Assembly (NCBI GenBank): GCA_951406725.2
Contig: OX597815.1
Span: 59,768,001 to 59,832,000, forward strand
Reading direction: 5' to 3'
Length of the DNA stretch: 64,000 nucleotides
DNA from: Octopus vulgaris
Taxonomy: Eukaryota
The position numbers and the translations under genes are program-made. Below, one piece after another: positions 1 through 64,000 of the stretch. A model generated the notes under the pieces. The model did not search any database. It was not told the origin of the DNA and saw only the letters and a program-made list of their open reading frames with translations. The first letter of the stretch is position 1. Every line of letters begins with the position of its first letter.

Positions 1-177
1 TTTTAGGTGATTGTGATAAAGCAGCCTCTCCTAAAGTTGCATCCCATTGTGCACCATCTTCTAACAGACCTTGTCGATAGCAGGCTTCTCTGTATGTTGT
101 GTAGACATGTCCATGAACGGTTTTTAGGGCCTGGAAAGACGTTGGCCCTCTGACCTCATGCAGTAGTAGACGAAGGT

Positions 178-270
178 AGAAGACACATGCCAAGTCACCA
201 CACAGTGGAACTGAACCCAGGACCATGTGTTTGGAACGTAGTTTGTTACCACACAGCCACACCTGCCCCT
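178..270 (-). mobile_element. tRNA-derived SINE, family A, 5' head fragment
   Basis: Minus strand reads GGTGTGGCTGTGTGGTAAC...GGTTCAGTTCCACTGTGTGG (A/B-box-like), matching the head of the fuller copy at 12191. Confidence 0.65.
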
Positions 271-1334
271 AGGTATATGTGTGTGTGTGCGTATGTGTGT
301 ATGGGTAGATATATTATGCATGTATATATGTGTATATATATGTGTACATATTACATGTACATCTATATATATATACATCTACACATAAAATACAAAATAC
401 AAAGTTATATCTTGATATCGCTAGTGATAACAATACTCAAAATATATAACAGACTGGAATTGTAGGCCTGTCTCTTGCAATTCCGATCAATTGGATCTTG
501 TCTTTCCTCTTGTATAGAAGTGTACGGCTGCAGCGAAATTAATTTTTGGACTTTCTTCTATCGAAGGCATTTTAACAAAAATGCTTCCGTAAAGATGGTG
601 AATATATTGTCAATTTCCCCAAACAAGGACACAATTCAATTTTTAAACAATAACCAAAACCCCTTCTCCGAAAGGGGGAGGGTTACGGTTTACAATTATT
701 TAACAAATCCAACACAATAACGTTTCCCTGACGAGGATCCAACAAACGTGATTACAATAGTCAAACAGTAATAATAATAACAACAAACCTTTTTAATTTA
801 TCCCCATTTATGTGAAACCACTTATTCAAGTTCAAGTCATTGATGCAATTTTATACGAATTGCTAATATACACACACACACACACACATAATAAGGGTGA
901 AAAATTGAATATTAATTTGATTAATATGAATTGAAAACCAGTGGTGTAGCATATAAGACCATAGCGGATCTTCTTCTAGCAAAATGGATGACCACTTGTT
1001 AATGGTTCATCCTTATTATATAATACTTTCGCTTTAATAGTTTCAGTATTAAAGTGAAAGTGTCTGCATTACAAAGAGAGATGTTTTTGTTTCACTTTTA
1101 ACACGTAATACTGAAATAGTGGAGAAGATATGATATTACTGTGGGGTCGCCCCAGGCAAAAAGTTAAGATTTTTTGCCGATGACACTCCCCGGACCTTAA
1201 GTAAGGCATGTGTAAAATTTGAATGAAATACCATTTGCTGTTCATTTGGTAGAATTAGTATCAGTAGCAATATCATCATTATCATCATCGTTATCATCGC
1301 CATCATCATCGTCGTCGTCCTTGTCACTATCAGT

Positions 1335-1738
1335 ATTCTTTTATTCTTTTACTCGTTTCAGTCATTTGACTGCGGCCATGCTGGAGCACTGCCTTGAAGG
1401 GTCTTAGTTAAACAAATCGAACCTAGGGCTTGTTTTTAAGCTTAATACTTATTCTCTCGGTCATTTTTGCCGATCTGCTAAGTTACGGGGACGTAAACAC
1501 ACCAGCAACGGTTGTCAAGTGGTGATGCGGGACAAACACAGACACAAAAACACATACACATAGATATATACATGAATATATACGGCGGGATTCTTTCAGT
1601 TTCCGTCTACCAAATCCGCCCACAAGGCTTGGTCTGCCCGAGACTATACTAGATGATACTTACCCAAGATACCACGCAGTGGGTCTGAACCCAAAACCAT
1701 GTGGTTGGGAAGCAAACTTCTTACCACACAGCCATGCC
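1335..1738 (-). mobile_element. tRNA-derived SINE, family A, near full length
   Basis: Head TGGCTGTGTGGTAAGAAG...GGTTCAGACCC, internal microsatellite and tail GTGCTCCAGCATGGCCGCAGTCAAATGACTGAAAC shared with several other copies in the window. Confidence 0.85.
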
Positions 1739-2397
1739 AGACCACCAAAGTGGTGAGCCCCTATGCAGTGACTCCACCTGCTAAATGTAGCAACCAAATC
1801 TCCCTCAAATTTCCCCCTCACCTTTGCCATCATAAAAGAAGAAAGAAACGTTGGACAATGATTTCTAAGTGACTACTAGAATAGCTTTGATCATGAGTCT
1901 ACCTAATGTAGACTGATCTGGATTTAATGTAAATATAATTGTATTGAAGTAATGTAATTTTATTTTAATGAAATAACAACAATAGGGGCGGAGGCAAAAG
2001 AAATAGGAAAGGAAATTGCAAGGGGTGGCGATGAAATGTAGGAATATCAAGGAGGAGGAGGAGGAGGAGGTATCACCCGTAAGAATACGAAGCAAATGTT
2101 GCAGAAACATTTTTTTACAAAGAAAAAACAACGTTGGTAAAATATTCACAATATCTTTTAAAATATTAGTTATTAAGATATTGCTTGTTTTTGGAAAACT
2201 AATGGAAACTATTTTCCTACATATTAATTCATCTCCGCAATATCTTTGTACCTTTATATGGTACATCTATGTTATATATATATATATATCGATATATAAC
2301 GTATGGGTACGTGAGTGTCGTGGCTTTTTGGTAAATCCTTTACATCCATTGCTTCCATTTATTACACATAGACATATGTGTGTATATGTATATATAT

Positions 2398-2670
2398 TGT
2401 AGTATGATGGAGGAAAAGACAACAGAAAAAGAAGCAAACGGGAGAAAGAAATACAAAGAGCCTTACCTGTTGGCCTCGGCGGAATAAGCGATCACTCTCA
2501 ACAAATAAACGCGTCTCTGCTCGAACTGACCAAACGTGCTTCCTACCCATACATGCCCCTGTGGCTCTTCCGCCGGCCCCTGCAGTCTTCACTTCTCTTT
2601 TACCTCATCTGCAATCCTCTCCACCAACACAACATAGATCATCACAGCCTATAACACCGCTAACACCACA
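2398..2670 (-). repeat. 3' LTR
   Basis: TG...CA termini; similar to 4368-4653; preceded on the element strand by a G-rich PPT. Confidence 0.9.
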
Positions 2671-2740
2671 CGACCCCCCCCCTAATCTACAGATCACTCG
2701 ACCAGCCTTCCCACTCACTCCTCGCTCCCGAACTCACACC

Positions 2741-3560
2741 TTAACTGGTTTCATAATCAGCCAACCATGGAGGAGGGTGCCGCTCCCTCTGTGGTCGCCG
2801 TGCGACCTCGGGACTGGCGTTGAGAATTGTTGCCATAATCTTTGGCGCTGAATTCAGCCCGAACCCCAACCTGGTCAGACAGTATGTCCGGCCCTTATAC
2901 CTAACAAGCTGATACTTGCACAGTTTCTCAGCCACAGGTATGCCGACTTCAAATCGACGATTGTGGAGGCCCCTGTCATCTGCCTCCACTCTCGCAAGGT
3001 GTCTCCGCAGACATCTGTGGCCTCGCCGCCTGTATGACATGATACGTGGTCGTTCAGCTCTCGGAAGTCAAGCACTGGCCTGACCTTATGCTTTGTGGGC
3101 TGTACCACCGCCATCAGTGGTAGGACTCCGCTCTCTACTTCTTCCCAAGGGATCAATATGCCCTCTTTAATCCACCGTTCTACCTCCCCCTCGAACTCAC
3201 TTGAGGCATCTCCTTTTAGAGTATGCTGATAGCAGCCCACTTTATTTTTTAACATCGGAGTCTCTCCCTTCCAGTGCCACTCTACTGTCCACCTCTGGTC
3301 TTCAATGGCGGGTGCAGCATACTTTTCTTCACGGTTCTCACCAATGCTCGCAGCGTCAGCCTTATTCCCTGCACCACAATCTGCGCATCTGTAATGCCTT
3401 CACAGTGTACCTCCCTTCCGTCGACTGCTCTTACACTGCTTTCTCCACTCCACGTCTCTACCACCTCTGGAGTCATCAGGGTCGTCGTACAGCCCGTGTC
3501 CACAAGGGCTCGTGACATCTTCCCCTCCACCAGAATGTCGACTACAGATAATGATGATAA
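2741..3560 (-). pseudogene. pol: Broken pol: protease, N-terminal RT, then integrase-like C-tail
   Basis: ALVDTGCTTTL (protease); RPVLDFRELN, IVDLKSAY, LGFGLNSAPKIM (RT); then RRPQRERHPPPWLADY; several frameshifts. Confidence 0.85.
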
Positions 3561-3568
3561 ACGCGCCT

Positions 3569-4261
3569 CTATTGATCCACAGGGACAACTACCGACGCAG
3601 TAGTCACCCTTAGACCGCTTCCCCGCAGACATTCGCTGGCTATATGTCCCGTTTCTCGACACCGGTAGCAAGTGACCTCAGGCTTGGGTGACTCACAGTC
3701 TCGGACCATGTGCAGGCCCTGACACCGGAAACACTGTCCTTTGAATGGTCGCACACGTTCTTTCTTTGACCCCTCTCCGCTGCTCCTTGCTCGGCCACTT
3801 TTCGTTGTTGCAGTCGCTGCTACCGACGTCGTCCTGCAGCACGAAACTAGCACGCGAGCCCGAGATACAATGTCTGCCATCGCCATCGAGTTAATGTTCG
3901 GCAGCTTCTGCAACTCGACCGACATGTGGTCAGGAAAGCCAGTCACAAACGCTAACTTAACCGTTCGGTCCAGCGATTCTCTCTCATATCCCGCTAGTTT
4001 AGACAATCTTCTGAGTTCGTTTGCAAATGCGTCAACCCGTTCCCCAGTCCATTTTGCTTTTCCCAGGCGAGCGTACGCTTCGAACATTCCCTCTGCAAGG
4101 GCCTCCATCAAACGGATTTCTATTTTCTCCGCGCTAAGTTGGTCCCTCTTTTCCATTTCTAGGTACAGCGCCAACGCCGAACCATCTAAGTACAGCGATA
4201 TAAAGCTCGCAAGTCGTTTATACCGTGGAGCTTCGCCACCAACTTCATCTTCTTCAACCAA
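3569..4261 (-). pseudogene. gag: Gag with two CCHC zinc knuckles
   Basis: CFRCQGLHMVRDC and CYRCRETGHIASEC in the 230-aa ORF. Confidence 0.88.
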
Positions 4262-4367
4262 GCAACCACATACGTGTCACTGCAAAACGGTTTGACCATA
4301 TCGTTCGAAATACGGACAACACTCAACATTCGTTTTTGGGTTTTTTCTGTTATGAGCCGAAATAGCT

Positions 4368-4653
4368 TGTAGTGTGATGGAGGAAAAGGACAACAGAAAA
4401 AGAAGCAAACGGGAGAAAGAAATACAAAGGGCCTTAGCTGTTGGCCTCGGCGGAATAAGCGATCACTCTCAAGAAATAAATACGTCTTTGCTCGCTGGCG
4501 TCTCTGCTCGAACTGACCACACGTGCTTCCTGCTCACGCATGCCCGGCTCTTCCGCCGGCCCCTGCAGTCTTCGCTTCCCTTTTAACTCATCTGCAATCC
4601 TTTCCACCAACACCACATATCTCATCACAGCCCATAACACCGCTAACACCATA
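4368..4653 (-). repeat. 5' LTR
   Basis: Direct repeat of 2398-2670 with a short extra segment; terminal TG reads TA at the microsatellite edge. Confidence 0.88.
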
Positions 4654-4759
4654 TATATATATATATATATATATTTCGGAATGGTCATATTGCCAGTTTA
4701 GCCAATAAAAACACACGCACTATATATTTGGTGTTATTTTGCACAACAAATATTTAAAC

Positions 4760-4863
<104 letters not shown>

Positions 4864-5024
4864 GAGTGTATTTTTACCTTGTTAACAATTAATACGGAAA
4901 AATAAATAAATAGTTACCAGGGCAGCAAAAATCTCACATGTAAAGGTGTTGTAACTCCTTGTTTATAAAGGTAGAAACTTCGTATTTACGTTGAATATTT
5001 GAATAATATGAATAAAAAATAGAG

Positions 5025-5499
5025 TTAACGCAGGTGTAAACAAATATTTTTACTTTCGACACATGTTTCGAAAATTCCACTGATACTATTCAAAAGAATA
5101 AATGGTATAAACAATGCAATCTTCTCTTCGGGAGCATACAGATATAAGCATTGGCAAAAACATACATTTAGTGCATATAAGTAGTCTATCATTATATATA
5201 ATTTAAACTTTAATTTCCTTTATATTTAACATTCACTATTAATATCCCTACTCTTTCTGTTAGCTACTTATGACGTTATATCATATAACGTTTTTTTAAA
5301 ACAATATTAATAGCGTTCTGTCTATCGCTATACAAATCCATCATTTTTTTGCTAAAATGTCGTATTGACGAGTTTCGTTTTTTTCACTTTCCCGAAGAGA
5401 AGATTGCATTGTTTATACCATTTATTCTTTTGAATAGTATCAGTGGAATTTTCGAAACATGTGTCGAAAGTAAAAATATTTGTTTACACCTGCGTTAAC
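5025..5499. repeat. Inverted repeat (~110-bp arms) carrying an HHR-like motif; PLE pseudo-LTR-like
   Basis: 5025-5133 is the reverse complement of 5390-5499. Confidence 0.85.
5386..5471 (+). ncRNA. Type I hammerhead-like motif, core variant CCGAAGA (mirror copy 5052-5133 on minus strand)
   Basis: ACTTTC-CCGAAGA-GAAGATT...AATTTTC-GAAA-CATGT-GTC-GAAAGT; homologous to the canonical copy at 29605. Confidence 0.65.
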
Positions 5500-5514
5500 A
5501 CCTGTGTATATATA

Positions 5515-5549
<35 letters not shown>

Positions 5550-6416
5550 GTATATATACACTCGTGCACACCCATACATACACATAAACATACGTGTACA
5601 CACTCACACGCGGGCACACACACACACAAACATACATCTAAGTTCAAAAACAAACTGTTTGTATCGATTTTACTTCAAAGTATAAGTCTTGCCGACGCAG
5701 AACAATACCGCCTTATTGGAGTCTGTTTCATCATGTGTGTTGTGTATTTGTCTGTTTGTGCATGTGTGCGTGTGTGAAATTTCAAAACGTGCCTTCCATT
5801 ATCTTTTATGTATTTATTCATCCATTTATTTATTCCCTCTCCGTTTATCCAATTTCTCTCAACAAATGCGGATGAAGCTGTTAAAAGTAATGTCCCTTCT
5901 ATAAAGTAGCCAATGTTTGTCTGGAGTAGCCTCCCTTGGATGCCATAATCTCCAACTGTCAATTGATTCTGAGTTGAAAATGTAGGTCTCTGTTGAGCCC
6001 CTGGAACAGTTTTGTGTTTCAGTAAAACCCCATACCACATCTTCTTTTACCAAGGGATTGCCTAGAACTTCTGAGAGAATCTGTAGTGTTGGCTCCTTTG
6101 GACATTTTTACGTTGCAACGTTCAAATCACGACCGAGTTAAAATAAAATTTTGCATTTCATCTTGCCGAAGCCGATTTCCTGAAAAGAAAATCAGGAAAA
6201 AAAAAAGAAGAAAAGAAAGAATGAAAACCATGATGAATAGAATTATAATTTTAAAAATTAACTGTTAACTTCGAGTTTAAGAAGACGAGGGAAGACGTGA
6301 GAGAGAATCGATCATTGAAGTAAATGTATATAAGAATGAACGCATACGTCCATACACATACATATACACTCATACACACACACACACACATACACACATA
6401 TGCACTCATATATATG

Positions 6417-6616
6417 ATTTTACTTGTTTCACTCTTGACTGTGGCTATACTGGACCACCGCTTTAAAGTGCAAATGTATTGAGAGAAAAGTCGAAGATAT
6501 TGACCCCAGGACTTATTGTTTGTAAGCCTAGTGTTTATTCAATCGGTCTCTTTTGTCGAACTGCTAGATAACAGGGACGTAAACACAACTTCGGTTGTCA
6601 AGCAATGGTGGGGTGC

Positions 6617-6625
<9 letters not shown>
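6417..6625 (-). mobile_element. SINE family A, 3' half, diverged
   Basis: GACTGTGGCTATACTGGACCACCG...GGGACGTAAACAC...GGTTGTCAAGC. Confidence 0.7.
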
Positions 6626-6652
<27 letters not shown>

Positions 6653-6674
6653 TGTGCGCGCGCGCGTGGGCACA

Positions 6675-7330
6675 GCAAAGTGCAAATGTATTGAGAGAAA
6701 AGTTGGACATTAGAGGAATCAAATGTAGCATGCAAGAGAGAAGACTATCTTGGTTTGAATATGTGATGCGTATGAATGAAGACAGTTGCATAACGGAATG
6801 CCGATCACTTAAAGTGGATGGTATCCGCGGAAGCGGGAGACACAGGAAGACGTGGGATGAAGTGGTAAGGATCGATCTCAGGATTTTGGGCCTCACAGAG
6901 GAAATGACAATGGACCGAGATGTCTGGCGATATGCAGTTCTAAAGAAGATCCGCCCACGTCAGCAAAACTGTGTTCTAGAAGCGCTGAGTGTCCCACCCA
7001 CACTTAACAAGAAAACTTCTCACTCACTCTATCACAACAAAACAAACTACGTCTCTACATCTTTTCTCTTCCTTACATTTCCGCTTCATGCACTATGCTT
7101 ACTTCCGACTCCCCAATCCCGTTATCTTGGCCCTGTGTCACTCTATCATTGCTCTCCGCTAATCCCCAACATGTGTTCCACCCACATGTAACAAGAAAAC
7201 TTTTCACTCACCCTACCTCAACAAACCAATCTACATTTCCACATCTCTTCCTCACATTTCTTCCTTCATACACTATGTCTAGCTCCCACGGCCCTGTTCC
7301 TCTGTATCATTGCTATAGGGTGGTCCCCTC
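6675..7330 (+). mobile_element. RTE-clade LINE 3' fragment with probable 3' UTR
   Basis: RRLSWFEYVMRM...GIRGSGRHRKTWDEVVRIDL...DRDVWR is a typical RTE C-terminus; downstream sequence contains a ~185-bp imperfect duplication. Confidence 0.75.
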
Positions 7331-7645
7331 ACTTTATATATACCCAGGTTTCCGCCACTCACTCCCCCACTCCGCACTCTTTAATTACACTTCCTTCACA
7401 ATATCCTGCCACTTATGGAGTATGCCCTGGCACTCGTCGCCGTCTATATCTCTCTCTTCTTTTACTCAACCATCCCATTAATATTCTAATCCCCGTCCTT
7501 TGTGAGTATGCCAAGCATTTTGCCACCATTTCTATTCTGCTGTCTCTCAATCCCTCTCTCCTTCTCCTATACTTCCCTCGGGTTGGGTAATCATGTATTT
7601 CCTTTGTGATAGCACACCTTTTTCTGTCTTCAATCCTGGTCTCTG

Positions 7646-7727
<82 letters not shown>

Positions 7728-8073
7728 GCTCTCTCTCTCCGAGATGATATTAACATCAATCAACAAAGCAGTCTACCATGGACCAACTACTGGATTACTA
7801 CTGTTACAAGGTTGTTACCACTGTTACAAATAATATTGGTTACTGTAACCTTCAATGGCATTGTTACTACTGGAACCAGAGATTAATTAAGAAGCAAAAT
7901 TCCTCGTGTTACGAAATGTCAAAAGCGTTCTTAGCTGGAATAAACAAAAGAAACTTCTTTGAACTTCACAAATAATCTAATACAATTCAGAACAGGTAGG
8001 AATTCAGCTATGACATGCTTCGATTGAAGTGGTACATGAATAAAGAAGCGTACATACTATCTTGCCTTGTCAC

Positions 8074-8430
8074 GTTTCAGTCCCACTGCGTGGCACATTG
8101 CGTGTCTTCTACTATAGCCTCGGGACGACCAAAGGTAGGCGGAAAATGAAAGGTAGATGGAAACTAAAAGAAGCCCGTCGTATATGTATATATATAGATG
8201 TGTGTGTGTGAGTGTGTGTGTATGTTTGTGTGTTTGTGTTTGTCCCCACAACATCACTTGACAACAGATACTGGTGTGTTTACGTCCCCGTAACTTAGCG
8301 GTTTGGCAAAAGGAACCGACAGAATAAGTACTAGGCTTACAAAAAATACGTCCTGGGTTGGTTTGCTCAACTAAAGGCGGCTCCAGCATGGCCAGAGTCA
8401 AATGACGGAAGAAAGTAAAAGAATAAAAGA
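8074..8430 (+). mobile_element. SINE family A, 5'-truncated
   Basis: CAGTCCCACTGCGTGGC...TTTACGTCCCCGTAACTTAGCGG...CTCCAGCATGGCC. Confidence 0.8.
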
Positions 8431-8481
8431 ATATATATATACATCTCATTTACGTGTGTGTGTGTGTGTATACGACGGGCT

Positions 8482-8581
8482 NNNNNNNNNNNNNNNNNNN
8501 NNNNNNNNNNNNNNNNNNNNNNNNNNNNNNNNNNNNNNNNNNNNNNNNNNNNNNNNNNNNNNNNNNNNNNNNNNNNNNNNN
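8482..8581. other. Assembly gap (100 N)
   Basis: Run of 100 Ns. Confidence 1.
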
Positions 8582-8975
8582 CTTCCAATGCGCCAGAGAA
8601 AAAATTTGTTTGCTTGTTATCAGTCGTAAGACACGTGTTGTTTTCACCGTTAATGCTTCTGTATTTCATGTTTCTGTATTCCATTATTGTTTTTTGTTTT
8701 TTTATATCTGTCCCTTTTGCTGTCCTGGTGTTCGTATGCATTCGATCCTTCTTCCAGGAAATCTACGCTTCCAGCTTAGTTTTTCTAATGCTCGTTGCTT
8801 AGTTTTTCCTGGAGGGCTGGCCGTGATCTAGTAATCTCAAGATTAATCAGCCGAAATTACTACGATGATCCGGTTCTTGACTGAAGACTGAGGGTTTCGA
8901 ATGTCCTGTCCGTGTTTATTGTATCGTCTTCTAAGAGTTATACGTTCTTGTCCATGTTGTATTTTTCTACATACC

Positions 8976-9038
<63 letters not shown>

Positions 9039-9443
9039 GTGTATATGTATATATATATATATGTGCTAGTGTATTTATATGTATGTATGTGTGTGTCTGT
9101 ATGTATATACATGGGCATATGTATATGTATATGTATGGATATTCGCATGTGTATGTATGTGGGTTCGTATGTATATTTATTTTATATGTTCTTTCATGTA
9201 TATTTATCTACTTCTTCCCTCCACTTAATAACAACAACAACAAACTAACTAAAAGCAATAGTCTTCTAATTTACCTAAAACTCTATTCAATTATTCTATT
9301 TATTCATTTATTTACTTTATCACTGATTCTTTTGACCACTCCCATAAGAACGACAGTTTGTGCCCTGCTTACCCGAAAAACGTCCCCCAGCACCCCATTA
9401 AATCTGCCTAAATGTATAAATACCAGAACTTATTTTGACAGCA

Positions 9444-9494
9444 AGCTTCCTGATGATTTCATTCGAATGAAACAGTCCTAGGCCTGTAGAAGCT
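9444..9494 (+). ncRNA. Type I hammerhead ribozyme
   Basis: AGCTTC-CTGATGA-T.TTC.ATTC.GAA.T-GAAA-CAG(loop)CT-GTA-GAAGCT; stem I AGCTTC/GAAGCT; GUA cleavage triplet. Confidence 0.75.
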
Positions 9495-9530
9495 CCTTCT
9501 ATAAAATATATATATATATATATATATATA

Positions 9531-9800
9531 AAACCTGTCCGTTTTAGGAGAAATGTGGAATTGAAAAGAATGTACCCTGTTTTTTTTTTGGCTCTCCTTC
9601 AAGCATCAATGATTTTGGGGTTAGGATGAGGTGAGTATGTGTGTCTCTGTCTGCATACATATACATGTGTGCATACATATACATGTGGTGTGAATAGATG
9701 TGTCTGTGTGTCTGTAGTATTTGGTCGGATGGTGTGTGTATATGTGTGCCCGCCCGTGTGCGCGCGTGTGCGCGTGTGTGCGGGCCATACACACACACTA
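9531..9800. repeat. ~270-bp dispersed repeat, direct copy at 13236-13505
   Basis: AACCTGTCCGTTTTAGGAGAAATG...GGGCCATACACACACACTAC, followed by (TA)n in both places. Confidence 0.85.
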
Positions 9801-9801
9801 C

Positions 9802-9875
<74 letters not shown>

Positions 9876-9918
9876 GTATATATATATATGTATATATATA
9901 TATGTATATATATATATG

Positions 9919-10084
<166 letters not shown>

Positions 10085-10167
10085 GGTCCCGGGTTGATTC
10101 GGGGTTAACCACAGTAAATAAGGTACTCAATACATAGCAGAGTAAAATTAATTTATTATATAGAAGG

Positions 10168-10218
10168 AGCTTCTACAGGACTAGAACTGTTTCATTCAAG
10201 AGAAATCTTCAGGAAGCT
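10168..10218 (-). ncRNA. Type I hammerhead ribozyme
   Basis: Reverse complement of the motif at 11116-11166. Confidence 0.75.
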
Positions 10219-10633
10219 AGTTAACAAGAATTGTGTTGGCATTTATACATTTAGGCAGGTTTATAGGGGTGGTGGTGGGGGACTTTTTTGGGGTAGGCAT
10301 AGCGCAAAAAAATCATACTTGGGGGAGTGGTCAAGGAGTCAGTGGTAAATTAGATAGAAGAATAAATAAAAGAATAAAAAAAGAATAAAAAAATAAAAAA
10401 ATATAATTATATAGAAGAATAGAATTTTAGGTAAATAAGGAAATTCTCAACACACACACATATACATACACACATACATACACGACCACACATACACATA
10501 CACACAAAAAAAATATATACATACACACACATACACATACTCACATACACACACATATCCACATACACACATGCACACACTACACACAAGTCCCTATATA
10601 CTCATATATACATATACACATATATGAATGTAT

Positions 10634-10680
<47 letters not shown>

Positions 10681-11115
10681 CATATGTGTACCCATTCACA
10701 CACATATATGTATGTATACACACACACACACATACATATATATACACATACATACATACATATGTGTACCTATTCATACCTACACATACACACATATATA
10801 TACATACAATTACAAACCCATTCCCTAATTTTAATTTTATTATCTTCATTTATTACTTTTGTTATCTTTGACCGCTGGTCACAAACATCTTGGCTAGTCC
10901 CTTTTATCTTTCTACTTGAGCACAAGCACTCACTCACGCACGCACACTCATTAGCACGCACACACACTCTCATCTTCTATCTAATTTACCACTGACTCCT
11001 TGACCACTCCCCCAAGTATGATATTTTTGCGCTATGCCTACCCCCAAAAAGTCCCCCACCACCACCCCTATAAACCTGCCTAAATGTATAAATGCCAACA
11101 CAATTCTTGTTAACT

Positions 11116-11166
11116 AGCTTCCTGAAGATTTCTCTTGAATGAAACAGTTCTAGTCCTGTAGAAGCT
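11116..11166 (+). ncRNA. Type I hammerhead ribozyme
   Basis: AGCTTC-CTGAAGA-TTTCTCTTGAAT-GAAA-CAGTTCTAGTCCT-GTA-GAAGCT. Confidence 0.75.
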
Positions 11167-11177
11167 CCTTCTATATA

Positions 11178-11265
<88 letters not shown>

Positions 11266-11285
11266 GTATATAAATATATGTATAC

Positions 11286-11333
<48 letters not shown>

Positions 11334-11364
11334 TTATATATATATATATGTATTTATATATAAA

Positions 11365-11401
<37 letters not shown>

Positions 11402-11405
<4 letters not shown>

Positions 11406-11992
11406 CCTTAAATCCTTAAAAATGTTATAGCCTGATAGGCCGCGGCCATGCTGGGGCACCACCGCTGAATGAGCTACACTAATTTGTGAATCCACCTCTG
11501 ATACGTGGCACTTGATGAACAAGGGAGTTCGATGCTGTTGCCCGCATCCGCATCTCCTGTCGTGAGGTAAGTTCATCTGGGACTCCCGACAAGAAGAGAT
11601 CCAGTTTAGTTTTAAAGAAACCCACATCCACACCATGTAAGTCTCTCAGGCTTTTAGGGAGGATGTTAAAGAGCTGTGGTCCTCTGAAACCCAAGCTGTT
11701 GCAGTATCTGGACCTGTATTTTGATGGTGATGTTGGAATCCTTGGCACTATGCAGTGGCGCCCCGTTCTGCGGTTGGGGTAACTTTGAATGCCAAAGTTT
11801 GGGACAAGACCCTCCAGGATTTTCCAGATGTATATCACCGCATATCTCTCCCGCCTCCGCTCTAGGGAGAAGAGGTTTAATACCTTCAGTCTTTCCCAGT
11901 AGCTGATATTTTGCATTGAGACGATTTTCTTTGTGTAGCTTCTCTGAATTGCTTCGAGTTCTGCTGTTAGTTTTATATTGTGTGGTGACCAC
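11402..11992 (-). mobile_element. CR1/L2-group LINE 3' fragment, related to the element at 38530
   Basis: [12 protein letters not shown]...[24 protein letters not shown]...[10 protein letters not shown]; 3' end GGTGCCCCAGCATGGCCGC. Confidence 0.88.
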
Positions 11993-12017
11993 ATATATAT
12001 ATATATGTGTGGTGACC

Positions 12018-12057
<40 letters not shown>

Positions 12058-12061
12058 GTAA

Positions 12062-12149
<88 letters not shown>

Positions 12150-12190
12150 ATATATATATGTATATGTATATAGATGTATATGTATATATA

Positions 12191-12598
12191 GGAGTGGCTG
12201 TGTGGTAAGTAGCTTGCTAACCAACCACATGGTTCCGGGTTCAGTCCCACTGCGTGGCATCTTGGGCAAGTGTCTTCTGCTATAGCCTCGGGCTGACCAA
12301 TGCCTTGTGAGTGGATTTGGTAGACGGAAACTGAAAGAAGTCTGTCGTATATATGTATATGTATATATATGTTTGTGCGTGTATGTTTGTGTGTCTGTGT
12401 TTGTCCCCCTAGCATTGATTGACAACCGATGCTGGTGTGTTTACGTCCCCGTCACATAGCGGTTCTGCAAAAGAAACCGATAGAATAAGTACTGGGCTTA
12501 CAAAGAATAAGTCCCGGGGTCGATTCGCTCGACTAAAGGCGGTGCTCCAGCATGGCCGCAGTCAAATGACTGAAACAAGTAAAAGAGTAAAAGAGTAT
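12191..12598 (+). mobile_element. SINE family A, full length
   Basis: A box TGGCTGTGTGG, B box GGTTCAGTCCC, CTTGGGCAAG, LINE-like tail and AAAAGAGT repeats; flanked by (TA)n. Confidence 0.9.
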
Positions 12599-12601
12599 AT
12601 G

Positions 12602-12640
<39 letters not shown>

Positions 12641-12711
12641 GTATATATATGCATATATATATATATATATACGAAAGAAGGTTTGAAAATGCAATTTTAA
12701 AAGATGTTTAT

Positions 12712-12755
12712 TTACTTTACCGGTTTCACTCTTTGGAAAAAGATTGTCAAAAGTA
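12712..12755 (-). ncRNA. Degenerate hammerhead (core TTGACAA)
   Basis: TTACTT-TTGACAA-TCTTT..AAAGA.GT-GAAA-CCG-GTA-AAGTAA; perfect 6-bp stem I and palindromic ACCGGT stem III. Confidence 0.5.
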
Positions 12756-13506
12756 ACATGTGGAAGTTTGGTTGCGTTAATTATTGGTTGTTGCAAATTG
12801 CTACATTACATATATATATACAGTCTTTGGTAACAGGGACATGTTAAGGACATAAAAAAAACTTCAACAAGTTCCTTAAAATATTGGGCAAAAAAGATTA
12901 CATAAATAATCGTTCTCAAGGACATACTTAAGATAGTTTCCAAGAAGGAATTGATATTGGTACTGTATCTGTATATTCAAACATGCACAGAATATTGGTT
13001 GACACAGAGTACTATAATCCATATAAATATACAGTCTTTGGTGACAACAGTATGTTGAGAATATAAAAAAAGTTTAACAAGCTCATTGAAATAATGGGCA
13101 GAAAGATTAAAACAAATATATTATACATCTCAGGGTAATTTCCATGAGGAATTATTAAAAAAAGTTCAGTATACACATACAGAATATTATGAGTTCAAAA
13201 AGATTTACATAATTGTAGTGGTGAAGTTGTCACTAACCTGTCCGTTTTAGGAGAAATGTGGAATTGAAAAGAATGTAGCCTGTTTTTTTTTTGGCTCTCC
13301 TTCAAGCATCAATGATTTTGGGGTTAGGATGAGGTGAGTATGTGTGTCTCTGTGTGTATGTGTGTGTGCATACATATACATGTGGTGTGAATAGATGTGT
13401 CTGTGTGTCTGTAGTATTTGGTCGGATGGTGTGTGTATATGTGTGCCCGCCCGTGTGCGCGCGTGTGCGCATCTACGCGTGTGTGCGGGCCATACACACA
13501 CACTAC

Positions 13507-14350
<844 letters not shown>

Positions 14351-14663
14351 CTCTCGCCCCTCCTCACCTATCCTTTCCCCCCGACCCCTACTTCTTCAGT
14401 CCTTCATCCTTTCACCCCTTCTCCCCTTCCCTTCTTCCCTCTTTCTCTCCTCCCTCCCTCTTCCCCTTCCCTCTGCTCCCTCACTCCCCCTCTCCCTCTT
14501 TCCTCCCCCTCCCCCTCCTCCCCTTCCTTCTCCCCCTCCTCTCCTCTTCCCCCCTCTTCTTCCCCTCCCCTTCTCTCCTCCCTCTTCTCCCCCTCCCCCT
14601 CTTCTCCTCACTACACCACACGACTTTACACATCACATCATATATGATGTGCCATACTAATAC

Positions 14664-17600
14664 TGATTGTTCGTTCATTCAGTTGATCGCTTCGGTTCGA
14701 AGATGACCAACTGACTTCATCTGATGGAACTGCCGCCATGAGACCGGAGGTGGCTGGTGAGGCCAATCCGGGCAAGGAAGCCCCTCCCACAGGTGGGGCA
14801 GAAGTGGGTAGGGGCAGTGCTACTGGTGCAGGCGGCCTTGACTTTACGCATCTGACGTTTCTGCTCCGCTGACCGAATCCGTCCCTCCTCGGCTGTCCCT
14901 GCTCCCACGGTGATTGCGCTGCGCCAGGATGAGCGGTTGGCAGCAAGTGTCTCCCAGGTCTCTGTTCCGATGGAGAAGTCTTTGAGAGAGACCTTGAGAC
15001 TATCCTTGTAGCGCTTTTTCTGCCCTCCGACTTTGCGCCTGCCCTGGCCGAGTTCACCGTAGAAGAGCTGTTTTGGGATGCGAGTGTCGGACATGCGGGA
15101 GACGTGGCCCGCCCATCTCAGCTGGGCCTTGCGCATGATTGTGATGGTGCTAGGGAGATCTGCCTGCTTCAGAACTTCCGTGTCTGGGACTTTGTCCTGC
15201 CAGCGGATGTGAAGGAGATTCCGAAGACACCTGAGATGGAAGTGGTTTATCTGGCGCTCGTGCCTTCGGTAAGCAGTCCACGTCTCGCAGCCGTATAGTA
15301 GGGTGGTAAGCACGACTGCCCGGTAGACTTTCAGCTTGGTGTTGAGGCTGATTCCTCTCCGCTCCCAGACTTTCTTTCGCAGTCTCCCAAACGCGCTGCT
15401 TGCCTTGGAGATTCTGTTGATGGTTTCAGCATCTATGTTGGCATTGCAGGAGAGAGTGCTGCCCAGGTAGGTGAAGTTTTCCACCACTCGTAGGATCCGT
15501 CCGTTCACCCTTATCTGAGGCTCATGGTATTGTTTGCCGGGGGCTGGCTGAAACATCACTTCGGTTTTCTTTGCACTGATGGTGAGACCGAAGTTGTCAC
15601 AGGCTGATGAGAACCTGTCCATCTCGAGCTGCATCTCCTGCTCATCGATTGCATTAAGGGCGCAGTCGTCAGCAAAGAGAAAGTCTCTGACGACTGTCTC
15701 CCTCACCTTTGTGACAGCCTGCAATCTCCTGGAGTTGAAAAGTTTCCCGTCTGTCCTGTACTTGATGTTGATACCGGACTTGCAGTCCCTAAAGGCGTCG
15801 GACATCATTGCCGAGAACATGATGCTGAACAGTGTTGGGGCCAGGACACAGCCCTGCCTGACTCCGTTGGTCACCTGGAAGGCTTCAGATGAGTCGCCGT
15901 CTTCAAGGATTCTGGCTGTCATTCCGTCGTGGAACTGGCGGACAATTGCAATAAATTTGCTGGGGCAACCAAATTTTCCCATGACCTTCCATAGTCCCTC
16001 CCGACTGACTGTATCAAAGGCCTTGGTGAGGTCAACAAAGGTCATGCAGAGGTCAAGGTGCTGCTCCATGCATTTCTCCTGGAGCTGGCGGGCGGCGAAT
16101 ATCATGTCAGTGGTCCCTCGACCCGCACGGAAGCCACACTGGCTCTCAGGGAGAAGGCCTTGCTCCAAGTGTTCCAGAAGGCGGTCAAGCAGGACCCGGG
16201 CCAGGATCTTGCCTGCTATGGACAAGAGGGAAATACCTCGGTGGTTGTCGCAGGACTGCCGATCTCCTTTCCGCTTATAAATGTGAACGATTGTTGCATC
16301 CCGGAAATCTTGAGGGAGTTGTTCCCTGTCCCACATCGACTGGAACAGGCTGGTGAGCTGACTGATCATGGTGGGGCCGCCCGACTTGAACACCTCTGCA
16401 GGGATGGCGTCAGAGCCTGGAGCTTTGCCGGTGGACATTTTTTTGATGGCTCTGCTCACTTCCTCGACTGCAGGGGGAACAGCCAACTCGTGGTTTGTCG
16501 GCACCTGGGGGAATCGTGCGATGGCTTCCTCGTTGATCTGGGCTGGTCGGTTGAGCACGATGTTGAAGTGCTCCGCCCATTTCTCCAGGATCAGCCTCTT
16601 GTTAGTCAGGAGTGAGGTTCCATCTGAGCTGAGCAGGGGGGTTGATCCAAAGGAGAACTGCGGTCCATAGACAGCTTTCAGCGCCTCGTAGAATTTCTTG
16701 GTGTCGTGTTTGTCTGCGTATCCCTGAATCTCATCCGCCTTGGCGCTTAACCATGCGTCTTGCATGAGGCGGAGTTTAGCCTGGACTGTGCTGCGAATGT
16801 TGTTGAAAGCGGCCTTCTTTGCCGTGCAGGTGGTTTCATTTTGGTGAGCCCGCAGCAGACGGCGTTTCTCTTCCAGGAGCTTTTGGATTTCCTGGTCGTT
16901 TTCGTCGAACCAGTCCTGGTGGTTCCTCGTAATTTGGCCCAGAGTTTCAAGGGCGATGGAATGAACCGTGTCCCTGAATGATTCCCACTGCTCATCGATG
17001 CTGGACTGGTCACTCCGAATGTCCAACAGCTTACTGTCCATACGTGACTGGAGATCTTGTGCAGTCAGCTGGTTCTTTAATTTCGTGATGTTAAGCTTCC
17101 TCGTCACTTTCTGACCCTGTGGTCTTCTCTTAGGTCGGATGTAGAAATCCATCCTGGAGATGATGAGGCGATGGTCCGTCCAGCAGTCAGCTCCGCACAT
17201 GGCTTTGACCAGTCTCACGTCCCGCCTGTCTTTCGCCCTGACGATGACGTAATCTATCAGATGCCAGTGTTTGGAGCGTGGATGCATCCATGATGTCTTG
17301 TTGCGTGTTGGCAGACGGAACAAGGTGTTGGCGATGGTAAGATCATGAGAGGCACACGCACGCAGGAGGAGCTGTCCATTGCTGTTGCACTTTCCGATTC
17401 CTTGCTTTCCCAGTACGCGATGCCAGGCTTGGTGGTCAGTCCCGACACGGGCGTTAAAATCCCCAAGGAGGATGAGCTTCCCAGGCTGGGCTGACGTGAT
17501 GAGGGAGTCGAGTTCCTCATAGAACCTGTCCTTAACTTCTTCAGGGTTGGTCATGGTGGGGGCGTAAGCACTGATGATGGTCGCACTAGTCTTGTTTCCA

Positions 17601-18604
17601 AGTGGGAGCTGCATCTTCATCAGCCGATCGTTGATACCCTCGGGAGGGCTTTCCAGTTTCCGCACGTGTACTGACTTAATGGCAAAACCAACACCAGCCT
17701 CACGACGCTCTTCGCTGCTGCGACCACTCCAAAAGAAAGTGTAGCCGCCGCCTGTCTCTGTCAGCTGGCCTTTGTCCGCAAGGCGGGTCTCGCTCAGTGC
17801 TGCAATATCGACACTGTATCGGCTCAGTTCTCTGGCCACCAGGGCAGTTCGTCTCTCTGGTCTGTCCGCTTTGGTGTTGTCAAGCAGAGTTCTCACGTTC
17901 CAAGTTGCGAAAGTGAGCACCTTTGTTTGTTTTCTTCTTTCTTTGTTTCGACCGCTTGGAAAGGATCCTCGCCAGCCGCGGTTTGCTGACCAGGGTGAGG
18001 TGAGGCAGGCTATGTTTAGGGCAACCTTTTCTAGCCCCGTCCTCATGCTGGGGAGGCGAGCAGAGCGATCCTGAAGAGGGCTGCTCGGTCACTCAGGAGG
18101 CTGCCGGACTCCACTGCTGCCTCAGTTCAGTGAGGGGCGACCACATGTCCTGAGCCGCCTGTGTGTGGGTTCACGACTGCAGCTCCCAGTGTATCCTCAC
18201 CTGCTACTTCGCCGTTTCCCCATCGCCACAGGACTTTGGGATGGTGTCATGGCGTCATGATGTCGTGACATGCGCGTGACTTGGATTATAGTGAGGGTGA
18301 CTTGCGCAGGATCAGCCTCACTCTCTCGTCCTGGTGCGCCGGATCCAGTGGCAAGACAAAGTCAAGACGACTGGGGGTAGACCAAGATGCAGGAGCTGCC
18401 GGAAGGTGGCACGCATGGCGCAATCCAACCGCCTTAGGGGCTCCACTCCGGATTTTGGATGGCCATTGACTCATGAGAGAGTTCCTCTGCCCTTTGACAG
18501 GTTTTGTTTTTAGTCCTGCTGGGTGTCCAAATCACCCTCCTCACCAAGAAATCTTGGTGGGGTTGCCAGTTTAGTCGCCAACGACCCGACCATGTAACAG
18601 GTTG
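14664..18604 (-). mobile_element. Full-length or near full-length RTE-clade LINE
   Basis: Single intact ORF, ~560-bp 5' UTR, short 3' tail, TSD TACTAATAC at 14655-14663 and 18605-18613. Confidence 0.93.
14717..18046 (-). CDS. RTE ORF: APE endonuclease, reverse transcriptase and C2H2 finger (1109 aa, uninterrupted)
   Basis: ATWNVRTL, ALSETR, LGDFNARVG, WTDHRL (APE); FVDLTKAFD, GVRQGCVLAP, LFADDCAL (RT); CPTCGRGFLARIGLTSHLRSH. Confidence 0.95.
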   Translation of the reverse strand: MRTGLEKVALNIACLTSPWSANRGWRGSFPSGRNKERRKQTKVLTFATWNVRTLLDNTKADRPERRTALVARELSRYSVDIAALSETRLADKGQLTETGGGYTFFWSGRSSEERREAGVGFAIKSVHVRKLESPPEGINDRLMKMQLPLGNKTSATIISAYAPTMTNPEEVKDRFYEELDSLITSAQPGKLILLGDFNARVGTDHQAWHRVLGKQGIGKCNSNGQLLLRACASHDLTIANTLFRLPTRNKTSWMHPRSKHWHLIDYVIVRAKDRRDVRLVKAMCGADCWTDHRLIISRMDFYIRPKRRPQGQKVTRKLNITKLKNQLTAQDLQSRMDSKLLDIRSDQSSIDEQWESFRDTVHSIALETLGQITRNHQDWFDENDQEIQKLLEEKRRLLRAHQNETTCTAKKAAFNNIRSTVQAKLRLMQDAWLSAKADEIQGYADKHDTKKFYEALKAVYGPQFSFGSTPLLSSDGTSLLTNKRLILEKWAEHFNIVLNRPAQINEEAIARFPQVPTNHELAVPPAVEEVSRAIKKMSTGKAPGSDAIPAEVFKSGGPTMISQLTSLFQSMWDREQLPQDFRDATIVHIYKRKGDRQSCDNHRGISLLSIAGKILARVLLDRLLEHLEQGLLPESQCGFRAGRGTTDMIFAARQLQEKCMEQHLDLCMTFVDLTKAFDTVSREGLWKVMGKFGCPSKFIAIVRQFHDGMTARILEDGDSSEAFQVTNGVRQGCVLAPTLFSIMFSAMMSDAFRDCKSGINIKYRTDGKLFNSRRLQAVTKVRETVVRDFLFADDCALNAIDEQEMQLEMDRFSSACDNFGLTISAKKTEVMFQPAPGKQYHEPQIRVNGRILRVVENFTYLGSTLSCNANIDAETINRISKASSAFGRLRKKVWERRGISLNTKLKVYRAVVLTTLLYGCETWTAYRRHERQINHFHLRCLRNLLHIRWQDKVPDTEVLKQADLPSTITIMRKAQLRWAGHVSRMSDTRIPKQLFYGELGQGRRKVGGQKKRYKDSLKVSLKDFSIGTETWETLAANRSSWRSAITVGAGTAEEGRIRSAEQKRQMRKVKAACTSSTAPTHFCPTCGRGFLARIGLTSHLRSHGGSSIR

Positions 18605-18945
18605 TACTAATACATACACCAACTAATACATACTAATACGTACTAATACATACTAATACATACTAATACATACATCAACCCTATACATACACACGTCCAG
18701 ACACCTCATAGGCACTTATACTCTCTCATACACACACACACACACACACTTATACATACTAATACGTACTAATACATACTAATACATACTAATACATACA
18801 CCAACCCCATACATACGCACGTCCACACCAATCCTACGCACTAATACTCTCTCATACACACACACACACACACACACCCTTATACATACTAATACATACA
18901 CCAACCCTATACATACACACGTCCAGACCCCTCCTACGCACTATT
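18605..18945. repeat. CATACTAATA-based minisatellite
   Basis: Repeated CATACTAATA and CCAACCCTATACATAC units. Confidence 0.8.
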
Positions 18946-19114
18946 AGCTGGTCCTTCAACCATATTATCAACCCTATTATCTCCCCTTATTTCGCTCTCG
19001 CGTCTCATGTTTGATCTTTGACCTCTGGCCGAAATCAGATCGCCATGTTGATTCGTTAGCTACTGCACGCATTTTATTCTCTCCTTCTTTCTGTGTTTTT
19101 TTTCTCTCTGTGTA

Positions 19115-19152
19115 TCTTTCTGTTGAAGAGCGTAGGCTCGAAACGTTAAAGA
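19115..19152 (+). ncRNA. Minimal type I hammerhead, core variant CTGTTGA
   Basis: TCTTT-CTGTTGA-A-GAGC.GTAG.GCTC-GAAA-CGTT-AAAGA; palindromic ACGT stem III as in PLE minimal HHRs. Confidence 0.6.
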
Positions 19153-19260
19153 CTTGTTTTATTTATATTTCCTGAGCGCCATACTAATACAATTGTTCGT
19201 TTGTTTTCCACCTGCCTTCGTCTTTTGTCTATTTTCATAAAGCTTCCCGTTATATATATG

Positions 19261-19551
<291 letters not shown>

Positions 19552-19700
19552 TATAGAGAGTGGTCACTATATTGATCACTCTAGCACCAGTAAATCCAAA
19601 AGGTTTCAACCACGAAAAATACATGTTTCCCATGAAAGCCGGTACGACTGTTAGCTCACACGGACAGGGCAAATAAAAAATAACAAAAATACAGATTATT

Positions 19701-19776
19701 TTGGGACAATTGTTTCGCTATTAATGAATTAAATGTAATATTACTTACAATAATCCATTTGTAGCTCTTCAGCCAA
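19701..19776 (-). ncRNA. Type I hammerhead ribozyme, canonical core
   Basis: TTGG-CTGAAGA-GCTA...TAGC-GAAA-CAATT-GTC-CCAA. Confidence 0.88.
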
Positions 19777-20699
19777 GACTATCTGGATGAAATCCACTCA
19801 ATCACACGCCAGATTTTACCATAACGATAAATACGCGTGCGGTTCAATTGATTACATCGGACGTTATAATTCAAATGCCCCAACCAACAGCGCGCCAAAC
19901 TCTCACGGAAAAGAAATACAGCATTTAGAAATAAATGCAGCATAATTATAATTAATTAATAAGGGTGAGAGAATTAGATACTAATTTAATAGTATATTTA
20001 TTCCACACCAAGTGGCCTAGTGCTACGAGAAACCTGGATTATTATAATATTTTATAACATATTATAATATTTTCACAAAATAAATATAAGAGAGTGGTCA
20101 CTATATTGATCACTCTAGCACCAGTAAATCAAAAGGTTTCAACCACGAAAAATACATGTTTCCCATGAAAGCCGGTACGACTGTTAGCTCACACGGACAG
20201 GGCAAATAAAAAATAACAAAAATACAGATTATTTTGGAAATAATCTGTATTTTTGTTATTTTTTATTTGCCCTGTCCGTGTGAGCTAACAGTCGTACCGG
20301 CTTTCATGGGAAACATGTATTTTTCGTGGTTGAAACCTTTTGGATTTATTGGTGCTAGAGTGATCAATATAGTGACCACTCTCTTATATTTATTTTGTGA
20401 AAATATTATAATATGTTATAAAATATTATAATAATCCAGGTTTCTTTTCGTAGCACTAGGCCACTTGGTGTGGAATAAATATACTATTAAATTAGTATCT
20501 AATTCTCTCACCCTTATTAATTAATTATAATTATGCTGCATTTATTTCTAAATGCTGTATTTCTTTTCCGTGAGAGTTTGGCGCGCTGTTGGTTGGGGCA
20601 TTTGAATTATAACGTCCGATGTAATCAATTGAACCGCACGCGTATTTATCGTTATGGTAAAATCTGGCGTGTGATTGAGTGGATTTCATCCAGATAGTC

Positions 20700-20775
20700 T
20701 TGGCTGAAGAGCTACAAATGGATTATTGTAAGTAATATTACATTTAATTCATTAATAGCGAAACAATTGTCCCAA
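20700..20775 (+). ncRNA. Type I hammerhead ribozyme, canonical core
   Basis: TTGG-CTGAAGA(20704)-GCTA...TAGC-GAAA-CAATT-GTC(20769-20771)-CCAA. Confidence 0.88.
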
Positions 20776-21062
20776 AATAATCTGTATTTTTGTTATTTTT
20801 TATTTGCCCTGTCCGTGTGAGCTAACAGTCGTACCGGCTTTCATGGGAAACATGTATTTTTCGTGGTTGAAACCTTTTGGATTTACTGGTGCTAGAGTGA
20901 TCAATATAGTGACCACTCTCTTATATTTATTTTGTGAAAATATTATAATATGTTATAAAATATTATAATAATCCAGGTTTCTCGTAGCACTAGGCCACTT
21001 GGTGTGGAATAAATATACTATTAAATTAGTATCTAATTCTCTCACCCTTATTAATTAATTAT

Positions 21063-22335
<1,273 letters not shown>

Positions 22336-23051
22336 TGGGTACAGGACGTAAAAAAACGTGAAAAAATGAGAAACGAAAAAAAATCAAAGGCATGGAAAAT
22401 GAACTTTTTTCGAACAACGAAAAAACAAATAGAGAAACGAGACATGCAACATAAAGAACATTCCCTTCATCAGTTTTCCCCTGTTTTATCTACTCCGCGT
22501 TACGAAGGTAGGGACAAGACGCGACTTCGTTAAAACAATCCTTCCCGCAAAGCAAATTAAAAAACAATTTAGGATTTTTTGCGGAGGAATAAAGTGGTAA
22601 CAAAAATAGGACAGTAAGAACAAGGCAGTAAAAACAAACGGTGAGGGTTGTTAAGCCATAACGAATTGAAGTGGTGAACGCTGAAAAAACGAGCTTTGAG
22701 AAAAGACAGGCAAAAGCACGTCTTGTCTTTAGGAAAGAAGTGGAAGAAACAAAGATAGATAGCCGCTGGTCACGTGTGAGCAACGAAAGATTCAAGGAGG
22801 AAGAGTGTGAGAGAGAGAGAGAGAGAGAGAGGGAGCGGTGAAGGGGAGAGGAGAAGAATTAGAGAAAGGGTGGGAGAGATAAACAGAAAGGAAGAAGAAC
22901 AAGAGAGGGATATAGAATAGTGATCGGTTGAAGAGTGCGCATCAGAATTATTAGGATAAAACTTACTTGGAAATGGATGTGTGGTGTTCACCATATAATA
23001 ATATAAATAATATATATATGCATATATACACACATACATGTACATGCCTAC

Positions 23052-23099
<48 letters not shown>

Positions 23100-23120
23100 T
23101 ACATGCATATAGGGGTACAG

Positions 23121-23530
23121 GAAGTAGCTTGCTTACCAACTACATGGTTCCAGGTTCAGTCTCACTGCGTGACACCTTGGGCAACTGTCTTCTACTATAG
23201 CCTCGAGCCGATCAAAGCCTTGCGAGTGGATTTAGTAAACAGAAACTGAAAGAAGCCCATCGTATATATATATATATATATATGTGTGTATGTGTGTGCG
23301 TGCGTTTGTGTGTGTGTGTGTGTGTGTGGTTGCGTGTCTGTGATTGTCCCCCACCATCGCTTGACAACCGATGATGACGTGTTTACGTCCCCGTAACTTA
23401 GCGGTTCGACAAAAGAGATCAATAGGATAAGTACTACCAAGAATAAGTCCTGGGATCGACTTGTTCGACTAAAGGCGGTGCTCCAGCATGGCCGCAGTCA
23501 AATGACTTAAACAAATAAAAGAAAAAATGA
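23121..23530 (+). mobile_element. SINE family A
   Basis: GGTTCAGTCTCACTGCGTGACACCTTGGGCAAC...GGCGGTGCTCCAGCATGGCCGCAGTC. Confidence 0.88.
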
Positions 23531-24099
23531 ATATATATATACAGGGTTGGCTAAAAGTCATTTGTCAGTAAATCAAAACCATTTAATTCCAAGATTTAGT
23601 TATGTTTAACAACTGAATGGATTTAATAAAAGCATCTAAATATGAAGCATCATGAAAATTGTTTAGGCTGAAATCCTTCTTGAGCTACACAGTTTTCCAT
23701 TCGCGTCAATACAGAATTACAGATAGTATAAAGAATAGAAAATATATATGCACTGTATACACACACACACACACGCACACGCACGCGCGTGCGGTATATA
23801 TACATTTTTATTCTTTCGTTTGGGCATTATCTCAAGGTGTTCGGTCGGCTTTCTTTTTCACATGCTGTTTCTACGGGACTCAATTACTTTTTGTACCAGT
23901 GCATCGAATATTTCACAGAATGCTTCCACGGGAATTTCTTCCTGATCTTGGGTATGCTTCTTCCTTAGTTGGTTTATATTTCTCTGATATTCACCGTGTG
24001 ACCCTTTAAATAGATATATCATACTTCTAATTTTTTTCGGGTAACAAGGCTACCCCCTCCCCAGCCTTCTTTACCGTTTCTATTGGTTTTGAAATGCAC

Positions 24100-27000
24100 T
24101 TTATTACCTATCTCGACGTATTTTGTTGGCTCTTTCGTATTTCCTTTATGCCTTTTTTTCTCTGGTAGTAGCTTATAAAAATGGATTTTATTCTTCTTGC
24201 GAACATCAACTCTGCGGAAGATTTCCCTGAATTTGTACTTGGATTGGATTCACTTTATATATTCTTAAAATATTTGTCAATGTTTCGTCGTTACTTAATT
24301 CATTCCTCGTTTCCCTTAACGCTCTCTGAAAGCTGTCCACAAATCTTTCTACCTGCTTATTTGAACGCAGGTGGTAGGGTAAAGTGAAAATATTCTTTAT
24401 CACATGTCTTTTATAGAAGTTCTTGAATTAAAACCTAGAGAACTGCATTCCGTTGTCTGAAACTAGCCTGTCAGGGACACTGTATCGCGAAAACATTTCG
24501 TATAAGAATTTTATAGCTGTCTTAGAGGTTGGCACCTGCAAACCTCCGGCCATTTAGTATAGCTGTCTACTACGATTAGGCAGTAAGCGTCGTTTACCGG
24601 CCCGGCATAGTCAATGTGTAATCTAGACCATGGGTTCGTCTCTGACCGCGATTGATATTTTGCCTGCGGAGCTCTGGCCGCGAGCGCACAATTTCAGCAC
24701 GTTCTCGCTATATTTTCGATATGTCGGTCCATAGAAAGCCATAGACATAACTCATCATCAGAGCCTTCATCCTTGCCATTCCTGGACGTCCGTAGTGAAA
24801 TTGTTGCAATACAGCTTTTTGTAATGTAGTCGGAATCACCAATATTTGGGCATATATTAGAATATCGTCGCAAATTGAAAACTACTGGCATCTGAACTTT
24901 TATTTTGCTTATTTTTTAAAGCGTCTTTTATTTTCTCAATATACTCATCACCTACAGCTTTCATTCTTATATCCTGTGCCATCACTGGTAGTTATTCTAT
25001 AACGTTCGTCATAACACTTTTAATTTCACTTTCTGCCCGCAGTGCGGCTATAACAGTCTCTTCTAGTGGTTCCATATATTTTGGAATTAATCTCGAAAGG
25101 CAGTCCGCATGACCAATTTTTTCGATGGAAGGTATTGCATTTTGAAAATATAATTTAGTAATATTACATCCCAACGTTGCAGTGGTTTGCAGTATGAGTC
25201 GGTAACCCTTTTTTAAACCCATAAATTGACAGCAAAGGTCTGTTTGCAATAAAAAACTTCTGCCATGTCGAAACCTGTGAAATATTTTAATTGCAAAAAT
25301 AATTGCTAGGGCCTCCGTTTCAATTTGACTATATATCTTCTCTGCCGCTATTATCGAGCACGGAACACGAACTACTGGTTTTGTACTTCCGTCTTCGTAT
25401 TTATGAAGTAGAACTGTACCTAATCCGTGCTCGGAAGCATCAGATGCTACAATGATGTCTATTTCGGGATCGTATTGTCCTAACGACAGTTCTGAGATTA
25501 GAATTTTTTTATTTCTTCAAAAGTGTTCTGGTATTTAGTGGACCAATTCCACTTAACTCCTTTTTTTTAATAAGTCGTTAAATGGAGCTCTTAATTTGTG
25601 CATATTAGGAATATAGCTTTGATAATAGTTTGCCAACCCAAGAAATGCTTGCTAAGTTGGAATATTTGTCTGCTCTCGACGGGTTAGGACGTCTACCACT
25701 TTTATCAATCATTTGCCCCAAGTTACTCAATTTGGGGTAGAAAGAAATCGAATACACTCAAAGTGAACCCGAAAACTTGAATTTTCTTAAATACATGCTG
25801 TTCACGAGAATTACTCTTGATCAAAATATCGTCCACGTACGGGATTACAAATTTACAATCAGATAACATAGTATCTATGATTTGCTGGAATATTGCTGGT
25901 GCTACTTTTAATCCAAAAGGTAATCATGTGTATCTGTACAATCCTCTGTGTGTATTTATTGTCAAATACTTTGAGCATTTTTCATTTACTTTTATCTGTA
26001 AATAGGTTTTCAGACAGATCTAATTTGGAAAAAAATTTTTCCGCCTTTAAACTTTGAAAAAATGTTCTCTGCAGTCGGGAGTGGTGATGGTATGTTTTTA
26101 AGCAATCGTTCAGTCCTGTAGAGAAACCAGCCTATTCTTCTTATTTTTTTAAATACATACCGTGAGTGCAGCCCACTTCGAATAATACGCCTTTTTGATG
26201 ACTCCTCTCTTTTCGAGCCTATACAACTCTTCACTTATGGTTTCAGTTGTAGCGAACTGTACTTTTCTGTTTGTTTTAAATACAGATACAGCGCTTTCAC
26301 TGACTTGTAAAAAGGCTTCTGTCTATCTCCATAGACCTAAATACTCAGGTAACACTTGCGGGGACATTTAAAAAATTTTTTTATTCAGTTCTTCCGAAGC
26401 TTTGCTTTTAACGGGACAACCATTTATGTTCATGCAGTAAAGATTTATGGGGAGGTGCCGTAAATCGCATGGTTCTAACTAGATTGTTTGTATTATTCAC
26501 GATGAATAATTTTGCTTCGCGTGTCTCTCCTCGAAATGTGAATTCGATACATGTTTTGCCCATGAACTGTAATTTATCACCCGTTACACCACGCTCTATT
26601 TTCAGTTTTACGTAATCTCGGTTTACCAATTTTTTTCCCCAAGTATCCGCATTTATAATCGTGATGTCACTACCTGTGTCTAACTGTAATTTGGCATTCA
26701 CATAATTTATTTTTACGTGCATGAATTTTCTTGCTTATTCCGTCGCAATCACTCTCCACTTAGAACTTTTTTGTGTTTGAGCCTCATAGACTTGTTCTAC
26801 AATGAGAACTCTTGTGTCCCAGCTTCTGACAACTATAGCACTTTTTGTTTTTAAACGGACAATCCTTTTTGTAGTGTAGGCCTCTACGACCATAATACGG
26901 ATTGAGGCCTGACACATTTTTTTGATTGACACATTTGAATTTTCGCAGAGTTGTTTTCAAATGCGGACCGTCCAAATCTGCAATTTGTTTCTGTATATAA

Positions 27001-27100
27001 TTTCAAAATAATTTGCAGACAAAAAGGCGTGTGATTTAAGGGAGATTTAGCTGTTGTTTCTAGCACATCCCACGACCACCTGGCACTTTCCACGTTTCTT
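24100..27100 (-). pseudogene. Decayed Gypsy (Mag-like) gag-pol
   Basis: CYSCQKLGHKSSHC; LQLDTGSDITII; LPTAENIFSKFKGGKIF; VASDAS and ETEALAIIFA (RNase H); PWSRLHIDYAG, VSDNG and PYHLRSNKQVERFV (integrase); many stops and frameshifts. Confidence 0.88.
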
Positions 27101-27243
27101 TATCACTCTAACATGTTGGTGTGTTCACTCCCTATAAACGCATTTTATGGAACGATGATGCAGTAGTCCATTACTGGTATTTAAGCAACAATAATAATAA
27201 AAAAATTATTTAGATCTTTAACCCCTCTCCCGTATTAAGCGAG

Positions 27244-27292
<49 letters not shown>

Positions 27293-27437
27293 ATGTGCGT
27301 ATGCATGAGTGCGTGCACGCGCGCGTGTAAGAAAAACATATTTATTAACAGAAAAGTATGCTATTAAAATTAATTATCTTTTACATACCTTTGTCACCCA
27401 ATTGAAATTCCTTACACATACACACTGACAAACACAT

Positions 27438-27972
27438 ACGTTGCCCGGGTATGTAAGAGCCCCTAGTAGGCAACGACTAATCCCAATCTAGTCCTTTCCC
27501 TCTAGGGAACGAAGGCGCATGTGTAGGTTGCAATGTCTTCTGTGTATACGATGTTCCTAGCTGTTCCTTTGGGCGAAAACGCGATTTCCCAAAATGGCAT
27601 GATTTTATCGGTTTTTTCTGATGGTAAGGTATTGCATGGAAAACTCACGTCAGAATTAAGTTTCTTAGGGTAACATTAAGCTTCACCTTGAGTTTGGTGA
27701 AAATCGATTGCAAGTTGCGAAAACTACAACAGAAAATGTGTTGCATATAAAAAGCTGAGATTCTCGACCCCATGTCGAATTTATCGAATTTTTTTCAGAA
27801 CTCGGGGAGCTTTTCAAAATTTTCGCTGCGTTACTTTTGAATTATGACATTGGGCTATGTGTGTGTCAAGTTTCATCAGAATCGGTTGAAAGCCGTGGTC
27901 AGGGTGAGGGTACAACCTGACAGCCACACAGACACACAGACAGACAAACTGCCGTTTATATATAGGGAGATA
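27438..27972 (+). mobile_element. Non-autonomous Helitron/Helentron-like (DINE/Lep1-like) element
   Basis: Starts CGTTGCCCGGG; contains AAGTTTCATCAGAATCGGTTG, (ACAG)n and ends TTTATATATAG, the layout of that class. Confidence 0.55.
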
Positions 27973-28037
27973 AAAAGCTCGCCATGAGAAAATGAAAGAG
28001 CTAGACATAGAGAGAGAGGGGGGAGATGGAGAGAGAT

Positions 28038-28086
<49 letters not shown>

Positions 28087-28691
28087 TTTCTGCTGCTGTC
28101 ACAGATTTCGAAATTTTATAATTTAGTGAAAGTTTTCAAGCTTGGTATATGGATGTACTTTTTGTCACTGAATTCGAGTTTGTAATTCATTTATTCCATA
28201 AACATTTTTAGAGGTTAAAAGTTTGATAACTTTAAACCAATCTGAAGAGAGGATTTGTGTATAATAGCTATGATAAAATGGAAGTAAATATTAAAAGACG
28301 AGATTTTAAACAAACTTAAAGCAATGCATGAGAGTCAATATAAATACAAAAGTGATTGTGAAAGAGTTTGGTAAATATATATGAAGAGATAGTTTGATGA
28401 TAATAGATAGAGAATGGGATATTTGTCGATATAGAATTTGAGTTATTTCTCGTAGCCAATTATATATTTTTTATTAGTATGTTCGAACGACATTGTCTGT
28501 GGGACGTAGATTTCGAAAATCAAATTCTTTTTTTCGAGGATGCACCGTTTCAGAGTCTGTTTGGGCTAAACACATACTTAATCACATTCACTCGCATTTA
28601 TAGAGTGTGTATGTATGTATGTATGTATGTATGTATGTATGTATGTATGTATGTATGTATGTATGTATGTATGTATGTATGTATGTATGTA

Positions 28692-28722
<31 letters not shown>

Positions 28723-28742
28723 ATGTATTATGTATGTATGTA

Positions 28743-28783
<41 letters not shown>

Positions 28784-28835
28784 ATGTATGTATGTATGTA
28801 TGTATGTATCTATCTATCTATTTATCTCTTTAATA

Positions 28836-28970
28836 TTTTACTTGTTCCAGTCAATACATGTATTTTAAAGCCTCTGGTACTTACTCTATCAGTCTCCTCT
28901 ACCGAAGCGCTAAGTTACTAGGACGTAAACACACCAACATCGGTGTCTTAAGCGGTGGTAGGGGACAAAC
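28836..28970 (-). mobile_element. SINE family A, 3' fragment
   Basis: CGCTAAGTTACTAGGACGTAAACACACCAACATCGG. Confidence 0.65.
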
Positions 28971-29409
28971 ACACACACACACATACACTCACATACACCC
29001 GCACAGACGCGCGCACACACACACACACACACGCACACACACTTCACATACACACACGCACACACACATAAGAATACTATATTGAGTTTTTCTTTTTTAT
29101 TGAAGCCAGGTATTTTGGAAAATATATCCTGGCAAACGTTTCGATATAGTATACTAACACTGCTACGACGACGACCACCACGACGACGACGACCACGACG
29201 ACCACCACCATCACCGCCCCTGCCGCTACAACAACAACATCTACTACTGCTGCTGCTACTACTACTACTACTACTACTACAACCCGTAATCATAAGAATA
29301 AAGTTTATGGAGCTGTTGATTATGAAGGCGATGACAGTTTTTTGCTGTGAGAGAAATAAAAAGGGAACAATAAGAAAATGCGGGCAGTAACTGTGAGGAT
29401 GATGATGAT

Positions 29410-29454
<45 letters not shown>

Positions 29455-29513
29455 CATGCGCACACATACATAATACATACATACATGCATACATACACAC
29501 ATATATACGTACT

Positions 29514-29552
<39 letters not shown>

Positions 29553-29557
<5 letters not shown>

Positions 29558-29890
29558 TAAATAAATAAATGGAGTTGAACGAAGATGTTAATAAAATTCC
29601 TTTACTTTCGACATATGTTTCGAAGACAACATAGTTTTATTCCAAAGGAATAAACGGTGTAAGATGCAATCTTCTCATCAGGAAAGAAAGGGAGATCTTC
29701 GTTCAACTCCATTTATTTATTTATTTATTCATATATAACACACAAATTTCTGAACATGAACCCGAAGTTTCTACCTTTGGATAGGTCGCTTCAACCGTGT
29801 TTCTGACGTGAATTTGATACCCTGGTATCGGTTCATCGAATTTTCCATGTTGACGGTAAACATAGGATAATTCATTCACCCATCGATATA

Positions 29891-29934
<44 letters not shown>

Positions 29935-29955
29935 GGTGAATGAATTATCCTATGC
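29553..29955. mobile_element. Inverted HHR-bearing element, same family as 4870-5499
   Basis: 29553-29586 is mirrored at 29696-29733 and 29862-29887 at 29928-29954; shares CGAAGTTTCTACCTTT and CCCTGGTA with the reverse complement of 4915-4985. Confidence 0.7.
29605..29686 (-). ncRNA. Type I hammerhead ribozyme, canonical core
   Basis: CTTTC-CTGATGA-GAAGA...TCTTC-GAAA-CATAT-GTC-GAAAG. Confidence 0.88.
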
Positions 29956-30387
29956 TGGAGACGATGATCTCCTGGGGCTAAAAGCTACAGTAACACCTAC
30001 CCTTTGTGGTTAGCCATGTTGAGATGGCTAGTATACTTTACATTGTCGAGCGGTCACTGTTTACATCTCGTTCAGAGATTTAATAATGCTTGCAGACAGT
30101 TTTTCGAAATCAGTGATGGAAGTTACACATATTTATTTGCATACAGGCTTTCCCTTTCATCGTAATTCGGTGATTACTGCCTGTTGACAAGAGGCAACAA
30201 CCTCGAAACTGCAGTCCGTGCGTATCACTTAGGCTTACGAGAAAGGGATGGCCTCCCTTTGCAAATACCATAAGGGCACAGATAGTGTGCCTAAAGCCAG
30301 CTGGAGGCGATGATCTCCTGGGGCTAAAAGCTACAGTAACACCCACCCTTTGTGGTTAGCCATATTGAGATAGCTATTATACTTTAC

Positions 30388-30390
<3 letters not shown>
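29956..30390 (+). repeat. ~345-bp unit with partial tandem second copy and a degenerate HHR-like motif (30181-30216)
   Basis: CTGGAG.CGATGATCTCCTGGGGC at 29956 and 30301; CTGTTGA-CAA-GAGG..CCTC-GAAA-CTGCA-GTC; stem I not evident. Confidence 0.55.
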
Positions 30391-30438
<48 letters not shown>

Positions 30439-30639
30439 CGATAGGACGCATGGCTTAATGCTTAGATGTGTTGCAAAGACATCTATGAATGTACCAGATG
30501 TGGCCCAGACTGCAAGATTGATGCAACATAATATGATGCATAACCTTCCACCCATAAGGCAAAGTTGCGGGATGGGTCAAAATAATCGTCGTACAAAATA
30601 CAGCTATACTAATTCCATCTTCTGTCTACTTAATCGATC

Positions 30640-30675
<36 letters not shown>

Positions 30676-30684
30676 AGTGTGTAT

Positions 30685-30731
<47 letters not shown>

Positions 30732-30927
30732 ATATTAATATTAGGGAAGTTATTTCCGAGTCCACAGGGGAGAGAAGTTCAATTTAGTGGTACTAAAATG
30801 AATTACTCACTGTATTATATATATACATTAAAATGCTTCCAAATAAAGAAGCGAGTGCTAGATACACACAAAGGGGATAAATTCATGAAATGGAATGAAA
30901 ATCAAAAACGTTTACCGACTCAGCTAA

Positions 30928-31000
30928 TCCTGTACTGCAGTTTCATCTTTTTTAGCAAATGAATGGAATTTATCTGCTAAGGCCAGAATCGTCAGCAGGA
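30928..31000 (-). ncRNA. Type I hammerhead ribozyme
   Basis: TCCTG-CTGACGA-TTC...(TTAGCAGAT/ATTTGCTAA)...GAT-GAAA-CTGCA-GTA-CAGGA. Confidence 0.78.
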
Positions 31001-31487
31001 AGCCTTTGTAATCCGAGCTGTACATATCGTTAGAAGCAACGTGCAAATCTAACGATCTATATACCCTAACTTTTCAGACCAGTGCGCAGACGCAAATCAT
31101 ACCCGACGAACATAGAGGATGCCGGTAAAAATTTACGAGCAAATTCATCGAGCCTTTTAATGTATTTATATATAAATAACGTATAGTCTAATGACTAATT
31201 CGTCTTTTGTGCTGGGTCACTGGTAATAATAATTTATTTTTATTACCCTATTTACCATGTTTAAATATTGCTCGATGAATTTGCTCGTAAATTTTTACCG
31301 GCATCCTCTCTGTCCGCCGGATATGATTTGCGTCTGCGCACTGGTCTGAAAAGTTAGGGTATATAGATCGTTAGATTTGCACGTTGCTTCTAACGAGATG
31401 TACAGCTCGGATTACAAAGGCTTCCTGCTGACGATTCTGGCCTTAGCAGATAAATTCCATTCATTTGCTAAAAAAGATGAAACTGCA
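30935..31487. repeat. Inverted repeat, ~218-bp arms
   Basis: 30935-31153 is the reverse complement of 31270-31487; the right arm holds an HHR cut off just before GTA. Confidence 0.9.
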
Positions 31488-31982
31488 ACAAAGAATAGCA
31501 AATCATGAAAGTTCATTTAGATATAGACAACTACTATGACTAAACCAACCGGAAGTCTGAATGTTCAATTTCTTCGGTTTTCTTCTTATTATTATTGTGA
31601 TTTTACACTTTAAGCAGCCAGGAAATAAACCGTAACATTGGATGGTAGTTTTTAGGAATACTTCTTAAAATGGACCATCGGAAGAAACCGGCACTTTATA
31701 TAGAGTAACGCGTTATCTGCCTGGATATTAATATCCCTCCGCTTACTATCTATATATCTCTTTTTCTATATGTATAGTACATTCACGTACACTTAAAGGG
31801 TCCTATAGGCATATATAGTTACATACGCATTTATGTGTGTATGCATGTTTAAATATATGTATGTACATATATGCATATATACATGTCAGTCTGTGTGCAT
31901 GTACTTATATGTATGTATGTATATATATATATATGTTTGTGAAAATGTATATATAGCACTCTCTCTGTTTCTCACTCTATAT
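31487..31982 (+). repeat. ~490-bp direct repeat, copy at 35727-36216
   Basis: ACAAAGAATAGCAAATCATG...CTGTTTCTCACTCTAT nearly identical in both places. Confidence 0.92.
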
Positions 31983-31985
31983 GTA

Positions 31986-32279
31986 GATAGGTTTAAGAGA
32001 CAGAATCCCCCTCAAGAGACAGAATCATCCCCAAGCAACTCAATCATCAATGAATGACATTATCCACAATAGGTACATATAGGACTAAATAACAAAATTA
32101 TTAAAATTAATACTTATAATTCTTATTCCTAATTATCAAAAGTAACATTAATTTTGATAATTTGGAATAAAGAATTGTAGGTATTAATTTTGATAATTTT
32201 ATTTATTCCTATATGTACCTATTGTGGATAATGTCATTCAATGATGATTGAGCTGCTTGAGGGTGATTCTGTCTCTTAA

Positions 32280-32290
<11 letters not shown>
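31986..32290. repeat. ~300-bp foldback palindrome abutting (TCTA)n
   Basis: TTTAAGAGACAGAATC...GATTCTGTCTCTTAAA, centred near 32145. Confidence 0.85.
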
Positions 32291-32377
<87 letters not shown>

Positions 32378-32676
32378 ATATATATATATGTATATATATG
32401 TATATATATATGTATATATATGTATATATATGTATATATATATATGTATATATATGTATATATATATATATGTATATGTATATATATATGTATACATATA
32501 TATGTATATGTATATATATATATGTATATATATATGTATATATATACATGTATATATATGTATATATATATGTATATATATATATGTATATATATATGCA
32601 AATATATATGTGTGTATATATATATATGTATATATATATGTGTGTATATATATATGTATATATATGTGTGTATATA

Positions 32677-32727
<51 letters not shown>

Positions 32728-32728
32728 G

Positions 32729-32786
<58 letters not shown>

Positions 32787-33068
32787 ATTAATTAATAAGG
32801 GTGAGAGAATTAGATACTAATTTAATAGTATATCTATTCTACACCAAGTGGCCTAGTGCTCCGAGAAACCTGGATTATTATATTATTTTACAATATATTA
32901 TAATATTTTTACAAAATAAATATAAGAGAGTGGTCACTATATGGCTCACTCTAGCACCAGTTAATCCAAAAGGTTTCAACCACAAAAATACATGCTTCCC
33001 ATGAAAGTTAGTACGATTGTTAGCTCACACGGACAGGGCAAATAAAAAATAACAAAATACAGATTATT

Positions 33069-33147
33069 TTGGGACAATTGTTTCGCTATTAATGAATTAA
33101 ATGTAATTTTACTTACAATTAAAATCCACTTGTAGCTCTTCAGCCAA
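33069..33147 (-). ncRNA. Type I hammerhead ribozyme
   Basis: TTTTGG-CTGAAGA-GCTA...TAGC-GAAA-CAATT-GTC-CCAAAA. Confidence 0.88.
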
Positions 33148-33603
33148 AACTATCTGGATGAAATCCACTCAATCACACGCCAGATTTTACCATAACGATA
33201 AATACGCGTGTGGTTCAATTGATTACATCCGACGTTATAATTCAAATGCCCCAACTAACAGCGCGCCAAACTTTCACGGAAAACAAATACAGCATTTAGA
33301 AATAAATGCAGCATAATTATAATTAATTAATAAGGGTGAGAGAATTAGATACTAATTTAATAGTATATCTATTCTACACCAAGTGGCCTAGTGCTCCGAG
33401 AAACCTGGATTATTATATTATTTTACAATATATTATAATATTTTTACAAAATAAATATAAGAGAGTGGTCACTATATGGCTCACTCTAGCACCAGTTAAT
33501 CCAAAAGGTTTCAACCACAAAAATACATGCTTCCCATGAAAGTTAGTACGATTGTTAGCTCACACGGACAGGGCAAATAAAAAATAACAAAATACAGATT
33601 ATT

Positions 33604-33682
33604 TTGGGACAATTGTTTCGCTATTAATGAATTAAATGTAATTTTACTTACAATTAAAATCCACTTGTAGCTCTTCAGCCAA
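33604..33682 (-). ncRNA. Type I hammerhead ribozyme
   Basis: Same motif as 33069, 535 bp away. Confidence 0.88.
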
Positions 33683-34096
33683 AACTATCTGGATGAAATC
33701 CACTCAATCACACGCCAGATTTTACCATAACGATAAATACGCGTGTGGTTCAATTGATTACATCCGACGTTATAATTCAAATGCCCCAACTAACAGCGCG
33801 CCAAACTTTCACGGAAAACAAATACAGCATTTAGAAATAAATGCAGCATAATTATAATTAATTAATAAGGGTGAGAGAATTAGATACTAATTTAATAGTA
33901 TATCTATTCTACACCAAGTGGCCTAGTGCTCCGAGAAACCTGGATTATTATATTATTTTACAATATATTATAATATTTTTACAAAATAAATATAAGAGAG
34001 TGGTCACTATATGGCTCACTCTCAATTGAACCACACGCGTATTTATCGTTATGGTAAAATCTGGCGTGTGATTGAGTGGATTTCATCCAGATAGTT

Positions 34097-34175
34097 TTGG
34101 CTGAAGAGCTACAAGTGGATTTTAATTGTAAGTAAAATTACATTTAATTCATTAATAGCGAAACAATTGTCCCAA
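34097..34175 (+). ncRNA. Type I hammerhead ribozyme
   Basis: TTGG-CTGAAGA(34101)...GAAA-CAATT-GTC(34169-34171)-CCAA. Confidence 0.88.
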
Positions 34176-34327
34176 AATAATCTGTATTTTGTTATTTTTT
34201 ATTTGCCCTGTCCGTGTGAGCTAACAATCGTACTAACTTTCATGGGAAGCATGTATTTTTGTGGTTGAAACCTTTTGGACTAACTGGTGCTAGAGTGAGC
34301 CATATAGTGACCACTCTCTTATATTTA

Positions 34328-34393
<66 letters not shown>

Positions 34394-34478
34394 GTATGTA
34401 TGCATACGTGTATGTTAATTCATACGCATTTTTCTTCTCCGTTGTTTTTGTTTCTGTCCGTTTTTTCCCTTCTCAATC

Positions 34479-34514
34479 CTTTCTGTTGAAGAGCATAGGC
34501 TTGAAACGTCAAAG
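34479..34514 (+). ncRNA. Minimal hammerhead (CTGTTGA core) in a solo PLE terminal repeat (~34410-34610)
   Basis: CTTT-CTGTTGA-A-GAGC.ATAG.GCTT-GAAA-C-GTC-AAAG; surrounding sequence resembles 19065-19250. Confidence 0.62.
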
Positions 34515-34617
34515 ACTTCCCCATTCTTCCCGAGCGTCAAACCAATATACCTGCTTGTTGTTCCTTCACATGTCTACGTCTTTCAGTTTTTGTAAGATTG
34601 AACTATATATTTAAATA

Positions 34618-35720
34618 CAGATTATTACAATTTAGGTCTAGAAAAAGCAGGGTATAGGAAAGAATTAAAATTTTGTAAAACTAATAATAGGGCGGATAAT
34701 CATAATACAACACAAACTAACTCAGGAATAAACGATCATAATGGAATGGTTAATTCTGACTGCAAAAATAGAGACAACAGAGATAAAGTTAAAGAGGATA
34801 GGAAAACTGTAGATAGGGATAAGGTAATTGAATATAACAAACGTATAAATAAAAAGTATGACTATAATAACGTGAGACGGATGCAAAACCACAAGAATAA
34901 TAATCTAATGAACAATGACAAAATGCAACATTTTAATAATAGAAAGAACTATAAAAACGACTTTAACACATGATCTAATTCAACAAATAATAATTATTAT
35001 ATTATTATTATTATTATAATAGGACAACCCCGCTAACCTAATACAAAATAAAGGTAAAAAGTTTACTCCAACCATAAACTTTAATTTCAATTTTAAGAAA
35101 TTATGCCAAAGATATAGACTGGATGATAATCCCCTTCGCTAAACAAGTTAAATTAAAGATACCGCGAATGTTCTACGAAGCACTAGATAAATTTTTCTGG
35201 CAACGAATAAATACCGTAATCTATCTAATAATGAAAAAAAATCAAAATTGCGTTTTTAAACTCTAGAAACTTAGCTAAAATTATAGCCGCCCACAACAGC
35301 ATACAATTTGTAAAAGCTCAAGGTGATAACATTAATAAAGTGAATAAAAATATAAACCAAATTAAAGATAATTGTAATAATACCAACTTCAAAAACAATA
35401 ATAAAATGATTAACACAAGCTCTAATGAAACCACCATTAAGAAAATAAATAAGATCAAAGGGAAACTAACTCAATTAAATAACTCCACAGATATTATAAG
35501 TAAAAGAAAGATACACATGACGACTAGAAAGAGCAGCAACTATTTTGAAAACAATAATAATAATTATAAAGATAATAAACAAAAATGAAAAAACAAGCAC
35601 AAACATTATAAAATCTAATGATGAAGACTTAGATTGCGCTAGATCACAAGGCAAATTGAAAAATAATTGTAGCAACAACAGACACAAATAAATATTACTA
35701 TATATGAGCTAGTTCATCGT
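34618..35720 (+). pseudogene. Decayed Penelope-like RT C-terminal region with Asn/Lys-rich expansions
   Basis: Manual translation gives YYNLGLEKAGYRKELKF, WMIIPFAKQVKLK...FYEALDKFF and KIAFLNSRNLAKIIAAHN, resembling PLE thumb/linker motifs. Confidence 0.55.
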
Positions 35721-36262
35721 TTATAAAACAAAGAATAGCAAATCATGAAAGTTCATTTAGATATAGACAACTACTATGTCTAAACCAAGCGGAAGTCTGA
35801 ATGTTCAATTTCTTCGGTTTTCTTCTTATTATTATTGTGATTTTACACTTTAAGCAGCCAGGAAATAAAACGTAACATTGGATGGTAGTTTTTAGGAATA
35901 CTTCTTAAAATGGACCATCGGAAGAAACCGGCACTTTATATAGAGTAACGCGTTATCTGCCTGGATATTAATATCCCTCCGCTTACTATCTATATATCTC
36001 TTTTTCTATATGTATAGTACATTCACGTACACTTAAAGGGTCCTATAGGCATATACAGTTACATACGCATTTATGTGTGTATGCATGTTTAAATATATGT
36101 ATGTACATATATGCATATATACATGTCAGTCTGTGTGCATGTACTTATATGTATGTATATATATATATATGTTTGTGAAAATGTATATATAGCACTCTCT
36201 CTGTTTCTCACTCTATCCACACAGACACACGCAAACACACTCTGAAAGTTGGAAGAATAAGA

Positions 36263-36319
<57 letters not shown>

Positions 36320-36855
36320 CAAAAGCTATAGACACGTGGGGTGTGAGAGGAAACAAAAAGAAAGTGTGATACAGAAATAAAACGTAAACACGTATGTGAT
36401 ATAAACAGAAAAGAGAAAATAACCGAGAAAAAATACACACATAGCAAAAATATTGTTGATGATGATGATAATATCGATGTTAGCACCAACAAGAACAACA
36501 ATAATATTTATGATGATGATGATGATAGTAGTAGTTGTAGTATTAGTATTAGTAGTAGTAGTAGCAGCAGTAGTAGTAAAATAAGGAAATGAAGGGAAAA
36601 AACCATGCTAGGAAATTAGATTAATGTCTGCTAAAACTAGGACTTCTGATTTTGCTATCGAATTTCTAGCATTAATGACTGCCTGGCAGCATCGTAGCTT
36701 CTCGTACAGCCAACCTTGTTTAGCACCTCATCCGACTGTGCTTCACCATTCCGTCGTCGCCAACACCATACTTCCCACCAATTTGTAGTCTGACAGTGGC
36801 TCGGCAAGAATATTTTCACCATTTATACACACACACACATGCACACGCACATACA

Positions 36856-36931
<76 letters not shown>

Positions 36932-37126
36932 CATATGCATACATATACATATGGTCATATGTATATATACATATGGTCATATGTATATATACATATAATA
37001 CATATAAGCAGTCGAGTCATACATTAATATGTAGGCATGTATCATCATCATCGTTTAACGTCCGCTGATGATGATGATGATACATACACACATACATAGC
37101 TACATACTAATGTATGACTGGACTGC

Positions 37127-37163
<37 letters not shown>

Positions 37164-37239
37164 ATATATATATATAAATTATATATATATATATATAAAT
37201 ATATATATAGGGATTTATATATGTATACAAATGTATGTC

Positions 37240-37563
<324 letters not shown>

Positions 37564-37567
37564 CATT

Positions 37568-37807
<240 letters not shown>

Positions 37808-37810
37808 TAT

Positions 37811-38227
37811 ATTCTCTCTTTTCTCTCTTTTACTTGTTTCAGTCATTTGACTGCGGCCATGCTGGAGCACCACCTTTAGTCGAGCAAATCAACCCCGGGA
37901 CTTATTCTTTGTAAGCCCAGTACTTATTCTATCGGTCTCTTTTGCCGAACCGCTAAGTGACGGGGACGTAAACACACACCAGCATCGGTTGTCAAGCAAT
38001 GCTAGTGGAACAAACACAGACACACAAACATATACACACACACTTATATATATATATACATATATACGACAGGCTTCTTTCAGTTTCCGTCTACCAAATC
38101 CACTCACAAGGCATTGGTCGGCCCGGGGCTATAGCAGAAGACACTTGCCGAAGATGCCACGCAGTGGGATTGAACCCAGAGCCATGTGGTTGGTTAGCAA
38201 GCTACTTACCACACAGCCACTCCTGCG

Positions 38228-38230
<3 letters not shown>
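37811..38230 (-). mobile_element. SINE family A, full length
   Basis: Close reverse complement of 12191-12598. Confidence 0.9.
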
Positions 38231-38272
<42 letters not shown>

Positions 38273-38377
38273 AGATAGGGGTTGAAAATTCAACCCACCA
38301 TGGGATAATATATATCCAATATACTGCTATGTTTCTCCATTCTCTAATTTTGTAGTTATATATATATATATATATAT

Positions 38378-41805
<3,428 letters not shown>

Positions 41806-41808
41806 TAT

Positions 41809-41983
<175 letters not shown>

Positions 41984-42028
41984 TATACATATACACATAT
42001 ATATACATATACATATATATATATATAC

Positions 42029-42096
<68 letters not shown>

Positions 42097-43823
42097 TTTA
42101 AGATATGATATTTCGAACATGGATCTTCATCAGAAAGCGGAAAGAGGAAAATGCCCGGAGAGAAGGAAAAGAATAGTCCGAGAAAAGCATGTGTGCCTTT
42201 ACGTGGCTGAAAAATAACTAACCAGAAGTGGAGAGAGATAGAGGAAGTGGTTTGTGAAGGCAGGAGAGTTTGAAAGTGACCAGTGTGTGGGTGTGGTAGT
42301 ATCTGCGTGCGTGTGTTTGTGTTTATGTGAATGATGTATGTGTGAGGAAGTGAAGCGAACAGGCTTGTAGCAGTAATTAGATATGGTGGTCAAGATGCGT
42401 GATGATGTGCGTTGTGTGTGTGTGTGAGTGCGTTAGCATTGCTGTGTGTGTAAGTATGTGCTTGTGTGTGCACGTGTGAGTGTGTGAGTGCGTGTGTATG
42501 GGTGTGTATGCATGTTTGCGTGTGCGTATGGGTGTGGGTGAAGAGTTTCTGTACATGTTAGGATATGGAAATGAGTGTGTGCGATAGATATATATGTTGG
42601 GGTGTCAGTTATATACATAGGTGTGTGGAAGATGAATTTAAAATAATTAAAAAAATTAGAAATTAGAAAGTTAAAAAAATTAAAATCAAAATAAACTTTT
42701 CTACTTTAGGCACAAGACTCGAAATGTTTGAGGAGGGGGGCCAGTCGATTAGATCGACTCCAGTACGCAATATTAAATAAGAATTAACTAAAAAAATTAA
42801 TTAAATTTAAAAAAATTAAAACTAAAATGTTAAGACATTAAAAATAAAAATTAATAATTAAACTAAATAATTAAATAAAGTAAAATGAAAAATGAAAAAT
42901 AAAGAAGTAAAAATTAAGACAATAATAAAAAAGGAAAATGAAGGTGAAAGTTGTTACAAGAAGGAGTGGGGTGTTAAGTCCAAACGGTGTATGAATTCTA
43001 AGAAAGACGTAGCGCTGTTCTTGGCGAATTCTAGTGATGGCGGTTCCATGGTACAAGTGAAGTCTTCGTTGGGGTGGTTGGGAGAGCAAAAATGACGGAT
43101 GACCAGGATACTTTTTATCCCGTAGATGTTCAGTAAATCCGTCGGCTAGACGACGGCCAGATGGACCAACATATAGAGAGTAGCAAATGGTGTATCTGAG
43201 GCAACAGATAATGTTGGAAGATATACAAGAGAAAGAGTCCCGGATATAAATAGTGTGCTAGCTGGTTCCAGTGAGGAAGGTGCTGTTGGTGATGAACGGA
43301 CAGGTGTGACAGTAGGGTTTGGAGCAAAAGAGGGACCTAGGATGGATGGGGAGTGGAGAGGGTTATGGATTAATTACTTACATAGTTTAGTGGCGTGTTT
43401 AGAGGGGAGAGGTGGGTTGGGGAAACCTTGAGGGTGGTAGGATCAGATTGGAGATGACGGAAGGCCCGTAGGATTTTCCGACGAAGGGGTAGGGTGATGG
43501 GTGGAAAAGGAGAGGAAAGGGGATACGTATGGGAGACGGGTGTGAGGAAGGAGTGAGGGCTGAGGTGTGATCAACTTGGCGGTCATGGATAAGGGCGGCC
43601 TGGACAAGGGTGGACAGATATGAGTGACGAGTGAACAGACAGGTCAAGTATTGAGACTGAGTTTCAGAATCCTGGTCGCGGCTGCATAAACGTTCGAGAT
43701 GGAGGAATTGGAAGTAGGGGATGGCTCGTTTGAAGTGGGAGGAGGGAGGAGGAAAATGTGATGTAGAGGTGAGAGTCAGTAGATTTGATGACGGCAGAAG
43801 CGGTGAGAGTGGGCGAGGGGATC

Positions 43824-43855
<32 letters not shown>

Positions 43856-44070
43856 TTCCAAAAAGTTGACAGAAGTGTCGGAGATGACAGAAGTGAGCTT
43901 AAGGGAAGGATGAAAGGTAGAAAAAAGAAATGAAGTCAAGGAGAGGGAGATAGCACCAATACAGTCGTCTATGTACTGACTGTATAGCTCTGGGGTCGAA
44001 CTGGAGAATTGTGAAAAGATTTGGGCCTCGACATAACCAACAAATATGTTGGCGAAGTTGGGGCCCATTT
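42097..44070 (-). mobile_element. Decayed Penelope-like element related to 13660, with degenerate HHR at 42105-42136
   Basis: MGPNFANIF...YIDDCIG...FHPSLKLTSVISDTSVNFL; EQRYVFLRIHTPFGLN; terminal CTGATGA-AGATCCATGTTC-GAAA-TATC. Confidence 0.8.
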
Positions 44071-44212
44071 TCCACTACTGTTTGTTTTAATTTCTCAAAG
44101 ATACGGTATAATGTTCTTTTTATTATGCTCATTTTTGTGATTGGGGTTGTTATATAATTAATGCAATATTTTACATACCAGAGAAGTGTTCATAAACTAC
44201 AAATAATCCTTA

Positions 44213-44430
44213 CTACTAAAGGCACAAGGCCTGAAATTTAGGTGGGCGGGGGAGAAGACTTATCGATTACATCCACCCCAGTTTTTCACTGGTACTTAAT
44301 TTATCGACCCTGAAAGGATGAAAATCAAAATCAACCTCGGTGGCATTTGAACTCAGAACGTAAAGACGGACGAAATGCCGCTAGGAATTTTGCCAGGCGT
44401 GCTAACGATTTTGCCAGCTCGACGCCTTAT
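44213..44430 (-). mobile_element. SINE family B (Meta-domain-like); fragment also at 42702-42770
   Basis: Minus strand: GAGTTCAAATGCC B box, then TTTTCATCCTTTCAGGGTCGATAAATTAAGTACCAG. Confidence 0.75.
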
Positions 44431-44609
44431 AAGCTACAAATAATAAGAGTAAAAATCGTGATTTAAAAATTACTTGTTTTTTTTTTGTCCTAAACTATTT
44501 CGTACACCGGGGTTTTTTAGAGTTTTTTTTTTTTTGGGGGGGGGTCTTTGTCCTAGAGGGGTTTTGTCCTACACTCCTTCTTTTAAGCACCATTTTCTTG
44601 CCGTCTTCT

Positions 44610-46800
44610 TGTTACTATATTATATCAATTTATAGTTTCCTTATGACACCTGATTATTAGTTTCAGTACCCTTCTTATTTATTTTCAATTGATTACCCCG
44701 ATTCGAACTTTTTGCTGTCCCATGAACTAAAAAAAGTGAACTTTATAGTACTTTTAACGCAGATTTCAAATCTGCTTTTAGAATTTTTCTATCAGGCATG
44801 GTTGTTATGTGACAGGGTAATTAAATTATACAATAAATGTACTATATTAATGCAGAAATAAGGCGGACAATTATAATTGGTGAAAAGAATTAATGAAAAA
44901 TGCTGTCCCACAAACAAAAGTAGGTGAACTTAATAGAATTTTATCTGCAGAATTCAAGTGTTTTCAGATTTTTTTAATAAGTCATAGTTTTTCTGTGATA
45001 GCATATGTAAATTGTTAAACAGTTGTATTTCATGAATATTACAAGGAAATTTACCTTTAAAAAGTAGAGGCGTATGATTTTCTGATGCATTTAGCATCGT
45101 ACCTTTTTTAGTGACCAACAATAATCAGCCAACACAGAAAAGCTCCACTTTGTTTAGTACCAGGTTTCTATGTTCAGAATATCCTGGTGAAATCTCTCGC
45201 CGTGCTCGTCATTGAAAGCCCCAAGATTAGTTCTCTGCTCTGTGATTCCCCACCAAACGCTCTGCAAACTTACTTAAATGCCAGTCACGCAGTCAACATC
45301 ATTGAGCTCTTCATCACACTCTTGGTCTCTTTTCAGCTCCCTAATCTGCAGCCCAACAAAAATACCATCCTTGATTTTTGCTTCACTTACTCTTGAAAAA
45401 ATTTAGTTCCCAAATACATGAATCCCTTTCCAGTTCTATCCATACCTTTGGCGAAATTCTTCATCAACCCTAGCTTAATATGCAAAGGAGGCAGATAAAT
45501 TTTCTTAGAATCAACAAGGGGTGAATTGACGACATTCTTTTGTCCAGGAGTCAGAAATCGTTTTCAGCCACACATTCTTTTCATAATGATTTTTCTTATC
45601 CCAACTGTCCCACTTGCAGAGAAAGCAAGAAACTTGGTGTAACCCAGCTGCATTCCCAGTAAAAGTGCCATAATCTTTAGCTTACCACAAATATTCCACT
45701 TTTGTTCCTCATACTTAATTTTTTGCAACAGAAGCTTCATACTCTCATATGTTTCCTTCATGTTAGCTGCATGGGCCAGAGGAACAGAAGGAAACTTATT
45801 TCCATTGTAGAGTAAAACTGCTTTCAAGCTTACTTTTGAGGAGTCAATAAACAAACGCTACTCATTCGTGTTATATTTGTGGTTAAGTTCCTCCATAACA
45901 GAATATACATCATTACAAAACATCACACCATCCTCAAATGAGAAAAAATTTTCAAAATCGCAATGCTGAGCAAGATAAAATATTTGTTCTCTTCCCAACC
46001 CTTTAACCTGGAACCAATAAGTTCAGCTTGCTTTTTCGACAAGTTTAAATCCCACAAAAGATCATTCAAATCTATCTGACTCACCAAATGTGGTTCACTT
46101 GAAGAACAGTTAAGCTCAAAGTCCTTGTCTTCTCCATATATTCATCACTTGAGTCGTCGTCAGTGTCATTTGTTTTGGAGGGTCAGGTACAGGTAAGTGT
46201 TGATTGTGAAGTACTGGTCTCATAGCAGATTGTAAATTAAGATATTTTACAGTATGCTTGGATTTTGATGTTATACTTTGTATATTCGTCATACAGAAGT
46301 AGCAATCTGAAGTGTGATCTTTGGGCTCTCTCCAAATCATAGGGATAGCAAAAAGCATATGGCTTGAACCTTTGGTCCATGCAGTGAGAAACCTTACACA
46401 AGTTACACAACAAACATGATGGGCAAGTATAGCAAAAGTTGTTTTGATGTTTATACAGTTTCTTGACATTATGAAGGTGAATGGAATATGTGAACTTTGT
46501 ACACAACCGTTGGTAACTCATCGACTCAGTGTTGCCAAACTTCGGTGACCCATTGACTCACATAGCTAGATTCATGATTTCATTAGGTTAATTCTATTCA
46601 TAAACATTTAAATTAGGAGTATTTCTTAAACCGTTAGCTTCATATTCCAATAGCTTAACTGAAATTTAGCCCACGTAACAGAAACTGAGAGGGATATCGT
46701 GGAACAGAGAAACTGTGGGGGATACAGATAACTTGACATTATTTTTGAATTCTGCATACAGTTATTCTTTTTATTGGGACAAATTCTTTGTTGACCAGTG
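44610..46800 (-). mobile_element. Decayed Chapaev3-like (CMC) DNA transposon
   Basis: HVCCVTC...PMIWREPKDHTSDCYFC; FIDSSKVSLKAVLLYNGN; PPLHIKLGLMKNF; terminus CACTGGTCAAC at 46800 next to TAA/TTA. Left end uncertain. Confidence 0.7.
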
Positions 46801-47719
46801 TTATCTTAATATATAGTGAATGGTTATTTGTTCTTTCTGCAATTTATTATTTGCGTGTCTTCAATCTGTCAATTGGTTTTTGAATAATTTATTAGTACTT
46901 CATTTCTGCTAACATTTCAAATATCTAGTAGTAAACTTCAATAAATTGTTCCGGTTCTCTGTGGCAGTCCCAAAGTATCAAATTTCATTCCTTTTCATTG
47001 ACCTACTATTCTTTGATTTTTATTGCTACTGCTATTCCCCTTGCCTGTTTTATACTGTTCATATATTTACTTAAAATAGATTTACCTAATTTTGAAATAA
47101 GACCATGTTGATCAAATTCCTTTCTGCTGGCAATCAGTTCATTGTGGCTCTGAGAAGGATAAAGGAGGGTGACTGTTTTCCATTTTTTCAGGATCCGACT
47201 ATGGATCGGTAGATTAGTACAACTGAAAAATGGAACTAAATCCCTCCAATACTTATCCGAAACATTTATTAACCTTCAAAAAATGTATAAAATCCATTAT
47301 CTGTGGACAATAAATTCAGATTCTTCGCCCGTCATTACAACAGTCATAAGAAATTTTGATGTTACTTTTGTGTGCGGTCTAAATACAGTATCTGTACCCT
47401 GCGCTGTGAAATGACCTGAGAGATAGGAATACTTTGAAATTACAGATCGAAAATTTAGAAGGCCAAGATGTGTTAGTGCCTCCTCATGTATACACAAGAA
47501 AAGTTGTTCTTCACGAACCTGTGCAGTGAATCATACTTATATAGTATTTTGTGTGTGATAAATATAATTTTTTTCGTTTCTTGTTATTTTGGCATTTTTA
47601 TTTACTTTCTCATCCTCTAATTATCAATTTTCATCGGCTAACTTTTTCAACAATAACTATCATTATTGACAACTCAGGTACTCTAGTATATATATCATCT
47701 TCAAGATTCTTTAACTGAT

Positions 47720-48325
47720 GCAGTCAGTCGTTGAGGTGAGAGGGACACTCTTGACGCTTTCATAGTCGTCGTCACTGGTCTCTGTTCTCTGTTCTTTGCT
47801 TTTCTTTCGCCTTCCCTCAACTGTGCCCTGATGAATGGTTTTGAACAAGGAGTTGCGGCGAGATACATGACAGTACCAAGCGGGCTTTCGCTTTTTTACT
47901 TGTGCAAGGAATGGTTTCCGCCTACCAGCATATTTGTTGACTTGCCGCCTGAAAAAGCTGTTCGCTTTGTGCTCTGTCTACGGGATGTGTAGCAACCTTC
48001 TGAAGTACTTATGCTCATATGCCTAGATTTTTCGTTCCTTGTCAGCGTAACAATCCAGCTCCCACATCCTTTATAGAGAGACAGAAGTCACCAGGGACAT
48101 ATAAACCCTGTCTTGTTGGAAAACTAATGGAATTGCTTTTCCATATGATGTTCAGTTTCGTCATAGTAGCAGAGGTTGAACTGAGTCTTGTTGTTATCTC
48201 CTTTTGAGATCTGCCATCCTTGGTCAAAATGGATCCTAGGTACTTGAAAGTGTCCAATTCATCAAGTCTTTCTCCGTTTAGCATGATGTTGGTTGCTGTG
48301 TTTTGGTTGTCATTATTCCTGGAGA
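47720..48325 (-). mobile_element. Old RTE-type LINE 3' fragment
   Basis: LNGERLDELDTFKYLGSILTKDGRSQKEITTRL...IWKSNSISF. Confidence 0.75.
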
Positions 48326-48627
48326 ACATCATGCAAGAGACACTTCAAAACCTCCATTCCTCTATTTCCATTGGAGAACGGCCCGTTTCCTTCTTCTAGT
48401 TCCACTTATAGCATCATCTTCGCGTTTCTTCTTCTCGTTTTTTCTTATGTTTTCTCATAGACCAGCATCCTGGTTCTTAAATACATCTAATGATATGCAC
48501 TGAGCCTGAAAGATTGCTTGGAGATACATGGCATGTTATATAAATCTGTCAATTTAATGTATCTCTAAAGCATGAAACTATTAGTAGCGCTTTTGTAAAT
48601 TGTGTGAGTGTGCGTGCGTGCGCGTGC

Positions 48628-48672
<45 letters not shown>

Positions 48673-48689
48673 CATACTCAAGAACATAA

Positions 48690-48771
48690 CACGCAGCTTG
48701 GTCCGGGATTCGAACTCACAACCTCACGGTCGTAAGATCTACGCTCTGACCACTGAGCCATGCGCCTCCAC
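48690..48771 (-). mobile_element. tRNA-like SINE head, family C
   Basis: GTGGAGGCGCATGGCTCAGTGGTCAGAGCG...GAGTTCGAATCCC; related to the head at 63008. Confidence 0.7.
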
Positions 48772-48814
48772 ACAATTGCAGGCCCCCAAAAAGCATTGAA
48801 TAGCTGAAGGATTA

Positions 48815-49385
48815 AAATCAATCAAAGGACATACTAAGTATATCTACCTTTTGGAAATAACAGTCAAAACTCTTATCTAAATCGCCAAAGTACACTGATA
48901 ATAACTTCAGAAATCAACCGCATGTAGGCAAACGGGCTAAGACAATCTCTCAGCATACATTCAAGTATTTGGACTCATTTGGACCGGTTTCTTGACAAGT
49001 ATTACAGTTTTACCTTCTTCAGCACGCGTTGGAGAGCCCCAACACGTCACGTTGAAGTCTGCGCAAATATTTTTCTCTTGAATTGAAACCATTTTCACAC
49101 TGGTGGCTGCCATAATTCGGTGCAAAACGAATCAGTTGCAGTGGAGACTTCAACGTGACGAGTTGGGGGTCTCAATCATGGTAACGCGTGCTGGGGAAGA
49201 TGAGGCTGTAACCGACCCACATGAGTCCAAATACTTGAATGCATGCTGAGAGATTGTCTTAGCCCATTTGCTTTCAGATGGTTGATTTCTGTAGTTATTA
49301 TCAGTGTACTTTGGCGATGTAAATAAGAGTTTTGACTGTTATTTCCGGCAGGTAGATATACTTAGTATGTTCTTTGATTAATTAT
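48815..49385. repeat. ~570-bp imperfect foldback
   Basis: AATCAAAGGACATACTAAGTATATCTACC... mirrored by ...GGTAGATATACTTAGTATGTTCTTTGATT. Confidence 0.88.
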
Positions 49386-49539
49386 ATATATATAATTAAA
49401 TCAAGGATATAACATTCTCTTAAAGGGATGTCAGCATTCAACTTCCCCGGTTTTATCCAGTGTATCAGCGAAAAACCAAAGATGCTAGCTTCGCATTGAT
49501 GGATATGCGTATATTATTGTGTATGTAGGAGGAAAAGAA

Positions 49540-53145
<3,606 letters not shown>

Positions 53146-53171
53146 TCGATACACACATATATATATATATA

Positions 53172-53432
53172 GATGTAATATGGTGACAATTATTCGGTAG
53201 CCATGATAAAACTCCGAGTTTCAGATGCCGAGGCGGAAATCCACGCCGCCGTCTTTTCAGTTATCCGGTCATCGGAAAAATACTATGAAAAACCGTTACT
53301 TGTGTATATGTCATTTTACCTAGTATTTTTCCGATGGTCGGATAACTGAAGAGATGGTAGCGTGGATTTCCACCTCGGCATCCGAAACTCGGAGTTTTAT
53401 CATGGCTACCGAATAATTGCCACATATTACAT
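53172..53432. repeat. ~260-bp foldback with an HHR in each arm
   Basis: 53172-53285 mirrors 53320-53432. Confidence 0.9.
53341..53401 (+). ncRNA. Type I hammerhead ribozyme (mirror 53205-53265 has mutated core CTGAAAA)
   Basis: GATAA-CTGAAGA-GATG...CATC.C-GAAA-CTCGGA-GTT-TTATC. Confidence 0.75.
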
Positions 53433-53503
53433 TTACAGATAAATTCCTCTATTTACATAATATCGAGGTCTCTTTCATTCTTTTGTTGTCTTACTATTTT
53501 TAT

Positions 53504-53581
<78 letters not shown>

Positions 53582-54890
53582 CTGTTTGAGTTAGAGGTTG
53601 TGTGAAACCAACCAACTAAGGAATGGTATCTATCAAATATACTGCTGGTAGTGTGCCCAATTATTCATATCCAAGTGCTGGTTATTGCTTGGCAATCTCG
53701 CAATTGAGTGTTATATGGGCGGGGGTAAAAATGGTTTACCCTTAATTTATACGGCAAATAAGACAATGGAGAGGCTACAAAAATGACATACATCAGCTGG
53801 CAGACATTCTAGTATGTCTATTTATTCCAAAGTATTAGATAGTATTAGAAGAATACAGACACATGTAATAACTATGTGTTACACACACATGTACTAATAT
53901 TACAGAAAAGAGCAGAAAGGAGCAAAAGATTAGCTTGTCAGAAGGTACTAAGTTCCTTACGGCCGTTTCTGCCAAGTGGAAACGAAATCCGCCATGCCAT
54001 CTCCATCTCCTCAGTGTTCTGTAAGGACGGGCAGATAAAGTTTGGATAATGAATGTGCCTCTAGGCTTCTTCAGAGGGTCTAAGTGGTTGAGAGGGTTAA
54101 TACATATTAGACAGTTAATAATAGGTACAGTGTGTTTGACTTTTCAAAACGGCAGAAAAGGAATAGGAGCAAACATGAGAATGTTACTGAAGCACAGCTT
54201 AGTAAAATTATTTGGGTATAGGAAAGGGAATAAGCTAGAGACTTCCCGTGATGCATTCCAAGATCCATGTTATTTCGTCCAATTGTGGGCAGGTGAATAT
54301 AATCGTTTTCAGGAAGAGCTTTTTCAGGAAGGGTGAATTTAAGCAGTAGTTCGCATTATGTTTACATAGAAATTCACATTATGTTTACATAGAAATACAG
54401 TGGTGGATTTGAAGGTATGGTCCGTGTTACGGAGGTGAAAGTTTATATGTAAAGTGTCATTTAGTAGGTACAACGTTGCAGATGGTATGACATAAGCAGC
54501 CTATGATGGTGAAACCATCATGGGAAAATTTGGTATATGAGTGTACTAATGGTTCTCGTCTCACACTAATATTAACACAGACGCTTACATAATACGTAAA
54601 TATATACATAAATACATACATATGTTTGTGTGTGTGTGTGTGTTCATACATACCCTAGGATGCATATTTGCATACAGAGCAATATGTAGTTGCTGCAGTA
54701 CAGACTTAAGTTGGTCATTGTTCGTCAAGTATGAAATTTGTATAAAAGAAAAAAGTTTGCTAATCTATACATATAAATTTGACATGGGCCATTCTTTCTT
54801 GTCTTGGGATTCACGGTCAAACGGCAGGGTGGAATTGCGCGAAAAATTACACAGATGTGTAGAATGATCCGGTGGTGATGCTGGGCTTTG

Positions 54891-55233
54891 TATTTTTTCA
54901 TAGCTCCCATGGTTACCGAGATAATTTACTATAATCATACTCTTGTGTTTATGAATGGGAAAGGAAGGGGTGATAGATAAATAACGAAGGAAGGAGTGAT
55001 GTCATATTTTTCATAGCTCCCATGGTTACCGAGATAATCTACTATAATAATACTTTTGTGTTTATGAATGAGAAAGGAAGGGATGATAGATAAATAAGGA
55101 AGGAAGGGGTGGTGTCATATTTTTTCATAACTCCCATGGTTACCGAGATAATCTACTATAATAATACTCTTGTGCTTATGAATGGGAAAGGAAGGGGTGA
55201 TAGAGGAATAAGGAACGACGGGGTGATGTCATA
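54891..55233. repeat. ~114-bp tandem repeat, three copies
   Basis: CTCCCATGGTTACCGAGATAAT recurs three times. Confidence 0.9.
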
Positions 55234-56499
55234 CTTGATAGTAAGATGATGAAAATTGTACGCTGAAAAAAACCCCAAATCAAACAGCGTTTCAACTCTG
55301 TGTGAATACATGTGTGTATGTAAAAGGGGGTATGTGAATGTGTGTGCGTATGCGTGTATGTGTGTGTGTGCATGTGTGTGTGCATGTGCGCAAGCAATGG
55401 AAGTGGAATGGTTCATCTTTGTTCGCTTAGTGTTTGGGTTTATTTTTTGATTTGGTTGAATCTTGGTTGTTTTTTTTTGTTGGTCAGTTATTTTTAGCGT
55501 TTTGACAAAAAAAAAAAAAGTAATTCTAAAATTGTTTTTTGACATAAGCGTCCCCAAACAAGTCGAATGCTTACACAGAGCAGCTTTTACAGCCACATCA
55601 TCCAAACCGACCAGGTGAAACCGAACTTAGCTGCTAGTGTTTATATATACAAGGAATATATAAATACAAGGAATAGTTTTATTCATCAAAGTATGCACTC
55701 ATATTGCCAATACACTTTTGCCTAATACTTCTTTCTTCGTTCTGACTTTCTATCCGTCTTGCACTCGTCTCCAGTCCTACAGTACCTTTTCCTTTTCCTT
55801 TGCGTTACCACATATCTGTCTGTCTTGCGGCCGCATGGCTTTTTTTGTTGCATATGTATGTTTCATTATGTTGTGTTTGTTTTCGTCATTGTCCTATTGT
55901 CGTTAGATATTCCTAGTGGTTTTTCGTCACGGGTGCCACCAACAGTGAACAATATCAACGTTAAAGTCGCGAAATTGTAATGATCTTTTGGACGTTGACT
56001 GACGAGGAATAAGCTACGAATTTTCTTTTTGTTATGTTTTTGTAAAATTTTCCGTTTGTTGTGTTTTAAAATTTTATATATATATATATATATATAAATA
56101 TATATTGTTGCAGAGAATTAGTAATAATGGTACACCCTCTCTTAAGAGAAGTACGTGAAGTACCAGAGTACCTAGTTGGCGGTCAGAGGTAATCGTGTCT
56201 TTACTGGTTTTACTAAGTATATTGTATACTGAAGTGGGCATTATATCAATCCAACATTGTAAGGATGACGAGGATTTAAACAACTCACGAGGAATTAAGA
56301 AACTCGAAGAGGAGTTAATAAATTCACAATCTTGGTGTGAGAATTTTACAAAAAAATCGTAAAAGTATGGAAAATTTGTTGGCAGGTTTGCTCGAGTTGC
56401 AAAAATAGCAACAAGAGCCGAGAAAAATTTTCCATTGTGTCTAACAAAATTGCTAATTGAAACTTTTTCTACCCTCTAGGATTTTAGTTTTCTCTCATC

Positions 56500-57350
56500 T
56501 CTTGGACCAGCAGATTTTTATCAGATTCAAATTGTGTGATCACCCAGTTCTTTCTTTCTGTTCGACATTTTATCGTCTCTAATTTGTCCCAGGGTTCGAT
56601 TTTGTTCCCCAATAACTCCTTTCTTTCAATCAATGACTGATCTGGTGCCATCCATAATAGCCTGCTCTTGTACAGTTTACACAAGCCCTTATTCTTCCCC
56701 AAACTTTGCCACACATATAACATCCACCCATTACTTAGATACCAGCACCTTTCCCTCACTGACTCCATCAACAGAAACCTCAACATCATTCTCCCATGAA
56801 GTCAAACTTTTCTCATCGCACATAAACCCTTTAATATGAAGATTAAACTACAAGAGCCTTTCTGATAGCTCCAAATAATGTTGCTCACTATCCCAATGAT
56901 CTTTCATCATGAACGAACGTCCTAAATGTAGCTAGAACTGCATCCAAAAGTCTGGTTCTTTAAAGTCAGAAAAGTCTTCAGCAATTACTGATATTGTACA
57001 AAATTCAAATGTGGCTAACGATGGAGTATTACTGCTACATCTGGGATGGTGCTGCTGCCGCCCACAAGGAAGTCTTTCACCACATCCAGAGTAAGTCCAC
57101 TCTACTAGTTGGAATTCAATCAGGTACACTTCATCCCTTAACCCACAAATGTGCTGTGTCCTCTTTATGTCTTTTCTACAATTTGTATAATGGTCTCTCT
57201 ATCTCAGAACTAGCTGGTATCGTACCATCTCCACATAAATACATCTGACTTGTCTCCTCTCATCACTATCCTACACTAATTATTACACCAGGTCATTTCT
57301 CCCTAGTTCATCGTCTCACTAGAACTATCTCCCTACTCTTGTCTTTCCTG
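56500..57350 (+). mobile_element. Old CR1/Jockey-group LINE fragment
   Basis: MEYYCYIWDGA...HIQSK...SSLCLFYNLYNGLSISEL. Confidence 0.6.
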
Positions 57351-57551
57351 CAGGTATGACTTGATTAGTTTAAGTGAAAAATTCACAGCTTCAATTTAAC
57401 TAGTGTCGGCAGGCCAGTAGGGCCTGTCCTTTCCATCAGACTCAGCAACTACAAAGAAGTGCAGAACACGGGAAGCAACTTATTTCAGTATGCATTAATG
57501 TACGTGTGTATATATATATATATGCACACACAAACACACAAGTGCACACTT

Positions 57552-57590
<39 letters not shown>

Positions 57591-57677
57591 GTGTGTGCGT
57601 ACGCGCATGCGTGTATATACACACACATATATATATAAACATACACGCACTCACACACACATGTATTATATACATAT

Positions 57678-58012
57678 AGTAACATATAATTGCCAACAAA
57701 GTGTGTCTTCCTAAAGGGGACAGTGCTACTGGCCTTTATAGACCCAGAAAGACATCGCTTCCAGCTATCTAACGACACATATTCAGTGTCCGATTAGTAT
57801 TTGTGAGGGGAGATCATAGCTCCCATCCCTAGCCTTACGTGATACACACAGACTCGAGTTTCTAAGTGGTCAGCGTGTTTTAATCACGCAAATACTAATC
57901 GGACACAGAATGCGTGTCGTTAGCCAGCTGGAAGAGATGTTTTCCTGGAGCTATAAACGCCAGTAGCACTGTTCCGTATAGGACGCCACACTTACTTGGC
58001 AATTATATGTTA
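57678..58012. repeat. Diverged foldback related to the 29956-30390 family
   Basis: GTAACATATAATTGCCAA...TTGGCAATTATATGTTAC; shares AGCCAGCTGGA..GATG..TCCTGG.GCTA with 30296. Confidence 0.75.
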
Positions 58013-58084
58013 CGATTCCGTATTGCTACTGTTTACGACTTGCTCAGAGATTTAATATAGCCTATACATACATACATACATACA

Positions 58085-58116
<32 letters not shown>

Positions 58117-58167
58117 CATATATAATATGCATATATACATATATGTATATCTACATATACGATATGC

Positions 58168-58214
<47 letters not shown>

Positions 58215-58804
58215 CACATATATAAATTCATATACATATGTATGTATGTATGTACATATGTTTGTATGTATGTATGTATTATGTATGTATTATGTATGTA
58301 TGTATGTATGTATGTATTATGTATTTATGTATGTATGTATGTATGTATGTATGTATGTATGTATGTATGTATAATATAAGGTGTAAGAGAGACGCTTCAT
58401 TCTGTAATGATAAACTTTAGATCTGCCGAAATATTCAGAATCCTGCTAAGAATCCATTTAAGATTTGTAAATATTAACATCAGCATTAGCAGCTTTACAA
58501 ATAAGGTGTTACTACCACTACTACCATCACCACCACCACCACCACCACCACTCTTTTTACTTTTTCACTCTTCTCACAGATTATATTCCTCCCCTCCTTC
58601 TTCTTGCTCCTTCCTCTTCTTGCTCCTTCCTCTTCTTGCTCTTCATAATTAAGATCAGTGGAAAATTATTGATTAATTTGTAAGAAAACCGAAGACGATA
58701 AAATTGATAAAATTATATGTATTGGAACTTATGGAAGATAAGATGATATAACCCACTCTGTTATATGTATACACACACATACACATATATACACAAACAG
58801 ACAC

Positions 58805-58835
<31 letters not shown>

Positions 58836-59280
58836 TGTATGTATGTATGTATGTATGTATGTATGTATGTATGTATGTATCTATATATATATATATATAT
58901 ATATTTGAGTTGAAACATTTGATAAACTCACCAGCCCATGTTTTCAGGAAACACTTGTAAGCTGACATTAAAGCAGTATCATTATAAAACCACAGGTTGT
59001 TTTCTTCACTGTGGCCAAGATAGCTTCAGATTATGCTAACATCTCATTAGAGGTCGCTCACTTATTATGTAGAAAAAATAGCAGCTTATAGTGATTTTTA
59101 GTAGACGTACAATCATAAAACAACAACTAAACTGGTTTGTTTAATTTGCATAGCAGTGCATGCTTTGGCAACAAGACCGACGTATTTGTGTATAAATTAG
59201 ATACAAATCTGATAGTTTTGAGAGTTTGGACTAGCCGATACCACCAACGCTCTTACTAGTATTTCATTTTAACGACTACA

Positions 59281-59772
59281 GATTGGAAGTGTTATCATGT
59301 ACATTGTTTTGTCTTGGTATAAAAGATGGGCTACAACAAATATTCTGCTTTGCTTGTCAGTTGCTTGACCTTAGCCAGTTGAGCATGTCCTTTACTGGCT
59401 GCGGTATGTGCATCTCTGATCATGAGCAGAAGTAGTGGGACAGCATTATAGTCATGTGTTGAGAGGGATTCTTTGGGGTTTGGATAATTCACCTCTGGAA
59501 ACATAGGTGTTTCTTTCAACATCCTCAAACAACCCTTATTCAGGGACCTTTTGAGCGGGATGGGCTACTCGACCTGAAGAAAATTCTAACTGCGCCCCAC
59601 CTACTAAGCCATGCGTTGTTTATTTTGATATGAGTTCACCATGTAGCGCACATATGGTTGTGATGCATGTGCCCAATGTACTCTTATCAGACGGGTAGTC
59701 ATGATGAGTATACTGGGCTTCGCATAATTGTACCCCAATGTCCCTTTGATGGCATGCACTGCTCTCTCACTC

Positions 59773-59775
<3 letters not shown>
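59281..59775 (+). mobile_element. ~490-bp repeat ending in (AAT)n, copy 1 (others 59990-61768, 62927-63686)
   Basis: GATTGGAAGTGTTATCATG...GCTCTCTCACTC(AAT)n occurs three times in the same orientation. Confidence 0.85.
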
Positions 59776-59853
<78 letters not shown>

Positions 59854-59854
59854 A

Positions 59855-59885
<31 letters not shown>

Positions 59886-60164
59886 TAATAACAATAATGA
59901 TAATATAATAATAACAATAATAATAATGATAATAATAATATGCTCTGATGCAGTATCAGGCAATGGCTCTCATAGATTTTGATCTGAACTGATTGGAAGA
60001 GTTATCATGTGCGTTGTTTTGTTTTGGTATAAATGATGGGCTATAATATTCTGTTCAACATCACAGATTTGCTTGTCAGTTGCTTGACCATAACCAGTTG
60101 AGCATGTCCCTTAGTAGCTGACGATATGTGCGTCTCTGATCACGAGCAGTGGGGGAGAATCATA

Positions 60165-61455
60165 CGAGGGACGTTCAATAAGTAATGCCTCTGACTCACT
60201 TGCAGTTGTTTGATCTAGCTGAAATTTTGCATGTGCAATCATTTATATCTCTATAGAGTAAGTGGCAAATTACAGCTCTGAATTAATTGTGGTTTCTGAT
60301 TTACAGGTGTTTGAACCGAGTCAAGTGTGAAATGGAGCCTGTTGAGTGTCGAGCAGTGATCCGGTTTTTGTATTTGAAAGGACGCACACCACGGGAGACT
60401 TTTGATGAAATGAAAGTAACTTATGGCGATGATGCCCCATCATATGACCTTGTAAAACGCTGGCATCGTGAATTCAAACATGGTCGGAACTCTGTGGAAA
60501 CAGCTCCCAGATCTGGTCGCCCCCTTCTGCCATTGATGAGGCATCTGTCCGTCAAGTTGAGGCTGCCATTTTGGAAGATCGACGCATAATTATTCGCCAA
60601 ATAGCCCATGAAGTCAAGATTAGTACCGGGTCTGTGGAAACTATCATTCATGACCATTTGCATATGCAAAAGGTGTCTGCCAGATGGATTCCCAGGTTGC
60701 TCACGCCTTTCCAGAAGCAAGAACGCGTCGAGTGCTCGAGGGTGAATTTGGAGATGTGCCAAGAAGATGAGTCAAAATTTTTCAAAAGACTGATTACACA
60801 GGATGAAACCTGGGTCCATCACGATGATCCAGAGACCAAAGCCCAGTCAATGCAGTGGAAGCACCGTGACTCACCCCCTCCAAAGAAGGCAAGGGTGCAG
60901 CCCTCCGCTGGCAAGGTCATGCTCACAGTCTTCTGGGACCAGGACGGAGTAGTGATGACAGATTTTCTGGCAAAGGGTACCACAATTGCAGGAGCCTATT
61001 ATGCTTCACTTTTGAGGAAATTAAGAGAAGTTATCAAAATCAAGAGGCGGGGCAAGATCAGCAAAGGCGTCCTCCTCCTGCAGGACAACGCTCCGGTCCA
61101 CAACTCGCTTGTCGCCAGATCAGAAGCACAGGCGTATGGCTATGAACTCCTCCCCATCCCCCCTACTTTCCTGACCTTGCACCCTCTGATTTTCACCTCT
61201 TCCCAGCCATGAAGTTGTTTTTGAAAGGAAAGCGTTTCCCAGATGATGCAGCCTTGATTTCTGAAGTCACGTTGAGGTTGGAGGACCAAGCTGGGTTCTT
61301 CTACAAAAACGGTCTCCAGAACCGCATCAAACGATGGGAGAAATGCGTAACTCTGGGTGGTTCCTGTGTAGAAAAAGACTAATAACTGTGCCAAGTTTCG
61401 TTGCTCTACTGCTATGGGAAGTGGGTCAGGGGCATTACTTATTGAACGCCCCTCG
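60165..61455 (+). mobile_element. mariner transposon (1291 bp) with TA TSD
   Basis: TIRs CGAGGG.CGTTCAATAAGTAATGCC; TA at 60163-60164 and 61456-61457; splits CA-TA-GCC of the host repeat. Confidence 0.95.
60332..61382 (+). pseudogene. mariner transposase with two frameshifts
   Basis: WIPRLL, TQDETW, LQDNAP and (shifted frame) DLAPSDFHLF. Confidence 0.92.
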
Positions 61456-61839
61456 TAGCCATGTATTAAGAGGAATTCTTTGGGGTTTGAATGATTCACC
61501 CCTGAAAACATGGGTGTTTTGTTTATCATCCTTAAAAAAACCTTTTGAATGGGATGGGCTACTCGACCCAAAGAAAATTCTAACTGGGTCTTACTTGCAA
61601 AGTCATGCACTGTCTATCTTGATATGAGATCACCATGCCGTGCACATATAATTGTGATGCATTGCCTGGTGTACCCTTATTAGACGGGTAGTCATGATGG
61701 GCATATTGGGCTTCGTATAATTGTACCCCAGTGTCAATTCGATAGCATGCACTGCTCTCTCATTCAATAATAATGATGATGATGATGGTGGTGATGATGA
61801 TGAGGATAATGATGATGAGGATAATGATGATGATGATGA

Positions 61840-61879
<40 letters not shown>

Positions 61880-61880
61880 A

Positions 61881-61912
<32 letters not shown>

Positions 61913-61973
61913 GTTGATGGTGATGATGATAATGATGATAATAATAATGATGATAATAATAATGATGATAATA

Positions 61974-62845
61974 AGTCACATTCTATTGTCAAGGAAGCTT
62001 GCAAATTGGCGAGTGAACTTGGCATTAACCCTGAATTAGATGAAGATCCTGAAACCACTGCTACCAAACAAGAAAATCAAGGAGACTCCAAAAAAGAACG
62101 GGCAGAAACAAATTGAGGAGCGGTGGAGTCAGAAGTCACTGCATGGCAATATAGTCTTCGAAGTCGAAATGCTGATGTAAACCAAGCAACCACCTATCAG
62201 TGACTGAGAAGTTCAAGACTGAAAGCAGAGACTGAATGTTTCAATTTGACGGCATAAGATAAAAGCTTCCTTACCAGTAACTACCAGGCTAACGTTCTTC
62301 CAAAAGGTTCTGACTCTAAATGCAGATTCTGGGACACATTTGACGAAACAATAGACCATCTCGTTTCGGGATGTCCTGTGCTGACACCAAACGAATACTA
62401 AAATCGCCACGAAAGGATTGAACAGTATTTCCAATGGAAAATATGTAAACACGACAAAATCGGCACTCCTGCTTACTGTTACGAACGTCATCCTGAGCCG
62501 GTCCTTGAAGGCAAAAATGTCACTACCGTTTGGGATTTTCCAGTTAAACCGACAAAGCAATCCAGGTAAATCGACCAGACATAATTATTAAAGACAGGGA
62601 AGAAAATATTTGTAAACTAATAGATGTATGTGTTCCCACTGATAAAAATATATCTGTAAAGGAATTTGACAAATTAAGTAAATCTAAGGACCTAGAAATT
62701 GAAATACAAAAGATATTTCTGTTATTGTAAGTGCCCTCGGTATGATAAAAAAGGGATATCAGAAACATCTAGACAACATCCCAGGAGAACCATGTTTCAG
62801 AGAAATCCAATAGAGTGTGCTGACAAGTACCGCCCACATCCGTAT
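61974..62845 (+). pseudogene. R4/Dong-type non-LTR 3' fragment (CCHC plus restriction-like endonuclease)
   Basis: Manual translation CRF...ETIDHLVSGCPVL...RH and NRPDIIIKDREENICKLIDVCVPTDKNISVKEFDKLSK; flanked by (AAT/GAT)n. Confidence 0.78.
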
Positions 62846-62846
62846 G

Positions 62847-62903
<57 letters not shown>

Positions 62904-63005
62904 GTAATAATAATAATGATCTTAAATGATTGGAAGTGTTATCATGTACATTGTTTTGTCTTGGTATAAAAGATGGGCTACAGCAAATATTCTGCTCAAT
63001 ACCAC

Positions 63006-63246
63006 TTGTGGAGGCGCAATGGCCTAGTGGTTAGGGCAGCGGACTTGCGGTCGGAGGATCGCGGTTTCGATTCCCAGACCGGGCGTTGTGTGTGTTTATT
63101 GAGCGAAAACACCTAAAAGCTCCACGAGGCTCCGGCAGGAGGTGGTGATCCCTGCTGTACTCTTTCACCACTCTAAAAGGCGGTGCTCCAGCATGGCCGC
63201 AGTCAAATGACTGAAACAAGTACAGAAAAAAAAAAAAAAAAAAAAA
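63006..63246 (+). mobile_element. Short SINE: family C head, family A tail, poly(A), 8-bp TSD
   Basis: TGGCCTAGTGG and GGTTTCGATTCCC boxes; tail GGCGGTGCTCCAGCATGGCCGCAGTC; AATACCAC at 62998-63005 and 63247-63254. Confidence 0.88.
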
Positions 63247-63683
63247 AATACCACAGATTTGCTTGTCAGTTGTTTGACCGTAACCAGTTGAGCATGTCCC
63301 TTAGTGGCTGACGATATGTGCATCTCTAATCACGAGCAGAAGTAGTGGGGGAGCATCATAGCCATGTGTTGAGAGGGATTCTTTGGGGTTTGAATAATTC
63401 ACCTCTGGAAACATGGGTGGTTCTTTCAACATCCTTAAACAACCCTTATTCAGGGACCTTTTGAGCGGGATGGGCTACTGAACCTGAAGAAAATTCTAAC
63501 TGCGCACCACCTGCAAGGTCATGTGCTGTTTATTTTGATATGAGAGATCACCATGTCGCGCACATATGGTTGTGATGCATGTGCCCGGTGTACCCTTATC
63601 AGACGGGTAGTCATGATGGGTATATTGGGCTTCGTATATTTTACCACAGTGTCACTTTGATGGCATGAATTGCTCTCTCACTC

Positions 63684-63732
<49 letters not shown>

Positions 63733-63734
<2 letters not shown>

Positions 63735-63899
63735 TCTTTTACTTGTTTCAGTCATTTCACTGCGGCCATACTGGAGCATCGCCTTTAGGCGAATCAATCA
63801 ACCCCAGGACTTATTCTTGCCGAACCGCTAAGCTACGGGGACCGAAAAACACCAGCATCGGTTGTCAAGCGATGCTGGGGGGACAAACACAGACACACA

Positions 63900-63936
<37 letters not shown>

Positions 63937-64000
63937 CATATATACGACGGGCTTCTTTCAGTTTCCGTCTACCAAATCCACTCACAAGGCTTTGGTTGGC
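63733..64000 (-). mobile_element. SINE family A, runs off the window end
   Basis: Matches 37826-38118. Confidence 0.88.

Follow-up and report, generated by a model that had tools for sequence, protein, structure and literature searches.

The genome of Octopus vulgaris contains a young family of non-coding 534-bp tandem repeats, typically inserted as two head-to-head arms that end at two different fixed sites of the unit. We think it probable that this repeat is copied in trans by a Penelope-like enzyme, by paired priming at these two sites (A and B) on one RNA, with a cleaved template accounting for the locus joined at 20237/20238. The window analyzed is a stretch of 64,000 nucleotides of contig OX597815.1. 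Unit positions are written with a u, where u1 is the first base 3' of GUC at the predicted hammerhead cut. The ruler is the natural 533-nt monomer at 19705-20237, which has one G fewer than the 534-bp family unit. The features considered are as follows.

19251..19554: left part of the (TA)n target
19555..20237, minus strand: minus arm, 683 nt (533 + 150), from u1 through a full monomer to u149 of the next
19691..19785, minus strand: predicted type I hammerhead in the minus arm, with CTGAAGA beginning at 19772 and cleavage predicted between 19705 and 19704
20237..20238: head-to-head junction u1/u4, without microhomology, 3 nt short of a perfect palindrome
20238..21063, plus strand: plus arm, 826 nt, from u4 through one monomer to u291
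20691..20785, plus strand: predicted type I hammerhead of the plus arm; core at 20704-20710 and 20761-20764, predicted cut after C20771
20930..21063, plus strand: tail between sites A and B, about 130 nt, in the plus arm only; contains u247-287
21064..22336: right part of the (TA)n target
32783..34328: second locus of the family (L070), about 94% identical, with its junction at u122/u387 and not at the cut site; overlooked in the initial annotation

The locus and its repeat family

At 19555-21063, two arms of the 534-bp unit lie head to head inside (TA)n, with the junction 1 and 4 nt past the GUC site. The minus arm, read from 20237 to 19555, opens with CCAAAATAATC, which is u1, and reaches the next GUC at 19705. 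Its 3' end, at site A (u149, where the family norm is u158-163), is fused to (TA)n, as is the 3' end of the plus arm at site B. Positions 19555-20031 and 20445-20921 are 100% complementary across 477 nt, and the arms of this locus (L104) have three private variants in common. They have no unit-specific difference in common, and a circle and a linear multimer fit alike as templates. The anatomy claimed in the initial annotation (inverted arms, a hammerhead in each, a junction at the predicted cut site and outer ends in (TA)n) is borne out on the sequence. At the second locus, the minus arm (34022 to 32783) ends at B (u291) and the plus arm (34022-34328) at A (u158); both loci in the window keep the rule of one A end and one B end.

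A genome search in which 40 of 1002 candidate places were scored gave 260 matches. Family 3' ends were probed with an exact 27-letter pattern, consisting of the B end fused to (TA)n. The pattern occurs 842 times genome-wide on many contigs (control, 0) and in 20 of the 39 best loci, from which we estimate the family at about 1,000-1,600 loci. Copies are 81-100% alike and form dispersed arrays with a 534-bp period and up to 12 or more units per arm. The unit has no LTR structure and holds no ORF of at least 150 aa, the sole overlapping ORF being (TA)n read-through, and no ORF is joined to any arm inspected, where the RT and GIY-YIG that define an autonomous Penelope-like element (PLE) were likewise not found. 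The most conserved stretch is the 41 nt before B (u247-287, 0.13% variable). The 3' flanks of family loci show a preference for (TA)n or AT-rich targets, as in PLE-type integration. Contigs of three sequencing runs, which are RNA only by our guess, cover the unit and the unit-to-unit join, and circles, multimers or DNA fit them alike. The earlier assignment to a retrozyme- or PLE-like family is supported by the hammerhead in each unit, the short, dispersed and non-coding tandem units and the PLE insertion marks, and the family fits non-LTR retrozymes with Penelope-like marks of insertion. A search of mainly open-access literature retrieved no description of this family, for which a Repbase or Dfam entry may exist.

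Some loci depart from the usual pattern. Three on one contig (L078, L164 and L166) coincide exactly in their junction, u37/u522, and in their non-TA flank, which we read as one insertion recopied within a larger unit or duplication. Two insertions (L038 and L061) lie outside (TA)n, and their flanks resemble inverted or duplicated target sequence, possibly a target-site signature.

The predicted hammerhead

The motif TTGG-CTGAAGA-GCTA..TAGC-GAAA-C-AATT-G-TC^CCAA occurs once per arm, with the plus-arm GUC ending at 20771, and all full units of both window loci carry it. Folding recovers helices I and II (z -2.8; 4 of 200 shuffles were equally good), helix II being about 50 nt long. Helix III consists of one pair, with the palindrome ACAATTGT as its cap; this is the dimer-dependent type, a form reported for metazoan motifs (PMC4209133, PMC7229834). 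When two copies are co-folded, an 8-bp intermolecular helix III is predicted (-51.6 versus 2 x -21.2 kcal/mol). Rfam scans reported no hammerhead model, only low-complexity noise. The word canonical in the initial description of this type I hammerhead is loose, given the long helix II, the single-pair helix III and the Rfam result. Since cutting is predicted to occur in dimers, partly cleaved RNAs would remain.

With each locus counted once (about 110-120 loci, which are related and not independent evidence), the hammerhead core is variable at 10 of 1374 letters (0.7%), versus 2.6% for the unit. Core position 7, which is a free position, is A in 57, C in 37 and G in 15 across loci.

A sister family, about 70% identical and older, has 2918 candidate places and was seen at L068:4740-5290 (minus strand). 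It swaps helix I from TTGG/CCAA to mostly YYCA or CYYA/TGGG, which is still complementary, and keeps GAAACAATTG; many copies have a CCGATGA core. Its 3' ends lie at homologous places. Among about 15 inverted loci read by eye, 11 are A'/B' and 0 are B'/B', in a count where the query biases the main arm to B'.

Outer ends, arm pairs and the cut site

Mapping covered the 39 other best loci plus 90 taken from the first 100 entries of the 842, with the two window loci and the last eight entries left out; 30 of the 90 were taken with 1.5-kb flanks and 60 at 5.5 kb. Two mapped loci were dropped as duplicates of one junction. The resulting sample comprises 127 loci, 75 of which are simple head-to-head inversions.

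Arms end at two 3' sites, A (u145-172, mostly 158-163) and B (u270-297, mostly 285-291). The 119 loci not chosen by 3' end include 69 simple inversions, 65 of them complete: 59 pair A with B, in 6 at least one end lies elsewhere, and none is A/A or B/B. Single arms in this set end at B (20), at A (15) or elsewhere (2), and 13 of the 119 loci are complex or unmapped. In the B-selected sample, the partner arm ends at A in 40 of 43 cases and at B in 0. The outer ends, first described as plain fusions to (TA)n, are instead the most regular feature of the family. The one-sided tail that sites A and B delimit, about 130 nt long, is of the PLE type.

Across 93 arm pairs, 544 variants are common to both arms versus 126 discordant ones, and the median mismatch is 0.2% within a locus versus 3.0% across loci. 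Among the variant columns, 912 are fixed in all units of a locus, 228 are singletons and 22 occur in a subset of units. That variants are common to arms and units points to one template or one very uniform source. The homogeneity of the units agrees with a circle, and arms of up to 12 units favor a circle or template jumping.

Such uniformity could also arise by fold-back, in which one cDNA or an antisense template primes itself to make the inverted arm, and endonuclease resolution produces the tail. Self-priming on an antisense template has been proposed for the tail and for palindromic head-to-head joins (PMC3846280), and endonuclease resolution for the one-sided tail of Penelope (PMC8557442). 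Private variants common to both arms agree with fold-back, as do the 19 of 75 junctions that are hairpin-like, most with a B arm about 130 nt longer, and the 20237/20238 locus is itself a near-perfect palindrome. In 37 of 99 A/B loci, however, the long arm does not contain the short one, and the arms of 12 loci overlap by no more than 12 nt. Either arm may be the longer one (the A arm in 40 of the 99), and lengths differ by up to 6.6 kb. At least in the 37 loci, two separately primed cDNAs are required. Simple fold-back is thus rejected as the general mechanism. We consider it improbable as an account of the family, and it could stand behind part of the 62 contained cases.

The reading we prefer is paired priming. 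The RNA of the 534-bp repeat would be copied in trans by a Penelope-like reverse transcriptase/endonuclease. Both strands of the (TA)n target would be cut, each priming a cDNA at its own internal site, one strand at A (about u160) and the other at B (about u291), on the same RNA. The strand-specific use of A and B is what we infer rather than observe, because the Poseidon enzyme PAc showed no strand difference in vitro. The two cDNAs would stop independently and have their 3' ends joined, mostly via microhomology. A circular monomer or a uniform multimer may be the usual template, and stops would then be scattered.

The initial annotation proposed comparing 5' truncation points with GTC^, and took random ends as evidence against its reading. 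The 5' ends proved largely scattered, with 3 of 186 at u1-5, where 1.7 would be expected if they were uniform. Like-built patterns were then counted genome-wide for four 5-nt windows, with indel and complex matches removed by eye. True 5' ends made up 24 of 30 matches at u1-5, 19 of 25 at u64-68, 17 of 26 at u523-527 and 8 of 11 at u429-433; the respective anchor counts are 144, 125, 169 and 144, and the filter pass rate is 0.50-0.51 in all. With the 20237/20238 locus removed, u1-5 has no significant excess over two flanking windows (22/144 versus 36/294, p 0.25). The idea that cleavage defines the 5' ends of the family is therefore rejected, since the ends are scattered and do not pile up significantly relative to matched controls, and so cleavage sets the 5' end in only about 1-2% of arms. 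Nine arms have unusual 5' flanks that resemble host repeats.

Blunt u1/u2 head-to-head joins are also present at two other loci, whose flanks are unrelated and which belong to different subfamilies (96% and 81-86% to the ruler). In both, the arms are just 161 and 292 nt long, exactly the cut-to-A and cut-to-B lengths. About 0.4 (0.2-0.6) such loci would be expected by chance, and the probability of two or more is about 0.02-0.11, an expectation that depends on a rate of 3/75 and the estimated locus number. Three blunt loci fall at u1-4, and in the three controls no locus has both arms within the same 5-nt window. A partner-arm stop no more than 25 nt away is seen in 10 of 14 cases (20237/20238 locus removed) versus 8 of 24 (p 0.04). 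The two further independent blunt loci make run-off from cleaved RNA likely for a rare subclass, and for the 20237/20238 locus we find run-off from a cleaved RNA end reasonably likely. Its template would have been a linear RNA, cut at one hammerhead and uncut at the next; both cDNAs would have passed through one unit and run off the same cleaved 5' end, to be joined bluntly with the loss of 3 nt. As each arm crosses one uncut hammerhead, this template would be a partly cleaved multimer.

The same family and the same two-ended insertion might instead have placed a junction at the cut site by coincidence, with co-stalling cDNAs and with the inverted repeat at u3-19 as a joining hot spot. The scattered 5' ends without a significant excess at u1-5 are in keeping with this, as are the 0.2-0.6 blunt same-site joins expected by chance in the u1-5 window. 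Both arms stop within 25 nt at 19 of 75 junctions (25%; 7.2 expected), spread across the unit, and near-exact double stops also occur at u45, u87 and u257. Local TATTTT/AAAATA microhomology (u2-5 to u14-22) is used by 7 of 11 near-site double junctions, and for these no cleavage is needed. Coincidence accounts less well for three independent blunt joins on u1/u2/u4 with none just upstream of the cut, where the pattern allowed a 14-nt gap, and for the exact arm lengths of the two further blunt loci. On this evidence we regard coincidence as unlikely, though a serious competitor to run-off.

Very improbable, in our judgment, is a satellite or foldback DNA element that spreads by recombination or a DNA intermediate and carries the hammerhead as a relic, or a junction that is an assembly chimera. 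The runs that cover the unit are only guessed to be RNA, which would suit a DNA element, and a chimera would agree with the finding of no contig over the u1/u4 junction among 29 of about 3,300 pieces from four sequencing runs, a result equally compatible with a sound junction. A DNA element is hard to reconcile with hundreds of dispersed loci that combine a conserved ribozyme core and two fixed 3' ends with variable 5' ends. The locus keeps the A/B rule, its arms share three private variants and like junctions occur at two other loci, all of which speak against a chimera.

Run-off thus leaves part of the initial interpretation standing. An origin of this copy from self-cleaved RNA is plausible given the two like blunt loci, with no significant 5'-end excess at the cut site to add to them. 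As a genomic record of in vivo cleavage the locus is suggestive and falls short of proof, its junction type being rare in the family. The cut-site junction is a minor subclass and not the family rule.

Other junctions recur as well. One at u257 was seen in L091, L144 and L183, and one at u150-165, at an internal palindrome, in L037, L041 and L052; we read both as other hot spots of 5' joining. In L120:1230-1660, a same-strand join leads from u469, inside the hammerhead core, to u1, perhaps the trace of a template jump off a cleaved RNA end.

Relation to retrozymes, Penelope-like elements and L1

Non-LTR retrozymes are likewise non-coding, AT-rich tandem units with one type I hammerhead each (PMC7229834; Li, Clavereau & Pollet 2026, bioRxiv 10.64898/2026.07.22.740005, hereafter the 2026 preprint). 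Those of animals also form dispersed arrays of varying length and are proposed to be PLE-mobilized (PMC7229834; 2026 preprint), and the axolotl retrozyme HHR_Amex1 likewise has a one-pair helix III capped by a palindromic tetraloop (PMC7229834). The unit is 534 bp here versus 150-450 bp (Cervera & de la Pena 2020, PMC7229834) and 51-972 bp (2026 preprint), and its helix II of about 50 nt is unlike the animal retrozymes compared in those two sources. Inverted arms and fixed 3' ends, as found here, are not described in the portions of PMC7229834 ('inverted', 0 occurrences) or the 2026 preprint consulted. In the preprint, the link between retrozymes and PLEs is drawn from distribution and sequence rather than from end structure, and an origin of retrozymes from the PLE pLTR is proposed. 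Retrozymes are self-cleaving RNAs with linear and circular monomers, whereas the present family is known from DNA sequence and a predicted fold.

The window contains GIY-YIG fragments from two PLE families, open copies of which elsewhere in the genome reach 775 aa and up to about 1,200 aa. From a zinc-finger motif, we take these families to belong to the clade Neptune. Their 3' regions have no sequence in common with the unit, so that pLTR kinship is not seen in these two, and the mobilizing PLE was not found among them. The second, more active family runs with its 3' end into (TA)n at one fixed site. An inverted 5' arm was found in 0 of 29 copies of the ~1,200-aa family, within the sequence examined.

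The 3' end of the ~1,200-aa family at 18600-19250 (plus strand) forms the left flank of the 20237/20238 locus, in the same (TA)n run, and contains at 19120-19153 (plus strand) a minimal-hammerhead-like motif with an odd core letter at position 6 and palindromic ACGT. The GIY-YIG 3' part of this family lies at 13395-14660 (plus strand), and its 3' UTR, which resumes near 18600, appears to be cut off by a LINE whose endonuclease/RT frame, at 14717-18088 (minus strand), is open over 1,123 aa. Broken RT and GIY-YIG fragments at 51412-52853 (minus strand) belong to the family with many identical 775-aa genome copies, which have a long common 3' region rich in simple repeats. A diverged minimal-hammerhead-like repeat at 34430-34600 (plus strand; motif near 34481-34515) adjoins the second locus. 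At 53338-53410 (plus strand) is a lone type I hammerhead-like motif, CTGAAGA..GAAA with helix I GATAA/TTATC, unrelated to the unit.

EN+ Penelope-like elements likewise have a head-to-head inverted 5' copy, 5' truncation, (TA)n targets and a tail at one end, the tail being 30-40 nt versus about 130 nt here (PMC8557442, PMC3846280). Unlike them, the present family has no RT/GIY-YIG ORF, both arms can be many units long, and a strict pairing of one site per arm was counted. In vitro, Poseidon PAc, a predicted dimer, cuts and extends both strands and starts reverse transcription at two internal sites, which mark the limits of the tail seen in the genome (PMC11167929). Hammerhead cleavage was not needed in that system, the start site did not differ between strands, and RNA-seq gave no reads at the cut site (PMC11167929). 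The two tail-bounding start sites are as in our family, and the strand difference, absent in PAc, is a feature we propose only here (PMC11167929). The same search of mainly open-access literature found no counted one-site-per-arm rule. Added here are the A/B count, the ~130-nt tail, the non-contained arms and their occurrence in a retrozyme-type repeat.

In L1 twin priming, two target-strand primers on one RNA produce a head-to-head inversion, with a variable second site and with each cDNA copied from its own part of the RNA. The two-primer inversion is alike in our family, which differs from L1 in its two fixed sites and its usually overlapping arms.

Retrozymes have been tied to PLEs mainly via co-occurrence and sequence kinship. 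The present young, high-copy and short family provides a countable read-out in the form of a fixed start per strand, arms that are not fold-backs and a small cut-site class. With it, strand-specific priming and the part played by cleavage can be put to a direct test on a 534-nt RNA. Our fullest proposal, which we advance tentatively, is that a dimeric Penelope-type enzyme uses one retrozyme RNA with an own fixed site for each target strand, yielding two rolling arms joined head to head, and that the three blunt u1/u2 junctions may be the first genomic record of a hammerhead-cleaved RNA template in vivo. If true, dimeric two-site priming would account for the inverted structure and the one-sided tail of PLEs, both long unexplained, without antisense self-priming.

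Follow-up and report, generated by a model that had tools for sequence, protein, structure and literature searches.

A candidate non-LTR retrozyme with two-armed, probably Penelope-type insertions in the genome of Octopus vulgaris

Metazoan non-LTR retrozymes are dispersed repeats of low GC content, in which non-coding units lie head-to-tail and carry a type I hammerhead ribozyme with a short palindromic stem III (Cervera and de la Pena 2020, PMC7229834; Li, Clavereau and Pollet 2026, bioRxiv 10.64898/2026.07.22.740005). The copies are accompanied by target duplications of more than 4 bp, and their mobilisation is proposed to depend on Penelope enzymes and on tandem cDNA templated by RNA circles (PMC7229834; bioRxiv 10.64898/2026.07.22.740005). 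Hammerheads whose stem III is short and palindromic reportedly cleave as dimers and spare monomer circles (PMC4209133). Circle-templated copying of retrozymes has the status of a proposal (PMC7229834, PMC4209133), for which Li, Clavereau and Pollet note limited empirical evidence; they also report that eight of nine predicted Xenopus retrozyme dimers failed to cleave in vitro (bioRxiv 10.64898/2026.07.22.740005).

The Penelope-like elements that bear an endonuclease, such as Hydra, Neptune and Poseidon, form partial tandems with an inverted, 5'-truncated arm and a tail at one end (PMC8557442, PMC3846280, PMC11167929). They insert into TA microsatellites, harbour a hammerhead in their repeat and start from two internal sites (same sources). 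In vitro, both target strands are cut and extended by a Penelope enzyme that is predicted to be a dimer and initiates at two internal sites of the RNA; it mostly used unprocessed RNA, and ribozyme cleavage was not required for insertion (PMC11167929). The origin of tandem and inverted Penelope-like insertions has been called open (PMC8557442). Non-autonomous Chlamys elements, e.g., MRC1, are non-coding Penelope dependants with insertions of multiple copies joined head-to-tail; the Chlamys clade lacks canonical hammerheads, and these elements share 3'-end sequence with their autonomous partners (PMC8557442).

The 535-bp repeat family described here resembles all of these systems. It displays every feature of animal non-LTR retrozymes that can be examined in sequence, namely a hammerhead in each tandem unit, no open reading frame (ORF), no LTR pair, a GC content below 50%, dispersed copies and target duplications of more than 4 bp, and on these grounds it is very probably a new non-LTR retrozyme. 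The family is set apart from the metazoan non-LTR retrozymes by an insert of ~45 nt in stem II of the hammerhead. Its unit of 535 nt is larger than the 170-400 nt circles of PMC7229834 and falls within the 51-972 bp range of bioRxiv 10.64898/2026.07.22.740005. The accessible text of these two sources yielded no description of a two-armed layout with two fixed ends (for PMC7229834, no match to “inverted”). Unlike Hydra, Neptune and Poseidon, the family has no ORF and a tail of about 130 nt rather than 30-40 nt, many units are possible in both of its arms, and its sequence shows no homology to those of the autonomous families examined; from the Chlamys elements it differs in its hammerhead and in its 3' end. 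No printed account of the 535-bp family or of a twin-primed rolling-circle insertion was found in the openly accessible literature that was searched, and related families could be listed in the supplements of bioRxiv 10.64898/2026.07.22.740005.

The locus and its family

The window, i.e., the whole stretch of 64,000 nucleotides that was analysed, holds two loci of the family. The locus under study (32,283-34,391 with its flanks; Table 1) contains 1,240 bp (32783-34022), or 2.3 units, that repeat exactly at a period of 535, as seen at all 705 positions compared. An inverted arm of 307 bp follows (34022-34328), which corresponds to unit positions ~132-438 and has one mismatch against unit 1. The total insert of 1.55 kb is flanked on both sides by TA microsatellites. 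The unit has a GC content of 32% and a longest ATG frame of 54 amino acids, and is non-coding; no LTR pair is present in the layout. A bacterial promoter scan remained at chance level and is irrelevant here.

The initial annotation had placed two minus-strand hammerheads 535 bp apart, delimiting a monomer at 33073-33607, and motif search and folding agree with this. It had described units that are alike within the locus and unlike those of locus 1, and indeed 23 of 532 sites differ between the loci (4.3%), including the motif it had quoted. The tandem 535-bp units that it reported stand; the inverted arm with a third hammerhead had been overlooked. To the right of the locus lies another high-copy repeat (34417-34560), which has deep coverage in four sequencing runs, and a 113-bp tandem repeat with three copies and 91% matches is located at 54891-55233 of the window.

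Table 1. Coordinates of the retrozyme features in the window.
Feature	Positions	Strand	Basis
TA/TATG microsatellite, left target flank	32283..32786	.	
Long arm's outer end S1 (unit position ~1), where reverse transcription presumably starts	32783..32790	-	
Unit 1, 535 bp, non-coding; sense strand is minus	32785..33319	-	
Hammerhead 1 (type I), cleavage predicted at 33073/33072	33062..33154	-	core, fold, covariation
Predicted cut-to-cut monomer, 535 nt, candidate circle	33073..33607	-	fold
Unit 2, identical to unit 1	33320..33854	-	
Hammerhead 2 (type I), cleavage predicted at 33608/33607	33597..33689	-	core, fold
Third unit, incomplete (positions 1-168), forming the inner 5'-truncated end of long arm	33855..34022	-	
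Inverted arm, outer end at site S2	34022..34328	+	alignment to unit 1
Hammerhead 3 (type I) of the inverted arm, cleavage predicted after 34171	34090..34182	+	
TA microsatellite, right target flank	34320..34391	.	
Locus 1 (L099), another subfamily of the family, with one S2 and one S1 arm	19555..21061	.	

An exact 25-mer from the unit has 2,112 matches in the 2.8-Gb genome, which corresponds to at least 2,112 unit copies and, as a rough guess, to ~600-1,000 loci. We examined 109 loci: 79 were ranked by similarity to the two loci of the window, and the other 30 were chosen by their order of position along contig C1, within its first 97 Mb. Simple two-armed insertions account for 64 of these loci, five were complex and set aside, and the other 40 are mostly single-armed. 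The 535-bp family is a young, dispersed and protein-free mobile repeat. An older sister family with a unit of ~530 bp and 64% identity (2,801 first-look candidates) features compensatory changes in stem I and adopts the same two-site layout in the 25 loci examined (L140-L164); a further copy lies at L097:4659-5320. At one sister-family locus (L152), the truncated inner end of an arm adjoins GGTTAG telomere-like repeats at an interstitial site.

The hammerhead motif

The minus-strand motif is composed of a CUGAAGA core, stem I, the long stem II, GAAA, a 2-bp stem III with an AAUU loop and a GUC cut site, and its core is intact in 282 of 308 units. Rfam gave no hammerhead match for the unit, neither at the gathering score nor at E<=10, and accordingly the sequence of the core, the fold and covariation are the grounds for calling it a hammerhead. 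The insert in stem II may be the reason why Rfam misses the motif; three weak snoRNA matches from the same search (E 2.9) were dismissed as chance. Across 22 distinct sequences 93% of the cells are paired, a level reached by none of 500 shuffles. All six stem-I pairs are altered on both sides, mostly between the 535-bp family and the sister family, and because most of the signal reflects this one split the covariation counts as few events.

Folded as a circle, the monomer attains -144.8 kcal/mol, compared to -106.0 +/- 4.5 kcal/mol for 40 shuffles. The strong fold is not specific to the sense strand (z -10.0 and -5.6 for sense, -6.2 and -5.9 for antisense). The unit carries a type I hammerhead motif that is predicted to cleave itself. 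A lineage with a CCGAAGA core (16 units; L029, L039, L046) has still spread and includes a locus of 12 units.

Insertion ends, targets and autonomous relatives

The two arms of an insertion end outward at two different, fixed positions of the unit, termed S1 (position ~1) and S2 (~120-146), which are separated by about 130 nt. This combination is found in 61 of the 64 simple two-armed loci; the remaining three possess one truncated or odd end, and in no case (0/64) is the same site used twice. Both ends are 3' ends of the hammerhead-sense strand, situated 288 and ~158 nt downstream of the cut, and therefore copying appears to begin within the RNA. TA-like DNA adjoins 122 of the 128 outer ends, and target duplications of 13-14 bp are readable at two insertions outside microsatellites (L066 and L094). 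With a partial tandem, an inverted 5'-truncated arm and a one-sided tail, the family bears the footprint of Penelope-like insertion. The initial annotation had judged an old satellite the poorer fit; local tandem duplication of such a satellite is excluded by the dispersal of the copies, the two fixed ends, the TA targets and the target duplications.

Autonomous Penelope-like elements (PLEs) reside in the same genome. A young and very abundant Hydra-like family (L175-L194) harbours a 717-aa ORF with CxxC and CxH motifs as described for Hydra; the protein has no Pfam match, and its likeness to Hydra rests on these motifs. The two-site rule holds in all 15 Hydra-like loci with both ends called, the sites being 67-71 nt apart (an indel made three further loci uncallable). 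The element forms head-to-tail units of 2.59 kb in both arms, e.g., at L178:1-9501, bears a CCGAAGA hammerhead-like motif and diverges by 0.20% within loci as compared to 1.25% between loci. A young two-ORF family (L120-L134, e.g., L123:944-6160) encodes a 479-aa ORF1 and a 781-aa RT/GIY-YIG protein, has a 504-bp pLTR and a ~40-bp tail and is sited in TA repeats. Decayed Penelope RT/endonuclease fragments were detected by tblastn within the window itself, at 51418-52613 (-) and 13788-14291 (+).

The 535-bp unit includes no ORF for RT and GIY-YIG and hence is not an autonomous Penelope-like element. Searches with blastn and a family profile revealed no homology to the unit in 40 GIY-YIG loci and 30 Hydra-like loci, and these 70 PLE-bearing loci yielded just AT-rich noise and one nested sister-family copy. 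Local alignment of the unit to the non-coding region of the Hydra-like element was no better than with shuffles, and tblastn found no retrozyme arm joined to PLE coding sequence. Since no detectable sequence is common to the unit and the Hydra-like element, the partner enzyme is assigned by class only. Both the retrozyme class of the family and its Penelope-type insertion are, in our judgement, highly probable.

The inner ends show some regularities of their own. In short two-armed insertions the two arms frequently stop within ~20 nt of each other (L196, L201, L213; Hydra-like L184, L186, L194), which looks as if the trailing enzyme had reached the leading one; an apparent contrast in co-terminal arms between the retrozyme (1/50) and the Hydra-like element vanished in the position-ordered sample. 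Near S1, 17 of 184 inner ends are found where 10.7 are expected (L199, L206, L215, L218, L085 and others), possibly reflecting joining via AT-rich microhomology.

Template and mechanism of insertion

In 32 position-ordered loci, units diverge by 0.25% within the same arm, by 0.41% across arms and by 2.5% between loci. Divergence within loci is thus 6-10 times lower than between them; the initial annotation had named equality of the two as evidence against its reading. The ranked set, from which 9 fragments were dropped and in which arm ends and one homopolymer were masked, gave 0.09-0.19% within and 0.58-0.65% between loci; assembly polishing could even out units. The 65 loci with at least three units contain 80 locus-wide variants, 91 singletons, 16 variants of intermediate frequency and four present in all units but one. 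Twelve of the 80 locus-wide variants are private, meaning absent from the other sampled loci, and eight of these occur in both arms. The position-ordered set comprises 5 private fixed, 50 singleton and 2 intermediate variants. Such a U-shaped spectrum is what one would expect if a single monomer had been amplified upon insertion and the units had then acquired point mutations.

An alternative in which a single unit was inserted and then recently duplicated in tandem on the spot, or evolved in concert as a satellite, would agree with the intermediate-frequency variants, which attest to some exchange among units. However, the outer ends are fixed at S1 and S2 and the inner ends are scattered, variants are common to the inverted arms, and unshared singletons far outnumber the intermediate class. 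Local tandem duplication is largely refuted by these patterns, and we regard this whole group of explanations as very improbable.

Among 184 arms 38 reach three units or more, the longest extending over 12.6 units, and 417 unit copies run through the cut site. No indel occurs at this site in 325 passes of one set or in 102 passes of the other (2 loci are common to both). Inner-end positions look uniform (KS p=0.74, n=131), and 8 of 184 fall within 6 nt of the cut site as against 4.5 expected. A template without a free 5' end fits most insertions and, given the monomer bottleneck, a circle is the simplest such template; we consider it the probable usual one, with considerable room for doubt. 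The initial annotation had proposed reverse transcription going more than once around one circular RNA. Copying of a single monomer over more than one lap is the best fit, with a circle as the candidate form of that monomer, and two of the 64 two-armed loci look templated by a cleaved linear RNA.

At these two loci (L099, which is locus 1 of the window, and L224), both arms stop no more than 6 nt from the cut site (0.04 such loci expected; post hoc P=7e-4). One arm of L099 ends exactly at the cut and the other 3 nt short of it, after one full lap, a pattern that fits a cleaved linear dimer as template. In L054 and L081 both arms have a variant in their second unit, the arrays of L029 and L047 are mosaics, and a variant in L207 is present in 4 of 13 units; variants confined to part of an array call for a multimer as template, for switching between templates or for conversion at a later time. 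For the loci that end at the cut site and those with part-array variants, a mixed template pool or later conversion is needed. A 3-nt change at the cut site of L081 was rejected as a ligation scar, as it matches an inverted copy of a nearby CAATTG stretch, and we read it as a quasi-palindrome change.

Some of these loci would also be expected if, with the same element and enzyme, long and homogeneous master arrays usually supplied the template as a linear transcript of several units, either uncleaved or cleaved in part, with no circle needed. Both arms of L099 and L224 end at the cut site, the variants in L054 and L081 are in register, arrays of 12-13 units exist as possible masters, and in vitro insertion is independent of ribozyme cleavage (PMC11167929). 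An uncleaved transcript of a homogeneous master array would likewise leave neither scar nor stop. Yet a linear multi-unit template does not explain single changes that are fixed over 5-8 units and both arms beside singletons (L062, L068, L080, L092, L222), and arm length could only decrease along a lineage unless otherwise regenerated. We rate this source of the template as rather unlikely. When non-LTR enzymes jump between templates, bases tend to be gained or lost. If the enzyme jumped repeatedly from the 5' end to the 3' end of a cleaved linear monomer, tandem cDNA would arise without a covalent circle; this would produce the monomer bottleneck, and jumps between different RNAs would account for the mosaic arrays L029 and L047. 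The cut site, however, has no indel scar, and the excess of ends at the cut is little (8 vs 4.5 of 184); such jumping appears improbable.

Sequencing runs were also inspected. The stretch was found in 20 of 22 run rows, none on record as RNA, and the four runs inspected consist of contigs only. In one of them, a contig of 565 nt equals one unit plus 30 bases and presumably would be a closed loop if the assembly word length were 31; it was not counted as a sign of an RNA circle, as tandem DNA gives the same shape and the RNA label of the run is a guess.

The explanation that we favour as a whole, and with the same measured confidence as the circle, is a two-armed insertion by a Penelope-like enzyme, probably on a circular monomer with two start sites. 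Arrays would be transcribed from the minus strand, adjacent hammerheads would cleave as dimers, and the released monomer would be ligated. The two strands of the target would be cut by a Penelope RT-endonuclease, probably acting as a dimer, which would prime one cDNA at S1 and one at S2 on one RNA. Both cDNAs would lap the template a variable number of times, and the joining of their 5'-truncated ends would create head-to-head arms. A minority of insertions would originate from cleaved linear RNA.

The class itself is known, and what makes the 535-bp family valuable is its evidence, at the population level, about the copying of such RNAs by Penelope enzymes. As its RNA is short, two start sites are mapped and insertions number in the hundreds, the questions of tandem and inverted arms and of the circle become testable in vitro and by population analysis. 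Tentatively, and at somewhat less than even expectation, we propose that Penelope enzymes insert by two-ended rolling-circle reverse transcription, where a dimer on one hammerhead-made circle would use a fixed site for each strand and both subunits would lap the template. If true, this would hold for retrozymes as well as for the autonomous Hydra-like element, and a single mechanism would account for pLTRs, tails, tandems and inversions.
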